From positions 1 through 64,000 of the forward strand of contig JBDRQD010000021.1 in the NCBI GenBank assembly GCA_043826455.1: 64,000 nt of DNA, read 5' to 3'. Under the pieces are notes generated by a model. That model was not told where the DNA came from, did no database searches, and was given only the letters and a program-made list of their open reading frames with translations. Below are positions 1 to 64,000 of this stretch, in pieces. This DNA comes from Candidatus Bathyarchaeota archaeon. GTDB taxonomy: Archaea; Thermoproteota; Bathyarchaeia; TCS64. How positions within the stretch are numbered: the first letter of the stretch is position 1; each line of letters starts with the position of its first letter. The position numbers and the translations under genes are program-made.

Positions 1-717
1 CAGTACATACCTCTGCTCTCCATAGAGTATGGCACTGAAATTGGTGTAACGAATCTTATAATCATCTTTAATCATCGTGTTGTTCAAACCCGTGCCATTC
101 ACATATTTTTCAACGGATCTATACGCTTCTTTTAGGGTGGCGTTAAGATTAGGCTCATCTAATGAATAGCTCCAGCTTAATGTTATGAACGTCTTCTCGT
201 TACATGGGTTTCCCGTCAACATATCTGTTATATTCGTATTTACAAAGGCATTCACTGTAACTATTACCTCTTGAGGGCATTCGAAGGAGACATTATTGAA
301 GAAAATCTTTATGTTGTTATCACCTACTCTTGTTTTATTGAGGAGACTCTCCCTCTCTAACACGATACTGGAGTTTAAATCAGCGTATTCTGTTAACAGA
401 CTCGTATAATTATAATCAAGCTGAGCGTATTTTTCTGATAAATCCTTGTATTCGACGCTTTTTTGCATATAATCGTTCTCATACATCCTCATCTCCTTTT
501 CCAGTTCTTCATATTCTATTAATAGATCACCAAAAATGTTTCTTAGATAAGATACTTCACTGTTCAACCTGTTAATTGTGGAGCTTTTTTCCCCTGTCAA
601 TTTCGTTATCTTTTCATCTTGCATGACATATGCTGAGTAAAACCCCAATCCAGAGAAAATGATAATAACTAGTAGTATTAGAAAGATGTTTTTGATGTTA
701 TCTTGGAAAAACACCAA
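1..717 (-). CDS. Partial (3'-truncated) membrane-anchored coiled-coil protein, probable surface glycoprotein
   Basis: Own translation from TTG at 717: MVFFQDNIKNIFLILLVIIIFSGLGFYSAY..., open to the window edge; N-terminal TM segment, E/K/Y/L-rich helical region, many N-x-S/T sequons; absent from ORF track. Confidence 0.75.
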   Translation of the reverse strand, partial: MVFFQDNIKNIFLILLVIIIFSGLGFYSAYVMQDEKITKLTGEKSSTINRLNSEVSYLRNIFGDLLIEYEELEKEMRMYENDYMQKSVEYKDLSEKYAQLDYNYTSLLTEYADLNSSIVLERESLLNKTRVGDNNIKIFFNNVSFECPQEVIVTVNAFVNTNITDMLTGNPCNEKTFITLSWSYSLDEPNLNATLKEAYRSVEKYVNGTGLNNTMIKDDYKIRYTNFSAILYGEQRYVL

Positions 718-934
718 TACCGCCTACTTTAGCATTTTCAAAGGTTGATAACCCATTAAGTTTTACTGATCATGAATAAGGTTCACAGCCACCTTATTGC
801 TTGCGCACGGTTTCAAGTGTGATTGGATAGCCCTGTTAATCCCTGACTTTGAGAATCTAAAATGGGGGCTTATTTACTGTTCTAATAACTGAGGTACCCT
901 CGTAGATAACTCTAAATCCAGTTCCAGTATCAGT

Positions 935-1882
935 GTGCATGTGAATTCATTGAAGCTGACCAAGGCGCAGAGACTCGACCTGTACAGAGTCATGGTCAGG
1001 ATCAGGGCCTTCGAGAACGGGGTGAGGCAGCTCACCAGTGAGGGCAAGATAGGGCATGTGAGCCTCAGCGGAGGCGGTGAGGCCGTGGCCGCCGCCGTGG
1101 GGGCCCACCTGTCGTCGGAGGACCAGATCGGCAGCACCCACAGGCCCCTGGGCCACCTGGTGGCCAAGGGCTGCAGCCTCAAGCACATGTTGGCCGAGAT
1201 AGCCGGCAAGGCGACGGGCACCAACAGAGGCAAGGGTGGAGCCTACCACATCTTCTGCCCCGAGGTGGGCGCTCTAGGCGCCAACGGGATTGTCGGCGGC
1301 AGCGTCCCCATGTGCGCGGGGTACGCCCTGGCCAACCAGCTGAGAGCCAACGGCAAAGTGGCCGTCAGCTACTTCGGTGAAGGGGCCAGCAACCAGGGGG
1401 GCGTCCAAGAGACACTGAACCTGGCGGCTTGCTGGAAGCTGCCCCTGGTCTTCGTCTGCGAGAACAGCAGCCCCGTGGTGCAGACCATGCTGGGCCACGA
1501 GATCGACTACCCCCAGCTGAGCATCGACGACGTGAGCCTCAGGGCCCCGGCCTACGGCATGCCTGGTAGCAGCCACCCCGGGTGGGACGTTGAGGAGGTG
1601 TACACGGTGGTGGGTGAGGCTGTTAAACGGGCCAGAGACGGTGAGGGGCCCACCCTGCTGGAGTTTAAGGTCCACAGGGTCGAGGGCGAGGAGAGCCAGT
1701 ACTGCCCCATAAGGTGCTACCGTGAGAAGCTCATGAAGGAAAGGGTTCTGACAGAGAAGCTAGACAAGGAGATCAGGAACGCTGAAGCCTCAGCCGTCAA
1801 GGAGGCCATGGACTTCGCCTTGGGCAGCCCGGAGCCAGAGCTAGTGGATGCCTACAGGGGCATCTTCGCGGAGGGGTCCTGA
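935..1882 (+). CDS. ThDP-dependent 2-oxoacid/acetoin dehydrogenase E1 alpha subunit-like
   Basis: STHR, GKGG, NGIVGG, FGEGA..QG..E.LNLA..WKLP.VFVCEN, GEGPTLLE motifs. Confidence 0.9.
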   Translation: MHVNSLKLTKAQRLDLYRVMVRIRAFENGVRQLTSEGKIGHVSLSGGGEAVAAAVGAHLSSEDQIGSTHRPLGHLVAKGCSLKHMLAEIAGKATGTNRGKGGAYHIFCPEVGALGANGIVGGSVPMCAGYALANQLRANGKVAVSYFGEGASNQGGVQETLNLAACWKLPLVFVCENSSPVVQTMLGHEIDYPQLSIDDVSLRAPAYGMPGSSHPGWDVEEVYTVVGEAVKRARDGEGPTLLEFKVHRVEGEESQYCPIRCYREKLMKERVLTEKLDKEIRNAEASAVKEAMDFALGSPEPELVDAYRGIFAEGS

Positions 1883-2847
1883 TGAGAGAGATCACATACG
1901 CGGAGGCCATCAACGAGGCCCAAAGATTCGCCATGAGGGAGAACCCTGAGGTCATCCTCTTCGGGGAGAACGTGTCCAGCAGCTGGAGGGCGGCCACCAA
2001 GGGACTGAAGGAGGAGTTCGGCCGAGAACGTGTCCGGGACGCGCCCATCACTGAGACCGCCTTCATCGGGACGGGCGTGGGCGCCGCCGTCGCCGGCATG
2101 AGGCCCATCGTTGAGCTGATGCTGGTGGACTTCGGCCTGGTCGCCATGGACCAGATACTGAACCAGATGGCCAAGACCACTTACATGACGGGCGGAAACG
2201 TCAGCGTCCCCATGGTGCTCAGGGCCATCTATGGGGCCGGGGGCGGCAACGCGGCTACCCACAGCGAGAGCCTCTACGGCATCTACGCTCACATGCCCGG
2301 GATGAAGGTGGCCGTACCGGCCACACCTTATGACGCCAAGGGGCTCCTGTTGACCGCTATCCGTGACCCTAACCCGGTTGTCTTCTTCGAGCACAGGCTA
2401 CTCTACAGCGCCAGGGGCCACGTCCCAGAGGAGCCCTACGAGGTGCCCTTCGGGGTGGCCAACCTGGTTCGTGAGGGGCGGGACGTCACCGTGGTGGCCG
2501 TGGGCAAGATGGTGCAGGAGGCCGTGAAGGCAGCGGACGAGCTCAAGGGTAAGGTAAGCGTGGAGGTCTTGGATCCCAGGACCTTAGTGCCCCTGGACGA
2601 GGAGGCCATACTGCGGAGCCTACAGAAGACGGGACGGCTGGTGGTGGTGGACGAGGACTATGAGAGGTGCGGGTTCAGCGCCGAGGTGGCCGCGGTGGCC
2701 GCCGAGAAAGGGTTCCGCAGCCTGAGGGCGCCGGTGGCCCGGGTGGCTAACCCGAATGTGCCGATACCCTTCAACAGGAGCTTGGAGCGCCACGTGCTGC
2801 CTGACGCGGAGAAGATCGTCCGCGCCATCAATAGCGTCGTCAAGTGA
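1882..2847 (+). CDS. 2-oxoacid/acetoin dehydrogenase E1 beta subunit
   Basis: RVRDAPITE, GMRPIVE, ATHSES, PYDAKGLL, DPRTLVPLD; TGATG overlap with the alpha gene. Confidence 0.93.
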   Translation: MREITYAEAINEAQRFAMRENPEVILFGENVSSSWRAATKGLKEEFGRERVRDAPITETAFIGTGVGAAVAGMRPIVELMLVDFGLVAMDQILNQMAKTTYMTGGNVSVPMVLRAIYGAGGGNAATHSESLYGIYAHMPGMKVAVPATPYDAKGLLLTAIRDPNPVVFFEHRLLYSARGHVPEEPYEVPFGVANLVREGRDVTVVAVGKMVQEAVKAADELKGKVSVEVLDPRTLVPLDEEAILRSLQKTGRLVVVDEDYERCGFSAEVAAVAAEKGFRSLRAPVARVANPNVPIPFNRSLERHVLPDAEKIVRAINSVVK

Positions 2848-3355
2848 CTGTTAAATGCGTCGGCCCCTTCCTAGGTGACGGGGAACCGTAATTTAGACGG
2901 TTTATTCTTTCAATATTTGATACTCTCCTACGTTTTGTCTTGCACGGCCTCCGGGTCTTCTGGGCCTCGCTGAGTGAGTATCCCCCTATGGATGAAAAAA
3001 ATTGTCATTAGCTGGTAACCTACTACCTTTTCACATCGGCTCCGATGCAGCGTGTCTGATGTGATGAATATGCCGTGTTTTTGTATTGTATGAACAGCGT
3101 TTTTGCGTAGATTCATGCGGCGTCGGACCGATTTTAGGGGTCCGTTTGGTGTGGGGCGTCCGTTTCCGGTTTTTCTTGCTCTACCCCCCTCCCCCCTCTC
3201 TGGGGCTCCGGTGCTGGCGTGGCGGGTGTATCGTAAGCTTGGTTGCTTATACCGTCCTAGAGGGTATAAGGCGGAAAAAAATTTTCCATCTTTTGCCTTA
3301 ATCCTATTGTTCATCTTTCTTGCGTTGCTTTTAGCGTCATGTTCTCATTGCCAGT

Positions 3356-4159
3356 TCAGGGCTTTACCGCTTCTACGCTCCACATCTGCGGCAGTGAGTC
3401 TCCCGGGATTCTCCAGTAGCCGTCCAAGCCTTTCTCAGCCTTCTTAACATACTTCCATGGAAGATGCGGGTACTCTTTTACTTCCTTGACGCGTAGCCCC
3501 GCCTTGATCAAGCTATTCAGAACGTCGCTGACGGTGTGCTGCCACTCATAGCTTCTCCTGTTCTTGACCTTCGCGTCCTCGTCGGCATATGTTCCGTCTG
3601 TCTCCCAGTTCAAAGGCTCGTCCCTGTGCCAGTAGCTGTACTTGATGCCCAGTTCCTCGCTCTCGTCATCGAACATCCACATGAGGGGGTGTGACTCCAC
3701 GAGGAGGAACGTTCCCCCCGGCTTAAGGTAGTGTGCGATTATTCTGCCCCACTCGTTGATGTCCTGGAGCCAGCAGAGGACGCCTATGCTGGTGAACACG
3801 ATGTCGTACTGCCCATGGTGGACCTTGGGCAGATCGTAGACGTTGCTGCAGATGAACTCGGCGTCCACCCCCACCCTCTTGGCTATCTCCCGCGCCAGTT
3901 CTATGGCGGTGTCGCTGAAGTCTACCCCTGTGGCCTTGACCCCCAGACGCGTCCAGCTGATGGTGTCCAGGCCGAAGTGGCACTGCAGGTGGAGCAGGCT
4001 TTTGCCCCGCACGTCTCCCAGGATGCCCAGCTCCGGCTGATGTAGGCTGTTTCTCCCCGCGATGAAGCCTTCCAGGTCGTACTCCTGTGACCTGGCGTGG
4101 ATGTCCACCAGCTCGTTCCAGCGTGCCTTGTTGGTCTCGTAGTACTTTTCAGCGGTCAT
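3356..4159 (-). CDS. Class I SAM-dependent methyltransferase
   Basis: LLHLQCHFG.DT, GVDFS, YDIVFTS.GVLCW, LKPGG. Confidence 0.9.
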   Translation of the reverse strand: MTAEKYYETNKARWNELVDIHARSQEYDLEGFIAGRNSLHQPELGILGDVRGKSLLHLQCHFGLDTISWTRLGVKATGVDFSDTAIELAREIAKRVGVDAEFICSNVYDLPKVHHGQYDIVFTSIGVLCWLQDINEWGRIIAHYLKPGGTFLLVESHPLMWMFDDESEELGIKYSYWHRDEPLNWETDGTYADEDAKVKNRRSYEWQHTVSDVLNSLIKAGLRVKEVKEYPHLPWKYVKKAEKGLDGYWRIPGDSLPQMWSVEAVKP

Positions 4160-4331
4160 CCAGCATATACAGGTGTTATCACTGAAAAATGTAGTGCAAT
4201 GATTCAGGCTGGATACTGCTAACCAGCTTCCATAATACCATGAGTGATACCTCTAAAGGGCTGGAGCTGGAAACCGTCGACCAGCACTTCACCCACCTCC
4301 AGAGCCATGGCTTGAAGCTGTGGAAACAGGC

Positions 4332-5750
4332 TTAGACTTTAGACGCCTTACCAGCATCGTAGGGCTTGATGAATAGGCCCAGCAGCAGAACCACCACTGT
4401 GAGGCTGGAGGTAACCAGGGCCGTGATGGCCAGGCTGTACCCCAGGAGGTAACCTATGAGGATGCTGGCCGGGATGTTGCCTATCCAGCTCCAGCTCATG
4501 TACATCTGGTATACGGTACTACTCATGGCCAGGGGCGTGGCGTCCGCCATTAGAGCGAAGGTTGTGCCTGTCCAGAACCGTTCAAGGAAGCTGCTGATCA
4601 TGGCCACCAATATGAACCAGGTGACGGCCCCCGGAGTCAGTGTAGTCCACAGGAAGCCAGCCACCGTGAAGGCGACAGTGGCCGCGATGAAGGTCCTCTT
4701 GTGGCCGTACTTGTCCGCGAGTCTGCCCCCCAGAAGAGAACCGGGCAGCCCGGCCAGGGTGGCTGCCAGGCCGAGGGTGCTCACGAGGCCTATGTCTGCC
4801 CCCACCACCTCCCGGATGGTGAAGCTGAACATGCCGCCCAGGGGAGCGGTGATCTTGAGGTGGGTGAAGCTCCTGCTGAACATTACTAGGGCTGCTACCA
4901 CAACGGTGAGCTCCGTGAAGGTGAAGGCCACCGCCTGCCTGCTGAAGGCCCTCTCAGCTTGGGCCTCAGGCTCCTTAACCGTCATGAACAGGAACGAGGT
5001 GAGGCCGGTGACCCCTGCCAGGATGAAAACCAGTTTGTAGCCGCCAGCACCAAGCAGCCACAGAGGCAGTATGGTGGCCAGGGCTGAGCCTATGCTCTGG
5101 CCCGCGGTGCTGGCCCCGCCTATGACCCGGGCGTGGTACTCCGGGGGCGTCACGTCTATGGCGAAGCTGTCCGCTGCCATGTCGTAGAAGGCCGCAGCTG
5201 TTATAATTGACACCACGGCGGGGAACAGGACGGTCCACACGGGGGCGTTCTCTATGTCGCTCACCGCCATCACCCCGATCCCCAGGATAAAGAGGACCCC
5301 TGTGACGAGGAACCAGGGCACCCTCTTGTACTGGCGTCCCCTCCACTTGATGGGGAAGATGTCGGCGACGAGGCCGATGAACATCTTCCAGCTCCAGGAC
5401 ACGTACATGAGGCCCACGAAGAGGCTGGCCTCCAGGGTGCTCGCGCCGACCCTGTCCAGGAGGAATATGGGCACCCAGAGGCTGAAGGTGGTGCGCACGT
5501 ACCCGTTGCTGAAGTAGCTCAGCCCGTAGAGGAGAGTGATCTTACCCGGCTCAAAGACGCCGCTCATGAGCTGCTGCATCCTCTCCTCCTTCGGGGCCTG
5601 CCAGTAGGTGACCCCCTGGGCCTCGAACTCGTGCCTCCACTTTCTGCCTAGGATGAAGAGAATGGCGTAGGCTCCTACGGTGAAGGCGAAGACCGCTATG
5701 CCCATCTTGTACTCCAGGTCGAGGCCCATGAGCCAGTCGAGGAGAGGCAT
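4332..5750 (-). CDS. MFS transporter
   Basis: About 13 hydrophobic segments; GRLADKYGHKR motif A; W.WK...G..AD. Confidence 0.88.
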   Translation of the reverse strand: MPLLDWLMGLDLEYKMGIAVFAFTVGAYAILFILGRKWRHEFEAQGVTYWQAPKEERMQQLMSGVFEPGKITLLYGLSYFSNGYVRTTFSLWVPIFLLDRVGASTLEASLFVGLMYVSWSWKMFIGLVADIFPIKWRGRQYKRVPWFLVTGVLFILGIGVMAVSDIENAPVWTVLFPAVVSIITAAAFYDMAADSFAIDVTPPEYHARVIGGASTAGQSIGSALATILPLWLLGAGGYKLVFILAGVTGLTSFLFMTVKEPEAQAERAFSRQAVAFTFTELTVVVAALVMFSRSFTHLKITAPLGGMFSFTIREVVGADIGLVSTLGLAATLAGLPGSLLGGRLADKYGHKRTFIAATVAFTVAGFLWTTLTPGAVTWFILVAMISSFLERFWTGTTFALMADATPLAMSSTVYQMYMSWSWIGNIPASILIGYLLGYSLAITALVTSSLTVVVLLLGLFIKPYDAGKASKV

Positions 5751-5788
5751 TGGTACTTGCTGGGGCTCTTTAGGCTAAGATAGTTTCG

Positions 5789-6475
5789 TTAAACTCCCAT
5801 CCTACGCAGTAACGCTGGGAGTTCACATATTGAGCTGATGGCGTGGCCGCTCCAGGGGAGCTGGTCCGGCGTCTTTATCCAAACCCCTGTTATCCCGGCG
5901 TCCCTGGCTCCGTACATGTCGGCGTCGACTCTGTCCCCCACGTGAACGGCTTCCTCCGGTTTCACCCTTAGCTTGTCCAGGACGATTCTGAAAATTTCAG
6001 GATTGGGTTTCCTGACTCCCACGTCCCTGCTGCAGAGAATGTAGGTGAAGTACCTGTCATAGCCGCTCTCCTCAAGCAGCACCCGGGGGTGGTCGCTCAT
6101 GGTGTTGCTGAGTAGCGCCACCTTGTACCTAGAGGAGAGCTCAGCCAGAACGTCCTCGACGCAGTGCAGGTACTCGGTCCTGTAGTGGGTCCTGAAGGCG
6201 GCGTGGAGCTCCTCCAACAGCTCACTGTCCGCGGGAACGCCCAGGTTGCCCAGGAAGTCCGAGTAGACCTCCTCGAAGGTCCGCTCCCCACCCCTGTCCC
6301 GTACCTTGGCTAGGTCCTGGAGTGCGCCCCTGATGGCCTTCTTGAGGTCCCCCATCTCCACCGGGTAGCCTCTACGCGTCAGGATTCCCTGTATTGCCAG
6401 GTGATAGGGGTCCCAGTCCAGGTCGCCCTCCGAGAGGGTGCCCCCGAAGTCGAGGATTACGGCCTTGATCTTCAT
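5789..6475 (-). CDS. HAD-superfamily hydrolase
   Basis: DFGGTL, LSN, KPNPEIF, HVGD..DAD motifs. Confidence 0.9.
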   Translation of the reverse strand: MKIKAVILDFGGTLSEGDLDWDPYHLAIQGILTRRGYPVEMGDLKKAIRGALQDLAKVRDRGGERTFEEVYSDFLGNLGVPADSELLEELHAAFRTHYRTEYLHCVEDVLAELSSRYKVALLSNTMSDHPRVLLEESGYDRYFTYILCSRDVGVRKPNPEIFRIVLDKLRVKPEEAVHVGDRVDADMYGARDAGITGVWIKTPDQLPWSGHAISSICELPALLRRMGV

Positions 6476-6660
6476 GCACTCATATACGCTTGGGGGTTTT
6501 TCAATCTTCAGAAAAATGGAAAGTGAAAAACCATCTAGACGATTATTTCATCTCTTTACTATCTCTTTTTTCTGCCTTCACTATGTAAGATTAGTATGTA
6601 ACATTCTTTCATACTGCCTTATATTTCATATACCTGCACCGTATACTCAGAGGTGAAAGA

Positions 6661-7290
6661 ATGATAACAGAGACCCTGGACAGGTTGAGCAGAGAGATGA
6701 GGAGCTTTTACAGCCTCATCATTATGAACATGGTGGGCGCCGGGCTCGCCGTGGCCATGGGCATGGCCTTCACAATAAGGAACGTGCATCTTATGATGGC
6801 GGCCCGCACGATAATTTGGCCCGAAGCCATGATGGTGGCGCTGATAGTCACCGGGGGCGTGCTTGTGTTCCGATGGTTCCTGACGGGAGCCGAGATGATG
6901 GACGAGTACCAGGACGTGAGGGAGAAGGCCTCCGACAGCGAGAACGAGGCGGAGAACTCCGCGACTGAGCTCATCGTCCAGAACATGGCCTTCTATAGAG
7001 ACCACAAGGAGTCCATTAGGGGCCTCATCCTGGGGAGCTTGGCTACAGGGACTTACTTCCTACTGTCGGCAACGATGCAGGTGAGGTACCTACTCTCAGT
7101 CATGGGCTCCGGCTCGGTCTTCGAGGTGGCCTTCACCCTCGTGGGCTTCGGCCTGTGCCTAGCCCTGGGCGTCGTGGGGGTGTACATCCACCGCCTGTTC
7201 AAACGCTACGTAACCACCTGGGACAGAAGGCTCCAGGAGTCTATGGAAGCCGAGAAGAGGCTGGGTGAGCTGCTGGAAGGATCAAGTTGA
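6661..7290 (+). CDS. Hypothetical membrane protein (about 4 TM)
   Basis: Hydrophobic segments, GAGGTGA RBS, overlap with downstream wHTH gene. Confidence 0.75.
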   Translation: MITETLDRLSREMRSFYSLIIMNMVGAGLAVAMGMAFTIRNVHLMMAARTIIWPEAMMVALIVTGGVLVFRWFLTGAEMMDEYQDVREKASDSENEAENSATELIVQNMAFYRDHKESIRGLILGSLATGTYFLLSATMQVRYLLSVMGSGSVFEVAFTLVGFGLCLALGVVGVYIHRLFKRYVTTWDRRLQESMEAEKRLGELLEGSS

Positions 7291-7562
7291 AGGGAAAACG
7301 GACCCTGTACGAGATATACTGGGAGATTCTGACCTTCTGCAGGAGTCCCCGGACCTTCACCAGCATCATCCACAGGTGTAGCTTGAACAGCGCCATAGGT
7401 CAGGCGCACATAGGGTTCCTGCTGGAGAAAGGCTTCCTCCGCAGGTACGAGGAAGAGGGCGGCAACCTCCACAGGACCGCAGACGCGGCGAGGCCCTTCT
7501 TGGACGCCTTCAAGGGCATGTACCTGGAGCTCTACAACAAGGGCCCCGAGTTTAAGCTCTGA
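7287..7562 (+). CDS. Winged helix-turn-helix protein (archaeal HTH_45-like)
   Basis: KRT.YEIY.EIL......T.II..C.LN......I.FL...G.L pattern. Confidence 0.8.
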   Translation: MKGKRTLYEIYWEILTFCRSPRTFTSIIHRCSLNSAIGQAHIGFLLEKGFLRRYEEEGGNLHRTADAARPFLDAFKGMYLELYNKGPEFKL

Positions 7563-7607
7563 TCACGTTTTCTCGGCACTCTAAAGGTTTTAAGAGGGTT
7601 TGTTTGG

Positions 7608-8753
7608 TTAGCTTGTTCTGGACTCCTGTATCACGACGTTCCTTTTCCTCAGCTCAGATAATAGGTCCTTGGTGAAACCCTGGTCCATTCCAAGCCTCTC
7701 CGGAGGGACGACTCCAACCTGCTTTATCCTCTTTGTCGCCAACATACTGGCCACGGTGGCCGCCGTGTAGCCGGTGGTCCTCGCCATGGCTGAGACCTTG
7801 CCCTCGTGGTCGTAGCGGTCGAGGACGCGGAACATGTACCCGCGCTTGTCTCCACTTGACTCCCCTTTTACCGTGATCTGCATGGCCAGGAGGTCCCCCA
7901 CCTCGGGCATCCAAAGGCTCCTCTCCAGAAGCCTGGCCGTGGCCAGCCGCGGCGACACCTGGACGCCCTGCACCGTGACGGGCTCGTCCGAGAAGAAGCC
8001 CAGGTCCCGGAGGAGCCTCACCTTCTCCACGTGGCCCGGGTACCTCAGGGTCTTCTCCCACATGTCAGCAACGTCTGGCAGCGACTCGGCCAGGGTGCGG
8101 AGGCCGTCCGTGTAGAACGCCTCTAGGGTGCCTACCCCCGGGAAATCTATCTCCTCCAGGCCGCTGAGGGCGGGCACCTCAACGATCTGTCCCCCCTTCA
8201 CTATTCGGGCGCCTCTGACGTACTCGTCGATGAGGCCCTCCGCCGACCATGTGACGGTGTAGCCCAGGGGAGGGACGGGCTTCTCAGGTATCCCGCCCAC
8301 CATGACGTGAGCCGAGTCCACCTTGTCGAGCCTGGAGGCGCCGTAGCCCACCAGCATGTTGCTGAGGCCGGGGGCTACTCCGCAGTCGGGTATTACCGTG
8401 ACACTTCTCTCCTTGGCCTCAGCGTCCAGTTTCGTCGGGTCCTCCGGGGTGAAGGATACGTCTACCATGTGGACGCCGACCTCCACGGCGGCCCTTATGG
8501 CGGTGTAGCCGTAGTCTCCGGGGAGGGCGCCTAGGGCCAGATCGTGACCCCTAATCTTCTTGATCAGGGAACCGTAGTCTGAGGTGTCGATGGTGGCCCA
8601 GTCGGCCCCTGGGATGGCGGCCGCCGCCTTCCTCGCCCTGTCCTCGTCTATGTCGGCCATGGTTACCTTGGAGGCCGGTACGCGCCGGTGGAACTCGCGC
8701 GCCATCACCGCCCCGATCTTTCCGCAGCCCAATACAATGACTTTCACATTCAA
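7608..8753 (-). CDS. Saccharopine dehydrogenase / lysine 6-dehydrogenase family protein
   Basis: GCGKIG Rossmann motif, DCGVAPGLSN, VGGIP, TWS.EGLIDEY, EAFYTDGLRT, KTLRYPGH, AMARTTG. Confidence 0.9.
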   Translation of the reverse strand: MNVKVIVLGCGKIGAVMAREFHRRVPASKVTMADIDEDRARKAAAAIPGADWATIDTSDYGSLIKKIRGHDLALGALPGDYGYTAIRAAVEVGVHMVDVSFTPEDPTKLDAEAKERSVTVIPDCGVAPGLSNMLVGYGASRLDKVDSAHVMVGGIPEKPVPPLGYTVTWSAEGLIDEYVRGARIVKGGQIVEVPALSGLEEIDFPGVGTLEAFYTDGLRTLAESLPDVADMWEKTLRYPGHVEKVRLLRDLGFFSDEPVTVQGVQVSPRLATARLLERSLWMPEVGDLLAMQITVKGESSGDKRGYMFRVLDRYDHEGKVSAMARTTGYTAATVASMLATKRIKQVGVVPPERLGMDQGFTKDLLSELRKRNVVIQESRTS

Positions 8754-8898
8754 TCACTGGTACTTGTCGCGTCTGGGCTTTTCATTATTTCGAGAGGTGT
8801 GTCAGCCCAGCGTCTCATATACCTGGTTATCGCCTGCAACGGGGATCATTGAAGATAAATTGTCGAGTTTTTTCAGTAAATGAAAAGATTGGTAGAGG

Positions 8899-9981
8899 CT
8901 AGTCCTTGGGCTCAGGGTCGCGCCTCAGGGACCCGGCGGCACAATGGACGCTGCCGCTGTTCATGGGCCACACAAATGTGGGTATATCAACCTCGACAAC
9001 CTCGACGCCGACGCTCTCCAGCCACCTGGTCGCCTCAGAGACGCCTGTGGGGACCAGTATCTTCATGGGCTCCAGCACTACACCCGTCTCGGGGCCGACA
9101 GGCGTCCCCTGATCTACCCTGCAGAGCTCCTTCGGCGGCACGATGAACCTCCAGCTCATCTCGGCCCTGAGCCAGTCCAGGAGGTACGGGTCCAGCCACT
9201 TGGGGTCCGCCACAGACGTATGCCTGTCCACCATGCAGTAGTGGGTCAGCTGTGGCCTGGGGCCCCACCCGGGGAGGGTCCTCACGTCCACCTCGGGGTC
9301 CTGGCCCTGGATGATGCGCTTGAACTGCTCGTGGCCCCAGTCGTTGGCCCTCCACACAGCCGGGTCGCTGGTGTTGGCCCGCGGGTAGTGTACGGTGACC
9401 AGTACGTGCTTCTCGTCGTGCCACCCTATGTTGCCTCCCTCGGCCATGCCGTTCCCCGTGATCATGCCCACGACGGGGCACCCAGCCTCGGCCAGGGTCT
9501 GGTAGGTGGGCACCTCCTCCCCCTTCCGGATATGGTCGTACATCCGTAGGATAACCTGCCCGTAGACGGCCGCGTGACACACATCATCCGTGTAGATGCT
9601 CTTAACCTGGTACGGCGGGTCGTTGGGGTCAGGCTTCCTCTCCACCACCTCGACGCCCTCGTCCCTGTAGGCCTGCCTCAGCCGCTCATAGTCCTCGGTG
9701 AGGCGCTTGAGGTCCTTGGGCCTCCAGCTCATCCTCCAGGCTGCGAGGTCGCTGCTGTGGGGCGGCCACGGCGTCGGCTTCCCGACGCTGAGGAACTCTT
9801 TGCCTGGTCTGTGAAGGAGGACGGTGCGGAGCTTGCCTACCGTGGTGTTGGCTTTCCACTTCTTGCCCCAGTACTTGGGCATCTCCTCCTCGTACTCGCT
9901 GAGCACCTGGGGGTGGTGCTTCATGTACTGCTCGTGGAGGCTGAGTCCAGTGTTTTTCTTGAACAAGTCTAACTCTGTCAT
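8899..9981 (-). CDS. Amidinotransferase / arginine deiminase-fold (pentein) protein
   Basis: GKLRTVLLHRPG.E, RKGEE, EGG, C-terminal GSVHC...LRRD. Confidence 0.8.
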   Translation of the reverse strand: MTELDLFKKNTGLSLHEQYMKHHPQVLSEYEEEMPKYWGKKWKANTTVGKLRTVLLHRPGKEFLSVGKPTPWPPHSSDLAAWRMSWRPKDLKRLTEDYERLRQAYRDEGVEVVERKPDPNDPPYQVKSIYTDDVCHAAVYGQVILRMYDHIRKGEEVPTYQTLAEAGCPVVGMITGNGMAEGGNIGWHDEKHVLVTVHYPRANTSDPAVWRANDWGHEQFKRIIQGQDPEVDVRTLPGWGPRPQLTHYCMVDRHTSVADPKWLDPYLLDWLRAEMSWRFIVPPKELCRVDQGTPVGPETGVVLEPMKILVPTGVSEATRWLESVGVEVVEVDIPTFVWPMNSGSVHCAAGSLRRDPEPKD

Positions 9982-10104
9982 AGAATCAGAGTTGATCTAG
10001 GGGTCTGAGATAATAAAACTTGATAACCGAGTCATCCCTGCTCGCTCCGTGTTCTCCGCATTATATATACGGCACCACGCGTTAACATCGGCAAGGAAGA
10101 TTAC

Positions 10105-10875
10105 ATGGTTCAGTGCGACAAGTGCGGCAAGGACGAGTACATGCCCTTCCGGTGCAAATATTGCGGAGGCTACTACTGCGCGGAGCACAGGCTCCCGGAG
10201 ATGCACGACTGCACCGGCTACTACCAGTACAGCAGGTCCACCACGGGCTCAACTGGCTTCAACCCCACAGGGTACAGCTATGGACCTCAACCCCAGAGAA
10301 GCCTCTTCTGGTTCAGCCAACGGGAGCTCAGGGACCTGGCCATCGGGCTCCTAGTCATCATAGCCATACCCCTGACAATGTGGTGGGGGTACCTTTTTCA
10401 GGCACCCATAATCATCGTGGGCGCCCTCCTCATCTTCGCCTTGGCCTTCATCCTCCACGAGCTGGCCCACAAGTTCATGGCTCAGAGGCTGGGGTACTGG
10501 GCCGAGTTCAGGATCAACCCGCAGGGCCTCATGATCACCCTCCTCAGCTTCATATCCCCCTTCAAGGTGATAGCGCCAGGGGCCGTCATGATAGGGGGCC
10601 TCATGAACTGGGACCACTACGGTAAGGTGAGCGTTGTGGGCCCGGCCACCAATATCGCCCTGGGGATCATCTACTACGCCGCCAGCCTGCTGACGGGGTC
10701 TCAGGTGGTCTACCTGCTGGCCAACATAGGGATGAACATCAACGCGAGCCTGGCCCTCTTCAACCTCATCCCCTTCGGCGTCTTCGACGGCGCCAAGATA
10801 ATGAAGTGGAACAAACTTGTCTGGGGCGCCGGCGTCCTATCAGCGGGCATCCTGTACCTGGTCTCCTCCTTCTAG
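10105..10875 (+). CDS. AN1-type zinc finger fused to M50 (site-2) intramembrane metalloprotease
   Basis: CxxC..PFxCxYC...YCxEHRLPExHxC; HELAH; GPATN; FNLIPFGVFDG. Confidence 0.9.
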   Translation: MVQCDKCGKDEYMPFRCKYCGGYYCAEHRLPEMHDCTGYYQYSRSTTGSTGFNPTGYSYGPQPQRSLFWFSQRELRDLAIGLLVIIAIPLTMWWGYLFQAPIIIVGALLIFALAFILHELAHKFMAQRLGYWAEFRINPQGLMITLLSFISPFKVIAPGAVMIGGLMNWDHYGKVSVVGPATNIALGIIYYAASLLTGSQVVYLLANIGMNINASLALFNLIPFGVFDGAKIMKWNKLVWGAGVLSAGILYLVSSF

Positions 10876-10950
10876 CCGCGTGCAAGGCTTCGAGGCGCAT
10901 AGGCCAAGAGCCCACCAGTTTATGTACCCTTTCAACCACAGTTATCTGAC

Positions 10951-11838
10951 ATGATGATCGTACCTGGGCCCGCCTCCAAGGAGCTGGGGGAAGCCATAGC
11001 CCGCCAACTGGGCGCGGAGGCTCACCCCGTGGACCACAGGTTCTTCCCCGACGGGGAGAGCTACATCAGGCTCACAGCGGACGTGAAGGGCGAGACCGTG
11101 GTCCTGGTGCAGACCACGGCCCCGGACCCGGATAGGAAGCTGGTGCAGCTTCTGGTCATGGCGAGGACGGCCAGGGACTTCGGGGCCAGACGCGTAATAT
11201 CCTGTGTGCCTTACCTGGCTTATATGCGCCAGGATAAACGGTTCCTGGAGGGGGAGGCCCTGAGCTTCGATGTGGTGCTGGGCCTCCTGGAGGACAGCGG
11301 GGTGGATGAACTTCTGGTTGTTGACCTCCACAGCGAGGAGTCCCTCAGGAGGATTCAGCCCCGCCATAGGCTCAGGGTCCACACCCTGTCAGCCATACCC
11401 GTCATAGCCCGGTACCTTAAGGAGCATGGGTACGACGGCGCCTACAGCCTCTCCCCGGATGAGGGGCGGAAGGACATAGTAAGCAGAGCCAGCGAGGTCA
11501 TGGGGGGCGGCTTCGGGTTCTTCGAGAAGGACAGGGACCTGAGGACCGGTGAGACCACCATGCTTGTGAAGGACCTGGAAGTGAAGGGCAGGAAGGCCGT
11601 GGTCTTCGACGACATCATCAGCAGCGGAGGCACCATGGCTAGAGCCATCAAGGGGCTGAAGGCTCAGGGAGCCGTCAAGGTTGCCGCAGCGTGCACCCAC
11701 GCCCTCTTCATGGAAGGGGCCGAGGAGAGGCTGAGGGACGCTGGCGCGGACCTTATCCTGGCGACGGACACTGTGGAGTCGGAGCACAGTGTCGTCTCCG
11801 TGGCTGGGCTCCTAGCGGACCGGCTGAAAAGCCTGTGA
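10951..11838 (+). CDS. prs: Ribose-phosphate pyrophosphokinase
   Basis: FPDGE.YIR, PYLAY.RQDKRF, VDLH, DDIISSGGT, ACTH. Confidence 0.95.
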   Translation: MMIVPGPASKELGEAIARQLGAEAHPVDHRFFPDGESYIRLTADVKGETVVLVQTTAPDPDRKLVQLLVMARTARDFGARRVISCVPYLAYMRQDKRFLEGEALSFDVVLGLLEDSGVDELLVVDLHSEESLRRIQPRHRLRVHTLSAIPVIARYLKEHGYDGAYSLSPDEGRKDIVSRASEVMGGGFGFFEKDRDLRTGETTMLVKDLEVKGRKAVVFDDIISSGGTMARAIKGLKAQGAVKVAAACTHALFMEGAEERLRDAGADLILATDTVESEHSVVSVAGLLADRLKSL

Positions 11839-11883
11839 CCGATACCTATTTCACAGAGCACCCATTCACTCTTAGAGAACAGG

Positions 11884-12231
11884 ATGATCAGTAGCAGGAT
11901 CAGGCTCAAGGTGCAGTCGGTGAAGGCCGTCCGGGACCCGGAGAACAGGGAGGCCTTCCAGATCGATTTCGTGGAGCTGCGCAGCAAGCCCCCGGTGATG
12001 ATGATGAGCAACCCGGAGGTGCCTGAGGAGATCAACCAGATGGTGGTCCAGGTGACCAAGAGCTTCCAGGGCATCTTCCCCGGCGCCCAAGGCAACACCT
12101 ACGAGCAGAGGAAGCTGACCCTCATCCTCACCGGTGAGGAGCTGGAGAGCTTCAGCATGAAGCCATACCCCAACCAGCTCTACGAGCTCAGCATCAGCGA
12201 GGGAGCCCTCAGCTTCCGCGAGGTAGCTTAA
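11884..12231 (+). CDS. Arcadin-1-like protein
   Basis: Length and pattern (DP....IDFVE...P; KLTLILT.EE...F; YELSISEG.L.F) resemble Pyrobaculum arcadin-1 as I recall it. Confidence 0.6.
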   Translation: MISSRIRLKVQSVKAVRDPENREAFQIDFVELRSKPPVMMMSNPEVPEEINQMVVQVTKSFQGIFPGAQGNTYEQRKLTLILTGEELESFSMKPYPNQLYELSISEGALSFREVA

Positions 12232-12274
12232 CCGTTATATTGCCCGGTCTTCAAGACTGATCGGTGGCTTTACG

Positions 12275-12646
12275 TTGATCCAGGACATCCAGCACACAGA
12301 CTTAGAGCCCATGGTTTCATCCTCAAAGGAGCCGGTGGTGGTGGAGTACTGGCACCACAAGTGTCCTGCTTGTTTGGAGATGAAGCCCGTCTACGAGAAA
12401 CTTGAGGCCCGCCTCAGAGGCAGGGCTAGGCTTGTCCGCATGAACCTCCTGGAGAGCAGGGAGAACCGGGTGCTCGCCATAAAGCAGGGTGTGAGGAGCA
12501 CGCCAACGTTCATGATCTACTGCGGCGGCGCGCCCATCGGCATCATCCTGGGCGTCAGGACCCTGGATGAGATAGAGGCGGAGGTTAATGCTCTCCTAGA
12601 GGTCAGAGACTCCTGCTTGAAAGGAACACCCCTAGAAATAGGGTGA
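12275..12646 (+). CDS. Thioredoxin family protein
   Basis: PVVVEYW..KCPAC..MKP; GVRSTPTF cis-Pro loop. Confidence 0.88.
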   Translation: MIQDIQHTDLEPMVSSSKEPVVVEYWHHKCPACLEMKPVYEKLEARLRGRARLVRMNLLESRENRVLAIKQGVRSTPTFMIYCGGAPIGIILGVRTLDEIEAEVNALLEVRDSCLKGTPLEIG

Positions 12647-12674
12647 TAAAAAGTTAGGGCTTAGCCCTGGGACG

Positions 12675-12908
12675 TTATTCCAGGAACTTCAGGGCGTCTG
12701 GAGAAGTATAGTACTTGCCGTCGGCGAAGAGGAGTGCCTCGGAGGTCTTCAGGTCCTTGAGGACGTTGAAGATCTTGCCTTCACCGAGCTTGGTCTTCTT
12801 GATCTCGTTAAAGGTCTTGGGCTCCTTGCAGTGTATCAATACTTTCAGGCAGTTCTCGTCCTTCAGCAGAGTCTGTAGTGTAGCTACATTCAGTCCCATA
12901 ACTGTCAC
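12675..12908 (-). CDS. Small hypothetical protein, probable wHTH fold
   Basis: 77 aa, GAGGTGA RBS, helix-turn-helix-wing-like pattern ending DGKYY. Confidence 0.65.
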   Translation of the reverse strand: MTVMGLNVATLQTLLKDENCLKVLIHCKEPKTFNEIKKTKLGEGKIFNVLKDLKTSEALLFADGKYYTSPDALKFLE

Positions 12909-13056
12909 CTCGTTTGGTGCTTGAACAAAACTAGCGTATTAACAATATATACTTTATTTACGGGTTTGAAAGAAAAATTCCTACAGGATTATACCTTGCT
13001 CTATCAAGGACCCAATCCAATAAAAATTAACTAGAACCAGGCCCATGATATGAGCC

Positions 13057-13902
13057 ATGACCATCCTTGTCACAGGGGGAGCAGGCCGACTGGGCTACGA
13101 GGTTCTGAGGCTCTGCAAAGAAGAAGGGTACAGGGCCCGGGCTTTCGATCTCCCCGGTGTCCCCTGGAGTCATGTTGAGGCATTGGGGGTCGAGGCGGTC
13201 AAGGGCGACATCACCGATAAAGGCAGTGTCAGCCGCGCCTGCGAAGGCGTTGACTCGGTCGTCCACCTGGCGGCCCTTCTGCCCCCCAGAAGCGAGTCCA
13301 GCAGGGAGCTCACAATGAAGGTGAACGTGGAGGGCACGAAACGCATACTGGAAGCCGCGGGCTCCGACACGCCCATAGTCTTCGCGTCATCTATAGCGGT
13401 GTACGGCGTGACGGCAGGGGAGGAGCCCCCTGTAAAGCCTAACCATCCCCTCAGGGTCCACGACCTATACTCCGAGAGCAAGATTACGGCGGAGAAGCAC
13501 GTGACCGGAACCGGGAACCCATACACCATCCTCAGGATCGCTCCAGTCGCTGTAGCCGACCTCCTGGAGCTCCCAGAGGTGGTGCCCTACCGGGCGGACC
13601 AGAGGGTGGAGTTCGTCTACGTGGAGGACGCGGCCCGCGCCATCGTGGCCTGCCTCGGAAGCCCCAGGAACACGGTCCACAACGTCGCGGGCGGAGAGTC
13701 TTGGCGCATGACGGGAGGCGACTACATCAGGCGGTTCTACGAGGCCCTGGAGGTGGAGGTGGAGCCCAACTTCTCTGAGATGCTCACGGCCGTGGACTGG
13801 TACGACACCGACTCAAGCCGGCCCCTCGGTTACCAGAGGACCAGCTTCGAGGCGTTTGAGGAAAAGTTAAGGACTGTTGGGGAGGCATATGGTTTAAGGT
13901 GA
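13057..13902 (+). CDS. NAD-dependent epimerase/dehydratase (extended SDR)
   Basis: TGGAGRLG, VVHLAA, ASS.AVYG, YSESK. Confidence 0.9.
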   Translation: MTILVTGGAGRLGYEVLRLCKEEGYRARAFDLPGVPWSHVEALGVEAVKGDITDKGSVSRACEGVDSVVHLAALLPPRSESSRELTMKVNVEGTKRILEAAGSDTPIVFASSIAVYGVTAGEEPPVKPNHPLRVHDLYSESKITAEKHVTGTGNPYTILRIAPVAVADLLELPEVVPYRADQRVEFVYVEDAARAIVACLGSPRNTVHNVAGGESWRMTGGDYIRRFYEALEVEVEPNFSEMLTAVDWYDTDSSRPLGYQRTSFEAFEEKLRTVGEAYGLR

Positions 13903-13906
13903 TGAC

Positions 13907-14239
13907 ATGAGTGAGCCCCTTGCACCCACGTTGAAGGCGTTGGAGGAGATACAGAAACAGGTCTCAAGCCTCAAGCTGAAGGAGGATGAGGCTAGAGGCA
14001 TCAGTACCCGGCTCCAGAAGGTGGCGAACACCGTGGAGGAGAACAAGACCAAGATATGGCTGAGGACCCGTGCTGGTAAGGAGATGGTTGAGGCGATTCA
14101 GCTGGCGGCGGAGGAGCTTCTCGGCGTCCTCGGTTCCGGCTCAGGGAAGGATAAAGCCCTTACGGCTCTGGCGGCGCTGGAGGCGCAGGCGGCCAGGGTC
14201 GATGAGGAGAGCCGCCGCCGGAGCATGGTGGTCACCTAG
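13907..14239 (+). CDS. Hypothetical helical protein
   Basis: AAGGTGA RBS, follows the SDR gene by 4 nt, typical codon usage. Confidence 0.7.
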   Translation: MSEPLAPTLKALEEIQKQVSSLKLKEDEARGISTRLQKVANTVEENKTKIWLRTRAGKEMVEAIQLAAEELLGVLGSGSGKDKALTALAALEAQAARVDEESRRRSMVVT

Positions 14240-14300
14240 CATCCACCAATATATATATTCTAAAGCCTATATCGGTCCAGAGGGTTCTGGAGACAGGAAC

Positions 14301-15638
14301 ATGAAGAGCAAGGTCTTTTTCATGGATGACCGGTACACCGGCATGGCTTCGAGCATCCCCGCCAAGGCCGACCAGCTGTTCGACCACGCGGGGCTGGGCG
14401 AATGCTTCGACAGGGGCGACTCCGTCGCCATCAAGTGCCACATGGGGGAGTGGAACAACTCCGCGTACCTGCGACCCATCCAGGTGAGGGTCATAGTGGA
14501 CAAGGTGAAGGAGCACGGCGGGGTCCCCTTCGTCACCGACACCACCACGGCCCCCTACTACTACTATGGGGCCAGGAGCACAGCGGCTTTCCACCTTGAG
14601 AACGCTGCCCGCAACGGGTTCACGGCCCAGAGCATGGGGTGCCCCATAATCATAGCCGACGGCATGTACGGCACCGAGGACGTGAAGGTGGACATCCCTG
14701 ACGGTGTCCTCCTCAAGGAGGGTTTCCTGGCCAAGGGCATAGCGGATGCCGACGCCATGATAGTGGTAAGCCACTTCAAGGGCCACGGCGGCGGCGTCTA
14801 CGGCGGCAGCATCAAGAACATCGCCATCGGGTGCAGCAGCAAGAGGGGTAAGTTCAACGCCCACATATGCACCCACCCCGAGGTGGGCTGGAACCACTGG
14901 AGCTTCCAGGGCGACAACTGCGTGGGTGAGGAGTGCCCCGACTACGCCCTCTGCAGCAACATCTGCCCCGCGGGCGCCATCAAGATCAAGAAGGACCACG
15001 CCGAGTTCGACCCGGAAGCGTGCATCGGCTGCTTCGGCCACCAACGTCTCCTGTTCCGCTGCGACCTGTGGGGCAGGGAGAAGTACGATGACTGGAGGAA
15101 CTGGTTCCTGGTGGCCATGGGGGACGCCGCCTCCGCCTACGTCAGGCACATCGGAGAGGAGAGGATAGGGTACCTGAGCTACGCCCTGGACATCACCCCC
15201 GCCTGCGACTGCGTCCCGGGCGCTGACAGGCCCGTGATACCAAACCTGGGCGTCTTCGCGTCGAGGGACATGGTGGCCATAGACGTGGCAGCCCTGGACA
15301 TGTCGGACAAGGCTGAGGGTATCCCGGGATCAATGGCCGAGACGAAGAACGTGATGAAACCGGGGGACGAGAAGTTCACGGGCATTGTGGGTATGAGCCA
15401 GTGGATTACATCCAATACATGCGTCCACCTGGGCTCCGGCTCCAAGGACTATGAGCTGGTGGTTCCCCCAGTCTCAGGGGACGAGGCCAAGTTTGCTCAC
15501 CACCTGTTCAGCCCTGAGAGGCCCTCAGGCTGGTACCTCGGCAAGGCGATGGAGAAGTTCGGAACCTGGACTCCGCCTGGCGGCTACAAGTACAACCCCA
15601 AGCCCACGGTGAGCATCGAGAAGCTCAGCAAGAGGTAG
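14301..15638 (+). CDS. DUF362 family Fe-S protein with ferredoxin insert
   Basis: VAIKCHMGE, PFVTDT, SHFKGH, GG.IKNI.IGC, C...CP..AI, CIGC, ITPACDC; start moved to ATG 14301 (MKSKVFF). Confidence 0.88.
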   Translation: MKSKVFFMDDRYTGMASSIPAKADQLFDHAGLGECFDRGDSVAIKCHMGEWNNSAYLRPIQVRVIVDKVKEHGGVPFVTDTTTAPYYYYGARSTAAFHLENAARNGFTAQSMGCPIIIADGMYGTEDVKVDIPDGVLLKEGFLAKGIADADAMIVVSHFKGHGGGVYGGSIKNIAIGCSSKRGKFNAHICTHPEVGWNHWSFQGDNCVGEECPDYALCSNICPAGAIKIKKDHAEFDPEACIGCFGHQRLLFRCDLWGREKYDDWRNWFLVAMGDAASAYVRHIGEERIGYLSYALDITPACDCVPGADRPVIPNLGVFASRDMVAIDVAALDMSDKAEGIPGSMAETKNVMKPGDEKFTGIVGMSQWITSNTCVHLGSGSKDYELVVPPVSGDEAKFAHHLFSPERPSGWYLGKAMEKFGTWTPPGGYKYNPKPTVSIEKLSKR

Positions 15639-15683
15639 CCCCTCCCTCATCCTTTTTATTCACTGGAGCGGTATCGACAAACC

Positions 15684-16616
15684 ATGAGTTCTAAGCCCCA
15701 GCAGCCCATCGATGTCCTCGTCATCGGGGGAGGCCCCGCCGGGCTCACTGCGGGCCTCTACGCGGCCAGAGCCAGGCTGAGGACAAAGATACTGACGGGC
15801 CCCACCCCCGGAGGTCAGATAGCGCTAACCTACAGGGTGGAGAACTATCCGGGGCTCCACGAGCCCCTGACTGGCCCTGAGCTGGTGGAGCGGCTCATGA
15901 TCCACGCAACAAGCTTCGGCGCAGAGATCGACAGGCGGGAGGCAAAGGCCGTGGGCTTCACATCCAAGCCCCTCAGGGTTGACGTGGGGGACGAGACACT
16001 GGAGGCCAGGACGGTCATCGTCGCCACTGGGTCCAGGAACAGGAAATTGGGCTTGGCGGCGGAGGACAGGCTCATGGGCCGTGGCGTCTTCGTGTGCGCC
16101 ACCTGCGACGCCGCACTGTACGAGGGCCTCAGGGTCATGGTTGTGGGGGGCGGCGACTCGGCCCTCCAGGAGGCCCTGGACCTGAGTAAGTTCGCTGAGG
16201 AGGTTTTCGTGGTGCACAGGAGGGATAGTTTCACTGCATGCAGCTGCCTCCAGGCGGGGGCTGAGGAGGAGCCCAGGATCAGGTTCATGATGAACACGGT
16301 GGTGGAGGACATCATGGGGGAGAATTACGTGGAGGCTGTGGAGTTGAGGAATGTCGTGACGGGAGAGGTGTTAACCATGCATACGGATGGGGTACTGGTG
16401 GCCGTCGGGTGGGACCCCAACACCGCCCTCTTCAAAGGCCAGCTGGAGCTGGACCCCCAAGGCTACATCGTCTCCGAGGGCGTGAAGACCAGCAGGCCCG
16501 GGGTCTTCGTGGCCGGGGACATCAACGATAAGACCTACAGGCAGGTGGTGACGGCCTCCGCCAGCGGCTGCATGGCGGCCCTGGAAGCCGAGTGGTACCT
16601 GACGAGGCAGGTGTGA
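15684..16616 (+). CDS. trxB: Thioredoxin-disulfide reductase
   Basis: GGGPAG, ENYPG, CATCD, GGGDSA, VHRR, GVFVAGD. Confidence 0.93.
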   Translation: MSSKPQQPIDVLVIGGGPAGLTAGLYAARARLRTKILTGPTPGGQIALTYRVENYPGLHEPLTGPELVERLMIHATSFGAEIDRREAKAVGFTSKPLRVDVGDETLEARTVIVATGSRNRKLGLAAEDRLMGRGVFVCATCDAALYEGLRVMVVGGGDSALQEALDLSKFAEEVFVVHRRDSFTACSCLQAGAEEEPRIRFMMNTVVEDIMGENYVEAVELRNVVTGEVLTMHTDGVLVAVGWDPNTALFKGQLELDPQGYIVSEGVKTSRPGVFVAGDINDKTYRQVVTASASGCMAALEAEWYLTRQV

Positions 16617-17557
16617 GCCAAGTGTCGCCGGCAGGTGTGGAGATGAGGCTCGTCTTCTTGGGCACCAGCGGCAGCATGCCCACCGACGCCCGGGGCAGCA
16701 GCAGCGCGGTGTTGAAGCTGGGCCGGGACCTGGTGATGTTCGACTGCGGTGAGGGCACCCAGCGCCAGATGGTGCGCGCACGGGTGGGCTTCAGACGCAA
16801 CATGATCCTGCTGGTGAGCCACCTCCACGGCGACCACGTCCTGGGCATCCCGGGCCTCCTACAGACCATGAGCCTCCTCCGGCGTGAACGGCAGCTGGAC
16901 ATCTATGGCCCCACTGGACTCATCGACTACGTCAAGGCCTTCACCGAGTCTCTGGGGGGCCCTACTTTCCCTGTCATACTCCACGAGGTGCAGGAGCCCG
17001 GCGTCATCCATGAGGATGAAAGAATCAGGATCATAGCCGTTAGATCCCAGCACATTATCGAGGGCTGGAGCTATAGCATTGTGGAGAAGCCCAGGCCGGG
17101 GAGGTTCCACCCTGACAGGGCTAGGGCTCTGGGCGTCCCCGAGGGCAGGCTCTGGCACAGGCTTCAGCACGGGGAGGAGGTCACCGTCGAGGGCAGGGTC
17201 GTCAAGCCTGAGGAGGTCACTGATCCGCTTAGGCGAGGAAGAAGGATAGTCTACTCCGGGGACACTAGGCCTACGGGGGAGTTGGTGGAGCTGGCCCGAG
17301 GGGCAGATGTCCTCATCCACGAGGCCACATTCATCGATGAATTGAAGGAGAGGGCGGCTGAGGACGGCCACAGCACCGCGGCGGAGGCAGCGGAGGCCGC
17401 CAGAGAGGCCGGCGTAAAGATGCTTGTGCTCACCCATGTCAGCTCCAGGTACCCTGACCCGGGTGCGCTGCTGGGTGAGGCCAAGAAGGTGTTCAAGAAT
17501 GTGGTGGTGGCCGAGGACCTTATGGAGTTGGAGGTGCCCCTAGATGAGGGCCCGTAG
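16613..17557 (+). CDS. rnz: Ribonuclease Z
   Basis: FLGT, FDCGEGTQRQ, HLHGDH, exosite GVPEG, YSGDT, HEATF, LTHVS.RY; start either GTG 16613 (overlaps trxB stop) or ATG 16643. Confidence 0.95.
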   Translation: MSQVSPAGVEMRLVFLGTSGSMPTDARGSSSAVLKLGRDLVMFDCGEGTQRQMVRARVGFRRNMILLVSHLHGDHVLGIPGLLQTMSLLRRERQLDIYGPTGLIDYVKAFTESLGGPTFPVILHEVQEPGVIHEDERIRIIAVRSQHIIEGWSYSIVEKPRPGRFHPDRARALGVPEGRLWHRLQHGEEVTVEGRVVKPEEVTDPLRRGRRIVYSGDTRPTGELVELARGADVLIHEATFIDELKERAAEDGHSTAAEAAEAAREAGVKMLVLTHVSSRYPDPGALLGEAKKVFKNVVVAEDLMELEVPLDEGP

Positions 17558-18316
17558 GTGGCTCAGGCTCCTCTCCATGTCACTGTAGCTCTCCACAACG
17601 AGCCAGCCGCTGAACCCGATGCCTCTGGCGGCCCTGACGACGTGGCTCCAGTCTATGCCTCCGTCCCCCACGGGGAGGTGCTGGTCCAAGGCCCCGTGGT
17701 TGTCGCTGACATGCATGTGCTTGATCTTATCGCTGTACCGATCCATGAACTCGTAGACCTCGTCCTGGAGGTTGGCGTGGGCCACGTCCAGGACCATGTC
17801 CATCTTCAGCTCCATCTCCTCGTAGAAGAGATCGAAGTCGCTCACCGAGATGAGCAGGTAGGGCGTCGGCTCTGGCACGTTCTCGATCTGGAGGCTGACG
17901 CTGTACTCCTCGGCGTACCTGAGGAGCCAGTGGAGGCTGCGGATGTTGAGCTCCCAGGCGCGGCCCTTCATGAACCTGTCAGTGGCTGTGGTCCAGCCGG
18001 GGTGCACAACGACGCACCTGGCGTCCAGCTCGGAGGCGAACCTTATGCTGGCCCGTATCCGCTTGAGTATCCACTCCCGGATGAGGTCGTCGTCGGCTGA
18101 GAGGTTTGTGTCCGCGTAGGGGGCGTGGATGCTGAAGTTTAGGGTGTAGCTGGCCCTGAGTTCCTGGAGGCGCTCAACCAGCTTGGGGTTCAGGGCGTGG
18201 TGGCCGCTGTCAGCTATCTCGATGTTCCTGGTGCTGAGCCGTATGAGGTCGGGGAAGACCTGCTCCAGTGGTTTATCTAGGAGGTATAGGGTTGACGCCG
18301 CCAGCTCCATTTTCAT
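17540..18316 (-). CDS. Sugar phosphate isomerase/epimerase (xylose isomerase-like TIM barrel)
   Basis: SIHAP, VVHPG, IEN, LDVAHA, HMHVSDN, DQHLPVG.G.IDW, VVE. Confidence 0.88.
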   Translation of the reverse strand: MKMELAASTLYLLDKPLEQVFPDLIRLSTRNIEIADSGHHALNPKLVERLQELRASYTLNFSIHAPYADTNLSADDDLIREWILKRIRASIRFASELDARCVVVHPGWTTATDRFMKGRAWELNIRSLHWLLRYAEEYSVSLQIENVPEPTPYLLISVSDFDLFYEEMELKMDMVLDVAHANLQDEVYEFMDRYSDKIKHMHVSDNHGALDQHLPVGDGGIDWSHVVRAARGIGFSGWLVVESYSDMERSLSHLRALI

Positions 18317-18394
18317 CAGACACCCTATTGGTTGTGGGGACCCACATAAGCCTTTTATCTCGTGCTTCACCACACCCACTCGAATGGTGGTATT

Positions 18395-19558
18395 TTGATT
18401 CAGCTAAAGGACGGAGTCTACTGGGTGGGCGCCGTGGACTGGGACGTGAGGAACTTCCACGGCTACATAACCCACAGGGGCACCACGTACAACGCCTACG
18501 TGGTTAAAGCGGACAAGGTGGCCCTGGTGGACACGGTGAAGGCTCCTTTCTACGAGACAATGCTGCGCCACGTGAAGGAGGTCGTTGATCCCGAGGACAT
18601 CGACTACATCATAAGCAACCACGCGGAACCCGACCACAGCGGCTCACTGGCCAGGATGGCGGCGGAGGCGCCCCAGGCCAAGGTCATAGCCAGCGAGAGG
18701 GGGGCCCCGGTGCTCAGTAAGTACTACGGCCTGGACGTGGCCACGATAAAGGAGCACCCCAAGGTCGATCTGGGCGGCAAGACCCTCAACTTCGCGCCGG
18801 TCCCCATGGCCCACTGGCCCGACAGCATGGTGAGCTACATCCCGGAGGACAAGCTCCTGCTGAGTAACGACGCCTTCGGGCAACACCTGGCCAGCACCGG
18901 AAGGTTCGACGACGAGGTGAGCCAGGCTGTGCTGTGGCACGAGGCTACGGCCTACTACGCCAACATACTGATGCCTCTGAACAGGAGCGTAGGCAGGGCG
19001 CTGAAGGCCCTGGGGGGCTTGTCTATCGACATGATCGCGCCCAGCCACGGCGTCATCTGGAGGCGGGACATCAAGGGCATCCTTGACCACTATGTGAAGT
19101 GGGTGGAGGGTGTGACGGTGCCCAGGGTGGTCATAGCCTACGACACCATGTGGAAGAGCACCCAGGAGATGGCCTACGCCTTAGCCGAGGGCGTAGCTTC
19201 CAGGGGCGTGGAGGTACGGGTGTTCAACCTGACGGAGACCCACAGGAGCGACGTCATCACCGAGGTCCTGGAGGCCAAGGCCGTGCTGGTTGGCAGCCCC
19301 ACCCTCAACAACCATGTCTTCCCCACGGTGGCCGACTTCCTGGCCTACATGAGAGGCCTGAAGCCCCAGAACAAGATCGGGGCCGCCTTCGGCAGCTACG
19401 GCTGGGCCGGCGGGGCCAAGCGGGTGGTGGAGGAGGAGATGAGGCAGGCTGGGGTCGAGCTAATCGACAACGACCTGGAGTTCAGCTACAAGCCCACCGA
19501 GGAAGAGTGGCGCATGGCCTATGATTTTGGCGTAAAAATCGCTGACAGGGTCAAGTGA
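18395..19558 (+). CDS. fprA: Flavodiiron protein (FprA, A-type flavoprotein)
   Basis: GTTYNAY, HAEPDHSG, HWPD, SNDAFGQH, PSHG, flavodoxin domain AFGSYGW; TTG start inferred. Confidence 0.93.
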   Translation: MIQLKDGVYWVGAVDWDVRNFHGYITHRGTTYNAYVVKADKVALVDTVKAPFYETMLRHVKEVVDPEDIDYIISNHAEPDHSGSLARMAAEAPQAKVIASERGAPVLSKYYGLDVATIKEHPKVDLGGKTLNFAPVPMAHWPDSMVSYIPEDKLLLSNDAFGQHLASTGRFDDEVSQAVLWHEATAYYANILMPLNRSVGRALKALGGLSIDMIAPSHGVIWRRDIKGILDHYVKWVEGVTVPRVVIAYDTMWKSTQEMAYALAEGVASRGVEVRVFNLTETHRSDVITEVLEAKAVLVGSPTLNNHVFPTVADFLAYMRGLKPQNKIGAAFGSYGWAGGAKRVVEEEMRQAGVELIDNDLEFSYKPTEEEWRMAYDFGVKIADRVK

Positions 19559-19566
19559 CCCTTTTT

Positions 19567-20157
19567 TTATATGAACACGTAGTGGACGTAGAAGGCCATC
19601 TGGAGCCATGTGAGCACAGTGCTTATCACGGCTCCGGCGGTCACCTGCTTCTTGTCGTGGGCCTTCAGCTCGACCCTGGCCCAGGCCACGGGCAGGAACA
19701 GTAGGAACAGGGGCAGCAGCCGGGTGCCCAGCAGGTACACGAGGGCGGTGACTGGGCTGGCGATGCCGCTGGCGTGGATGCTTATCTTCCACTTCATGGT
19801 GATGAGGAGCAGCACCACGCCGTTCACTATGTAGCAGGCCATGAGGGCCGTTATCTGCTCGGGGGCGCGGACGGCTATGAGGGCTATGGTGCCCATCGTG
19901 TAGCTGAAGATGGTGGACATGAAGGGTATGAACCGCTCGTTCCGGTCGTTGGCGTAGAAGTCGCTTATGATGCCCCGCTTAAGCATGTAGACCACTAGGA
20001 TGAGGGGCAGGAAGCAGCCGAAGAAGCTGGTTATACCCAGCAGCTGAAATGTTGTCCCTTCCCCAAACCTGTATACCAGGGGTATGAAGGTGAGTAGGGT
20101 GATGAGGGGCGCGTTCATGACCGCTGACACGTACTTGGCCAGCTTGGTTCGGTTCAA
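19567..20157 (-). CDS. PAP2-like membrane protein
   Basis: About 6 TM, WKISIHASG and WARV.L.AH...QV..G; start TTG 20157 after AGGAG. Confidence 0.75.
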   Translation of the reverse strand: MNRTKLAKYVSAVMNAPLITLLTFIPLVYRFGEGTTFQLLGITSFFGCFLPLILVVYMLKRGIISDFYANDRNERFIPFMSTIFSYTMGTIALIAVRAPEQITALMACYIVNGVVLLLITMKWKISIHASGIASPVTALVYLLGTRLLPLFLLFLPVAWARVELKAHDKKQVTAGAVISTVLTWLQMAFYVHYVFI

Positions 20158-20194
20158 CTCTATACTCCTGATGCATTGATTCTGCTTCTGTGGT

Positions 20195-20338
20195 TTATAT
20201 CTCTTTTTTCTTCTTAGCTTGAACGTGCTCGCAGCAGTAGTAGGTCTCCTCGCCGTCCTCTTCGACGACAACTCTCATGAGCTGGCACCTCTCATCCTCC
20301 GCGGAGCCGCATATCTGGCACTTCAGCTTGGCGCTCAT
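20195..20338 (-). CDS. 47-aa Cys-rich putative metal-binding protein
   Basis: Own translation MSAKLKCQICGSAEDERCQLMRVVVEEDGEETYYCCEHVQAKKKKEI; ATGA overlap with iscU stop; not in ORF track. Confidence 0.75.
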   Translation of the reverse strand: MSAKLKCQICGSAEDERCQLMRVVVEEDGEETYYCCEHVQAKKKKEI

Positions 20339-20706
20339 TTCTGCTTCTTCTCCCTGTAGTTCTTTATGGCCTCGTGGAGGGCGTCCGCGGCCAGGTTGCT
20401 GCAGTGCATCTTCACGGGCGGCAGCCCGTCCAGGGCGTCTGCTACGCTCTGCCTAGTGATCTTCATGGCCTCGTCCAGTGTCTTACCCTTGGCCAGCTCA
20501 GTGGTCATGCTGCTGGTGGCTATGGCCGCGCCGCAGCCGAAGGTCTTGAACTTTACGTCCTCTATGCGGTCGTCCTTGACCTTGATGTACATGGTCATCA
20601 TGTCGCCGCACACCGGGTTGCCTACGGTGCCCTCGCCGTCGGCGTCCTTGAGCTCGCCCACGTTGCGGGGCTTCTTGAAGTGGTCCAGCACTTTCTCCGA
20701 GTACAC
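20335..20706 (-). CDS. iscU: Fe-S cluster scaffold IscU/NifU
   Basis: YSEKVLDHF..PRNVG, GNPVCGD, FGCGAAIA, LPPVKMHCS. Confidence 0.96.
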   Translation of the reverse strand: MYSEKVLDHFKKPRNVGELKDADGEGTVGNPVCGDMMTMYIKVKDDRIEDVKFKTFGCGAAIATSSMTTELAKGKTLDEAMKITRQSVADALDGLPPVKMHCSNLAADALHEAIKNYREKKQK

Positions 20707-21873
20707 TTACCTCAACTCCTCTGGGGTCAGGGGCGACATGGCCCTCAGCTTCTTGATAACCGCCGGAAGCTGCTCGACTACGTAATCGACTTGCTCCCTG
20801 TTATTATCTCTTCCTAGAGTAAATACTAGGCTGCCGTGGGCCTCCTCGTGTTTGAGGCCGCAGGCCAGCAGGGCGTGGCTGGGCTCCAGAGTCTTGGCTG
20901 CGCAGGCGGAGCCGGTGCCCACTTGTACGCCCAGGTTGTCGAGGCTGAGCACTATGGACTCGCCCTCGACGTAGCTGAACCTGATGTTGGCGTTGTTGGG
21001 CAGCCGTCTCTGGGGGTGGCCGTTGAGGTAGCTCTCGGGGACGGCTTCCAGGAGGCCCTTGATGAGCCTGTCCCTGAGCCGGGTGAGCCTCTCCGACTCT
21101 TCCCCCATCTCCACGGCCGCTATCTCCGCTGCCTTACCCATGCCGACTATGCCCGGGGTGTTCTCGGAGCCTGATCTTAGGCCGTTCTCCTGGCCTCCGC
21201 CTATCATCTGAGGCTTCACCCTGACGCCCTTCCTTATGTATAGGGCTCCTACGCCTTTGGGTCCGTACATGTCGTTGCTGGACAGAGTCATCAGGTCTAG
21301 GCCCAGCTCCACCGAGTCCAAGGGTATCTGGCCCATGGCTGCGGTGGCGTCTGTGTGGAAGAGTGCGCCGTGCTGGTGGGCTATCTCTGCGGCGGCCTTT
21401 ATGGGCTGGATGGTGCCTATCTCCCCGTTGGCGGCCATGATGCTCACCATGACGGTCTTCTCGTCCACTAGCTTCTTCAGCTCCTCCATGTCCACGGTGC
21501 CTGTGCTGCATACGGGGCAATGTTCGACCTTGAAGCCGCTGCGGGTGAGCTCCTTAGCTATGTTGATGACGCTTATGTGCTCCACGGCGCTGATGACCAG
21601 CTTGTCACCCTTCTTCTGGTTCCTGAGGCAGCCGCCTATAATGGCTAGGTTGTTGGCCTCGGTGGCCCCGGACGTGAACACGATCTCCTCGGGGGATGCG
21701 TGAACCAGGTCCGCCACCTGTTTCCGGGCCAGCTTCAACGCGTTCAGCGCCCTGAAGCCCATGCTGTGGAAGCTGGCGGGGTTGCCGAAGGCTTCCGAGT
21801 GGTAGGGGGCCATGGCGTCGATGACTCTGGCGTCCACGGGCGTCGCTGAGCCGTGGTCCATGTAGACCTTCAA
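20707..21873 (-). CDS. iscS: Cysteine desulfurase IscS/NifS family
   Basis: [48 protein letters not shown]; the usual S.HK PLP-lysine motif reads SSND here. Confidence 0.9.
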
Positions 21874-21917
21874 AACTGAACCTCACATGGTTTGATGGGT
21901 TGGAGGGATTAAAACGT

Positions 21918-22142
21918 TCACTTGCGGATGAGGAGGGTTACCTCGTCGCCGTCTTTCCTCACCTCGAGGACCGTGTGGCCTAGCCTGGCTGCCAACCGCC
22001 TCAGGTCCTCTTCGGCGGCCGGGTCGTCGGCTGTGACCTCCAGCACCTGGCCCTTCTCCATGCCGTCCAGGGCCACCCTGGTCCTGAATATGGGTTCAGG
22101 GCAGAAGAGCCCTACACAGTCCACTACTACATCCGGCTTCAC
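21918..22142 (-). CDS. tusA: Sulfur carrier TusA/SirA family
   Basis: DC.GL.CPEP, LEV.ADDP. Confidence 0.92.
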   Translation of the reverse strand: MKPDVVVDCVGLFCPEPIFRTRVALDGMEKGQVLEVTADDPAAEEDLRRLAARLGHTVLEVRKDGDEVTLLIRK

Positions 22143-22849
22143 TATTCCTCGCTCCTTGTTCGCGGCGGCTGGGTCATGGGCACCACCTCGTCCCGCACAT
22201 AGTTGAGGTACTGGCCCTGATCAACCGTGTTGAATATAGTGACTGAACCGTCCCTTACTAACCCTACTGTGTGGCCGTGCTTCTTGGACTTGGTTAGGAT
22301 GTACCATGGGTCGCCTCTCTGGGTGTACTCCTTGAAGAGGCCGGTGTCCACCACGTCCGGCCCGTACAGGCTGAGCTTGTTGAGGTTGGGGATGTCCATG
22401 TTCTCGAAGAAGATGACCTTGGTGCTCTCCGGGTTCTCCAGGTGGAACATCTTCAGGGTCTCCGGCAGTATCCGGGCCTCGACGATGACCCCGATCTCGC
22501 CCCAGATGAGCTCGCTGAGCCTGTTGGCCACACGGTTGGCCAGGGCCTTCTTGTCAACCACCATCAGGTAGGGGCGGCCCTCGTGCTCGGCGAAGGCGAA
22601 GAGCACCTCCTTGGTCACCGGGCTGGGGGACACCTTGCCGCGGTGGTAGTGGTGGGCCACGTAGTCGAAGCTGTAGAGGCCGGTCAACGTGTCCTCGGTT
22701 AGCGTGAGGTTTGCTACCTCCGTGAGGAGCTCTAGCTTCAGGTCGCCCTCTGTGTACTCCTTCTCCACCCTGTGCCCCTCCAGGGCCTTGCTTATGCCGG
22801 GTAGGCTCATGTACTCGGTGGCTACGAAGACTTTTCCGGCTGTAGGCAA
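22142..22849 (-). CDS. Conserved archaeal hypothetical protein
   Basis: 235 aa, AAGGTGA RBS, TAGTG overlap with the tusA start. Confidence 0.8.
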   Translation of the reverse strand: MPTAGKVFVATEYMSLPGISKALEGHRVEKEYTEGDLKLELLTEVANLTLTEDTLTGLYSFDYVAHHYHRGKVSPSPVTKEVLFAFAEHEGRPYLMVVDKKALANRVANRLSELIWGEIGVIVEARILPETLKMFHLENPESTKVIFFENMDIPNLNKLSLYGPDVVDTGLFKEYTQRGDPWYILTKSKKHGHTVGLVRDGSVTIFNTVDQGQYLNYVRDEVVPMTQPPRTRSEE

Positions 22850-23132
22850 TCAAGCTCACCTTTTTGTAGGCTTAACAGGTACGGGGGATATAAGATAAAT
22901 GGTTTCTTTAGTGTGTGGTGAAGCATTGTTGCCGGTGTGAAGTTCTTGGGGTTTTCACGACTACTATCAGTGCTCATTATAAAAACAAGAGGATTCGGTT
23001 ATGTGCATGGTGAGGCTAGTTCAGCAGTGTCGTTCCCTAGATGATAAAAACGGGAAAAATAGTGGAACCATGATCCATCTCTATAATATAGATTTATAAT
23101 ACCGACGATAAGACCATTTAACTGTACGTTAA

Positions 23133-24035
23133 GTGTGGGCGGAAACTTTGTCAAAGATGAGTGAAGTGTTCAGGCTTGTCAAGTCTCGGGCGGAGATCAT
23201 CTTCTTCTGGCCTTGGATCACCACCATGGCCTGCTTGCTGGTGGGAAGAGGGTTCCCCCCTCTGTATCCCTCTTTTATGGCTATCCTGGCGTCGGCGCTG
23301 ATCACCACGTCCGTGTACATCTACAACGACTCCGTGGACAGCGAGATGGACAAGGTGAACCCCAGGAAGGCTAGGAGGCCTCTGGTGGATGGGAGCGCCA
23401 CCTTGGAGACGGCCCACCAGCTCGTCGCAGTGTCAGGCGCCCTCGGGCTGCTCGTGTCTTACCTCGTCCACCCGGTAATGTTCGTGGCCACCCTGGCTTA
23501 CTTTGTCGTCTACTTCATATACTCTATGCCCGGGGTCCGCCTCAAGGACATGTTCGTGGTGAAGGAGCTGGTGAGCGTCTCCGCCTTCGTGTTCGGAAGC
23601 CTCATCGCCTCCACGGCCATCACCGGGGGCGTCCACGTACCCACCATCATTGTTGGGTTCGTGCTGGCCGTGTTCGGTTTCCTGTCCACACCCGCCGTCA
23701 ACGAGAGCTTCGACGCCAAGGAGGACCAGACCTCAGGGATAAGGACCCTGGGCGTGGTCCTCAGCTGGCAGGGCAGGGTCCAGATGCTGGGCGCCGCCAT
23801 CTTCTACATCATCGCAGCCACACTGGCCGCGGCGACATGGCTAGGGTTCAGCTACATCCTGCCCATAGCGGTGACCCTGGGCGGTATCGTGGTGCTGATG
23901 AACCTGCCGGGCATCTACAGGAAGTTCGAGGAAAGTAAAGTGATGAGGATGAGGCGGGTGATGAAGGTTTACCTGTTCTTCACCCAGATCATGTTCGTGG
24001 TGGCCGTCACGGACTTCGCCCGCAGCCTACTGTAA
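23133..24035 (+). CDS. UbiA family prenyltransferase
   Basis: YNDSVDSEMD.VN....RPL..G, YS.P..RLK, second Asp motif ESFDAKED...G. Confidence 0.88.
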   Translation: MWAETLSKMSEVFRLVKSRAEIIFFWPWITTMACLLVGRGFPPLYPSFMAILASALITTSVYIYNDSVDSEMDKVNPRKARRPLVDGSATLETAHQLVAVSGALGLLVSYLVHPVMFVATLAYFVVYFIYSMPGVRLKDMFVVKELVSVSAFVFGSLIASTAITGGVHVPTIIVGFVLAVFGFLSTPAVNESFDAKEDQTSGIRTLGVVLSWQGRVQMLGAAIFYIIAATLAAATWLGFSYILPIAVTLGGIVVLMNLPGIYRKFEESKVMRMRRVMKVYLFFTQIMFVVAVTDFARSLL

Positions 24036-24068
24036 GTTCATGGTAATGTTTGGATCAACTGAACGCGT

Positions 24069-24821
24069 TTATTTTCTTTTACCTACTGGGCACGCGTACA
24101 TGCATACGCTGCACTCCACGTAGCTGCGGAGCGTGGGCCTCGTAACCAGCCTCCGCTCCTTCTCCCTGATCTCGGGTGCGAAGTCGGTCCTACCCGGGTT
24201 CTCCGAAGCATAGGTTAGGCACTTCATATGGTCGATCTTGTAGGGCGTCAGCGCACCCGTGGGGCAAGCCTTGATGCACCTGTCGCAGCCCTCACAGAAG
24301 TCCCCCTTGAACGGCTGGTCGGGCTCAAGCTCGGCCGAGGTCAGCACAGCCATGAGGCCAACCCTGGGGCCAACCTCCGGCGTGACCAAGAGCGTGTTCT
24401 TGCCCTGGCACCCTAGGCCGCACACTACGGCGGTCGTCTTCATGGGTATCGCCGTGTTGAACTGAGCCTTGTACCCCAGCTCCATGAGGCGACTCACTAT
24501 GGGCATGGCCTTCGCCATGCTCACCTGGTACGCTATGTAGTAGCCCTCGATCTTCTCGTCGGGGCCGTGAAACATGTAGCCCTTCCACTCGGGGGAGCTG
24601 ATCTGCATCATGAAGGTGGGGTCCCACACGTGGAGCGTGAGCATAATGACGCTCCTCGCATCGGGCATGAACTCCCGCGGCCTCTTAAGCTCTCTCACGT
24701 CGAACACCCAGCCGTACCGGAGGCCGTCCACCTTCTCCGGCGTGGTGAATCCCACCGAGTTGAACCCGGCCTCCAGGGCCATCTCCCTGATCTCCGCCTT
24801 CAACGAGCCCAATGTAACCAC
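24069..24821 (-). CDS. QueG-like / reductive-dehalogenase-fold 4Fe-4S protein
   Basis: P..F.PDARSVI, GLG.QGKN.LL..PE.G, CxxCxxCxxxCP and C..CxxCxxxCP. Confidence 0.85.
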   Translation of the reverse strand: MVTLGSLKAEIREMALEAGFNSVGFTTPEKVDGLRYGWVFDVRELKRPREFMPDARSVIMLTLHVWDPTFMMQISSPEWKGYMFHGPDEKIEGYYIAYQVSMAKAMPIVSRLMELGYKAQFNTAIPMKTTAVVCGLGCQGKNTLLVTPEVGPRVGLMAVLTSAELEPDQPFKGDFCEGCDRCIKACPTGALTPYKIDHMKCLTYASENPGRTDFAPEIREKERRLVTRPTLRSYVECSVCMYACPVGKRK

Positions 24822-24873
24822 CTTAAGTTGCTACGATGGTTAGATATATATTTAACCGTCGTGGACCTGATCA

Positions 24874-25482
24874 ATGGTTACAATGACCGAGGCCGCCCGG
24901 TTCAAGCTCCTGGGAGGAACGCCCTGCCTGGACTTCGCCAACACCGTCGACTGGCGCAAAGGAGAGCCCCGGGAGCTGCTGAACAGCGTCCACGACCTCA
25001 TAGACTGGGCCCGCCAGGCGGGCGTCATACCCGACGCAGACGCGGAGATACTACAAGAGGCCGCCAAGAGAGACCCCGGTGAAGCCGAGGCGCTCCTCAG
25101 GAGAGCCCTCAGCCTCAGGGAGACCATCCACAGGCTGTTCAAGGCCGCGGCCGAAGGCGAGGACCCAGACCAACGCGACTTGGAGCACCTCAACGAGGAG
25201 CTGGCCCAGGCCCTCAGCCACATGAAGCTGACCCGAATCGGCCCAGCCCTCACGCTCCAGCTACAGGGAGACGCAGCCGAGAAGATACTCTGGACGCTAG
25301 CCCACTCCGCGGCCCAGCTCCTAGCCTCACCCAGCCTCACAAGGGTCAAGGAGTGCGACGACCTCCGCTGCGGCTGGCTCTTCCTGGACACCAGCCGAAA
25401 CGGCACCCGCCGATGGTGCAGCATGGATGACTGCGGCAACAGAAACAAGGCCCGCCGACACCACCAAAGAAAAACCAGCTAA
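24874..25482 (+). CDS. ABATE domain / CGNR zinc finger protein
   Basis: LDFANT, RVKEC....CGWLFLDTSRNG.RRWCSM..CGNR.KARRH. Confidence 0.93.
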   Translation: MVTMTEAARFKLLGGTPCLDFANTVDWRKGEPRELLNSVHDLIDWARQAGVIPDADAEILQEAAKRDPGEAEALLRRALSLRETIHRLFKAAAEGEDPDQRDLEHLNEELAQALSHMKLTRIGPALTLQLQGDAAEKILWTLAHSAAQLLASPSLTRVKECDDLRCGWLFLDTSRNGTRRWCSMDDCGNRNKARRHHQRKTS

Positions 25483-25696
25483 AACCAACCCAAAAAACCC
25501 ACCCCCCCCCACAACCAACAAGCCACCACCCAACAAACAACAACCGACGGACACCAAAAACCACCACCACCGCCAAACAACCCCGAAAAAGCCTCCAAAC
25601 ACGAAAACAAGCCTGAAAACCGGGAACCGCGGTGGCGGTGATGGGACCCCCCCTCCCCCCCACGTGCACACACACGCAGACAAGCCAAGAAAATAA

Positions 25697-25771
25697 TGGT
25701 GGGCCGAGCAGGGATCGAACCTGCGACCACCGCCACGTCAAGGCGATGTCATACCACTAGACCACCGGCCC
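25697..25771 (-). tRNA. tRNA-Val(GAC), CCA encoded
   Basis: GGGCCGG..CGCC-TTGACGT-GGCG..GGTTCGATCC..TCGGCCC-A-CCA cloverleaf. Confidence 0.96.
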
Positions 25772-25800
25772 ACAGCGAAATATAGGGAACAAGGAGCCGG

Positions 25801-25806
25801 TATAAA
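25801..25806 (-). promoter_or_regulatory. Putative TATA box of tRNA-Val
   Basis: TTTATA on the minus strand about 30 nt upstream of the tRNA 5' end. Confidence 0.55.
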
Positions 25807-25808
25807 GT

Positions 25809-27824
25809 TTATCGGTGACCCAGCTCCACCAGCCCCATCCGCCCCAGCAGCCGGTACAGACCCACCAGATACTCCAGGTCCGTGGAACCCCTCTCCAGGC
25901 GCACCCTCTCACTCACCTCATAGAGGCTCCTGACCCCGTCCGTCCAGTACATGGCCAGCATCGCGGCGCTCCGCCCCCCCGGGTGGTCCTTATCCAGCTT
26001 CCTCAGCTCATCCTGCTCCACCAGGCTCAGCCTGGTGTCCCAGCCCCTGATGCTCCACGGGCCCCTATACACGCGGACCGGCACCATGGCGTCAGCCTCC
26101 TTCTCAAGCTTCCTCATCTGGGGCTTCCTGTAGGGCTTAGCCTCTTTTCCGCAAAGCTCAAGGACGCCGTTTATGGTCTTGGATGCGGCCTTCACCTGGG
26201 CCTTGGCCTCTGATTCCAGATCCTTCACGAAGCCCGCGACAGCCTCCTCTAGTGCCGCGTTCCCAGGCGCAAGCCTCTTCACCGACTCCACGGCCTTAAC
26301 CGCCACCTCCACCCAGTAGGCAGCCTGGGTCTTCAGTTCACGGGTATGTTTCGGTGCCTCAGATAGATCAACCGAGGCCTTCTCCACGTACGCCCTGAAC
26401 CGCTCCAGCAGCAACGCCTTCTCCCTGCTGTAGGTCTCCGACGCGATCCAGGCCGCCTCCGCCGGACCCGCCGAGGCCAAGAAGTAGGTGTAGGTGGCCG
26501 TCACCGCGGCCGCCCTCCACAGCATGGACGGGTCCACCTTGTCCAGGGTGTCATAGCTGGTGTGCCAGAACTTGTCGGGCCACTGGATGAGCATGGGACA
26601 AGGCACCCCCACAGTGGGGTCACTGTACACGTAGTGGTCGCTGCCTCCGCTGAAGGGCGTCGTGGTGTGTCTGAACAGGGCGTAGCTGCTGCTGCCCCCC
26701 AGGTTCTTCACGTCCCTGGTCACCTCCTTGAATATGCAGGCCATCAAGCTGTTCACGTAGCTGGGGAACGCCTCCGGAGTCCGCTCCACGATGAAGCTGC
26801 CACTGGTGACGCACTGCCGCTCACCCACCATGTCCAGGTTCACAGCCGCCACCATGTCAGGTATCTCGGACTCCCTCGACGCAAGATGCGCGTAGCTGCC
26901 GCTCATCTCGGGAACCAGGGTGAACACTATGCTCCTCCTGGGCCTGGGCAGCTCACCGGACTTGATGAGCTTCTGGAGGACCCTGGCCGCCTCCAACGCA
27001 GCGGCCGAGCCTGAGGCGTTGTCGTTGCAGCTGGGCTGGGGGTGGCATATGTGGGCGACCACCACCACCTGCTCGCCTGTGTTACCCCTGATGACAGCGT
27101 AGGCGTTGTCCAGCACCCCATCATGGATGCTGCTCTCCACCCTAGCCTTCACCCGCACCGGTTTCTTGCTATCCTTGATTAGGTCCCGGAGCCACCTGCC
27201 CCTCCTGGGCGTCAGCACGTACCCGAAGCCGGGTTTCTCGTCCCCCGCCCACCAGAAGCTCGTGTACTTGAGGGCGTCGTCCAGCTCCCCCTCCGGCGTG
27301 TCAGGTTCCCTGATCCAGGTCCCGTAGTAGATGAGGCCCAGGGCCCCCCGCTCCTCCACCGCCAGCCTGTGAACCCTCTGAACGTCGCCGTCGGTGAGCA
27401 CCATCCTGCCCCTCACGTCCACGCCTCTGTAGTCCTCAGGCTCCTCCCCCTTGCCCACGTAGACCACCTCGGCCGTCACGGGGCCAGCCGGGTGGCTCCT
27501 CTGGATGAGGCTCAGCTTGGACTCCTTCCACCTGGCCAGGAAGCACGCCTTCTCCTGGGGCTCCACCAGCTCCAGCTCGGCGTCCCTGCAGTTCCACTCT
27601 TTGAACATGAGGCTGCTCCAGGCGTACCCCTTACCGTCCGCCGGGTAACTGTGTACCTCGGATTCCAGGCCGTTGGCCTTGAAGGTTTCCACGGCCCACG
27701 CCACGGCGTCTGAGAGGCCCGGGCTGGCCTGGATCCTGTGGTGGCCGCTGATCTCCGCCACGTAGTTGAGGGCGATCTCGCCGGAGGCCTCTTTGGAGAC
27801 CTTGTCAAGAACCTGTTTGAACAT
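25809..27824 (-). CDS. M28-type aminopeptidase-like protein with PA domain (DUF4910-like)
   Basis: HRIQASPG, AHICHP, NDNASG, PEMSG, NLDMVG, GSDH, WHTS.DT. Confidence 0.85.
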   Translation of the reverse strand: MFKQVLDKVSKEASGEIALNYVAEISGHHRIQASPGLSDAVAWAVETFKANGLESEVHSYPADGKGYAWSSLMFKEWNCRDAELELVEPQEKACFLARWKESKLSLIQRSHPAGPVTAEVVYVGKGEEPEDYRGVDVRGRMVLTDGDVQRVHRLAVEERGALGLIYYGTWIREPDTPEGELDDALKYTSFWWAGDEKPGFGYVLTPRRGRWLRDLIKDSKKPVRVKARVESSIHDGVLDNAYAVIRGNTGEQVVVVAHICHPQPSCNDNASGSAAALEAARVLQKLIKSGELPRPRRSIVFTLVPEMSGSYAHLASRESEIPDMVAAVNLDMVGERQCVTSGSFIVERTPEAFPSYVNSLMACIFKEVTRDVKNLGGSSSYALFRHTTTPFSGGSDHYVYSDPTVGVPCPMLIQWPDKFWHTSYDTLDKVDPSMLWRAAAVTATYTYFLASAGPAEAAWIASETYSREKALLLERFRAYVEKASVDLSEAPKHTRELKTQAAYWVEVAVKAVESVKRLAPGNAALEEAVAGFVKDLESEAKAQVKAASKTINGVLELCGKEAKPYRKPQMRKLEKEADAMVPVRVYRGPWSIRGWDTRLSLVEQDELRKLDKDHPGGRSAAMLAMYWTDGVRSLYEVSERVRLERGSTDLEYLVGLYRLLGRMGLVELGHR

Positions 27825-27896
27825 GGGATATTCTCGACATCCCATGATATAGGGTTTTCACGTGTGACCGCAACCGTGATAAAACCCTGAGGCTAA

Positions 27897-28295
27897 ATGG
27901 ATCCATTCCAGGCGGCGGCGATGACCCGGATCCACTACCACCCTTGCCCTCAGGCTCTCGGCGAGTACGACTACCTTACGGACACCATAGTCCTCCACGA
28001 GGGCCTAAGACGGTACCGGGAGATCCATGACCGGATCCTCCGCCACGAGCGGGAGCACGCCCGCATCTTCCGTGAGCACAGCGGCTGGCTGAAGAGGCTC
28101 GTCCTCAACGTGAAGCTGGATTACAGGGTCAGGATCACGGGCGCCACCAGGGTCCCCCTGAAGCTGCTGCGGGAGCTGTACCCCTCGTCACTCGGATACG
28201 ACTTGTTCAGGGCACTGTATCTTCTGGCGTACATACCGTTAGTAGTTTCCGAGGGCGTCGTCTTCACTGTGAAGAGCTTTCTGGGGTCTGAGTAA
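27897..28295 (+). CDS. Small hypothetical protein with HExxH motif
   Basis: G.YD....TIVL.........ILRHEREHA plus hydrophobic C-terminus. Confidence 0.65.
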   Translation: MDPFQAAAMTRIHYHPCPQALGEYDYLTDTIVLHEGLRRYREIHDRILRHEREHARIFREHSGWLKRLVLNVKLDYRVRITGATRVPLKLLRELYPSSLGYDLFRALYLLAYIPLVVSEGVVFTVKSFLGSE

Positions 28296-28298
28296 GGC

Positions 28299-28307
28299 TT
28301 TTATTTA
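28299..28307 (+). promoter_or_regulatory. Putative TATA box of tRNA-Phe
   Basis: TTTTATTTA ending 24 nt before the tRNA. Confidence 0.5.
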
Positions 28308-28330
28308 CTCCGCTTGGTGTTATTGTGCGT

Positions 28331-28407
28331 GCCGCTGTAGCTCAGACTGGGAGAGCGCTCGGCTGAAGACCGAGGGGTCAAGTGTTCAAATCACTTCAGC
28401 GGCACCA
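28331..28407 (+). tRNA. tRNA-Phe(GAA), CCA encoded
   Basis: GCCGCTG..CTCGG-CTGAAGA-CCGAG..TTCAAAT..CAGCGGC-A-CCA. Confidence 0.96.
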
Positions 28408-28659
28408 AAACCCATTATCCTTGAGTACCTAACATCCTACACACTGCTATTATTGATCCTTTTCAATATAATTATTGATTACGTATCGTTATCCATCAAT
28501 ATTAAACATAAATATATAGCTACAATATATATACTAGATATGGATTCTAGTTAAAATGCTGGTTTTGATGTCATGGTTCAAGACCAGTTAAAAAGTATTC
28601 ATCGAAGCGAGAGTGTGGAAGATGAGCCAGTTCCAGAGTGAAGTATTGTCTGGAGGAAG

Positions 28660-29556
28660 ATGAAGATGGCCTCCCCATCTAAGATGAAGTCGTTCTCACT
28701 TCTGCTGAGGTCCAGACTCGAGGTCATTTTCATATGGACGTGGTCCACCATAGTAGCCTGTCTAATTGTCGGTAAAGGAACCCCGCCCCTCACCCCCACC
28801 TTCAAGGCGATGGCGTCCATGATATTCGTCACGATATCTGTGTACACGTACAACGACATTGTGGACGCCGAGGCCGACAAGAATAACAAGGTTAAGATGG
28901 GCAGGCCCCTACCCTCCGGCCTGGTGCCTTTAAACGACGCGAAGATTCTTGCAGCTGTATCCGCTGTCATCGGACTCGCAATTGGCTACACCATCAACAT
29001 CTACGCCTTCGCCTTCATCAGCGTATTTTTCGTGGTGTTCGGAGCGTACTCCTACCCCCTGATTCACCTGAAGAAGATGTTCCTGGTGAAGGAGATAGTT
29101 ATCTCGTCTGGCCCCATCATAGCCAGCCTAGTGGGCAGCTACGCCATCACCCAGTCCGTTTCCTACCAGGCCCTGTTCGCCGCAGTGATAACCGCCTTCA
29201 TGGGCATGGTAATCCAGCCTGGGCTCAATGACAGCACGGACATAGAGGCTGACAGGCTCCAGGGCGTCAAGACCCTGGCCATGGCCTTGGACTGGAAGAT
29301 GAAGATGCAGATGCTGATATCGGGCATACTCCTGGTGATGGTGGTGACGCCCCTGACGTACAGCTACTTCAACTATAACCTGCTTCTGCCCCTGTGGATG
29401 GTGGGCGGAGGCTTCATCGCGTTGAGGTCCATATTCCCCATAAGGAACGCCTACGAGGAGACGGGGGTCCTTAAGGCCCGTAAGATGGTGATAATATACT
29501 GGGCGCTCATGCAGGTGTTCTCCATCCTGGGCGCCCTCAACATATCCTTCCTGTAA
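28660..29556 (+). CDS. UbiA family prenyltransferase (paralog of 23133..24035)
   Basis: YNDIVDAEAD..N....RPLPSG, YSYP...LKK, NDSTDIEAD...GVKT. Confidence 0.9.
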   Translation: MKMASPSKMKSFSLLLRSRLEVIFIWTWSTIVACLIVGKGTPPLTPTFKAMASMIFVTISVYTYNDIVDAEADKNNKVKMGRPLPSGLVPLNDAKILAAVSAVIGLAIGYTINIYAFAFISVFFVVFGAYSYPLIHLKKMFLVKEIVISSGPIIASLVGSYAITQSVSYQALFAAVITAFMGMVIQPGLNDSTDIEADRLQGVKTLAMALDWKMKMQMLISGILLVMVVTPLTYSYFNYNLLLPLWMVGGGFIALRSIFPIRNAYEETGVLKARKMVIIYWALMQVFSILGALNISFL

Positions 29557-29589
29557 AAACCCGCGACAATTTTTTAGAACCACTGGATT

Positions 29590-31464
29590 CTAGACGGTTT
29601 CACGCACGTCACGGAACAACGTGTCCAGCTCAGGTATCCCGCTGACCGAGTCACTCTTCATGTAGGTTGGCAGAGTGAGAGAAATGAAGGGGTTACTGGC
29701 TTTACCGGCGAGCTCCAATTTTCCTCCGACATCCACGACCTCCTCCCTGCAGAGGATGATCTCAGGGTCCTTACTGATGCTGTTAATCACGTCCAGAGTC
29801 CTAACGCTGCTTGACTCGTCCAGAATGTTGGAGAACACGAGCTTGACGAAGCTTTCACTGGACTCCACTAGAAGGTCCATCTTACCCGTGCCCACTCTAT
29901 CCGAGACCTTCTGCAGTATAGTGCTCAGGAAGTTGCAGAGCCTTGAATCATCAACATTAGCCACTATCTCACCGACGTGTCTAGTGTTGACCTCCATAGC
30001 CCTGTTCTTAGGCTGGTTCAAGGTATCTAACACTAAGTCTATTACACTCTTCTCAGACGGCTTGAAAATGGTCTCATCAGTCCTGCTGAGGAATCCTTCC
30101 AGGATCTTCAGCGCCATGTCAAGAGTGTTCGTGATCTCTGGGAGGCTTTCCCTGAACTTGTTCTGATCTCCCGAAGCCTCTTCACACAGGTACTTCACGT
30201 GGCGCATGGGGTAAATTATCTCGCTTCCTATGAGGTACGCCAGCTGCCCTATGGAGAGGAGAAGGGTGTTGTTTGTCTCGCTAGGCAGTTCAAGGGTGGG
30301 CCCCAGAGGGACTTTTCCGTTCTCTTCACTCCGTTTGCGCTCGGTGATGTCTCGGAGGATGGCTATGAGTTCCTTCTTACCCGAGACATTGATGAGGGCT
30401 ATGTGAGCCTCGCCCCAGCCCATCTTACCGTCCTTTGAGACGTACTTGAACTCGAAGGGGGGAGGAAGGTTTCCGCGCAGGACGCCACTGAACACCCTGA
30501 AGTAGTTCTTCAGGTCGGAGCTTCTGATGGACTTGAGTTTAATGAAGCTTTTACCCAGCACTTCCTGGCTCTCGTAGCCGGTGATCCGGCAGAACGCGGA
30601 GTTGACGGACGTCACATCGCCCTTCAAGTCCAGGGTGATGATCCCGTCGGGGGCCAACTCGACCAGGGATTGGAGCCTCTCCTGGGTCTCCCGTTTCTCT
30701 GCCTCCAGCCTGTTCTTCTCGGTGATGTCTCTGACAAAGGAGAGGACACCTATCTTGCCGTTGTAGGTAACTGGGCTTGTGCTCACCTCGACCTGAATGA
30801 TCTTGCCGTCCTTCCTCTTCAACCTGTACTGGTTGTACTCTTCGCTTCTACCCTTCTCGATGACTTCCTTGAACCGGTTGAGGGCCCTCTGCTTGTCCTC
30901 ACCCACGGCGAAGTTGAAGGGGTTCTGGAGCTCAGAGCCGTCGCTGACCCCCAGGAGGTCCAGGAACGCCTTGTTGGCGAAGACTACCTTCTTGTCCACC
31001 GAGATGATGAGGGCGTCCCGGGTCTGCTCTATGACCGTCCTGTATAGGGTGTCTACCCTCTTCTTCTCCACGACACTCCTTATGCGCTTGGCCAGAACCT
31101 GGTAGTGGCTGGGGTCCATCTCCTTCCTCAGGTAGTCGTCTATTCCTACACTGAAGGCCGCCTCCGCCACCTCCTCGCTACCCTGGCCCGTGTAGATGAT
31201 GATGGGGATGTCGAACTCCTTCCTGATCATGGCTGCGAGCTCGATGCCGTTGAGATCGGGCATCTGGTAGTCTGTGACTACGCAGTCGAACCTGTTCTTC
31301 CGTAGCTCTTTCAGTGCCTGGTTGGGGTCGCTCACGGCGCTGATGGAGAAGGTGCCGTCGGAGACGGGTAGAAAGTACTTGAGGAACTCTCCCTGGCTCA
31401 TGTCGTCGTCTACATGGAGAATCCTAATTACATCTGTCTGGTCGACGACGACGTTCCGGTACAC
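29590..31464 (-). CDS. REC-PAS-PAS protein with degenerate histidine-kinase-like C-terminus
   Basis: ILHVDDD, TDYQMP, YTGQGSEEVA, YLRK; two PAS/PAC (RDITE); start uncertain (GTG 31464 chosen). Confidence 0.88.
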   Translation of the reverse strand: MYRNVVVDQTDVIRILHVDDDMSQGEFLKYFLPVSDGTFSISAVSDPNQALKELRKNRFDCVVTDYQMPDLNGIELAAMIRKEFDIPIIIYTGQGSEEVAEAAFSVGIDDYLRKEMDPSHYQVLAKRIRSVVEKKRVDTLYRTVIEQTRDALIISVDKKVVFANKAFLDLLGVSDGSELQNPFNFAVGEDKQRALNRFKEVIEKGRSEEYNQYRLKRKDGKIIQVEVSTSPVTYNGKIGVLSFVRDITEKNRLEAEKRETQERLQSLVELAPDGIITLDLKGDVTSVNSAFCRITGYESQEVLGKSFIKLKSIRSSDLKNYFRVFSGVLRGNLPPPFEFKYVSKDGKMGWGEAHIALINVSGKKELIAILRDITERKRSEENGKVPLGPTLELPSETNNTLLLSIGQLAYLIGSEIIYPMRHVKYLCEEASGDQNKFRESLPEITNTLDMALKILEGFLSRTDETIFKPSEKSVIDLVLDTLNQPKNRAMEVNTRHVGEIVANVDDSRLCNFLSTILQKVSDRVGTGKMDLLVESSESFVKLVFSNILDESSSVRTLDVINSISKDPEIILCREEVVDVGGKLELAGKASNPFISLTLPTYMKSDSVSGIPELDTLFRDVRETV

Positions 31465-31729
31465 GCGTATCGGGTGACACCTACTAGGCGTATTTAAAGG
31501 AATTATTGACTGGTGTTCTAGTGCCCTAATCACGTTTATTGGTGGATTTTTTCATGCTTTGGAACCGTTTATAGGGTGCCGCAACTGAAGCATTACTTGA
31601 TAGCAGCCTCATCTCGTTAACCAAAAACGGTTACTATATCAAAAAATTGCACACGAGTACGTTACCTCCTTCGTGGGTAACCCGTGCTACACAAATCATT
31701 TGAAATGGGCAGGTTCACCAGTCTCCCCC

Positions 31730-32032
31730 ATGTCCATGCGCGACGTCAGGATCACCGTAGTGAAGAAGGTCTCCAACGCGGATATCCACGGAAGGTACGC
31801 CGTCAGGGGAATACCCGCCGCCTGCGACACCGTGGAGGTGGGCATGGAGTTCATATCGAAGGGCATGGCGATGCCGCCCAACTTCTGCAGTTGGGCGTGG
31901 GCCGACATCCAGAGGGATGTGGCCCACCTGGCCATGGGGGGTGATGTTCCATGGATGAAGGAGAAGGGCACCATGATCTGCTGCTGCACCGACGGGCTAC
32001 GCCCCGTGGTCTTCAAGCTGGAGAGGCTTTAA
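31730..32032 (+). CDS. TIGR04076-like Cys-containing protein
   Basis: P.NFCSWAW.DI, CCTDGLRPVVFKLERL. Confidence 0.85.
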   Translation: MSMRDVRITVVKKVSNADIHGRYAVRGIPAACDTVEVGMEFISKGMAMPPNFCSWAWADIQRDVAHLAMGGDVPWMKEKGTMICCCTDGLRPVVFKLERL

Positions 32033-32071
32033 TCTCGGCGACAAGGCGAACAGCTGCGTCTTCACGGTTAC

Positions 32072-32692
32072 CTAGATGTTCTTGACTGTCTCCTCTGTGG
32101 CGATCCTGAGGGCCCGCACGGTGGTCTCCAGGCTCATGGATGGCGTCCCCTTGTCAGCCACCTGCTCGGGTAGGGGTGGGACGTGGATGAACCCGGCCGG
32201 GATGTCGAGTCCCTCCTCATCTAGGTGATGCATGAGTTCGTAGAAGACGTGGTTGCACCCGAAAGTCCCGGCGCTGTTGGATATGACGGACGGTATGCCT
32301 GCGTCCCTCAGAGCCTTCAGGATACTCCTGAGGGGCAGCCTCGACCAGTAGGCCACCGGCCCATCCTCCACTATGGGTTTGTCCACCGGCTGAGTGCCGC
32401 AGTTATAGGGTATCCTGGCGTCGGCAACGTTGATGGCCAACCTCTCCAGGTTGATGGTGGCGACCCCCGACTGACCTGTGCAGATTATCGCTGACGGCCT
32501 GTGCTTTTTTATAGCTGCCAAGAGCCCAGCCCTCATCTCGTCGTATCTGAGGGGGATCATCTCAACCATGACCCGGTGCCCGTTAACTGTCTCCCCCTCC
32601 AGCCTCCTGCAGGCCTCTATGGATGGGTTCACGTGGCTTCCCCCGAAGGGCTCGAAGCCGGTGAGCAGCACTTTTCCTTTCATATCGGTCAT
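32072..32692 (-). CDS. pcp: Pyroglutamyl-peptidase I
   Basis: LLTGFEPFGG..NPS, ERLAIN, SAGTFGCN, GFIHVP (E/C/H triad). Confidence 0.94.
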   Translation of the reverse strand: MTDMKGKVLLTGFEPFGGSHVNPSIEACRRLEGETVNGHRVMVEMIPLRYDEMRAGLLAAIKKHRPSAIICTGQSGVATINLERLAINVADARIPYNCGTQPVDKPIVEDGPVAYWSRLPLRSILKALRDAGIPSVISNSAGTFGCNHVFYELMHHLDEEGLDIPAGFIHVPPLPEQVADKGTPSMSLETTVRALRIATEETVKNI

Positions 32693-32748
32693 ATGTATTC
32701 GGCTCGGCCACGGAAAACACTTTCCGGGCGGGCCACCCATCTATTGAC

Positions 32749-33783
32749 ATGGAGTCAGGTGAGCGCTGGGGGCGTCTCCCAGACGGCGGGTGGGCCCACA
32801 GGGTTAAGCTGGTCAACGGGGGCGGGTGCAGGGTAACGGTCACCGACTACGGGGCGACGGTGACATCCATAATTGCCCCGGACAGGGACGGCGTAGCCGG
32901 AGAGGTGGTCCTCGGCTTCAACGACTTGGACGGCTACCTTCGGTCGAGGTCCTACTTCGGGTGCACGGTGGGCAGGTACGCCAACAGGATAAGGGAGGGG
33001 CGGTTCACCCTGGACGGAGTCGAGCACACAGTCACCAGGAACCATGGCAGGCACCACCTCCACGGGGGCATAAGGGGGTTCGACAAGGCCCTGTGGAGCG
33101 TGGAGGAAGCCGACGAGTCCAGTGTAGCCCTCAGCCACCGTAGCGTCAACGGAGAGGAGGGGTACCCGGGCCAACTGAACGCCACTGTATGCTTCTCACT
33201 GACGGACAGAGACGAGCTGGAGATAAACTACGAGGCCGTCACAGACAGGCCCACGGTTGTCAACTTGACTAACCACACATACTTCAACCTGGCCGGGGTG
33301 GGGGATGTCCTCGGACACGTCCTGGAGCTTAACGCCGACAGCTATACACCGGCTGACGATGATCTGCTGCCGTTGGGCGAGGTTGCCAGAGTGAAGGGGA
33401 CCCCTCTTAATTTCCGTGAACCTAAAAAGGTGGGGAGAGACATCGGGTCAAAGCACCCTCAGATGCTTTTGGCTGGCGGCTACGACCATAACTACGTCCT
33501 GAGGGGCAGCGGCCTGAGGCGGGCGGCCACGCTGTGTGACCCCGTGACAGGGAGAGTCATGGAGGTGCGCACCACTCAGCCGGGGCTTCAGCTCTACACA
33601 GGCAACTTCCTGGACGGCGCGGAGCCGGGTAGATGGGGCGAACCCATCCTGAAGCACTCAGGGCTCTGTCTGGAGACTCAGCACTACCCGGACTCTCCTA
33701 ATCACCCTAATTTTCCTTCCACGGTTCTCAAGCCGGGGGAAACCTATAACCATAGGACGGTCCTCAGGTTCACCGTGATGTAA
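32749..33783 (+). CDS. galM: Aldose 1-epimerase (galactose mutarotase)
   Basis: GRYANRI, HLHGG, GYPG, NLTNHTYFNL, GYDHNY, CLETQ. Confidence 0.94.
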   Translation: MESGERWGRLPDGGWAHRVKLVNGGGCRVTVTDYGATVTSIIAPDRDGVAGEVVLGFNDLDGYLRSRSYFGCTVGRYANRIREGRFTLDGVEHTVTRNHGRHHLHGGIRGFDKALWSVEEADESSVALSHRSVNGEEGYPGQLNATVCFSLTDRDELEINYEAVTDRPTVVNLTNHTYFNLAGVGDVLGHVLELNADSYTPADDDLLPLGEVARVKGTPLNFREPKKVGRDIGSKHPQMLLAGGYDHNYVLRGSGLRRAATLCDPVTGRVMEVRTTQPGLQLYTGNFLDGAEPGRWGEPILKHSGLCLETQHYPDSPNHPNFPSTVLKPGETYNHRTVLRFTVM

Positions 33784-33784
33784 G

Positions 33785-34267
33785 GTGGTTACCAGAGAGG
33801 AGACTGTTAAGAGGGCTGCGGGCTACGCCGAGGACGGCTTCCTCTGCTCCGAGGCTGTTCTCATGGCCATCAGGGACGCCCTTGGCTTCTCATGTGGGTG
33901 CATCCCCCGGGTGGCCACCGGTTTCGCGGCGGGGGTTGGCCGCACAGGGAACCTCTGCGGCGCCTTCACAGGAGCCGTCATGGGTCTGGGCCTCGCCCTA
34001 GGCCGGGACCGGCCCACTGTGGGTGACCGGCCACCTCACTGGTACTCGAGGAAGATGGCGGAGGCCTTTGAGGGGGCGGAGGGCTCTCTGACGTGCCCCG
34101 GCATCCTGGGCCTGGACATCGGGGACCCTGAGGACTACCAGACCTACAGGGACCGGAACATGTGGGGCACGGTCTGTAGGGACCTGATAAAAACGGCTGC
34201 CGGGCTAGCCTACGATGTTCTTGTCGAGGAAAAAGTTGTGGGTGGGGCTGCTCACACGGGTGCGTAG
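33785..34267 (+). CDS. C_GCAxxG_C_C family putative redox protein
   Basis: GFLCSEAV, G.LCGA.TG, C..I, C. Confidence 0.88.
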   Translation: MVTREETVKRAAGYAEDGFLCSEAVLMAIRDALGFSCGCIPRVATGFAAGVGRTGNLCGAFTGAVMGLGLALGRDRPTVGDRPPHWYSRKMAEAFEGAEGSLTCPGILGLDIGDPEDYQTYRDRNMWGTVCRDLIKTAAGLAYDVLVEEKVVGGAAHTGA

Positions 34268-34431
34268 AAGCACCGCTTGGGTGAGTGGACCTTTCCCTCC
34301 TTCTTGAGGGCGTCGATGGCCTTGGACACGTCCTTGCTGTCCATGCCCAGGCTCTTGGCGACGTCTCCGGGGCGCACAGGCTTGCCGGCGTCCTTCATGG
34401 CCTTAAGTACTTTGTCCTTGTGCTCGCTCAA
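34252..34431 (-). CDS. 59-aa winged-helix DNA-binding protein
   Basis: Own translation MSEHKDKVLKAMKDAGKPVRPGDVAKSLGMDSKDVSKAIDALKKEGKVHSPKRCFYAPV; GAGGTGA RBS; not in ORF track. Confidence 0.85.
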   Translation of the reverse strand: MSEHKDKVLKAMKDAGKPVRPGDVAKSLGMDSKDVSKAIDALKKEGKVHSPKRCFYAPV

Positions 34432-34495
34432 GGGTTCACCTCAAGGGCTTACCGGAGCTAACAGTTATTAAGTTTACCCGCGCATCAGTACGCTC

Positions 34496-35023
34496 ATGAA
34501 GGTGGCGGTGGGGTCTCCCAACCCTCTGAAGGCCGAGGCGGTCAGAGACGCCTTCAGCATGTTCTTCAAGGACGTGGAGGTGGTGTCCGTAGACGTGGCC
34601 TCCGAGGTGCGCCCCTTCCCCGTGGGCGACATGGAGATCATGACCGGCGCAGCTAACAGAGCCAAGGGCGCCAAGGTGAGCTGCCCAGACTGCGAGTACT
34701 CGGTGGGCATCGAGGGCGGCGTGGTGGAGTTCGCGGGCAGGTGGTTCGACCGCAACTACGCCGTGGTGCTCTGGAACGGCAGGATGGGTGTAGGCTGCTC
34801 CGCGGGCTACGAGATAGACGAGTCCATCCTGCGCCAGGTGAACCCCGAGACAGACGAAAGCAAGAAGGTTATCGACAGGATCATGGGTGAGGAAAACGTG
34901 TTCGACGGCATCGGCGTCATCGGGGTCATGACCCAGAGGAAGCTCACCAGGACAGATGTGCTGAGGGACGCCGTGGCCTGCGCCCTTACACGGGTCGTCG
35001 CCCCCTGGCTTTACGGCGGCTAG
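34496..35023 (+). CDS. yjjX: Inosine/xanthosine triphosphatase (YjjX/DUF84 family)
   Basis: VAVGS.NP.K, GA.NRA, VGIEGG, G.IG.MT...LTR. Confidence 0.88.
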   Translation: MKVAVGSPNPLKAEAVRDAFSMFFKDVEVVSVDVASEVRPFPVGDMEIMTGAANRAKGAKVSCPDCEYSVGIEGGVVEFAGRWFDRNYAVVLWNGRMGVGCSAGYEIDESILRQVNPETDESKKVIDRIMGEENVFDGIGVIGVMTQRKLTRTDVLRDAVACALTRVVAPWLYGG

Positions 35024-35242
35024 AGCCCCTGAAGTGTGTTTGTGAGCTTACCCTGCCCACCAAAGGAGGGCTCGGTGCTTCAGAACCTGCTCATGTCTTG
35101 GTAGATCTGCTACCTACCTCAAACCGGTCGTTCACCCTTGCTCAGATTGCTGAACCTCTTGGCGAACTTCACCGAGACCCGCATTCCTGCTTGAGCCTTG
35201 GGAAGTGACGCGGATGTTCAAAGGAGCTGCTCCTCTGAAGTG

Positions 35243-35390
35243 GAATCCAGCTAAAAGCAATCCAAATTTTTTCACATTCTTCCACGCAGCTGTCATCAAC
35301 GCCTTAAATTCGTTAGCTTGTAACAAACCCCGGAACCCCAGAGAACCACCCTAAAAAACAGGAATACCCAGCCACTAGGTACAAACCCTC
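35243..35390. repeat. Dispersed non-coding repeat, copy A
   Basis: Shares 28/29, 22/23 and 17/18-nt blocks with 62601..62720. Confidence 0.8.
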
Positions 35391-35406
35391 AGACAGCCAA
35401 AGAAAA

Positions 35407-35479
35407 TGGACTGGGGGGGATTCGAACCCCCGACTTCTGACTTGCGAAGCCAGCGTTCATACCACTGAACTACCAGCCC
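35407..35479 (-). tRNA. tRNA-Ala(CGC), CCA not encoded
   Basis: GGGCTGG/CCAGTCC acceptor stem with G3:U70, CTGGC-TTCGCAA-GTCAG anticodon arm, GGTTCGAATCC. Confidence 0.96.
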
Positions 35480-35579
35480 CCGCCCCAGATGAAATCGCCC
35501 GTCCAGATAAAAACGTTGAGGAAACGGAGCGACGAACAGCGAGAACACGGGCAAACGATGTTACCAAGAGACGCTTCAG

Positions 35580-36188
35580 CTAAGTGCTCCTGAAGGGGAT
35601 CGTCCTCTCCTCGGCCCCACCGGCCTTCAGTATGAGCAGATCTATGCCGTCGCCGCTCACAGCGTCCCTGGCTATGGCCGCCTTCATAGCCTTAAGCGCC
35701 AGCTTGACCCCCGCCTCGCAGTCCAGGCCCTTGCTGTAGTCAGACTCCAGCACCCCCATGGCTATCGGCGCCCCGGAGCCCGCGGATATATAGTCGTCGG
35801 GTATGAGGCTGCCCACCAGGTCCATGCTATACAACTGGGGCCCATCAGGGTCGACGCCCCCCACCAGCGTCTCCATGATGAGGGGCATCATGCGTCTGTT
35901 GAACAGCATGTTGGAGATGAGCTTGCTCATGGCCTTCGTGGTGATGGGCCGCCCCTTCTCCAGCCTGAACAGGTTGGCGTAGGCCTCGGCCTCCCTGACC
36001 AGGGCCTGCATGTCGCTCATGAGGCCCGCAAAGGCAAGGCCTATGTTGTCTGTGAGCTTGAACACCTTCTTGCCGCTCTTGCTGCTTATGAGGTACCCCC
36101 AGCTGACCCTCTTGTCGCTGGCTAGCACCACGCCGTCGCTGCAGACCAGGCCAACCGTAGTGGCCCCCTGTATCGCTTGGTAGCCCAT
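35580..36188 (-). CDS. psmB: Proteasome beta subunit
   Basis: TVGLVC.DGVVLASD.R, KKVFK, GGVD..GP.LY..D..GS, GSG, RD..SGDGID. Confidence 0.93.
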   Translation of the reverse strand: MGYQAIQGATTVGLVCSDGVVLASDKRVSWGYLISSKSGKKVFKLTDNIGLAFAGLMSDMQALVREAEAYANLFRLEKGRPITTKAMSKLISNMLFNRRMMPLIMETLVGGVDPDGPQLYSMDLVGSLIPDDYISAGSGAPIAMGVLESDYSKGLDCEAGVKLALKAMKAAIARDAVSGDGIDLLILKAGGAEERTIPFRST

Positions 36189-36242
36189 CTGTGCCTCACT
36201 TTCCAGAGTTGTTTACGGGACGCGCGATATATACGTTGCCCA

Positions 36243-37382
36243 TCACAGGCGGTACACCCTGCTCGTGTCCCGGGGCTTCCTCCACTCCACCGAGTATCCG
36301 AGGGCCTCCAGGACGGGCATGAAGTTCCTGACACCGTGGTTACGGAGGACGGACCGGGCCTCACCCAGGGTCTCAGCCCCCCTCAGAGCCTCTATAATCT
36401 CCTCCAGCTTCTCAGGGGTCACCAGGACGCCACCTAAGTCCTTGTACTTGAATCCCTCGTCCCTGATCTCCTTCAGCAGCCTGTCCTCTGTGACGCCCCT
36501 GCGGGCTGCCAGCTCCTCTAGAATTATGAGGTCGCCGTGCGGGGGCTTCTTGGGCTTCCTCGGCGTTATCTCTATGATGGTCTCCTCCTCCGCCGGGTCC
36601 CTCTCCAGTAAGCCGCCGTGGACGTCACTGCTGAGGGTGAGCACCCCCTGCCTCTTGTTGGTGGACGGGTAGTTGATGACGGCCTCTAGGGTCCACCGGC
36701 CAGCCTTCAGGAGCCGGCCCATGAGCTCATCCACCCTGGAGCCCCTCATGCTGATGCGGTTAGTGGGCTTCATGGACACACTCACGGTGTGAGCCCAAGT
36801 ACCCCCGGACGCCTCCACGTCCCCCAGGGCGCCGGCCAGGGACTCCAGATACTCGTCTCTCCGCCCCGTGGCCACTGTGATCCTTCTGCTATAGGCCAGG
36901 AGCGCCACAGTCTGAGCGTAGTTGTAGCGCCTGTTCAGCTCCTCCGGCGTCGGCTCCTTGAACTCGGCGACCCTCTGCTCCTCCTCTAGGTCCGCGTAGA
37001 GACTGGAGTCAAGCTGCGCTGCCTCGACGCCCAGCCTACCTGCCACCTTCTCCAGGACTTCCAGCCTCTCGGCTTCGGTGGTCACCATTTTAGCCCCTGC
37101 CTCCTTGAAGACCTCTGACCGCGCAGTGATCGGAGGCACGGCCGAGTCCACAGCGAAAAGGGTTCTGCTATCCAGGACCGAGGCGAGGCCCCTCACCAGC
37201 CTGTAGTCGTATCCCAGCTCCTCGCAGTCGGACACTGCCTCCAGCAGCTCCCCCCTCATACGGTCCACGTGGTCCACATAGACCGCTATTAGGGTCTTGG
37301 CCAGGCTCGTCTCGTCCCCCAGGAAGATGGGGCGCAGGACCTCGCCCCTCCTGTACACTCTCAGGTGCTCCGTGGGCAGCAT
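36243..37382 (-). CDS. Bax1/DUF790-like protein lacking the nuclease domain
   Basis: MLP.E.L, DYRLVRGLA, LYADLEEE, EL..RYN N-terminal Bax1 motifs; coupled to XPB by TGATG. Confidence 0.82.
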   Translation of the reverse strand: MLPTEHLRVYRRGEVLRPIFLGDETSLAKTLIAVYVDHVDRMRGELLEAVSDCEELGYDYRLVRGLASVLDSRTLFAVDSAVPPITARSEVFKEAGAKMVTTEAERLEVLEKVAGRLGVEAAQLDSSLYADLEEEQRVAEFKEPTPEELNRRYNYAQTVALLAYSRRITVATGRRDEYLESLAGALGDVEASGGTWAHTVSVSMKPTNRISMRGSRVDELMGRLLKAGRWTLEAVINYPSTNKRQGVLTLSSDVHGGLLERDPAEEETIIEITPRKPKKPPHGDLIILEELAARRGVTEDRLLKEIRDEGFKYKDLGGVLVTPEKLEEIIEALRGAETLGEARSVLRNHGVRNFMPVLEALGYSVEWRKPRDTSRVYRL

Positions 37383-38704
37383 CAACGCTGGCGTCTCCTG
37401 GCGCTCATGTGGGTCTCGGCGGTGTCCGCGGAGACTAGCTCGTAGAGTATCGCCTGCTTCCCGGGGCGCTTCCTGAGTATCCTGCCCAGGCGCTGGATGA
37501 ACTGGCGGCTGCTTCCTGATCCGGAGATGATGACTGCTACTGAGGCGTCGGGGACGTCTACCCCCTCGTCCAGCACCCTGCTGGTGACGATCCTCCGGTA
37601 GGTGCCGTCCCTGAACCTGCCCAGTATCTCCTCACGCTCCTCTCGGGGCGTCATGTGGGTGATGGCTGGGATGAGCAGCTCCCTGCTTAGCCTGTACACC
37701 AGCTTGTTGTGGCTTGTGAATATGAGGGTCTTCTCCTCTGGGTTAGCCCTCAGCAGGCTCTTCAGGTACGCTATCTTGCTGCCGCTGTTCAACGCCAGGT
37801 CCATGGCCCTGTTCCTGGCCATGAGGGCGCGCCTCGCCTCGGGGTCCCGGGCGCTGCGCCTCACGAACCTGAGGTAGTCTCTGCTGCTCCTGATCCTAAT
37901 GTTACGGCTACTGAGGAATCCTCGGTATATCTGGTACTGGTGTTCGTACTCCTGCTTCTCCTGGGGTGACAGGGGCAGCTTGACCGTCTTCACCGCGTAG
38001 TCCGCCAAGTGGGTGCCCGCCAGGTGCTCGGGGTCCAGGCTGTAAACCACTGGCCCCACGATCTCCTGGTAAAGTTCCCTGGTGGCCTCGTCCGCCTGGA
38101 GGGTGGCCGTCAACCCCAGTCTGAAGGGGGCTAGGTATCTGATGGCGATCCGTCTGTATGTGGGGGCGGCCAGATGGTGGACCTCGTCGAAGACTAGGAA
38201 CCTGAACAGGTTACCCAGGGTCCTGCTCCTGAGGCTGGCTGAGTCGTAGGTGGCCACGGTTATGGGCCTTATCTCGTCGTGGCCTCCGCCCAGGGCTCCT
38301 ATCCTCTGCTTGAAGGCGTCCTCCAGCACCTGCCTCCACTGGTCCACCAGCACCACGGTGGGCACAACAACCAGCGTGGAGCACTGGAGCTCCTCCAAGG
38401 CCTTCACGGCCAGGACGGTCTTGCCCGCCCCCGTGGGCAGCACCACGATGCCTCTGCCGCCCGCCTTCTTCCACCTGCTATGGGCCTCGGCCTGGTAGTC
38501 TCGCAACTGGAGGCTCGTTTTGAGGGACGGCGTGGCCTCGTCCCTGAGGGCCTTGTCCTTATACTCAGCCCCTGTCGCTTTCAGGTGTCTGATGATCTCC
38601 TGGTACATGTAGGCCGGGAACTCGTCCGAGGGCTCCAATGTGTCCAGGTAGAGGGGTCCCCCCTCAACCGTGACCCTGCCCCTCTGGTAGTGGAGGGTGA
38701 TCAT
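37382..38704 (-). CDS. xpb: XPB/Rad25-like superfamily 2 helicase (XPB2)
   Basis: LRDYQ, PTGAGKT, TYDS, DEVHH, LGLTAT, LDEGVDVP, QRLGRILR. Confidence 0.92.
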   Translation of the reverse strand: MITLHYQRGRVTVEGGPLYLDTLEPSDEFPAYMYQEIIRHLKATGAEYKDKALRDEATPSLKTSLQLRDYQAEAHSRWKKAGGRGIVVLPTGAGKTVLAVKALEELQCSTLVVVPTVVLVDQWRQVLEDAFKQRIGALGGGHDEIRPITVATYDSASLRSRTLGNLFRFLVFDEVHHLAAPTYRRIAIRYLAPFRLGLTATLQADEATRELYQEIVGPVVYSLDPEHLAGTHLADYAVKTVKLPLSPQEKQEYEHQYQIYRGFLSSRNIRIRSSRDYLRFVRRSARDPEARRALMARNRAMDLALNSGSKIAYLKSLLRANPEEKTLIFTSHNKLVYRLSRELLIPAITHMTPREEREEILGRFRDGTYRRIVTSRVLDEGVDVPDASVAVIISGSGSSRQFIQRLGRILRKRPGKQAILYELVSADTAETHMSARRRQR

Positions 38705-38751
38705 CGTGGCTTTTCTTTCAGTATATCCGCGCACATGGGGATAAGGTATAC

Positions 38752-39786
38752 TCAGTTTGCTCCGAGGCAGGTGACCTTGGAGGGCTTCCCCTCTCCCCCT
38801 TTCACGTTGAACCTGGCCCCCGTGAATGTCTCGGCCAGCCTGATGGCTGTGAGGGTGTGGAGGGTGAGCTCGCAGGTGGTGAAGCTGGACTCACCCTCAG
38901 CGAGGGACATGGGGAGGATGAGGTGGTCGGATGTGTGGGGGTCCACCTGCTTCCCTGCGACTACTAGGTTAATCATGGTCTCCGCGGCCTCTGAGCCCAC
39001 CTTCTCAGCCGGCTTACCCCTCTCCCCTAGGCAGCAGGCCCCCAGGTAACCTGCATCAGCCCAGAGGCAGATGAAGCTTCCAGGGGACAGCGGGGAGTCT
39101 CTGCCCTCCAGGGAGATGGCGTCCATCCTGGGCTTGAGCCTAGCCCGCTTCAATGCGTCCTGGGCCGCCTTTGCCTGCCTCAGAGCGACATGCTCTGGCA
39201 GCCTCCCGCAAACAGATAAGCCGTACACCTCCTTCACTGGTTGCTGATCCACTCTTAGGGGCGTGAGCCGTTCAACCGGCTCGATGTGGGCCTCCACCTG
39301 TCCTCCCCCCTTGGGGTAGAAGCCGTGGTGAAGCACTTTCAGCCTGCAGTTGATGCCCATGGCCTCGAATGCCCTCCACACAACCTTCTCCATGAATGTG
39401 GTTGGTGGGCTCCACCTGACCGCTGTCCCGCCGATGATGTTCAGTTTGACGGGCCCATCGGCGGAGGCAGCTATCGGTGTTAGGCACTGGAGGAGGAGGG
39501 TTACGCTGCCTGCAGTTCCTATGTCGAAGCTGTATTCGCCTCCGCGGATGGGGCCCGGCTTGAACCATATCTCCCTGGACCCGGGCCTGGCTCCAGTGAG
39601 CTCGGCCCTACACATCTCCGCCGCTGCCTGGAGGGTTGTGAGGTGCTGGGGCTTCAGGCCGGGGTCGCTCCGCCCCGCCCTGATATCAGTGACGTGTATC
39701 GGCTCGCCCCTTATTGCGCTGTAGGCGGTGGCCATGCGTAGGAGCTGGCCGCCCCCCTCCATCATGGAGCCGTCCACCTCTATCAT
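38752..39786 (-). CDS. rtcA: RNA 3'-terminal phosphate cyclase
   Basis: IEVDGS..EGGGQ.LR, IRA.R..PGL.PQH, TAGS, GFYPKGGG, D.H.SDHL; start ATG 39786. Confidence 0.95.
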   Translation of the reverse strand: MIEVDGSMMEGGGQLLRMATAYSAIRGEPIHVTDIRAGRSDPGLKPQHLTTLQAAAEMCRAELTGARPGSREIWFKPGPIRGGEYSFDIGTAGSVTLLLQCLTPIAASADGPVKLNIIGGTAVRWSPPTTFMEKVVWRAFEAMGINCRLKVLHHGFYPKGGGQVEAHIEPVERLTPLRVDQQPVKEVYGLSVCGRLPEHVALRQAKAAQDALKRARLKPRMDAISLEGRDSPLSPGSFICLWADAGYLGACCLGERGKPAEKVGSEAAETMINLVVAGKQVDPHTSDHLILPMSLAEGESSFTTCELTLHTLTAIRLAETFTGARFNVKGGEGKPSKVTCLGAN

Positions 39787-39794
39787 GGGGGCAC

Positions 39795-40460
39795 CTACTC
39801 TGCGCGGCCCCCGCAGAACCTGGGCAGAATGTCTCTTGCCACTGACGATGCTTGGGACAGGGTGTGCAGGGTGATGCCCGGTGAACCACACATGAGCATC
39901 AGCACGTTCACCGTCTTGAGTGTGACCTTGCTGTGGTCAGCGTCCCTGTACGGGTATATGGCCACCAGCCTGTCCCCGTCCTCTATGACGGCTTCTCCGC
40001 CGGTTAGGATCACAGGCTTCTCCATGCCTATTCCCGTGAACTCCTCCCCTGTCGTGGCTTCCCTCATGAGCAGCTCGCCGCCCAGGAGGTCCGTGTCGAA
40101 ACTAGCAATGGGGATGGCTGTCTCCATGCTGACCAGGTTATAGGCGTCAACCCAGGTGTTGATCCTGGGTATGGGGCTGTCCCTGAGGACGCGCCTGATG
40201 AGGGCCTCGGCGGCGGGCCTGTTCTTGGTGGGGTCTATGCCCAGCCTCCAGAAGAAGTCCCTGTAGGCCCTGAACATGGGGTCGTCGCGGAGCTGGTCCA
40301 GGTTCCACCTCTCCTTGAGCCGCAGCGCAACCATGTCCTTGTACTCCTCCAACCGCTGGTCCTGCCGTTCTACATGGACGCCCCTGAAGTGGATGATCTC
40401 GGCGTTCAGGTCCGGGAACCTCTCCCTTAGCCTTGGGTCCAGCCTGAGGTACCTACTCAT
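39795..40460 (-). CDS. Stand-alone B3/4 (PheT editing-like) domain protein
   Basis: AYRDFF..LGIDPTK.RP..EAL.RR, PRIN..VD.YN..S, YPYRD. Confidence 0.9.
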   Translation of the reverse strand: MSRYLRLDPRLRERFPDLNAEIIHFRGVHVERQDQRLEEYKDMVALRLKERWNLDQLRDDPMFRAYRDFFWRLGIDPTKNRPAAEALIRRVLRDSPIPRINTWVDAYNLVSMETAIPIASFDTDLLGGELLMREATTGEEFTGIGMEKPVILTGGEAVIEDGDRLVAIYPYRDADHSKVTLKTVNVLMLMCGSPGITLHTLSQASSVARDILPRFCGGRAE

Positions 40461-40995
40461 CTTGAATCTTCCTGTGGTTGGAGTCCGACTTGGCCAGATC
40501 CCTTATCCGGTTCCCTCCATCGATCTCCTGCACTATCCTGTAGACCTCCGGGGGCACCAGGTCGCTCCAGTCCTCAGCCTCCAGTATCCTGCGCCTGATC
40601 TCGGTGGCCTCGTACTTGCCCCGCTCATACATCTCTATGCGCCGAACCTCGTAACCGGCCTCTATCAGGAGCCTCCTGGTGAGGCTCTGGTTACTGTATA
40701 CAGTATCGAAGCGGGGGGTCTGACTCTCCACGGCGCTCACCCAGACTCTGTGGGCGGGGGCGTCGGGTATCGGGATGATGAGGTACCTGTCGGATGGAAC
40801 GCCCGCCGCATCCAGCGCGGCCCTGATCATCTCCAGGCGCTCACCCGCGGTGAAGGGGTTGTCAGGCTCGTGGCTCATCTGGGCGCTGCCCACCACCAGC
40901 ACCAGCTCGTCGCACTCCTTGAGTATTGTCTGGACGGCGTGGAGGTGCCCATAGTGAAAGGGCTGGAACCTGCCTACGAATAATGCGCGCGTCAA
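40453..40995 (-). CDS. nadM: Nicotinamide-nucleotide adenylyltransferase
   Basis: GRFQPFHYGH, GSAQ.SH..DNPFTAGER, ATEIRR. Confidence 0.95.
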   Translation of the reverse strand: MTRALFVGRFQPFHYGHLHAVQTILKECDELVLVVGSAQMSHEPDNPFTAGERLEMIRAALDAAGVPSDRYLIIPIPDAPAHRVWVSAVESQTPRFDTVYSNQSLTRRLLIEAGYEVRRIEMYERGKYEATEIRRRILEAEDWSDLVPPEVYRIVQEIDGGNRIRDLAKSDSNHRKIQDE

Positions 40996-41124
40996 CCTTC
41001 TCCCTCTTTGTTTCTAGGAGGGCGGAGGGGGTTTATGTGTTTTCCCCGTGTTCTAAGAGGTTGAACACATGTTCTAAACACTGGGATTATACTATACTCG
41101 TGCGTATGGTGTGGCGGTGAAAAC

Positions 41125-42462
41125 ATGAACCGAAAAGTAAGCACGCTCATCGCGTTAATGATAGTCGGCGCCTTACCGGCGTTCAGCCTATACACATCGG
41201 CAGTCAGCCTGTCCGCCTGGAGTCCCGGCCAAGAGTTCACGGCGGATGGCGCCGTGTCCACAGCCAAGACCTACCTCAAGGGTATGCCCACCTACGCCTT
41301 CGACGGTATGGCGGACACCATTGAGTTGGTGAAGGTTGAGCCCCTAAGGATGCTTAACACCTGGGAGGTGACCATAGCCTTCACATCCAGGCACAGCGGC
41401 TACGGTTACAGGGCGGGCCAGATGCTGGCCCAGGTGTTGACCTCCCACGTCACACGGATCGTTGTGAGTGAGGGCCGCGTCATAAGGGCTGTCACCGACG
41501 AGGCGTTCGACGAGATGGAGGAGAGGATGCTGCCCACGGGCGACACCACGGCGGAGGAGGCGGAGAGCATCGCCCTCAGCTTCCTCAGGGACTCTCCTAC
41601 CTTCAAGTTCGACGGCATCGAGGCTTCGATAAGCGTCAGCGAGGTGTTCGTCATGGAGAGCTACCCGGTCCAGTACGCCTTCATGGTGACCTTCGAGTGC
41701 AGCCACCCAGGGTACGGTGACAGGGCCGGTCAGGTACTGGCCCAGGTCATCACACCCCACGAGATCAGGATCGTGGTGAGCGCAGGCGAGGTCCTCAGCG
41801 CGGTAATCGACGGCGAGTGGGACGAACTGAACCAAGCCGAAGAGGTGAGGTCGGAGTTTCTCCCCCCGGAGATGGCCCGAGATTTGGCCCTGAGGTACAT
41901 CTTGGAGAACTTCCCTCAGCTGGCTGAGATGGCTGTCCCCGAGGAATGGGAGTTCACAGACCTGACCCCGGAGGGTCTTCTGGGTGCCAGCACCTACAGG
42001 TACACAGGCCTAGACTGGAGCGTGACCGTACGCTTCATGGTGGTGCTTGAGCCAGGCTACACCGTGTCAGTGGAGTACAGCGACGACCCGGAGTTCACCT
42101 GGGGAGGCGAAGTGGACCAGAGCTCAATGGTGACCGAAACCTCCACCAGCCTGACCCCAGCCCCCACCGGGATACTGAGCCCCGAGGAGGCCAGGGACTT
42201 GGCAGTGGAGTACGTCCAGGCCAACTACCCTGAACTGGAGACACTCAAGGCGCCAACCAACTGGGAGATACAAAACCTAACACCAGAGGGACTGCTGGGC
42301 CACAGCACCCTCCAGCATACCTCCGGTGAATGGACCGTCAAGATCGGGTACCCTGTGGTCTGGAAGCCCACCTACCGGGTGGAGATCACCATCGACGGCG
42401 AGCCCAGCTTCACGTGGGCAGGGACCGTTGCCCAGGATGGCACGGTCTCCACCGCCAAGTAA
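41125..42462 (+). CDS. Secreted acidic protein with two pairs of internal domain repeats
   Basis: Signal peptide; repeat A x2 (PT..FDG...H.GYG.R.GQ.LAQV.T.H); repeat B x2 (PE.ARDLA...LTPEGLLG...FTW.G.V). Confidence 0.85.
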   Translation: MNRKVSTLIALMIVGALPAFSLYTSAVSLSAWSPGQEFTADGAVSTAKTYLKGMPTYAFDGMADTIELVKVEPLRMLNTWEVTIAFTSRHSGYGYRAGQMLAQVLTSHVTRIVVSEGRVIRAVTDEAFDEMEERMLPTGDTTAEEAESIALSFLRDSPTFKFDGIEASISVSEVFVMESYPVQYAFMVTFECSHPGYGDRAGQVLAQVITPHEIRIVVSAGEVLSAVIDGEWDELNQAEEVRSEFLPPEMARDLALRYILENFPQLAEMAVPEEWEFTDLTPEGLLGASTYRYTGLDWSVTVRFMVVLEPGYTVSVEYSDDPEFTWGGEVDQSSMVTETSTSLTPAPTGILSPEEARDLAVEYVQANYPELETLKAPTNWEIQNLTPEGLLGHSTLQHTSGEWTVKIGYPVVWKPTYRVEITIDGEPSFTWAGTVAQDGTVSTAK

Positions 42463-42475
42463 ACCCCTCTTTTCC

Positions 42476-43339
42476 TTATTTTTTCATGCTTCTAGGTATG
42501 CCCGACTCGCATGGGACGCTGGTCTGGCAGAAGCCACACCCGTAGCCGTCGAACCCGTAGTGGCGGGTCACGTACTGCTTGGTCATGTCCACGTACATGG
42601 AGCATGTGCGCTTGTCGTGGCCGTCCCGGGTGATGGCCCCTATAGGGCAACGGTCCATGCACTTGCCGCAGGTTCCCTCGCTGTAGAAGAGGCAGTAGGC
42701 GTGGTGGTCGGTGTAGGGGCGGGGGCTGGGCTTAACGTAGATGTTGGCGACGACGCTGCCCGTCCTCATGGCCTTACCGACCGGCGTGATGAGGCCGTCG
42801 CTGAGGCCGAAGGTGCCCAGGCCCGCCGCGTAGGCGGCGTGGCGCTCGCTCCAGGTGGAGGCGTTGGCGTACTTCTCGGAGGTTGCCGGCTTCCACAGGG
42901 GTGAAAGCATGGGGGCCACGGCATCCACGCCCTCGTCGCTCAGCCTCTTCACAAGGTGGCGCCTCAGCTTCACGTTCACCTTCTCCCCCATGATCCTGCT
43001 GCGGGCCCACCTCTCGCTGGGGAAGTTGGTCTCCTCCCTGTGGTCCCGCTTGGTGGCCTCCGTCTGCGGCAGTATCCAGCTTATGACGGTGAGCTCCTCT
43101 GCCTTGAACCTCTTGTCGGGATAGGCGTGGCCAATAAACTCCAAGGGCGAGACATAGAAGGAGCCTATGTCATCCTTGTAGAACCCGTAGAGGGGGTCGG
43201 CGCCGCCGCTGAACCCCACCAGGGGCTCGGCCCAAGCAGGCTCGTCGCCCCACTTCTCCAATGTGTTCTCCGGAGACGCCGTGAAATCCTTGACGACGCC
43301 GGTTATCCACCCGGCGGGGTCGCCGCGAAGATCAGACAT
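42476..43339 (-). CDS. QueG-like / reductive-dehalogenase-fold 4Fe-4S protein
   Basis: WSERHAAYAAGLGTFGL, CGKC..RCP, C....CG.CQT.VPC. Confidence 0.85.
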   Translation of the reverse strand: MSDLRGDPAGWITGVVKDFTASPENTLEKWGDEPAWAEPLVGFSGGADPLYGFYKDDIGSFYVSPLEFIGHAYPDKRFKAEELTVISWILPQTEATKRDHREETNFPSERWARSRIMGEKVNVKLRRHLVKRLSDEGVDAVAPMLSPLWKPATSEKYANASTWSERHAAYAAGLGTFGLSDGLITPVGKAMRTGSVVANIYVKPSPRPYTDHHAYCLFYSEGTCGKCMDRCPIGAITRDGHDKRTCSMYVDMTKQYVTRHYGFDGYGCGFCQTSVPCESGIPRSMKK

Positions 43340-43411
43340 GGCTCTGTTACCGCAAGCGCTTTATTTAAACGGGGACATGGAACCTCTTAACCCACATCTG
43401 AGGCACCGAGG

Positions 43412-43987
43412 TTGGAGTATCTTTTCCTTTCATGGGGCGACATCCAGCGGCTCTCAGAGGAGCTGGCCGACAAGGTGGCGGAGAGCGGCTTCACGCCCGA
43501 CGTGCTGGTGGCCGTGAGCAGGGGCGGCTTCGACCCAGCCAGGATCCTCAGCGACCAGCTGGGAGTCAGGAGGCTTGCCAGCCTCCAGGTGGTCTACTAC
43601 ACTGGGGTGAACGAGAGGTCCGAGGTGCCCGAGGTCCGGTACCCGCTGAACGCCGACGTCAGGGGGCTCCGGGTGCTGGTTGTGGACGACGTTGCCGACA
43701 GCGGCAACAGCCTCAGGCTTGTGAGGGAGTACGTGGAGGGCCTGGGGGCGGCGGAGGTGAAGGTGGCCACTCTCCACCATAAGCCGTGGAGCGTGTACCG
43801 GCCCGACTACTACGCGGAGGAGGTGGAGAAGTGGATCATCTACCCCTGGGAGGTGAAGGAGAGCGTCCAGCTGCTGAGGCAGAGCCTCCTCAAGACGGGG
43901 GTGCCTGAGGAGGAGCTGGGCGCCCGCCTCATGGAGATCGGTTTCACCCTCCACGAGCTCAAGCGGTATCTTAACATGAATAATTAA
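43412..43987 (+). CDS. Purine phosphoribosyltransferase family protein
   Basis: VSRGG, VLVVDDVADSG.S, PDYY, WIIYPWE. Confidence 0.92.
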   Translation: MEYLFLSWGDIQRLSEELADKVAESGFTPDVLVAVSRGGFDPARILSDQLGVRRLASLQVVYYTGVNERSEVPEVRYPLNADVRGLRVLVVDDVADSGNSLRLVREYVEGLGAAEVKVATLHHKPWSVYRPDYYAEEVEKWIIYPWEVKESVQLLRQSLLKTGVPEEELGARLMEIGFTLHELKRYLNMNN

Positions 43988-44041
43988 ATGAAATGTGTCC
44001 GGGTTAGCTCCCGACGCTTAGGCTCTGCGTAACATCGTGGG

Positions 44042-44278
44042 CTACTGGATCTCTTCCAGGGCCTCGGCGGCGGCCTCCTGGGCCTGGGCCAGCAGGTCGC
44101 CCTTGATGATGGTGGTAACGTAACCGGCTATCCTATTGCGGAGCTTCTTGGAGACCTCTAGGTTGATCTGCTTCAGGAACTGCTTGTTGGCCTCAAACTC
44201 TAAACCGAAGCTGTAGGGGTATCTGTCAATTAATTCGAGGCTGATCCTCTTCACCATCTCTGTGCGTACTTTACCCAA
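44042..44278 (-). CDS. rps17e: 30S ribosomal protein S17e (eS17)
   Basis: (M)GKVRT..VKR, FE.NK, SKKLRNRIAGYVT; TTG start at 44278. Confidence 0.95.
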   Translation of the reverse strand: MGKVRTEMVKRISLELIDRYPYSFGLEFEANKQFLKQINLEVSKKLRNRIAGYVTTIIKGDLLAQAQEAAAEALEEIQ

Positions 44279-44310
44279 GTTCACTGCACCGCATCGTTTT
44301 GCGTCTCTAC

Positions 44311-46323
44311 TCAACTGCGCCGTACTTTTAAACGTTTACCCTGCCCCGTCTGGGTGAGTCTTATCTGGTCCAAGGATACGCTTGTGGCTTCTCCCTGGAG
44401 GAGGCCCCGTAGCTCAAGGTCTGTGGAGACGGTGGTTAGGGTGAAGTTGAGGGTGAGGGGCTGCCACGTGTCAGCGCCGGTGAAGTTCATGGGGCCCACG
44501 GTGGCGTTGGCGAGGGTCACGCCGCCGCTGCGGGCGTCTATGGTCAATGCGCCGGTGTCGTTGAGGGCCCCGATCTTTAGGGTGAAGGTGGCCGTGTAGT
44601 TGCCCTCTGGGGCTATTACGTAGGGGCCGTACCATATTGTCCTGGTTCTGTGGGTCATGTTCACGTAGGCTAAGGCGGACCCTGAACTGGCTGTGGGGTC
44701 GGGGGCGACCTTCCCGTTCATGGCTATGAGGTCCAGAGGAGTGTAGGTCTCGTTCATTGGTTCGTAGATGGCTGGGCCGTCAGGAGGGGGGAGGCCGTAA
44801 AGGTAGACGTTGTCGAAGCATGCGTGGAGGCTGTAGTTGTACCGTTTTACCAGGGTGAACGCGGTCTCGGCTGTGCCGTGGGGGTCTGTCTCCAGGTCCA
44901 CCACTATGTAGTCTGTTTGGAGCCCCATGGTGATGTTCATGGCTCTCCGCCACGTCTCAGGGTCCAGGCTTATCTCTGGGACTATGACGTAGGCGTGCTC
45001 CCTGTTGGATACGTGGGGGAACAGGTTGTCCTGGGCCAATATGGAGGCGTTCCGGGGGATCCGTGCCAGCACCTCTTGGAGTCGCTGGTTTCTGGGGTCG
45101 GCTGACGGCTTGATGTATGAAGGGCTGAGGCTGAAGCCGTCTGTGAGGGGGCTTAGTGGGCTCAGGGTGACGCTCGACGCTGCGCCCACTACTAGGAGGG
45201 TGATGAAGAGCCTGCTGAGGGCGCGGTTTTCGCCTCCTCTGAGGGCTAGTTTGAGGTGGTCCAGGCCTTTGATGAAGCCCGCATATATGGTTGGGATGAT
45301 GTAGGCGGGGTACTGGAACCCTAGCCTATAGTATGGAGGGTAGTTGGATAAGAGAGACACGGCGATCCAGGGCAGGGCGGCGACCAGTGGGGTGGGCGCG
45401 AGGGCGAGGGGCAGGGCGTAGGGGAAGGTCAGGCCAAGCAAGTACGCCGCCTTCTCTGACCAGTCATGGGCCAAAGCTCTCATGGCTCTGAGGGGGTCTC
45501 TTGCCGCGGCAGATATGATGCCTGACGGGGACTCTGCCCCCAGGACCGTGAAGTGTTGCCCGGCCTTAAGGTGTTCAGGTATCTCGGGGTTGAAGTAGCC
45601 TATCACTTGGGTCGATAGGAGTATCCAGCCCACGGATGCTATGGTAAGTGTCGCGGCCACCAGAAACCTCTTTTTTTTCTCCTCACGCATCCATAATGTT
45701 CTTTCTTTGACGGTTGTAGCCGTCAGGTAGGCAGCGTACCCTATTATGAAGTAGGCTACCTGCTCCTGGATTGTGAGGGAGAGCAGGCTTGCTATGATGG
45801 TGCTCCTCCATTTCCTCGCCTCTATGTAATATAGGACGTAGTTGAACGCCAACGGGATGAAGGCTTGAACGTGGAAGTCGTACGAGTTGACGCCGTGGAG
45901 AGCCGGGTTCATGAGGTAGAGGACTACTATCATAGCTGAATGCTTCTCGGCGAAGTGCAGCTTGGCGGCGAGGTAGATTGGGTACGCCGATACTCCCAGG
46001 ATGAAGGACTGGGCGATTAGGAGAGTCACCGCAGACTGGTTGAGGTAGTATATGGGTATGAGGATGAAGAGTATGGGGCTGAAGTGGACGCCAAAAAAGC
46101 TGCCCGACTCCACGAGGTGGAGCTCACAGGTGTAGTAGAATAACTTGTTTAGGTTGACTGTGGTCCATAGGGCCTGGTCGAATATCCCCAGGTCCCACGC
46201 GAAGGTGCTAAACGAATAGTGTTTTGAGACCGTGAACCATGAGAAGACGAGGGAGTAGACAACTATTGAAGAAAAGACTACGAGATCATATTTTGACAGA
46301 CCGCGGTTAGCTAGGAATCCCAT
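44311..46323 (-). CDS. DUF2079 family membrane protein (GT-C-like glycosyltransferase)
   Basis: WDLGIFDQALW, F.VHFSPIL, YDFH, FQY; multi-TM with extracellular C-terminal beta domain. Confidence 0.85.
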   Translation of the reverse strand: MGFLANRGLSKYDLVVFSSIVVYSLVFSWFTVSKHYSFSTFAWDLGIFDQALWTTVNLNKLFYYTCELHLVESGSFFGVHFSPILFILIPIYYLNQSAVTLLIAQSFILGVSAYPIYLAAKLHFAEKHSAMIVVLYLMNPALHGVNSYDFHVQAFIPLAFNYVLYYIEARKWRSTIIASLLSLTIQEQVAYFIIGYAAYLTATTVKERTLWMREEKKKRFLVAATLTIASVGWILLSTQVIGYFNPEIPEHLKAGQHFTVLGAESPSGIISAAARDPLRAMRALAHDWSEKAAYLLGLTFPYALPLALAPTPLVAALPWIAVSLLSNYPPYYRLGFQYPAYIIPTIYAGFIKGLDHLKLALRGGENRALSRLFITLLVVGAASSVTLSPLSPLTDGFSLSPSYIKPSADPRNQRLQEVLARIPRNASILAQDNLFPHVSNREHAYVIVPEISLDPETWRRAMNITMGLQTDYIVVDLETDPHGTAETAFTLVKRYNYSLHACFDNVYLYGLPPPDGPAIYEPMNETYTPLDLIAMNGKVAPDPTASSGSALAYVNMTHRTRTIWYGPYVIAPEGNYTATFTLKIGALNDTGALTIDARSGGVTLANATVGPMNFTGADTWQPLTLNFTLTTVSTDLELRGLLQGEATSVSLDQIRLTQTGQGKRLKVRRS

Positions 46324-46547
46324 TCAGATGGTGCCTTCCACTGTTCTCGGCATAACGCTTGTGTAACCGCCCTACTAACCTAGAACTCTGATACTTTACA
46401 GCACCCTATGAGTTGAGTTTCAGTCACTGTTATGTTGGTGGCTGAAGCTTAATTCAGGGAAAAGGGCATCGGAGAACACTTCGAGATGAATCCCTCCCGA
46501 TAATTGTATAAAGGGTCTTGGATATAGTTTCATCAAGGTGTCACGGT

Positions 46548-47549
46548 TTGAAGTTTAAACGGTATGTCTCGTGCATCGACACCCACTGCAGCGGCGAGGC
46601 CACCAGGATACTGGTGGGCGGCGTCCCCAAGCTGGTGGGTAAGACCATGCAGGAGAAGCAGGACTACTTCAAGGAGCATTACCACAGCCTCCTGGGAACC
46701 ATGCTGAAGGAGCCGCGGGGCTTCGAGGGCATGCTGGGTGCGGTGCTCACCGAGCCCTGCCACCCTGAGGCAGACGTGGGTGTCATCTACCTGTGGACCG
46801 ACGGCTACTTCAGCGCCTGCGGTGACAGCACCTACAGCTGCTCGGCGGCGCTGGTGAACACCGGCATGGTGGACGTGAAGGAGCCTGTGACGGATATTAC
46901 CTTCGACACGGTGGCCGGCCTAGTCCGCACCAAGGTGGAGGTTAAGGACGGCGTAGCCAAGGCCATATACATGCAGGGGGTTCCCAGCTTCTTCTGGAAG
47001 ACCATGAAGTTCGACATCCCCGACGTGGGGGAAGTCGAAGCCGACATAGCCTATGGGGGCCTGTGGTACGCCTTCGTGGACGCGGACAAGATCGGGTTGA
47101 AGCCGGCGCTGGAGAACAAGGACCAGTGGATTCCCTTGGGCTGGAAGATGAGGAACTATATCGCCGACAAGATCAAGGTGGACCACCCAGAGTACCCCAA
47201 CCTGAACATCCTGGACCTGGTGACATTCTACACCAAGCCCAGCAAGAAGGAGTACACCAGCAGGCACTGGAACGTCTTCGGCCCCAAGCAGACCTGCAGG
47301 AGCCCCGCGGGGACCTGCACCAACGCCAGGATGGCCGCCATGTACGGTAAGGGTCAGCTGAAGCCGGGCCAGGAGATGGTGTTCGAGTCCACTATCGGGA
47401 CTCTGATGTACGGGAAGATCGCCAAGGAGACGAAGGTGGGTAAGTACAAGGCCATAGTGCCGGACGTTATGGCGACGGCATACATCACGGGCTTCAACCA
47501 GGTGGTGATAGACCCGGACGACCCGCTGAAGGCCGGGTTCCTCCTCTAA
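46548..47549 (+). CDS. Proline racemase / hydroxyproline epimerase family protein with non-canonical active site
   Basis: IDTH..GE.TR, EPRG, CG, DIAYGG..YA, RSP.GT.T.AR, AYITG, D.DDPL..GF; TTG start inferred. Confidence 0.9.
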   Translation: MKFKRYVSCIDTHCSGEATRILVGGVPKLVGKTMQEKQDYFKEHYHSLLGTMLKEPRGFEGMLGAVLTEPCHPEADVGVIYLWTDGYFSACGDSTYSCSAALVNTGMVDVKEPVTDITFDTVAGLVRTKVEVKDGVAKAIYMQGVPSFFWKTMKFDIPDVGEVEADIAYGGLWYAFVDADKIGLKPALENKDQWIPLGWKMRNYIADKIKVDHPEYPNLNILDLVTFYTKPSKKEYTSRHWNVFGPKQTCRSPAGTCTNARMAAMYGKGQLKPGQEMVFESTIGTLMYGKIAKETKVGKYKAIVPDVMATAYITGFNQVVIDPDDPLKAGFLL

Positions 47550-47560
47550 AAACCCTTTTT

Positions 47561-47878
47561 TTATTGTTTTATGAGCATCTCGGGGGCGTGCTCTTTGAGT
47601 AGAGCCTCCACTTTCTCGAACTCTCCCAGGGTCTTGGTGCCCTTCTTGGTGACCCCGTAGGAGTCCGTCTTCTGGCCCCTCTCGTTGTACTCCTGCTCCA
47701 GGAACCCCTGGCTCACCAACTGGTCGATGACCTCCTTTGCCCTCTTATTGTTGAGGTACGTGGACTCCACCACGTCCATCAGGGAGCTCCTGCCGTCCTT
47801 GATGGTCCTCAATATGTGCATGGAGGTCTGGTACTTGGAGTGCCTCGCGGACATACGTTGCAGGGTTGAACTGAACAT
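47561..47878 (-). CDS. Winged helix-turn-helix protein
   Basis: IL..I.......V....LN......I..L...G.L....Y.VT.KG. Confidence 0.8.
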   Translation of the reverse strand: MFSSTLQRMSARHSKYQTSMHILRTIKDGRSSLMDVVESTYLNNKRAKEVIDQLVSQGFLEQEYNERGQKTDSYGVTKKGTKTLGEFEKVEALLKEHAPEMLIKQ

Positions 47879-48008
47879 AATTAAAGGATTGTTTACCCCT
47901 GTTCGGTATCTCAGCTACATATGAGAACGGATGAGCAGCGGTGTTCGACGGAAAACCCCAGACTGTTAAATAGGAGATGCCATGCAGTTGATGAGAGTGT
48001 GAATCAAC

Positions 48009-49097
48009 TTGCCTAAAGAGTTCATATCGCTGGGCGCAGGGGACCCCGACGCGGAGGCCCCCCAGTACGCCATAAACGAGGCCCTGCTGGGCATCATCGA
48101 GGGTGGCAAGAACACCCACTACCCCCACTACACGGACTACCCGGAGCAGTTCCAGAAGGCCGTGGTGGACTACTATAAGCGGTTCACTGGCGTCGAGTAC
48201 GAGCCCGACAACGTGTTGCCTGCGGCGGGGAGCAGCGCAGCCCTATACGTGGCCCTTGCATCGGTTCTTGAGAAGGGTGACGAGGTGCTCATGTTCACCC
48301 CCTACTACGCTGGCCACAGGACCATCTTCGACGGCATGGGCGTCAAGATGAACATGGCGCCGCTGCACCCTGAGACCAACTATCACCTGGATGTGGACGA
48401 GGTCGCCGAGTATGTGACCCCCAAAACCAGAGCGGCCCTCATCTGCAACCCGGCCAACCCCACAGGGACAGTGTTTAACGCAGAGGAGCTGAAGACCATA
48501 GGCGACCTGGCCGTGGACCACGACTTCGCCGTGTTCGCCGACGAGATATACCTCCACTTCGTGTACGGGGACAACAAGTTCGTCTCCATCGCGGGCCTCA
48601 GCGACGCCTACAAGGAGCGCACCCTGGGCATCATGAGCTTCAGCAAGAGCTTCAGCATGACAGGGTGGAGGCTGGGTTACGACATTGTTCCCGAGAAGTA
48701 CATGAAGAGGGCGCAGCTTGTCACCAGCTTGGTCGCGCCCAGGCCGGCCACATTCATCTTCAGGGCCGGCACCGCGTGCCTCCGAGGCGACTTCAAGTAC
48801 GTGGAGGAGCGACGGAAGGAGTACGAGAAGCGGCGTAACTACTTCTGCAAGGCCGTGGACGACCTAGGTTGGCCGTGCCACATGTTCGATGGCGCCTTCT
48901 ACGCCTGGTTTGACGCCCGAAGCACAGGCCTCGGCTCACAGGAGTTCCTGAAGAAGCTCCGGGAGAGCCAGAACCTGGCCCTCAGCCCCGGCAACAACTT
49001 CGGAGCAGACGGCTTCATAAGGGTGCCCTTGGTAGCCCCTGTGGACACCCTCCGGGAGGTCGTCAAGAGGCTTAAGGCCTTCAAGGCCAGCCTCTAA
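48009..49097 (+). CDS. PLP-dependent aminotransferase class I/II
   Basis: ISLG.GDPD, NPANPTG, DEIY, SFSKSFSMTGWRLG. Confidence 0.93.
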   Translation: MPKEFISLGAGDPDAEAPQYAINEALLGIIEGGKNTHYPHYTDYPEQFQKAVVDYYKRFTGVEYEPDNVLPAAGSSAALYVALASVLEKGDEVLMFTPYYAGHRTIFDGMGVKMNMAPLHPETNYHLDVDEVAEYVTPKTRAALICNPANPTGTVFNAEELKTIGDLAVDHDFAVFADEIYLHFVYGDNKFVSIAGLSDAYKERTLGIMSFSKSFSMTGWRLGYDIVPEKYMKRAQLVTSLVAPRPATFIFRAGTACLRGDFKYVEERRKEYEKRRNYFCKAVDDLGWPCHMFDGAFYAWFDARSTGLGSQEFLKKLRESQNLALSPGNNFGADGFIRVPLVAPVDTLREVVKRLKAFKASL

Positions 49098-49134
49098 CCC
49101 CTTTTAAGCAACCTTCTCTATTTCTGAGCAGAGC

Positions 49135-49593
49135 ATGCTACGCAAACGACAGTCCATGAAGCGCCGGGAAGCAAGAGACCTTCTTGAACAGCTTGGGCGG
49201 CTCTTCAAGGTCTCGGGCGTCACGAAGGTGGAGGAGGCCGAGTTCGAGGACAAGAAGGTGTACATCCTCGACGACAGCCCCGACTTCATTAGGGACGGCA
49301 ACGGCCTCTACCCCCACCTCAGCAGCGGAAAGGTGAACCTGCTTCCGTCGGTGGTGGTGGACATGGGGGCCATTCCCTACGTGTGCAATGGCGCCGACGT
49401 CATGGCTCCGGGTATCAAGGAGATGGCGGCCTTTGACGAGGGGGACATCGTCGTCGTGAGGGATATCACCCACAGGAAGGCCCTGGCCGTGGGTAGAGCC
49501 CTCAAGAGTTCAGCCGAGATCGAGGCGTCCAGGAAGGGTAGGGTAATCCAGAACCTCCACTACGTGGGGGATAAGCTGTGGAAGCTGTCCTAG
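49135..49593 (+). CDS. DUF1947/PUA RNA-binding protein (MCT-1/Tma20-like)
   Basis: VVVDMGAIPYVCNGADVMAPGI, HYVGDKLW. Confidence 0.92.
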   Translation: MLRKRQSMKRREARDLLEQLGRLFKVSGVTKVEEAEFEDKKVYILDDSPDFIRDGNGLYPHLSSGKVNLLPSVVVDMGAIPYVCNGADVMAPGIKEMAAFDEGDIVVVRDITHRKALAVGRALKSSAEIEASRKGRVIQNLHYVGDKLWKLS

Positions 49594-49877
49594 AGGCCCC
49601 TGAGGAACTGGCTCTGGGGCAGGTAGATGATGAACGCTATCACGGCCGTGGATATGAAGGTGAGTATGAAAAGCCACATGCTCCAGTTGAACACCTTCCA
49701 CCAGAAACCGTACTTCTCGACGCCCCTCCTGTAGCTCTTCTCATAGGCTATTATAGCCTCCTTCATTGCCTTGGGGGAGCCTCTTATCTTGCTTGGTAGG
49801 CCGCGTAATTTCCTAGGCAAGTCTTTCAGGGATTCACGTAGTTTCCCCATCCGTTCGCGGAGGTCCACTGGCATCAT
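49590..49877 (-). CDS. Hypothetical single-TM protein
   Basis: Basic N-terminus, one C-terminal hydrophobic helix; fills the gap between genes. Confidence 0.65.
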   Translation of the reverse strand: MMPVDLRERMGKLRESLKDLPRKLRGLPSKIRGSPKAMKEAIIAYEKSYRRGVEKYGFWWKVFNWSMWLFILTFISTAVIAFIIYLPQSQFLRGL

Positions 49878-49977
49878 CTGTAATTTGATGAATAAGTCTA
49901 TATTCTTTGGGGCTGCCGGTGATCGGAAGCTTTAAAACAATGAATGAAATAAACCTCATATGAGAAATGTTTCATAG

Positions 49978-50682
49978 GTGGTTGGCTTGGTGAAGAGAAA
50001 GATAGTGCAGATAGACGAGGAAAAGTGCAACGGCTGCGGCCAGTGCATCCCCAACTGCGCCGAGGGCGCCCTCAAGATTATAGACGGTAAGGCTAGAATC
50101 GTCAGCGACGTGTACTGCGACGGCCTGGGCGCCTGCCTCGGCCACTGCCCCATGGACGCCATCAGCATCAATGAGAGGGAGGCCCCCGAGTTCGACGAGG
50201 AGGCCGTCCACCAGCACCTGAAGAGCCAGGAGACCCTAGCCTGCACCTGCCCCACCTCACAGGTTATGAGCCTGGAGGCCGAGGAGCGCGAATCTGCCCC
50301 GGAGCCCCAGGCTTCCAGTCTACGCCACTGGCCCATCCAGCTGAACCTGGTCCCCGTGAAGGCCCCCTTCTTCGAGGACGCCGACCTGCTCCTCATGGCC
50401 GACTGCGTAGCCGTGGCCCACCCGGGCCTCCACGCCACGCTCCTCAAGGATAGGACTGTTTTGATTGGCTGCCCCAAGTTCGACGACGCCAGGGGCTACG
50501 TGTCGAAGCTCGCGGAGATACTGCGCCGTAACCAGGTGCGCAGCCTGACGGTGGCCCACATGGAGGTGCCCTGCTGCAGCGGCCTGGAGAGGATCGCAGA
50601 GCTTGCCCTCAGGGCCTCGGGGAAGATGATACCCACCCAGAGGCTGATAGTGTCGGTGAAGGGCGAGGTAACGCGGGCCTAG
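49978..50682 (+). CDS. 2x[4Fe-4S] ferredoxin-domain oxidoreductase-like protein
   Basis: CNGCGQC...CAEGAL, CDGLGACLGHCP, WPIQL.LV, GCPKFD, MEVPCC. Confidence 0.88.
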   Translation: MVGLVKRKIVQIDEEKCNGCGQCIPNCAEGALKIIDGKARIVSDVYCDGLGACLGHCPMDAISINEREAPEFDEEAVHQHLKSQETLACTCPTSQVMSLEAEERESAPEPQASSLRHWPIQLNLVPVKAPFFEDADLLLMADCVAVAHPGLHATLLKDRTVLIGCPKFDDARGYVSKLAEILRRNQVRSLTVAHMEVPCCSGLERIAELALRASGKMIPTQRLIVSVKGEVTRA

Positions 50683-50756
50683 GCCCCCTGATCCCGGTTT
50701 TCACATAAACTTTAAGAGGAATCAGCGTTTCCTTACGATGATTCGGTGAACATTAC

Positions 50757-51905
50757 ATGGGTATGCTTGACGATATCCGCATCGTAGACTTCACGCACGT
50801 GTACTTCGGGCCCTACTCCACCATGATCATGGCGGACATGGGGGCCGAGGTCATCAAGATCGAGCCCCCGTGGGGTGAGATGACGCGCCTCAGCCCGCCT
50901 CACTTCGGGGGCGTCAGCAGCACCTTCCACTATCTGGATAGGAACAAGAAGGGGATAGCCCTTAACCTGAAGGACCCCAAAGCCATGGATATTGTGAAGG
51001 AGCTCATCAAGCAGTCTGATGTAGTGATAGAGAACTTCAAGAGAGGCACTATGGAGAAGCTGGGCCTCGGCTACGAGGACGTGAAGAAGATCAACCCCAG
51101 GATCATCTACGCCAGCCTCAGCGGCTTCGGCCTGGACGGCCCCTACAAGGATCGGCCCAGCTTCGCGCCCATCGCGGGCAGCTACTGCGGCTGGTACAGG
51201 CTCACCGGGGACATCGTGGACCCCCAGGGGCCCCCGATAAGGCCGGCTGAGTGGCACGGTGATTTGGACCCCGGCCTCTGGGCCGTTATAGGCGTTCTGG
51301 GTGCTCTCCGCCACAGGGATAAGACGGGTGAGGGGCAGCTGGTGGACGTGTCTCAGCTGGACGTGATGATGGCTCAGACAGGCGTAGCCATCGTCGGGTA
51401 CACGCTTACCGGCAAGCTGCCCTGGCAGCGCCAGGCTGATAGGCTCCCCGGTCCCCAGACCTTCGGGATGTTCAAGGCCAAGGACGGGTACGTGTACATC
51501 GCCGCAGACCCCCAGATGCATCAGAAGCTCATGGCAGCCATGGGCGTGGACGACCTGGGAGAGGGCGCCGAGGTCATGGAGGCTTGGGTCAAGGACAAGA
51601 CTGTGGACGAGATCGTGGAGACCCTGAAGGACGCCTGCCCCGTGGCGCCTGTGCAGAACATCGACAAGGCCGTCGAGGACCCCCAGGTCAAGCACAGGGG
51701 CACCATGATAGAGTTGGAGCACAGCAAGGCCGGGAAGGTTAGGATGCCCGGGTTCCCCCTGAAGATGGAGAAGACGCCGGCCACCATCACGATGGCCGCG
51801 CCCCTCTTGGGGGAGCACACGGCCCAGGTGCTCAAGGAGCTCCTAGGCTACTCTGACGAGAAGATAGATGAGCTCAGGAAGAGCGGCACCGTCGTCCTGG
51901 CCTAA
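50757..51905 (+). CDS. CaiB/BaiF family (class III) CoA-transferase
   Basis: GP.....ADMGAEVIKIEPP, RNKK, ENF, SLSGFG..GP, TGEGQ.VD, APLLGEHT. Confidence 0.93.
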   Translation: MGMLDDIRIVDFTHVYFGPYSTMIMADMGAEVIKIEPPWGEMTRLSPPHFGGVSSTFHYLDRNKKGIALNLKDPKAMDIVKELIKQSDVVIENFKRGTMEKLGLGYEDVKKINPRIIYASLSGFGLDGPYKDRPSFAPIAGSYCGWYRLTGDIVDPQGPPIRPAEWHGDLDPGLWAVIGVLGALRHRDKTGEGQLVDVSQLDVMMAQTGVAIVGYTLTGKLPWQRQADRLPGPQTFGMFKAKDGYVYIAADPQMHQKLMAAMGVDDLGEGAEVMEAWVKDKTVDEIVETLKDACPVAPVQNIDKAVEDPQVKHRGTMIELEHSKAGKVRMPGFPLKMEKTPATITMAAPLLGEHTAQVLKELLGYSDEKIDELRKSGTVVLA

Positions 51906-51951
51906 ACCACCCCTTTAATATTCTCTTGCTCCTTTCATCAATTGATACAGT

Positions 51952-52623
51952 TTGCCCAGTTTCTCTGACCAGCGCAGGGCCATGGTGGAACGGTATAGGA
52001 GGGCCGGCTACCTCACCACCGGGGCCATGGCGGAGGCCATGCTCAGGGTGCCCAGGGAGGAGTTCATGGACCCCTCCAGCCGCGAGTACGCCTACTATGA
52101 TCAGCCTTTTCCCATCCCGGGGGACGGCAGGCAGACCATCTCGGCCCCCTACATGTACCCCGCCACCTATGAGCCGCTGAAGCTGGCGCCGGGCATGAAG
52201 GTGCTGGAGATCGGTGCGGGCTCAGGTTACGGCGCCGCCCTTGCCCGGGAGCTGGTTGGGGAGGATGGCTTAGTTGTGGCGGTGGAGATCAATCAGAGAA
52301 CATGCGAGTTCGCTGAGGAGAACCTGCGGCGGACCGGGTACAAGGACGTCGTGGTGGTCCTAGGGGACGGGTCCCTGGGGTACCCTGAGAAGGCGCCCTA
52401 TGACGCCATAAGCGTCACCGCCTCGACGCCCAGGGTCCCCCCGCCACTACTGGAGCAGCTTGCCAGCCCCGGGAGACTGGTGGCCCCCGTGGGGGGCGAG
52501 GGATTCTACGGCCAGGACCTTCTGCTGGTGGAGAGGAGCCAGGCGGGTGAACTCTCCGAGAGGAGCCTCATGAAGGTGGTGTACGTGCCCCTCCTTGGGG
52601 AGCACGGGTGGCGGAGACGCTGA
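51952..52623 (+). CDS. pcm: Protein-L-isoaspartate O-methyltransferase
   Basis: VPREEF, QTISAP, VLEIGAGSGY, GDGSLG....APYDAI. Confidence 0.94.
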   Translation: MPSFSDQRRAMVERYRRAGYLTTGAMAEAMLRVPREEFMDPSSREYAYYDQPFPIPGDGRQTISAPYMYPATYEPLKLAPGMKVLEIGAGSGYGAALARELVGEDGLVVAVEINQRTCEFAEENLRRTGYKDVVVVLGDGSLGYPEKAPYDAISVTASTPRVPPPLLEQLASPGRLVAPVGGEGFYGQDLLLVERSQAGELSERSLMKVVYVPLLGEHGWRRR

Positions 52624-52668
52624 GGGGTACAGTATTTAAGAGCCTCAAGCCAACACAAAGGGGATAGT

Positions 52669-53505
52669 ATGAAGGCGGGCATAGTCTCTCGGACCGACAT
52701 CCCCAGCGCAGTGACGGTGACCAGACGCATCATGGACTACCTTGATTCCTGTGGGGTGGACGTGTGCGTGGAGACGGACACGGCTCTAGCCATGGAGCTC
52801 ACCGAGGGCAACTCGGAGCTCTCCGAGATGGACTGCGACTTCATGGTGACCGTCGGCGGCGACGGAACCATCCTGCGGGCCGCCATGGAGATGAAGGACC
52901 CCGGGACCCCCATCCTGGGCGTCAACATGGGGCGCCGAGGCTTCCTCAGCGAGGTGCTGGTGCCCGAGGCCGAGTGGGGCCTTGACAAGGTGCTGAAGGG
53001 AGACTACTTCCTGGAGGAGAGCATGAAGGTTAGCGGCAGGTGCCTGGAGATGGAGGACAGCTTCCCCGACGCCCTCAACGAGGTGCTGGTGGCGCCGCCC
53101 CTCCCCAGCAAGATGATCATCATGGGCCTCTCGGTGGACGGTGAGCACATCACTGACATCCAGGCCGACGGCGCCATGGTGGCCACGCCCGCAGGGTCCA
53201 CCGCCTACAACATGTCTGCGGGGGGCAGCATCGTGTCCCCCGAGCTGGACTCCCTGCTGCTTACAGCCATATGCCCCTACAGCTACTTCAGGAGCTTGAT
53301 AATCCCCCCGAAGTCGGTGGTCACCATAGAGCTGCTGAAGCCCCGGTCCGAGGCCCTGGTCATCGTGGACGGCCGCGCCTACGTGCCCCTCAAGCCCATG
53401 TCCACCATCGAGTGCAGGGTGAGCCCCAACAGGACCCGGTTCATAAGGTTCAGGAGCTTCTACAGCAGGATCCAGAAGAGGATTATGACCCTCCAGTCTA
53501 CGTGA
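52669..53505 (+). CDS. nadK: NAD(+) kinase
   Basis: GGDGT.L, G.RGFL, ALNE, ADG..VATP.GSTAYN.SAGG. Confidence 0.94.
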   Translation: MKAGIVSRTDIPSAVTVTRRIMDYLDSCGVDVCVETDTALAMELTEGNSELSEMDCDFMVTVGGDGTILRAAMEMKDPGTPILGVNMGRRGFLSEVLVPEAEWGLDKVLKGDYFLEESMKVSGRCLEMEDSFPDALNEVLVAPPLPSKMIIMGLSVDGEHITDIQADGAMVATPAGSTAYNMSAGGSIVSPELDSLLLTAICPYSYFRSLIIPPKSVVTIELLKPRSEALVIVDGRAYVPLKPMSTIECRVSPNRTRFIRFRSFYSRIQKRIMTLQST

Positions 53506-54035
53506 GAACGTTGAAGGCCCTAGTCCTCGACGCCTCTGCCCTGATCCAGGGGTTTAACCCGGGTGCCAGTGGGCAGGCTTACACTGTCCCGGCGGTGCTG
53601 GACGAGATCAGAGAAGAGATTACCCGCATCAGGGTTGAGGCTCTCATCGAGGGAGGTAGGATCACAGTGAGGACGCCAGAAGAGGCGAGCAGAGCCAGGC
53701 TGGAGGAGGAGGCCGCCGCGATGGGCGAATCCAGGGCCTTATCCTCCGCCGACAAGCAAGTGCTCTCACTGGCCCTACAGTTGGCATCCGAGGGCCTGGC
53801 TCCCGTGGTGGTCTCGGACGACTACTCGGTACAGAACATGGCCGACCACCTGGGCCTACCCTACATGAGCCTGGCAGTGGGCGGCATCAAGAAGCAGTTC
53901 AGGTGGGTTACCTACTGCCCCGGGTGCCGGCGGAGCTTCGACGAGCCTCAGGAGGAGAACACGTGCCCCGTCTGCGGAACCACGCTGAAGAAGAGGCCGG
54001 TTGACGGCAGGAGGGCTAGGCGAGGCGAGGGATAA
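53502..54035 (+). CDS. nob1: NOB1 family endonuclease (PIN domain + Zn ribbon)
   Basis: VLDASA, LS.AD, SDDYSVQN, CPGC..CPVCG; GTG start overlapping the nadK stop. Confidence 0.92.
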   Translation: MRTLKALVLDASALIQGFNPGASGQAYTVPAVLDEIREEITRIRVEALIEGGRITVRTPEEASRARLEEEAAAMGESRALSSADKQVLSLALQLASEGLAPVVVSDDYSVQNMADHLGLPYMSLAVGGIKKQFRWVTYCPGCRRSFDEPQEENTCPVCGTTLKKRPVDGRRARRGEG

Positions 54036-54072
54036 ACTTCCCCGAGCCTTTCTCAGCTAGGACCTGGTCTAG

Positions 54073-54750
54073 TCAAGCTCCTGCGAAGTGCTCGTTGTAT
54101 CCCTCAACGATGAGTCGTTTCACCTCGTCTGGGTACTCGACGATGAGCCTGCGCCTGTGCTCGTCCACAAGCTTGTTCCCCATGGAGAGCTGGTAGCCTG
54201 CGTCCCAGACGGCGTCAAGGAAGTCAGCAAGGTATCGTCGCCCTTCATCCTGGAACAGCATCTGGGCAGCCGGTAGGAAAATGTGGGTGGCGCCAGGGAA
54301 GAGGCCCTCCGCCTGCCTGAAGTTGACTAGGTCGGGGAACCCGCAGACGGCGGCGAGGACGGTGTGGGTGGTCTTCTTGTAGCGTCTCGGGTGGTGGGTC
54401 TCACCGTCCTGAACGTACATGTCGGGCAGGTTCATGGGCAGGGTTCTCTCCCTCATGCGCTGGAGGTAGTGGACAATGTTGTAGTGGTATATGGGGGTGC
54501 CCAGGTAGATGATGTCGGCGTCCGCCATCCTGGGGATGACCCAGTCCATGTCGTCCCTGTGGACGCACTGGCCGGGGGTCTTCCACCAGCAGCTGAAGCA
54601 GCCCTTGCAGCCGTTGATCATGAGGTCGGTGACGTAGTGGCGCTCGACATCTGCGCCGGCCACCTTGGCCCCCTCGATGAACCTGTTCATGATGACCTCG
54701 GTGGCGCCGCCGGTCTTCCTGGGGCTGGCGTTGAAGGCGAGAAGCTTCAA
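54073..54750 (-). CDS. Flavodoxin-like iron-sulfur flavoprotein
   Basis: NASPR, CKGCFSCW.KTPGQC..DDM, TPIY. Confidence 0.88.
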   Translation of the reverse strand: MKLLAFNASPRKTGGATEVIMNRFIEGAKVAGADVERHYVTDLMINGCKGCFSCWWKTPGQCVHRDDMDWVIPRMADADIIYLGTPIYHYNIVHYLQRMRERTLPMNLPDMYVQDGETHHPRRYKKTTHTVLAAVCGFPDLVNFRQAEGLFPGATHIFLPAAQMLFQDEGRRYLADFLDAVWDAGYQLSMGNKLVDEHRRRLIVEYPDEVKRLIVEGYNEHFAGA

Positions 54751-54840
54751 CTCACATCACGTATCTATACAAAAGCCTCTCTGTAAGTTTTTCCCTGGCT
54801 CATACGATTTTTAAGCTGGTCCGCGTTCTAGGCTTGGAAG

Positions 54841-55581
54841 GTGTGGAAGCCAGTGTACGCCATACAGGCTAGGGAGCTCACCAAGTACTTCGGGAGGACG
54901 GAGGCCCTCCGAGGCGCCAGCTTCACCGTGGACGAGAACGAGATATACGGCCTCATAGGGCCCAACGGGGCGGGGAAGACGACGGCTCTCAGGATTTTCA
55001 GCACTCTCATCAGCGCATCGTCGGGCTCCGCCCAGGTCTTCGGATTAGACGTGGCGAGGCAGCCGGAGAAGGTGCGGGAGATTCTCAGCTACCTGCCCGA
55101 GGAGGCCGGGGCGTACCAGTATTTGAGCGGCCTGGAGTTCCTGGAGTTCATGGCCGGCTTCTACTCCAGCAACAAGACAGATATGCAGAGGATCGTGGAA
55201 GAGGGTAAGAGGATCAGCGGCCTGGGTGACCGCCTCCAGGACAGGGTGAACGGTTACAGCAAGGGGATGAAGAGGAGGCTCCTCATCGCTAGGGCGTTGA
55301 TGATGAAGCCCAGGCTGGCCATCCTAGACGAGCCGACGAGTGGCCTGGACGTGACCCAGAGCATCCATGTCCGAAACATGATCCGGGAGTACGCGGATAG
55401 AGCGGGGGTGACCGTGCTGCTGTCCAGCCACAACATGCTGGAGGTGGAGTACCTGTGCAGCAAGGTGGCCCTCATCAGCAACGGCGTGGTCATGGTCGAA
55501 GGGTCTCCTGATGAGCTCCGGAACAGGTACGGGGTTAAGAACTTGGAGGAGGTCTTTATGGAGGTGACTCGCAGTGCGTAA
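54841..55581 (+). CDS. ABC-2 type exporter ATP-binding protein
   Basis: GPNGAGKTT, YSKGM, ILDEPTSGLD, SSH. Confidence 0.94.
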   Translation: MWKPVYAIQARELTKYFGRTEALRGASFTVDENEIYGLIGPNGAGKTTALRIFSTLISASSGSAQVFGLDVARQPEKVREILSYLPEEAGAYQYLSGLEFLEFMAGFYSSNKTDMQRIVEEGKRISGLGDRLQDRVNGYSKGMKRRLLIARALMMKPRLAILDEPTSGLDVTQSIHVRNMIREYADRAGVTVLLSSHNMLEVEYLCSKVALISNGVVMVEGSPDELRNRYGVKNLEEVFMEVTRSA

Positions 55582-56884
55582 CCTGATCGCCATAATCGTC
55601 AAGGAGGTGAAGGAGCTGGTGAGGGACCCCAAGATACTGATAGGTGTGATCCTGATGCCTATCATCATCTTCCCCATCATGGGGTCGGCCATTCAGATCA
55701 GCCAGGAGTCCGTGGAGAGGGCCATCATGGGGGCAAGCTTCGCCGTCTATACAGACGACGAGGGCTTCGTCACAGACGCCTTGCTCAGCTACCTCTATAA
55801 CAACAACACGGTGGTGCCCATTGATGCTGGCAGCCTGGAGGAGGCGCTCATCAGCTTCAAGGAGACGGACAGCTCGGCCATGATCTACATCCCCAGCGGC
55901 TACAACGATAACGTAACCCTGGGCCAGAAGGGGGTGCTGAGGGTTTATGCTAACCTCAGGAAGCTGAACATGGCTGAGACCCAGAGCACCAACGTGGTGA
56001 GCAGCCTCATCACCGTCTACAACTACTACTTCAGCATCAGCAAGATCAGGAACCTGCTGGCCCAGACGGGCAGCATGGGGACCCCGGAGGCAGTGAGGAG
56101 CCCCATAGAGATTCGTTACGCGTCCATACTGAAGGGGAACGTGCTGGACATACCGCCCAACGCCATCTTCAGCCTGGTCATGGGGCAGAGCATCATGCTG
56201 CCCATCATGGTGATGATGATGGTCATATTCGCCATCCAGATGGCCGCCACCAGCATCGCCCTGGAGAAGGAGCAGAAGACCCTGGAGACGCTTATGACGC
56301 TGCCGGTGAGCAGGCTCACCATCCTGGCCGGGAAGCTGAGCGGGAGCATAGTGATAGCCTTAGCCGGGGCTGTGAGCTACCTCATAGGCTTCGGGTTCTA
56401 CATGAACGCGGCGTTCAGCTTCGTCCCGGAGGCCACCACCATGAACATCAGCGACGTGGACATTAGTATCACGCCCTTCGGCATGGTGCTGGTGGGGGTG
56501 GTCATCTTCGTGACCCTGGTCTCGGCTCTGGCCATGGCCCTGAGCGTGGCGGTGTTCGCCGACAACGTGAGGAGCGCCCAGAGCTTCACGGGGGTGCTCA
56601 TCACGCCCATCATGATCCCGGCCGTCGTGCTCATGTTCAGCGACATTGAGATGCTGCCCCAGAGCGTCCAGTGGATTATGCTTGTGATTCCTTACACCCA
56701 CAGCATCATTGCGACGAAGGCGGCGTTCCTGGCCGACTACGTGGTGGTGGTGCGCAGCATCCTGTTCATCAGCGTCTGGACGCTGGCTGTGCTCTACGTG
56801 GCGGCCAAGATTTTCAGTACGGAGCGCATAATTACGGCCAGGTTCACCCTGGGAGACTTCGGGAGACGGTTCAAACGTAAGTGA
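55574..56884 (+). CDS. ABC-2 type exporter permease (NatB-like)
   Basis: KE.KEL.RD, SIA.EKE.KTLETL.TLP, GK, IPYTH. Confidence 0.9.
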   Translation: MRNLIAIIVKEVKELVRDPKILIGVILMPIIIFPIMGSAIQISQESVERAIMGASFAVYTDDEGFVTDALLSYLYNNNTVVPIDAGSLEEALISFKETDSSAMIYIPSGYNDNVTLGQKGVLRVYANLRKLNMAETQSTNVVSSLITVYNYYFSISKIRNLLAQTGSMGTPEAVRSPIEIRYASILKGNVLDIPPNAIFSLVMGQSIMLPIMVMMMVIFAIQMAATSIALEKEQKTLETLMTLPVSRLTILAGKLSGSIVIALAGAVSYLIGFGFYMNAAFSFVPEATTMNISDVDISITPFGMVLVGVVIFVTLVSALAMALSVAVFADNVRSAQSFTGVLITPIMIPAVVLMFSDIEMLPQSVQWIMLVIPYTHSIIATKAAFLADYVVVVRSILFISVWTLAVLYVAAKIFSTERIITARFTLGDFGRRFKRK

Positions 56885-56895
56885 CTTTTCCTCTC

Positions 56896-58011
56896 TTATT
56901 CTAGCTCTCTTATCTCGATGCTTGTCATGGACGTGATGGCCTCGAAGAAGGGCTCATCCTCCTCGGTGACGAGGGTGACCGAGGTCCCCTTCTCCTCCAT
57001 GCGGCCCGTGCGGCCCACCCTGTGGAAGTAGACCTCCGGGTCCTGGGGGACCTCGTAGTTGAAGATGTGGCTCACGCCCTGGATGTCCAGGCCCCTACCG
57101 GCCACGTCGGTGGCCACTATGTACTTGAGGGTCCTGAGCTTGAAGGCCTCCAGGACCTGCCTTCTCTTGGACTGGGAGTGTTTTCCGTGGATGACCTCCA
57201 TGGGGACCCCTGCCTCGGTCAGTTTCTGGGCCAGCTCGTCCGCGGACTCCCGGGTGTTGCAGAAGATGACTGCCTGGTCTATGTCTCTGCCGCGGATTAA
57301 CTCCATGAGCCTCTGGAGCTTCTCATCCGGCTCCACCCTGACGTAGTACTGGTCCACCAGGGGCTGGGCCACCTCATCCCGAGACAGGAGCACCTCCTGG
57401 GGGCTCACCATGTAGCGCCGGGCGTACCCTATTACATCGTCGCTAAGGGTGGCGGACCACATACTGGTCTGGCGGACGAAGGGGGTCCTAGAAAGGATGA
57501 ACCCCACGTCGTCGACGAAGCCCATCTCCAGCATCTTGTCGGCCTCGTCCACCACGGCAACCTTCACGTGGCGGAGTTCGACGACCCGCCTCTTGATGAG
57601 GTGTATAAGCCGGCCGGGGGTGCCCACCAGCACATGGGCGCCCTCCTCCAGCCGGGTGATCTGTTTGATGATGTTCTCGCCGCCGTAGACTACCTGGACC
57701 TTGACGCCGGTGTACCGGGCGAACCGTCGGATCATCAATGCGACCTGCTGGGCCAGCTCCCTGGTGGGGGCTATGACCAAGCCCTGTATATGCTCCTCTG
57801 ATGCGTCCATCTTCATCACGAGGGGTACGCCGAAAGCCGCCGTCTTGCCGGTGCCCGTCTGGGCCTGCCCTATCACGTCCATCCCGTCCAGGAGGAGGGG
57901 CATGGCCTTGGCCTGTATGGGGGTGAGCTCCTTGAACCTGAGCTTCCTGAGCCCCTTCAGCACCTCCTGGCTCAGGGGAAGGTCCTTAAAACTTGTCTTG
58001 TCTGCGATCAT
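56896..58011 (-). CDS. DEAD-box RNA helicase (core only)
   Basis: Q motif TPIQ, AQTGTGKT, PTRELA, TPGR, DEAD, SAT, RGLD, HRVGRTGR; start ATG 58011. Confidence 0.95.
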   Translation of the reverse strand: MIADKTSFKDLPLSQEVLKGLRKLRFKELTPIQAKAMPLLLDGMDVIGQAQTGTGKTAAFGVPLVMKMDASEEHIQGLVIAPTRELAQQVALMIRRFARYTGVKVQVVYGGENIIKQITRLEEGAHVLVGTPGRLIHLIKRRVVELRHVKVAVVDEADKMLEMGFVDDVGFILSRTPFVRQTSMWSATLSDDVIGYARRYMVSPQEVLLSRDEVAQPLVDQYYVRVEPDEKLQRLMELIRGRDIDQAVIFCNTRESADELAQKLTEAGVPMEVIHGKHSQSKRRQVLEAFKLRTLKYIVATDVAGRGLDIQGVSHIFNYEVPQDPEVYFHRVGRTGRMEEKGTSVTLVTEEDEPFFEAITSMTSIEIRELE

Positions 58012-58111
58012 ACAGGCCCTGTACCGATTTACATAAGATCGACTGATAAAGAGTCTGGTAAAGTGTGTCAACGGTGAAAAATGCTGCGTCGAAGGTTAAA
58101 GACGGGGTGTA

Positions 58112-58285
58112 TTAGCGGCGGCGGCGTCTATTGTATTCGTCTCTCGGCTTGTAGACGATCCGGGTCATGTAGTTTTGTTTGTTGCGCCTCAGGGGACTGG
58201 GGCTCTTCGAGATGTTGGTGGTCTCGATCTTCGGGGTCTGGGCTCTCACCTTCCCAGCCTTTGTCAGGGAGCCGTGTGTTGGCAT
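58112..58285 (-). CDS. rps30e: 30S ribosomal protein S30e (eS30)
   Basis: Own translation [70 protein letters not shown] signature; not in ORF track. Confidence 0.93.
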
Positions 58286-58503
58286 TAAGCCTCAGCCGCC
58301 TGTTCCTGTGTGACTATGGTGATCTCGGTGGCTTCCTTACCCTTAGGGGTCTCGATGACCTTGAACTCTACCTCTGTGTTCACTTCCGGTATGGATGTGA
58401 CCGGGTAGTTGGATGAGTGGAAGAAGATGTCGTCTTTACTATCCTCAATCTCTATGAACCCGTATCCTTTATACGAAAAATACTTCGCTATTTTTCCTTT
58501 CAT
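58285..58503 (-). CDS. Cold-shock domain protein
   Basis: MKGKI.K.F..KGYGFI (RNP1), DIFFH (RNP2), VEF......KG..A; start ATG 58503. Confidence 0.92.
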
Positions 58504-58697
58504 ATAAAAACACTTGCACATATACGGGGGACACAGGTTATATGTCTTATGTTTTCACTGGAAAAGTCTAAAAATTTTAAAAATATTTATTTTACCGCCA
58601 AAAATATTCTTTCGGCGTGCTTAATGAAGGATATTTTTTCGATGAGAAAAGTATTTTGCCTTAATCGAGTCTCACATGAAGGCGCCACGGAGGGGCG

Positions 58698-59012
58698 CTA
58701 GGTGAATAGCCGCTTCTCCAGGCCCCGCTTCTCCTTGAACAGCTCGTCCAGGCGGGACGTGTACTCTCTAAGCTTCACCCTGTAGGCGTCCTTGACCTTC
58801 TCCTGGTCTTCGCTGTGCTTCCTGACGACGATGGTTTTAGTCATGTCCGTGGGTGACCTGACCCTGATGTTGCGGCTCCCGGTTCTGGATGAGTCCAGGA
58901 TGTCCAGGTTTCTCTTTATGCGTCTGTACTCGGTGTCAGTGTTGATGTCCTTCAGCTCTTCCTCTATCTGCATTATCCTGTTTAGTATGGTTCTTCGCGT
59001 GGGGCTCATCAA
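58698..59012 (-). CDS. Hypothetical coiled-coil protein
   Basis: Charged helical ORF with typical codon usage. Confidence 0.7.
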   Translation of the reverse strand: MMSPTRRTILNRIMQIEEELKDINTDTEYRRIKRNLDILDSSRTGSRNIRVRSPTDMTKTIVVRKHSEDQEKVKDAYRVKLREYTSRLDELFKEKRGLEKRLFT

Positions 59013-59126
59013 TTATTAATGGTGTTTGAACCTAATATACCTCCCTATTGTGTGTCAGCTTTAGACTAGCGCTTTTGATGTTTTTTATACAATAAAAGGG
59101 GAGGGGTTTGTTTTCATCTGGTTTTT

Positions 59127-59390
59127 TTATGGTGCTATGACGAAGTGGGTGCGGGTGTCCGTGATGAACCCCAGGGCCTCTGAAAGGTCGTTCTGCATCA
59201 TGGCGTTCTCGTAGTCCTTCACGTCTCCCTTCATGAGGTAGACTATGCCCTCCGTTGTGCCGAAGGGGTGGCCCCAGAACACCAGCTCCATCTTGTATTT
59301 TTTCAGTATCTTGCCCACTTTCTCGAACTTCTTGGGCAGGTCACCGGGCTGGACCAGCTTCGCGTAAGATATGTAGTACTTAAACTCCAT
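59127..59390 (-). CDS. Small alpha/beta protein, paralog 1 (possibly GYD/ferredoxin-like fold)
   Basis: AAGGAG RBS; shares KK....L...G.PFG..E pattern with 61450..61743. Confidence 0.8.
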   Translation of the reverse strand: MEFKYYISYAKLVQPGDLPKKFEKVGKILKKYKMELVFWGHPFGTTEGIVYLMKGDVKDYENAMMQNDLSEALGFITDTRTHFVIAP

Positions 59391-59405
59391 TTTGGTCTCC
59401 TTCTC

Positions 59406-59437
59406 GGTTCCACTGAGCGTTTGCTGAAAGTAGAACC
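59406..59437 (-). promoter_or_regulatory. Putative 5'-UTR RNA hairpin, copy 1
   Basis: GGUUCUACU-UUC-AGC-AAAC-GCU-C-AGUGGAACC directly 5' of the SD. Confidence 0.65.
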
Positions 59438-59558
59438 TGTCGAATATTGCCCAAAAATACTATTAATATTTTTTGCCAAAAACCGGTATTTTCACAAAAT
59501 TTGCGTTGCATCTAGTTTACAATGTACAGCGGCCTCTCACCGTTGTGGAATCTCTTCA

Positions 59559-60362
59559 TTAAGTTGGGGTCCACTCGTAGCCTACCATCTTGCAGGAGTC
59601 CTGGAACCCCAGCCTCCTGTACACGCTGTAACCCATCCTTGTTGAGTGCAGTATCCCGAAACGGTAGCCCTCCTTCTCAGCCTCTTTGAAAGGGTAGACG
59701 GTCATGTAGGAGCCCACACCCTTCCCCCGGGCCTCAGGGAGCGTGGCGACCATGTATAGCCCCGCGACGCCGTCCGAGAGGAGGATTGTGGAGGTGGCCA
59801 CTGGCTCGCCGTCCATGTGCCCGATGTAGTGGCGGAGGCTGTCGTCCACCCCCATTTTTATCATCATCCTTGTCCAGTCCCCGGCTATGCTGTCGGGTAG
59901 AGGGTATCCCCTGATCATTATGTCGCAGTATAGCTCAAGCCGGTCACGCCCCTCAACCCTCTCTACATCAAGGCCCTCTGGGATACCAGTCAATTTTATC
60001 TGGCTTAGCTCGGCAGCCATACCAGGGGTATCGTCACGTTTCATCCCGGCGTTTTCCAGGCGGGCAACAAGGTCGTGTGGAGTGTCCTTTGGTGAGGTCA
60101 TCCACGTGAACCCTTTTCCTCGTGAGGAGTAGAGGGAGATCATCTCCCGGATTCTCCGGTCAGCTTTTTCGGGTGTCAGGCGGGTCCGTATGACCCTGTT
60201 GAACATGGAGATGTCGAAGTCGGTGATCGTGTAGGTCAAGTCACGTGTCTGGGTTAGCTCCCAGTTGGAGGTTGTAACCATTCTTTTAATTAGACTGCGG
60301 AAGTTTTCACGTACGGCATCCGCAAGTTGTTCCTCTGAGGGGTTTCGTAGAATCTTGGACAT
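59559..60362 (-). CDS. GNAT family N-acetyltransferase
   Basis: VATLPEARGKGVG, LHST.MG..VY.RLGF. Confidence 0.92.
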   Translation of the reverse strand: MSKILRNPSEEQLADAVRENFRSLIKRMVTTSNWELTQTRDLTYTITDFDISMFNRVIRTRLTPEKADRRIREMISLYSSRGKGFTWMTSPKDTPHDLVARLENAGMKRDDTPGMAAELSQIKLTGIPEGLDVERVEGRDRLELYCDIMIRGYPLPDSIAGDWTRMMIKMGVDDSLRHYIGHMDGEPVATSTILLSDGVAGLYMVATLPEARGKGVGSYMTVYPFKEAEKEGYRFGILHSTRMGYSVYRRLGFQDSCKMVGYEWTPT

Positions 60363-60433
60363 GGTACATTCACCTTAAAGTTGAGTAACAGGTACGTCTC
60401 CCAGCCTCGTACCCTCTACCACCCGTCCTGATC

Positions 60434-61237
60434 TCAGCCCAGACACTTCCGTCTTTCCCTGGTTCGTTCAACTTCCTCCAGGAAGCTGAGCACATGGGGT
60501 AGAACCAGGTCGACTCTATCGAAAGCGTCACCGTGGTCTAACCCGGGTAAGGATACAAGTCTGGCGTTGGGCATTATCTCTGCGCACTTCTTCGCCCCAG
60601 GGTAGTAGTAGTCCTTGTCTCCGCAGTAGAGCAATGTGGGCGTAGTGACCTTGGGGAGAAACTCCTCGTACCCTAGGCGCTCGTTGAGTTTAATGATGTC
60701 GGTGACGGCAGCTGTGTCCAGCTCCATGAAATGTCTTCGCTCCTGCTCTGAAAGGCCCCCTCCAATCGTCTCCTCCATCTCCTTGATGATGGCCTCATTG
60801 CCCTTGCTGAAGAACGTGATCATCTCTTTCCGCCTATTCTTACTGGCCTCGGTGTCCCACTCGTCGGCACCCATTCCCCCGATTATCAGGGCGCTGAACC
60901 TGTCTGGGGCGTACTTCCCAGTGGCTAGACCCACCCTGCCTCCCAGCGAGAAGCCCCAGAAGTGGGCCTTCTCGTAGCCGAGGTGGTCGAGCACGGCCAC
61001 CGCGTCACCCACCATCTTCTTCATGGAGTAATCTTCCGGCTTGTGCGGCTTGCTGCTCTTTCCGTGGCCTCTGGCGTTCAGGAGTATGAGTTCATGTTTC
61101 TCTTTCAGTGGCTCAATGTAGCCGGCTGCCCTCCAGCTTCCAGGATACCCGGATAAACCGTGGTGAATCATGAGGGGATATCCCTCCCCCTCTACGCTGT
61201 AGTATATCTTAACGTCCTCATTCCGTGCGAACGGCAT
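60434..61237 (-). CDS. Alpha/beta hydrolase
   Basis: HHG, RGHG.S, GFSLGG nucleophile elbow, G.KD, GLDH. Confidence 0.92.
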   Translation of the reverse strand: MPFARNEDVKIYYSVEGEGYPLMIHHGLSGYPGSWRAAGYIEPLKEKHELILLNARGHGKSSKPHKPEDYSMKKMVGDAVAVLDHLGYEKAHFWGFSLGGRVGLATGKYAPDRFSALIIGGMGADEWDTEASKNRRKEMITFFSKGNEAIIKEMEETIGGGLSEQERRHFMELDTAAVTDIIKLNERLGYEEFLPKVTTPTLLYCGDKDYYYPGAKKCAEIMPNARLVSLPGLDHGDAFDRVDLVLPHVLSFLEEVERTRERRKCLG

Positions 61238-61403
61238 CTACAAACTCATCTCCTAAATCTTTTTAAGCCCTATTTCTAGTTATTTTATATTAATATTAAT
61301 ATTTACTGAGTGAAAAAATATAATTTCAGTGCAATACAATAATTTTAACTAAATCCGATGCCTGAAGATAAACCCTTAAATCGGCAACAAACCAACTTCC
61401 ATT

Positions 61404-61436
61404 TAGGTTCTGCTCACATAAAATGGTCAGAGCCTA
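61404..61436 (+). promoter_or_regulatory. Putative 5'-UTR RNA hairpin, copy 2
   Basis: UAGGUUCUG-CUCA-CAU-AAA-AUG-GU-CAGAGCCUA directly 5' of the SD. Confidence 0.65.
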
Positions 61437-61449
61437 GAAGGTGCATCAA

Positions 61450-61743
61450 GTGACCAAAGCACTGTACATATGCTTCGTGAAGTGGTCCATAGACGCCTAC
61501 AAGAAGTGGGGCGCCGACCCCGAGTACTTCAACAAGAACTGGATGCCCAAACACGACGAACTCATGAAGAAGCACAGCCTCAAGCTAGCCTACAACGGCA
61601 CACCCTTCGGGCTACCCGAGGACGCCTGCATGGTGTACGAGGGCGGCTCCGACGTGGACAAGTACAAGCAGTTCAGGCAAGCCGTCGCAGCCATAGCCCC
61701 GGGCATACTGGACTCAGCCAACACGATCATCGTCTCGCTGTGA
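61450..61743 (+). CDS. Small alpha/beta protein, paralog 2 (possibly GYD/ferredoxin-like fold)
   Basis: AAGGTG RBS, GTG start 61450; KKHSLKL..NGTPFGLPE. Confidence 0.8.
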   Translation: MTKALYICFVKWSIDAYKKWGADPEYFNKNWMPKHDELMKKHSLKLAYNGTPFGLPEDACMVYEGGSDVDKYKQFRQAVAAIAPGILDSANTIIVSL

Positions 61744-61793
61744 AACGCGGGACACACCCACCCCTTTTTTATCACTCAACCCAACAAGGTACC

Positions 61794-62510
61794 ATGCCAA
61801 GGTGTGTCCTCATCATCCAGAATGACCCGCCAGAGACCCTGGGCCTCTACGAGACGTACCTCCGCGAGAAGGCCCAGGTCACCCTCATCCAAGCCTACAA
61901 CATGAAGCCCCAGGAGCAGTTCCCTCCGACAGACGATTTCGACGTCTTCATCATCGGCCCTACACCCATCTCCGCCAACGACGCCCAGAAACATGGGTTC
62001 CTACGTAAAGAGTGGGGCTACCTACAGCAGATCATCGACTCAGGTAAACCGACGCTAGGTGTCTGCTGCGGAGGCCAGATGCTCGCCAGGCTCCAGGGCG
62101 GAGAGGTACACCGCAGCCCCAGCAAGGAGATAGGCGGCTACACCGTAGCGCTCACGGACCACGGCCTCAGGGACCCCCTCTTCCGCGGCTTCCCCGCCAA
62201 CTTCCCCGTATTCCACTGGCACCAGGACATGTTCACGGTCCCCCCCGGAGGACAACTCCTAGCCACAGGCACCCCCTGCACCATCCAGGCCTACGCCAAG
62301 GACAACATCCGAGGCCTCATCTTCCACCTGGAGATCACCCACAGTGACGCCGAGCGCTGGGCAGACGCCTACCCAGAAGAGCCCGCAGCCATAGGTAAAA
62401 CCCGGGAACAAGCCCTGGAAGAGTGCCGAGAAGCCGAGCCGGAGATGAGGCGACTTGCAGAGAGACTCGTAGACAACCTACTAGCCATCCCCCCACTCAA
62501 ACCACGATAA
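61794..62510 (+). CDS. Type 1 glutamine amidotransferase-like protein
   Basis: P.LGVCCGGQ, EIG, FHWHQD.F, FHLE triad; start ATG 61794. Confidence 0.9.
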   Translation: MPRCVLIIQNDPPETLGLYETYLREKAQVTLIQAYNMKPQEQFPPTDDFDVFIIGPTPISANDAQKHGFLRKEWGYLQQIIDSGKPTLGVCCGGQMLARLQGGEVHRSPSKEIGGYTVALTDHGLRDPLFRGFPANFPVFHWHQDMFTVPPGGQLLATGTPCTIQAYAKDNIRGLIFHLEITHSDAERWADAYPEEPAAIGKTREQALEECREAEPEMRRLAERLVDNLLAIPPLKPR

Positions 62511-62600
62511 AAATCACTAAACGCGCAGCCATTGTAATCGACCACCTAACACACCACTGTGAGACACTGGCTAAAGGAGAAGACAGGGTCACCTCAACCA

Positions 62601-62720
62601 GGATTTAGCTAAATGCAACTCGAAAAAATATCACATTCTTCCACACAGCTGTCATCAACCCCCCTAAAATCGACAATTCCCAGCCACCAGGTACAAACCC
62701 TGGAACCCCAAGGAACAACC
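62601..62720. repeat. Dispersed non-coding repeat, copy B
   Basis: Same blocks and orientation as 35243..35390. Confidence 0.8.
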
Positions 62721-62736
62721 CCCATATTTCACGTAA

Positions 62737-62958
62737 CTATAAGCCACCTGTAACGAGGCCAGCCTGAGTCCACTCCTCGCACTCCCGCAACATGATCACA
62801 GACTCCACATACCCCAGCCGCTCACAGTAGCAGAACTCCCCCAGGTCAAACCCCACCCGCTCCAAGGCGTTCACGATCTCCTTGTTCTCCTGACCCAGCC
62901 CCAGACGCACCTCCCCCTCAATTACCCTGGCGTGAGCACAGCCCCCACAGGTAACCAT
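62737..62958 (-). CDS. 73-aa Cys-rich hypothetical protein
   Basis: MVTCGGCAH...FCYCERL...RECEEW; trimmed to ATG 62958 so it does not overlap the HAD gene. Confidence 0.55.
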   Translation of the reverse strand: MVTCGGCAHARVIEGEVRLGLGQENKEIVNALERVGFDLGEFCYCERLGYVESVIMLRECEEWTQAGLVTGGL

Positions 62959-63046
62959 CAACAAAACCAACGCCCCCCACCATATCAGCGTTAGGGCAAA
63001 CAATAAAAACAGAGCCACCCCAGATACCCAGAAAGAGGCACCCCGC

Positions 63047-63730
63047 ATGACCATCAAAGGAATAGTCTTCGACCTCGACAGCACCCTCGTAGACAGCCAC
63101 GTAGACTTCGCCAAGATGAAGCAGAAGATCATCCACTACCTGGAGGAGAACGGCCACCCGAAGGCCGCCCTCAGCCCCACGACCCAGACCACCGTCCAGA
63201 TCATGGAGGAAGCAGAGAAAAACTGGGCCAAACAAGGAAAAACAGAGCAACAGAAACAGCGCATGAGAGACAAGACAACAGAGTACATGGACCAAGGCGA
63301 ACTGGAGGCCATCGAGACCCTAACAGAGATACCCGGCGCAAAACAAGCCGCAGAGCAGCTCAAAGCCCAAGGCTACCAGCTCGCCATCCTCACCAGAAGC
63401 CACAACCAGTACGCAGTAAAAGCCCTGGAGAAGACAGGCATGACTCACCTATTCAACCCCGTCCTCGGCCGAGGAGAGACACCCCAACCCAAACCCTACA
63501 AGGAAGCCCTGGAGCACACCGTTAAAATCATGGGCCTCAGCATCGACGAGGTCATCATGATCGGAGACCACCAGATAGACCGCGACAGCGCCACCAACAG
63601 CGGCTGCCCCTTCATAGGAGTCGCCACAGGCCACAGGGGCCTCAAGAGCTGGGCCGACGAGAAGCCCCCTGCCGTTCTCCTAGGAAGCGTTTCCGAGCTA
63701 CCAGCCTACATCCAGAAGAACCGCACGTAA
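63047..63730 (+). CDS. HAD-superfamily phosphatase
   Basis: FDLDSTLVD, ILTR, PKP, MIGD. Confidence 0.9.
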   Translation: MTIKGIVFDLDSTLVDSHVDFAKMKQKIIHYLEENGHPKAALSPTTQTTVQIMEEAEKNWAKQGKTEQQKQRMRDKTTEYMDQGELEAIETLTEIPGAKQAAEQLKAQGYQLAILTRSHNQYAVKALEKTGMTHLFNPVLGRGETPQPKPYKEALEHTVKIMGLSIDEVIMIGDHQIDRDSATNSGCPFIGVATGHRGLKSWADEKPPAVLLGSVSELPAYIQKNRT

Positions 63731-63805
63731 AAAGAAAGCCTTTTTATCCCAACCAAGACCCCTATACAACAAATCCCGGACAAAACCACGCCCGGAGATG
63801 TCTAC

Positions 63806-64000
63806 TTGAGCCCGATAAAAGATGAGTACAAGAAGAAACTCGACCAAGCCATGTCCATACTCAACATGATCGCCGACGACAACACCACCCCCCGCAACAT
63901 CAGGCGCACCGCCAAGCAGGCCGCCGACATGCTACTAGACGAGAGCATCAGCGTCGCGGCCAGAGCAGCCAACGCCATAGCCATCCTGGAGGACATAAGC
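63806..64000 (+). CDS. UPF0147 family protein (partial, 3'-truncated)
   Basis: Own translation MSPIKDEYKKKLDQAMSILNMIADDNTTPRNIRRTAKQAADML...ARAANAIAILEDIS; D...PRNIRR signature. Confidence 0.88.
   Translation, partial: MSPIKDEYKKKLDQAMSILNMIADDNTTPRNIRRTAKQAADMLLDESISVAARAANAIAILEDIS

Follow-up and report, generated by a model that had tools for sequence, protein, structure and literature searches.

Why does an archaeal genome carry a gene for the ribosomal protein eS30 between a gene for a CSD protein and a gene for a DEAD-box RNA helicase? We address this question for a 64,000-nt stretch of DNA from a Candidatus Bathyarchaeota archaeon (source genome G000), referred to here as the window. 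A sequence-only reading had proposed that the three genes form a cold or stress translation module, possibly with a specialised eS30 paralog. A second eS30 among genes for RNA chaperones and transcription factors may be an alternative part of the ribosome that is made under particular conditions.

Gene content of the locus

The proposed gene order, csp, eS30 and DEAD-box helicase on one strand, was confirmed by coordinates and Pfam matches (Table 1), and on these matches all three gene calls are far beyond chance. The start of the CSD gene was set at 58503, not at the ORF-finder position 58521, on the basis of the Pfam match and three relatives. The CSD protein contains the RNP1/RNP2-like motifs KGYGFI and IFFH, and the helicase translation contains the DEAD-box helicase motifs GTGKT, PTRELA, TPGR, DEAD, SAT and HRVGRTGR intact. 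Against the NCBIfam models CspA, CspC, CspD, CspE and CspG the CSD protein scored 19-36 bits, below all of their cut-offs (115-152). The helicase, one of three DEAD-box-type helicases in G000, was likewise below the cut-offs for CshA (433 versus 646 bits), CsdA (290 versus 890) and DbpA (380 versus 524). The best named relatives are Bathyarchaeia, with a top match (L113) of 91%.

Table 1. Positions of genes and sequence elements at the csp-eS30-helicase locus of the window
Feature	Position	Strand	Remarks
CSD gene	58503-58285	-	72 aa; PF00313 49.6 bits versus cut-off 27
eS30-B (second, accessory eS30 copy)	58285-58112	-	57 aa; PF04758 42.4 bits versus cut-off 27
Minimal two-domain DEAD-box RNA helicase	58011-56896	-	371 aa; PF00270 and PF00271
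Conserved 103-aa protein, cluster c69, 5' of cassette	58698..59009	-	No family named
Putative BRE/TATA promoter box of csp-eS30B transcript	58537..58548	-	34 nt before CSD start
CSD/eS30-B junction	58283..58297	-	Weak SD-like GGCTGAGG in CSD 3' end, then TAATG
T-run, possible terminator of csp-eS30B transcript	58076..58084	-	
17-nt invariant element including TTTATC box, putative own promoter of helicase	58043..58059	-	

We infer from its position that the box upstream of csp is a promoter. A similar box precedes csp in four relatives and also precedes operons in which eS30-B follows a gene called c30. The csp and c30 promoters resemble each other, but a shared promoter motif that would mark a regulon was considered and rejected: the pattern had six matches in G000, of which only that of csp-eS30B was clear. 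A scan for bacterial-type promoters and terminators, which does not cover archaeal promoters, found nothing above shuffles. The T-run and the TTTATC box described earlier for the 100-nt spacer between eS30-B and the helicase were both located (58084-58076 and 58059-58043).

The c69 gene lies 5' of the cassette in 5/5 genomes of the window's subclade and stands divergently beside the second eS30 of G018. Its product has no Pfam or NCBIfam match over cut-off, and its best score in the Atlas search, 0.76, is a lead only. Elsewhere in the window, two short ORFs of similar make-up (59127-59390 on the minus strand and 61441-61743 on the plus strand) have no Pfam match.

A second, diverged eS30 gene

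The source genome contains two eS30 genes: a housekeeping copy, eS30-A, on contig C74, and eS30-B in the window. They are 65% identical, with a dS of 1.24. The A copy comes after genes for Rpp30 and a metallo-beta-lactamase (MBL), the usual site in the family, where Elp3 is often next, and it has a TATA-like box ~35 nt upstream. The A type is marked by a neighbourhood of Rpp30/MBL/Elp3 or pyrK together with a 20-residue linker; the copy on C74 has both, and the window copy, with a 21-residue linker at another site, has neither.

An eS30 match was found in 66 of the 71 family genomes, and 26 of these 66 contain at least two copies. In contrast, the control protein eS28 is single-copy in all 65 family genomes with a match. 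Typing covered each copy found in the window's genus, every family genome with more than one copy, and seven single-copy genomes of other genera; on this basis there are 29 second-type copies in 27/71 family genomes, namely 21 of the 32 genus genomes, four of the 18 g23 genomes, G049 and G051. No B was found in 11/32 genus genomes. Both eS30 copies of G073 are A-type, and B is the sole type in G017 and G019. Beyond the family, 195 genomes of the class gave a match, nine of them more than one, and eight of these nine have a diverged second copy (6 of 9 genomes in genus g62, plus G124 and G266); G180 has a double of eS30 in the same context. Outside the class, 4/244 genomes with a match gave two, none evidently of the accessory type: in one the two proteins are identical, in another the extra match is a fragment below threshold, and the other two each have a pair of similar copies.

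Phylogeny and selection

The eS30 tree, built on 58 columns, places the window copy on a single branch with a support of 94/92 (not starred) that holds 27 of the 29 second copies; those of G049 and G051 fall outside this main B branch. When a reduced set with outgroups was used, from which 14 near-duplicate or long rows had been dropped, 23/24 second copies came together (SH-aLRT 96), all trees resting on 56-58 columns. The subgroups of B largely match the A subgroups of the same genomes, which suggests that an old second copy has been passed on vertically and lost in places. Second copies of other families group apart, together with the first copies of g62. Independent origins in different families were considered because of this separation, yet one common origin was not rejected by the AU test (p 0.19, 63 of 95 rows).

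Judged by its substitution ratios, B is under purifying selection, with a dN/dS of 0.06-0.41 in 18/19 pairs; one pair was identical. The ratio was higher for B than for A in 15 of the 17 pairs in which both were defined, the pairs being non-independent, and such weaker selection also fits redundancy.

Conserved and divergent parts of the eS30-B protein

Only when bound to rRNA would eS30 be expected to take an ordered form. Across 20/20 aligned second copies, residues 2-14 do not vary, His4 among them. In mammals the counterpart His of eS30 is described as contacting the decoding groove (PMC5119991). The two types differ in the linker between QTP and the conserved aromatic residue, which has 20 residues in 52/52 A copies, whereas 28 of the 29 second copies have 21. 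The B linker also has fewer K/R (2.8 versus 5.0 in 14 residues) and more S/T than that of A. Only one of eight other-family second copies has 21 residues here. While eS30-B aligns without a gap to yeast eS30, both archaeal PDB chains (9E71 Ba and 9FHL e) need one, and this match in length may be convergence. The eS30-B score of 64.4 bits is below the PRK09336 equivalog cut-off of 75, which may reflect lineage rather than paralogy.

G017, a 93% complete genome, is informative on whether B can serve alone. Its Rpp30-MBL site is contiguous, the MBL stop abutting the next gene with no eS30 between; no eS30 lies upstream of Elp3, and a permissive search of the genome found only B. G017 appears to have lost A at the usual site and to have kept only B, although the case is a single genome, in which A may also lie elsewhere in unassembled sequence. 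The other genome with only B, G019, is 64% complete and uninformative on the loss of A.

Initiation signals

A GGAGG motif precedes 23 of the 29 second copies and none of 52 A copies, and 17/29 second copies have no in-frame ATG, GTG or TTG start (15 have ATA, one CTG and one GTA at the Met position), counts that largely reflect common ancestry and not independent events. The remaining second copies comprise five ambiguous cases and seven canonical starts, compared with a single A copy out of 52 that lacks a canonical start. For neighbouring conserved genes, an orthologue-based upper bound on non-canonical starts, taken from clear-consensus clusters only, was 21/260; it was used in place of a genome-wide count from SD sites, which was too noisy. 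The five CSD-coupled B copies, including that of the window, have a canonical start and no GGAGG. The frequent ATA starts mean that gene-calling programs can overlook such copies or place their start wrongly. As described in PMC6237735, aIF1 proofreads archaeal initiation complexes, and therefore the near-cognate start of B could be conditional.

The csp/eS30-B junction

Coupling of eS30-B to csp through TAATG had been claimed from the overlap of the CSD stop TAA (58287-58285) with the eS30-B ATG (58285-58283). The overlap (58287-58283) is real but not conserved: in the four closest relatives a 2-nt gap takes its place. RNA-library contigs carry a 3-nt insertion at this junction. A 1-nt overlap is also ordinary in G000, where 35 of 854 closely spaced long-ORF pairs have one and 218/854 overlap by 4 nt. 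Termination-reinitiation in archaea is described as working across short overlaps or gaps, with a spacing of ~20 nt already abolishing coupling (PMC10666635; PMC6728339). By analogy with the system of PMC10666635, the 2-nt gap of the relatives is still short enough, and we infer that eS30-B is translationally coupled to the CSD gene. The helicase would not be coupled, because its gap is 100 nt.

Neighbours of second eS30 copies

Within 2 kb of the 25 B copies we found genes for CSD proteins (18), c30 (11), TFB (7), DEAD-box helicases (5), Alba (4) and eL33 (1), the genomes counted being kin. No CSD gene lies within 2 kb of any of 62 A copies. When any member of the set CSD/Alba/TFB/c30/eL33 was counted, the flanks contained one in 21/25 B copies, 0/4 g23 copies, 5/8 other-family second copies and 0/62 A loci, of which 29 have both flanks complete. 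Four B copies, the four g23 copies and three of the eight other-family copies are thus without a neighbour from this set. Since the set was picked after the B loci had been viewed, the other-family copies are the fairer test, and five of these eight adjoin TFB, Alba, c30 or eL33. G000 is itself abundant in paralogs, with at least 11 TFB-like and 7 Alba-like loci. When five genomes of other groups with second copies were tested, no CSD gene was found in four (G080, G081, G273 and G124, 92-95% complete). The idea of a specialised eS30 paralog has gained ground from these results: a second copy exists, and it belongs to a conserved, diverged paralog group that is found repeatedly beside CSD genes.

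The window CSD protein is 53-65% identical to CSD proteins with longer frames, compared with 43% to the other CSP of G000. In five other genomes CSD-DUF4332 fusions precede B, the fusion being confirmed for two members. As the window protein is closest to these fusions, it is probably a truncated derivative of one, and the junction with eS30-B probably arose by loss of the second domain.

Other loci with related genes were noted. Contig C79 of G000 (L003, ~1-1700) has no eS30 and contains a c30-like REase-fold protein, Alba, a zinc-ribbon protein and the other CSP, the set that surrounds eS30-B elsewhere. The c30 protein itself (L042:4129-4719, L048:4491-5084 and homologues) has ~195 aa, a weak Mrr-like REase fold and a C-terminal part with Cys/His; its gene lies directly 5' of ~10 B copies and stops a few bases short of the B start, and its best score in the Atlas search, 0.87, is a lead only. 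The eL33 gene (PF01247) was not found in G000 but is present in 1/31 other genus genomes and in 22/71 family genomes, some with two matches. It adjoins the second eS30 in G049 and G237 and may be another accessory ribosomal protein. L049 (G051, ~9000-12600) combines TFB, c30, a second eS30, a CSP, an Rpo5-like protein with an N-terminal REase-like domain, and Alba. In two families (L096 of G141 and L105 of G266) the second eS30 adjoins genes for a lysine-2,3-aminomutase-like protein and a GNAT acetyltransferase, which we take to be possibly an osmolyte pathway and which possibly reflect a shared transfer. A lone B copy in L059 (G021, 1-1245) is followed by a gene pair that by eye resembles a type IV toxin-antitoxin and hints at a mobile context. 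Finally, L098:4567-5070 (G273) encodes a fusion of Alba and HhH whose start is apparently non-canonical; the fusion parallels the CSD-DUF4332/HhH fusions of the window's family.

The helicase and the three-gene module

A helicase gene is within 2 kb of B in one subclade of five genomes (G000, G065, G019, G013 and G008), in which the order csp-eS30-DEAD is kept down to 75% helicase identity. These are 5 of 37 second-copy loci, and the synteny looked for across Bathyarchaeia was not seen beyond this subclade. The caveat that the helicase might be transcribed separately proved right: 17/17 columns of a promoter-like element, ~30-46 nt before the helicase start, are invariant in 5/5 genomes in a spacer that is otherwise variable. 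Unlinked homologues of the helicase have a TATA-like box at a similar distance in five of the seven shown, and none of 14 has a CSD, Alba or TFB gene in the flanks examined. Of the proposed cold or stress module, the linkage of CSD and eS30-B (18/25 versus 0/62) stands, while the three-gene unit, with the helicase near 5/25 B copies, is weakly supported.

RNA-library contigs

The metatranscriptome evidence consists of assembled contigs of close relatives from 4 of 11 listed runs. They cover eS30-B and bridge csp and eS30-B in two of the four runs. One contig spans 57851-58339, bridging all three genes from the end of csp through eS30-B and the gap to the helicase start. Two others from two studies (58074-58455 and 58067-58256) end at 58074 and 58067, just after the T-run, a weak hint of termination there. 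The contigs are compatible with a csp-eS30B transcript that ends after the T-run with some read-through, but such contigs show neither transcripts, strand, ends nor level, and DNA carry-over is possible. Contig depth cannot rank the genes, and the depth of 89 for the eS30-B contig in run X1, versus ~4-16 for the other listed contigs, was therefore set aside. Because all 8 runs concerned have small word shares (0.05-0.15), no habitat was inferred.

Proposed explanation and alternatives

We favour, at about an even chance of being right, the explanation that the window eS30 is a ribosome-competent alternative copy, expressed conditionally with chaperone and transcription-factor paralogs and restrained at initiation. 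The eS30-B protein could still enter the 30S subunit, under control separate from that of the housekeeping copy. The A copy would be made constitutively from its own short-leader promoter, and B would be a downstream cistron whose initiation is restrained, in the window's subclade by re-initiation after the CSD stop and in most other B copies by a near-cognate start behind a strong SD. A stress or slow-growth signal, cold being a candidate, would switch the cassette on, so that CSD chaperone and eS30-B are produced together and newly made 30S subunits receive eS30-B in addition to A or in its stead. The helicase would have joined the locus later, in one subclade, and would be transcribed from its own promoter and to some extent by read-through.

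A bolder form goes further and is, we believe, unlikely: an accessory eS30 with an altered, eukaryote-length linker would replace normal eS30 under stress, next to the decoding centre and the mRNA entry channel, giving specialised ribosomes in several Bathyarchaeia lineages. The programme would have its own TFB, Alba and CSD paralogs, and the AUA-type start or the coupling to the CSD stop would act as a sensor of initiation stringency. The autoregulation of infC/IF3 and of eIF1 provides an analogy for such sensing by B. If true, ribosomes of a prokaryote would here be heterogeneous at the decoding site independently of zinc.

Foremost among the alternatives, and somewhat unlikely, is that B serves as a backup or dosage copy equivalent in function to A, placed by chance among small, highly expressed paralogs, with a linker that drifts under relaxed selection, and lost or swapped for A without harm. 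The higher dN/dS of B, the lack of a B match in 11/32 genus genomes, the survival of G017 on B alone, the grouping of both g62 copies with the accessory-type lineage and the varying neighbours all fit a backup. A backup accounts less well for the fixed linker difference (28/29) and the retention of non-canonical starts, or for the recurrence of the same kinds of neighbours in other families. Moreover, B has been kept across deep divergence (A-B dS >1 or saturated) although archaeal r-protein paralogs are described as rare: 87 genomes had 26 of them, compared with 5,412 primary genes (PMC3353972).

It is improbable that B acts off the mature ribosome, either as a basic RNA-binding helper beside CSD/Alba or, with the helicase, as a placeholder of the eS30 site during 30S assembly. 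Its neighbours are nucleic-acid chaperones and not ribosomal operons, its linker is poorer in K/R, and eukaryotic Sas10 is reported to mimic eS30 on helix 16 (PMC9932298). Against such a role are the invariant N-terminal decoding motif, G017 with only B, and the rarity of the helicase linkage.

The strict version of the sequence-only reading, in which csp-eS30-DEAD is one dedicated cold-shock operon, is quite improbable. The order conserved in five genomes and the contig bridging all three genes are in its favour, as is a report that cold shock of P. furiosus raises ribosomal proteins and favours leadered mRNAs (PMC10746257). However, the arrangement is limited to one subclade, an invariant box of its own precedes the helicase, its 14 unlinked homologues are without CSD/Alba/TFB in the flanks examined, and second copies occur in genomes that gave no CSD match.

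A binning or assembly artefact, which the 7.2% contamination of G000 and the near-identical doubles of the usual locus in G073 and G180 might suggest, is barely credible given the single eS28, a GC of 0.58 and 0.57 for the two contigs versus 0.58 for the genome, the grouping of the same genomes in the A and B trees, and the presence of B on a 378-kb contig in G018 and of second copies in the one-contig genome G137.

Comparison with known systems

Literature searches on an eS30 paralog and on cold-shock proteins of Bathyarchaeia, which covered few subscription papers, gave no description of an eS30 paralog. eS30 is not among the archaeal r-protein paralogs named in the main passages of PMC3353972, whose Table S3 could list an S30e case, and 'S30' is absent from the main text of the preprint 10.64898/2026.10.09.758139. 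The role of eS30 in archaea (PMC7531240) and the importance of ribosome heterogeneity in archaea (PMC10746257) are each stated as open questions in these papers. Both questions become testable with A and B, which are identical at the decoding tip, differ by one fixed change in the linker and carry opposite signals for initiation.

Compared with known eS30 proteins (PF04758; 9E71 Ba, 9FHL e and yeast S30), B has the common N-terminal HGSL.KAGKV..QTP and a best PDB match of E 5e-11. It differs in being a second copy, in its site outside Rpp30/MBL/Elp3 and, often, in having no canonical start.

CspA and CsdA/CshA are bacterial cold-shock factors. The window has in common with this set a CSD protein close to a DEAD-box helicase. 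It differs in that the window proteins miss the CspA/C/D/E/G and CsdA/CshA/DbpA cut-offs and that the linkage is limited to five genomes.

Archaeal termination-reinitiation resembles the window in that the genes overlap by one base (-1) or lie two apart (+2) and the upstream gene contains an SD-like motif; the published demonstrations are in Haloferax and E. coli, not in Bathyarchaeia.

The bacterial zinc-ribbon C+/C- pairs and the haloarchaeal S10p, S17e and S14 paralogs described in PMC3353972 share with eS30-B a diverged r-protein copy away from the main locus that is plausibly condition-specific. The eS30 pair departs from the C+/C- pairs, since neither G000 copy has a Cys and there is therefore no zinc swap. 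By this comparison, eS30-B most likely works like an alternative r-protein paralog and not like a zinc-swap paralog.

Follow-up and report, generated by a model that had tools for sequence, protein, structure and literature searches.

A candidate promoter-leader module ahead of unrelated small genes in Bathyarchaeia

Two paralogous genes and their leaders

The window, the whole 64,000-nucleotide stretch analysed here from a Candidatus Bathyarchaeota archaeon (contig JBDRQD010000021.1), carries two small divergent genes, p1 and p2, with a GNAT and an alpha/beta-hydrolase gene in between. Their homology is borne out as originally predicted: the two proteins align at 32% over 41 aa and both are recovered by one profile. 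Each gene is preceded by a leader, L1 and L2 respectively, with a hairpin that we call P1. On sequence inspection neither gene has the second hairpin, P2, or the 3' box described below.

59091..59106, minus strand: likely terminator of p1, a C-rich then T-rich tract; from sequence, and an RNA-library contig ends at 59101
59127..59390, minus strand: p1 gene, 87 aa, from the list of open reading frames; predicted ferredoxin-like (dimeric alpha+beta barrel-like), lineage-expanded family
59397..59403, minus strand: Shine-Dalgarno motif GAAGGAG of p1, outside the P1 stem
59406..59438, minus strand: P1 hairpin of L1, 9-bp basal stem with one U-G pair, at the predicted transcription start; P2 absent
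59460..59474, minus strand: A-rich BRE-like run and TATA-like box of p1, from sequence, spaced as in other copies
61370..61382, plus strand: BRE/TATA-like box of p2, from sequence, spaced as in other copies
61404..61436, plus strand: P1 hairpin of L2, from folds and the R2 model; P2 absent
61437..61443, plus strand: Shine-Dalgarno motif GAAGGTG of p2, in a longer fold it pairs in part with the coding sequence
61450..61743, plus strand: p2 gene, 97 aa, from open reading frame and profile; distant homologue of p1
61757..61770, plus strand: likely terminator of p2, C-rich, then a T-rich tract; from sequence

The p1 protein has no match in Pfam or NCBIfam. Its structure model (pLDDT 96) finds NIPSNAP, SnoaB-type and Lrp C-terminal domains among its nearest solved folds, and is predicted to be a ferredoxin-like domain, nearest to enzyme-like dimeric barrels. 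By profile search the p1/p2 family occurs in 43 of 401 class-level genomes, every one within a single Bathyarchaeia family, and 143 clusters at 50% identity match its profile; for the locus scan a closer alignment was used, the full family profile being too divergent. At locus L143, about 500 nt lie between p1 and p2, and the two genes found there in the window are absent.

As had been described, each leader contains a basal stem with a G-U pair and, some 30 nt ahead of its first G, a TATA-like box; P1 runs straight into a Shine-Dalgarno motif right behind the stem. On the sense strand L1 folds with −15.3 kcal/mol (z −3.0) and L2 with −15.1 kcal/mol (z −2.6), values equalled by 0 of 200 and 2 of 200 dinucleotide shuffles, respectively. 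On the opposite strand L1 has no significant fold (z −0.6) and L2 folds partly (z −2.3). The predicted hairpins are thus found where they were placed and stand out from shuffled sequence, but not from other upstream regions: among 1,540 genes with an upstream gap, 12.5% fold as well as L1 and 9.7% as well as L2 over 60 nt, so that the folding strength of the two leaders alone is ordinary for the genome.

The apical part of the hairpin fared less well. The original prediction held that a short apical stem is fully swapped between the leaders yet still paired (AGC/GCU in L1, CAU/AUG in L2). The best fold of L2, however, has a UCA/UGG apex (−13.2, against −11.8 for the CAU/AUG fold), and the leader of the p2 orthologue at L143 has CAC…AUU in place of CAU/AUG and forms a single continuous stem, kept with a compensatory change relative to L2. 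Across aligned leaders the apical pairs hold in 7 of 16, 13 of 15 and 7 of 15 rows only. The covariation check, applied to 16 near-orthologous leaders, returned a weaker signal than the larger sets described below, reached by 11-24 of 500 shuffles on four measures and by 83 of 500 on a fifth.

Rfam gave chance-level matches, none at gathering score, over positions 55000-64000 of the window (E up to 5) and over 16 loci (E up to 3); the absence of the two leaders from its known families, as originally supposed, was upheld.

One RNA library contains two contigs that match p1 at 99% or above; they extend from 59101 to 59438, which is the first base predicted for the transcript, and the match comes from one study and consists of contigs only. 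Their end at the predicted start base is a weak hint, as contigs cannot prove a start. In RNA run X1, which supplied these contigs, the neighbours of p1, p2 included, have no cover, and a 19.5-kb region surrounding this genome's full element gave nothing; the presence of the organism in that run is not established, and no conclusion on abundance is drawn. RNA run X2 gave distant partial matches only.

The larger module and selection on its structure

The original prediction overlooked that the two leaders are truncated forms of a larger module common to unrelated genes. By sequence comparison, L1 and L2 represent the short, P1-only form of an apparently uncatalogued promoter-leader-Shine-Dalgarno module that precedes many unrelated small genes. 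More than 100 related sites were recovered, where only two copies had been known. Since the loose P1 pattern is too permissive (239 of 2,644 genes pass), the models R1 and R2 were used for discovery. In the window R2 ranks L1 first and L2 second, both being its training members; a genome-wide search with R2 missed L2. Held-out matches of the P1 model lie within 55 nt of a sense open reading frame in 13 of 17 instances, with none behind the other 4; two further held-out matches have no clear frame behind them.

The full module runs, from 5' to 3', through an A-rich BRE-like run, a TATA-like box, about 24 nt, TCA, P1, P2, a Shine-Dalgarno motif and the start codon. The P1 stem is made of AGGUUCUACU, a variable apex and then AGUGGAACCU, ending 1-3 nt before P2; in short, it reads AGGUUCUACU…AGUGGAACC, beginning at the predicted transcription start. 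In the C67 copy P2 is GCUCC-GAGGUGG-GGAGC, followed by an A-rich 8-mer and UACCA. The Shine-Dalgarno motif, between P2 and the start codon, is purine-rich.

Among 81 TATA-like matches, 47 place the box 29-32 nt before the first G of P1; from these boxes, and with the usual archaeal spacing between TATA box and start, P1 is predicted to begin about 2 nt (1-3) after the transcription start. Promoter boxes about 19-22 nt from the start are described in excerpts of PMC5378194. At its other end the module is tied to the gene: for 67 of 74 copies P2 lies 44-57 nt ahead of the start codon (of 61 model matches, the best 50 entered the count). A perfect stem of at least 8 bp stands directly upstream of P2 at 44 of 107 sites, against 11% of shuffles; this set excludes nine loci (L178, L189, L195, L300, L302, L303, L304, L306 and L308) judged false or too weak.

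Decayed and half-deleted forms of P2 exist across the copies; the former P2 loop of L027, like that of L111, occupies the position expected for the Shine-Dalgarno motif. In L1 the stem does not include that motif, and in L166 the motif is mostly open; in longer folds it is partly paired in L2, L137, L188 and L235. Only 1 of 65 P1 stems has a T-tract behind it. A small open reading frame precedes some P2 copies, and an Atlas search with it gave no match. A SECIS-like reading was discarded, the GAA bulge lying on the opposite strand and on the wrong side with respect to the archaeal consensus. P2 is not known to match tRNA-like elements or ribozymes in anatomy.

Evidence for selection on P1 comes from an alignment (A6) of 65 stems picked for good pairing, with 48 of 113 candidates left out. 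In it 86% of cells are paired, against 36-52% in slid controls, and 29 double changes are counted where 15.7 ± 3.3 are expected; 0 of 500 shuffles are as high, in a control that kinship can inflate, as related sequences may pass without structure. When all 113 sequence-anchored candidates are taken, pairs 3, 5, 6, 7 and 10 exceed shuffles, pairs 8 and 9 have no pairing excess, and G-U combinations outnumber A-C on the sense strand by 146 to 49. The hairpin spans 21-42 nt over the 65 copies, at odds with the shared internal loop and common apex first proposed; a DNA operator of fixed spacing was rejected on the same variation. As judged from these alignments, the basal stem of P1 is its only covarying part, with the apex free to vary. 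Of the covarying hairpin in the original prediction, the basal stem is therefore retained and the apical stem is not supported, while its more general proposal, a selected 5' RNA element, gains from the basal covariation, the sense-strand G-U bias and the fixed distance to the TATA-like box.

The P2 stem is 98% paired, with 7 double changes against 0.5 expected (0 of 500 shuffles), and P2 has near-invariant unpaired bases and a near-invariant tail. A pseudoknot between its loop and tail gains no support from the variants: 62 of 94 copies could form all four pairs (of 61 model matches, the best 50 entered the count), and the variants are uncompensated.

Distribution, gene exchange and the 3' box

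Searched with a P2 pattern, 23 of the 79 genomes of this Bathyarchaeia order yielded 35 matches, where the reversed control yielded 5; the P2 model gave 92 matches in 39 of the 79, with one more genome among 150 others from the phylum. Over all species genomes the strict P2 pattern yielded 53 loci. Forty-one are titled Bathyarchaeia or Bathyarchaeota; six belong to other archaea, namely Hadarchaeota, Hodarchaeota, Promethearchaeota, Methanomassiliicoccales (on a 274-kb contig), Culexmicrobium and one further archaeon, and five of these genomes hold one or two P2 copies apiece. A bacterial range was not accepted from the six bacterial-titled loci: two are without leader context, two are duplicates and two (L194 and L236) lie on contigs shorter than 10 kb. 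No P2 was found in viral contigs.

The genes behind the module match at least 19 families, some below curated cut-offs: DUF3303, GYD, DUF4440/SnoaL, FG-GAP, DUF3224, C_GCAxxG_C_C, DUF6616, muconolactone isomerase, NIPSNAP, tautomerase, ABM, cupin, polyketide cyclase 2, SCO4226-like, bPH_5, DUF1059, DUF1330, PNPOx-like and TIGR04076. These family matches reveal no common pathway. In the genome scan, the C80 copy, identical to L1 at 26 of 33 nt, stands ahead of a SnoaL/DUF4440 gene, and the C67 copy, with P1 followed by P2 and its tail, ahead of a DUF3303 gene. We found no earlier description of the leader module in the literature; supplements of RNA-motif surveys could yet list the motif.

Homologous leaders stand before different genes. 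Within 88 elements, 40 leader pairs are at least 72% identical over the 75 nt upstream of P2, where the median of all pairs is 52%, and 27 of these 40 lead into proteins without detectable similarity (of 61 model matches, the best 50 entered both counts); in one pair the identity extends to the start codon. At the orthologous locus beside p1, one homologous divergent leader precedes three different genes: a p2-family gene with P2 intact in L151, a SnoaL-like gene with P2 decayed in L152 and a DUF3303-like gene with P2 deleted in L153, the last two labelled by eye. To judge from such comparisons, recombination in which one gene replaces another behind the leader is the likely means of the module's spread.

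Units of the module sit in tandem arrays, which differ between two genomes at one site. After the terminator, a conserved 3' box follows 16 of 73 P2 genes (of 61 model matches, the best 50 were included), against a background of 13 in 2,672 genes of this genome; conversely, at 13 of 31 boxes the preceding gene has a P1 or P2 leader. The strict box pattern occurs in 16 of 401 genomes, with zero control matches. Seven candidate hairpin pairs in the box hold in 18-34 of 40 examples. We rejected its reading as an attC site: GTTRRR lies downstream in only 12 of 40, and six examples have no consistent fold. By eye, no integrase or transposase is recognisable next to ten arrays; six tyrosine-recombinase-like genes, unclassified, are encoded elsewhere in the genome.

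A candidate 5'-terminal stabiliser and its rivals

The ompA message is the classic case of an mRNA stabilised by a 5'-terminal stem-loop. We propose, at about even odds (roughly 0.5), that P1 is such a stabiliser within a portable expression cassette. This reading is favoured because the stem is predicted to cap the transcript, stays clear of the Shine-Dalgarno motif, lacks a T-tract and outlasts P2. The P1 stem would lie at the very 5' end of the mRNA and protect it against 5'-to-3' decay without blocking the ribosome site, while recombination would swap genes behind the module and so spread it. P2 would probably be a binding site for some factor and could double as the longest stretch of homology for exchange; it would often decay or be deleted, with P1 persisting. 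A plain stabiliser needs structure only, yet the sequence of the stem and P2 are strongly conserved, which counts against this proposal; that conservation may reflect the shared ancestry of the cassette or, alternatively, a specific binder.

If the p1 and p2 proteins themselves bound the hairpin as an autoregulatory operator, as the original prediction suggested, the weak resemblance of their ferredoxin-like fold to ribosomal protein S6 and the sharing of this fold class by many downstream proteins would fit. The module is also found, however, before SnoaL, cupin, START-like, tautomerase and secreted proteins, a near-identical hairpin among them standing ahead of the unrelated SnoaL/DUF4440 gene, and in fold comparisons enzyme-like barrels rank first. 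Of 116 family members only 33 pass the loose hairpin test, compared with 239 of 2,644 genes, and the clade of a third paralogue is mostly without the hairpin by eye. Moreover, 12 of 33 genomes with P2 (E up to 1e-4) have no family match, six of the 12 being at least 92% complete. With most family members lacking the hairpin and these P2 genomes lacking the family, we regard autoregulation as highly improbable. Equally hard to maintain is P1 as a promoter-proximal pause or attenuator, akin to the terminator stem-loops of phage PeSL cassettes: the overall cassette layout resembles that given in excerpts of PMC2839356, but the T-tract is missing behind all but one of the stems counted, the stem lies downstream of the predicted start and the RNA contig continues into the gene.

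More weight goes to two readings in which P2, or the hairpins as DNA, come first. The full P1-P2 element could serve a regulon of small ligand-binding proteins in a riboswitch-like manner, as a regulatory switch or as a site bound by protein; the window copies would then be constitutive remnants with the sensor lost. This would explain the covarying stem, near-invariant unpaired bases and fixed distance to the start codon of P2, its presence in several archaeal lineages and the match of its loop to the anti-Shine-Dalgarno sequence of 16S rRNA, whose 3' end contains GATCACCTCC in this genome; the UACC of the tail could pair with the loop or with a Shine-Dalgarno motif of the GGUG type. The uncompensated variants of the pseudoknot, the lack of a pathway common to the downstream genes and of an Rfam match, and the frequent decay of P2 speak against it, and it leaves the retention of P1 unexplained; we find such a switch rather doubtful. 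Less probable still, and in our view unlikely, is that the hairpins act as DNA, serving a mobile cassette as handles for recombination or as ends recognised in single-stranded form, with RNA folding incidental. The 5' module and 3' box do bracket genes, the arrays vary between genomes, genes are replaced behind the leader, recombinase-like genes are at hand, and the strand-biased wobble also suits single-stranded DNA. Yet P1 keeps a fixed distance to the promoter and P2 to the start codon, a conserved hairpin and an attC-like partner motif are missing from the 3' box, and neither a dedicated enzyme beside the arrays nor a viral P2 match was seen.

The small H-type pseudoknot riboswitches preQ1-I, SAM-V and guanidine-III resemble P2, whose 5-bp stem is accompanied by an A-rich linker of 8 nt and, directly ahead of the Shine-Dalgarno motif, a conserved tetramer. 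P2 differs from them in having no Rfam match, an uncompensated loop-tail pairing and no shared pathway, and in its absence from the window leaders.

The closest known system is the PeSL cassette of the T4-type phages RB49 and phi1 which, in excerpts of PMC2839356, likewise joins promoter, stem-loop, Shine-Dalgarno motif and start codon in one module ahead of small, unrelated, non-essential genes in variable regions, exchanged between copies. The likeness fails on promoter type, stem position and terminator role. PeSLs have sigma70-type promoters in T4-like phages and their stems, in or before the promoter, terminate upstream transcription, according to these excerpts; the archaeal module has BRE/TATA elements on a cellular chromosome, without viral P2 matches, and its stem is predicted to be transcribed, after the start. 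Exchange in the archaeal module, as well as the module itself, is known here from sequence comparison, whereas the same excerpts report mini-circles, formed by recombination, for PeSLs; conversely, the P2 hairpin with its tail and the separate 3' box go beyond PeSLs.

Sites of the attC type have paired R''/R' ends and a bottom-strand hairpin. The module units have their own promoter and terminator, unlike integron cassettes, and a 3' box without attC anatomy, with no integrase seen beside the arrays. Integron arrays are alike in that they line up accessory genes singly, with a conserved sequence on the 3' side of each; archaeal integrons are treated in excerpts of bioRxiv 10.1101/2022.02.06.479319. 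A more far-reaching version of our proposal, speculative and decidedly less probable than the stabiliser itself, is that sediment archaea possess a plug-in gene system without an integron: the P1-P2-Shine-Dalgarno front and the terminator-box back would form a standard socket for unrelated accessory genes, exchanged in some cases precisely at the start codon; the socket would move between archaeal phyla, with P2 as a specific RNA signal co-controlling all the genes it receives.

Archaeal mRNA control is poorly mapped and Rfam holds few conserved archaeal leader RNAs; a compact covarying leader before at least 19 protein families can be tested with reporters. Should it be a true stabiliser, it would be a natural archaeal element of 5' protection and could be used directly as an expression part. 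If exchange is driven by the bracketing modules, a dominant sediment lineage would have a route to gain and express accessory genes at once, and the PeSL idea would extend from phages to cellular chromosomes.

Bacterial 5'-terminal stem-loops that counter decay (excerpts of PMC3792030 and PMC7509114) have a stem near the 5' end of the mRNA, a variable apex and the Shine-Dalgarno motif outside. The archaeal stem, about 2 nt or less from the predicted 5' end, similarly conserves pairing while its apex varies; the bacterial stabilisers are gene-specific, whereas the module is conserved in sequence and reused over at least 19 families and several lineages. In Sulfolobus aCPSF2 degrades mRNA from 5' to 3' (excerpts of PMC3792030). 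The genome analysed here encodes, besides aCPSF1, a beta-CASP protein of 421 aa, a candidate 5'-to-3' nuclease whose identity as aCPSF2 is putative.

A small reading frame abutting P2

The foot of P2, the second leader hairpin with its conserved tail, is the end point of a conserved ORF of 70-80 amino acids at loci L138, L160, L171, L181, L183, L269, L278 and L283, two of which read:

L138:339-539, 70-80 aa ORF
L160:1533-1760, minus strand, 70-80 aa ORF

The next gene after this ORF and P2 usually encodes a secreted protein. Another copy of the ORF lies in this genome (G000) at C15:263579-263833. Searches of the ORF against Pfam, NCBIfam and the Atlas gave no match; its product is a candidate P2-binding factor. 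At L236:640-730, on a bacterial-titled contig, an unrelated membrane-protein gene abruptly adjoins a segment made up of the small ORF's 3' end, P2 and a secreted gene, a junction reflecting either recent transfer or a chimeric assembly.

A box behind cassette genes and a dispersed repeat

Immediately 3' of the C-rich/T-rich terminator of cassette genes lies a conserved box, AAACCACTCAGATGCTGA. A search of 401 genomes matched it 31 times, in 16 of them, and the sites include:

L111:779, 3' box
L270:2780 and 4586 (minus), 3' box
L344:5504, 6432 and 6894, 3' box

Its anatomy is not like that of the integron site attC, an identity we therefore rejected. Often adjoining the box is a further, distinct dispersed repeat, GTGAGGATAAGATTATG, with 32 matches in this genome and frequently with TCAACCA…TTCAC about 40 nt upstream. 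It occurs at:

G000 C24:5072 and 5601, repeat
G000 C75:53364-55156, repeat
G000 C67:17989, repeat
L345, repeat

Relatives and surroundings of p1 and p2

The two small genes p1 and p2 have a third paralogue in this genome (C77:1755-2033), in a large clade whose leaders, judged by eye, mostly lack the canonical hairpin. Ten stretches of a 1,364-aa protein, P0113, match the p1/p2 profile; it is possibly a repeat protein, or the matches may be due to chance.

Upstream of p1 in L151, L152 and L153 stands a back-to-back pair of promoters, each bearing the P1 hairpin, about 200 nt apart; the two P1 stems of L151 are identical at 25 of 33 nt, their proteins being distant nonetheless. Directly downstream of p1 is a gene group (window 56896-58521) that, from its translations, we take to be DEAD-box helicase-like, S30e-like and cold-shock-domain-like. 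Another DEAD-box-like gene precedes the C80 copy, the P1 hairpin before a SnoaL/DUF4440 gene. The genome scan for P1 copies also found a hairpin at C30:57535 (minus) that resembles an IS200/IS605-type end.
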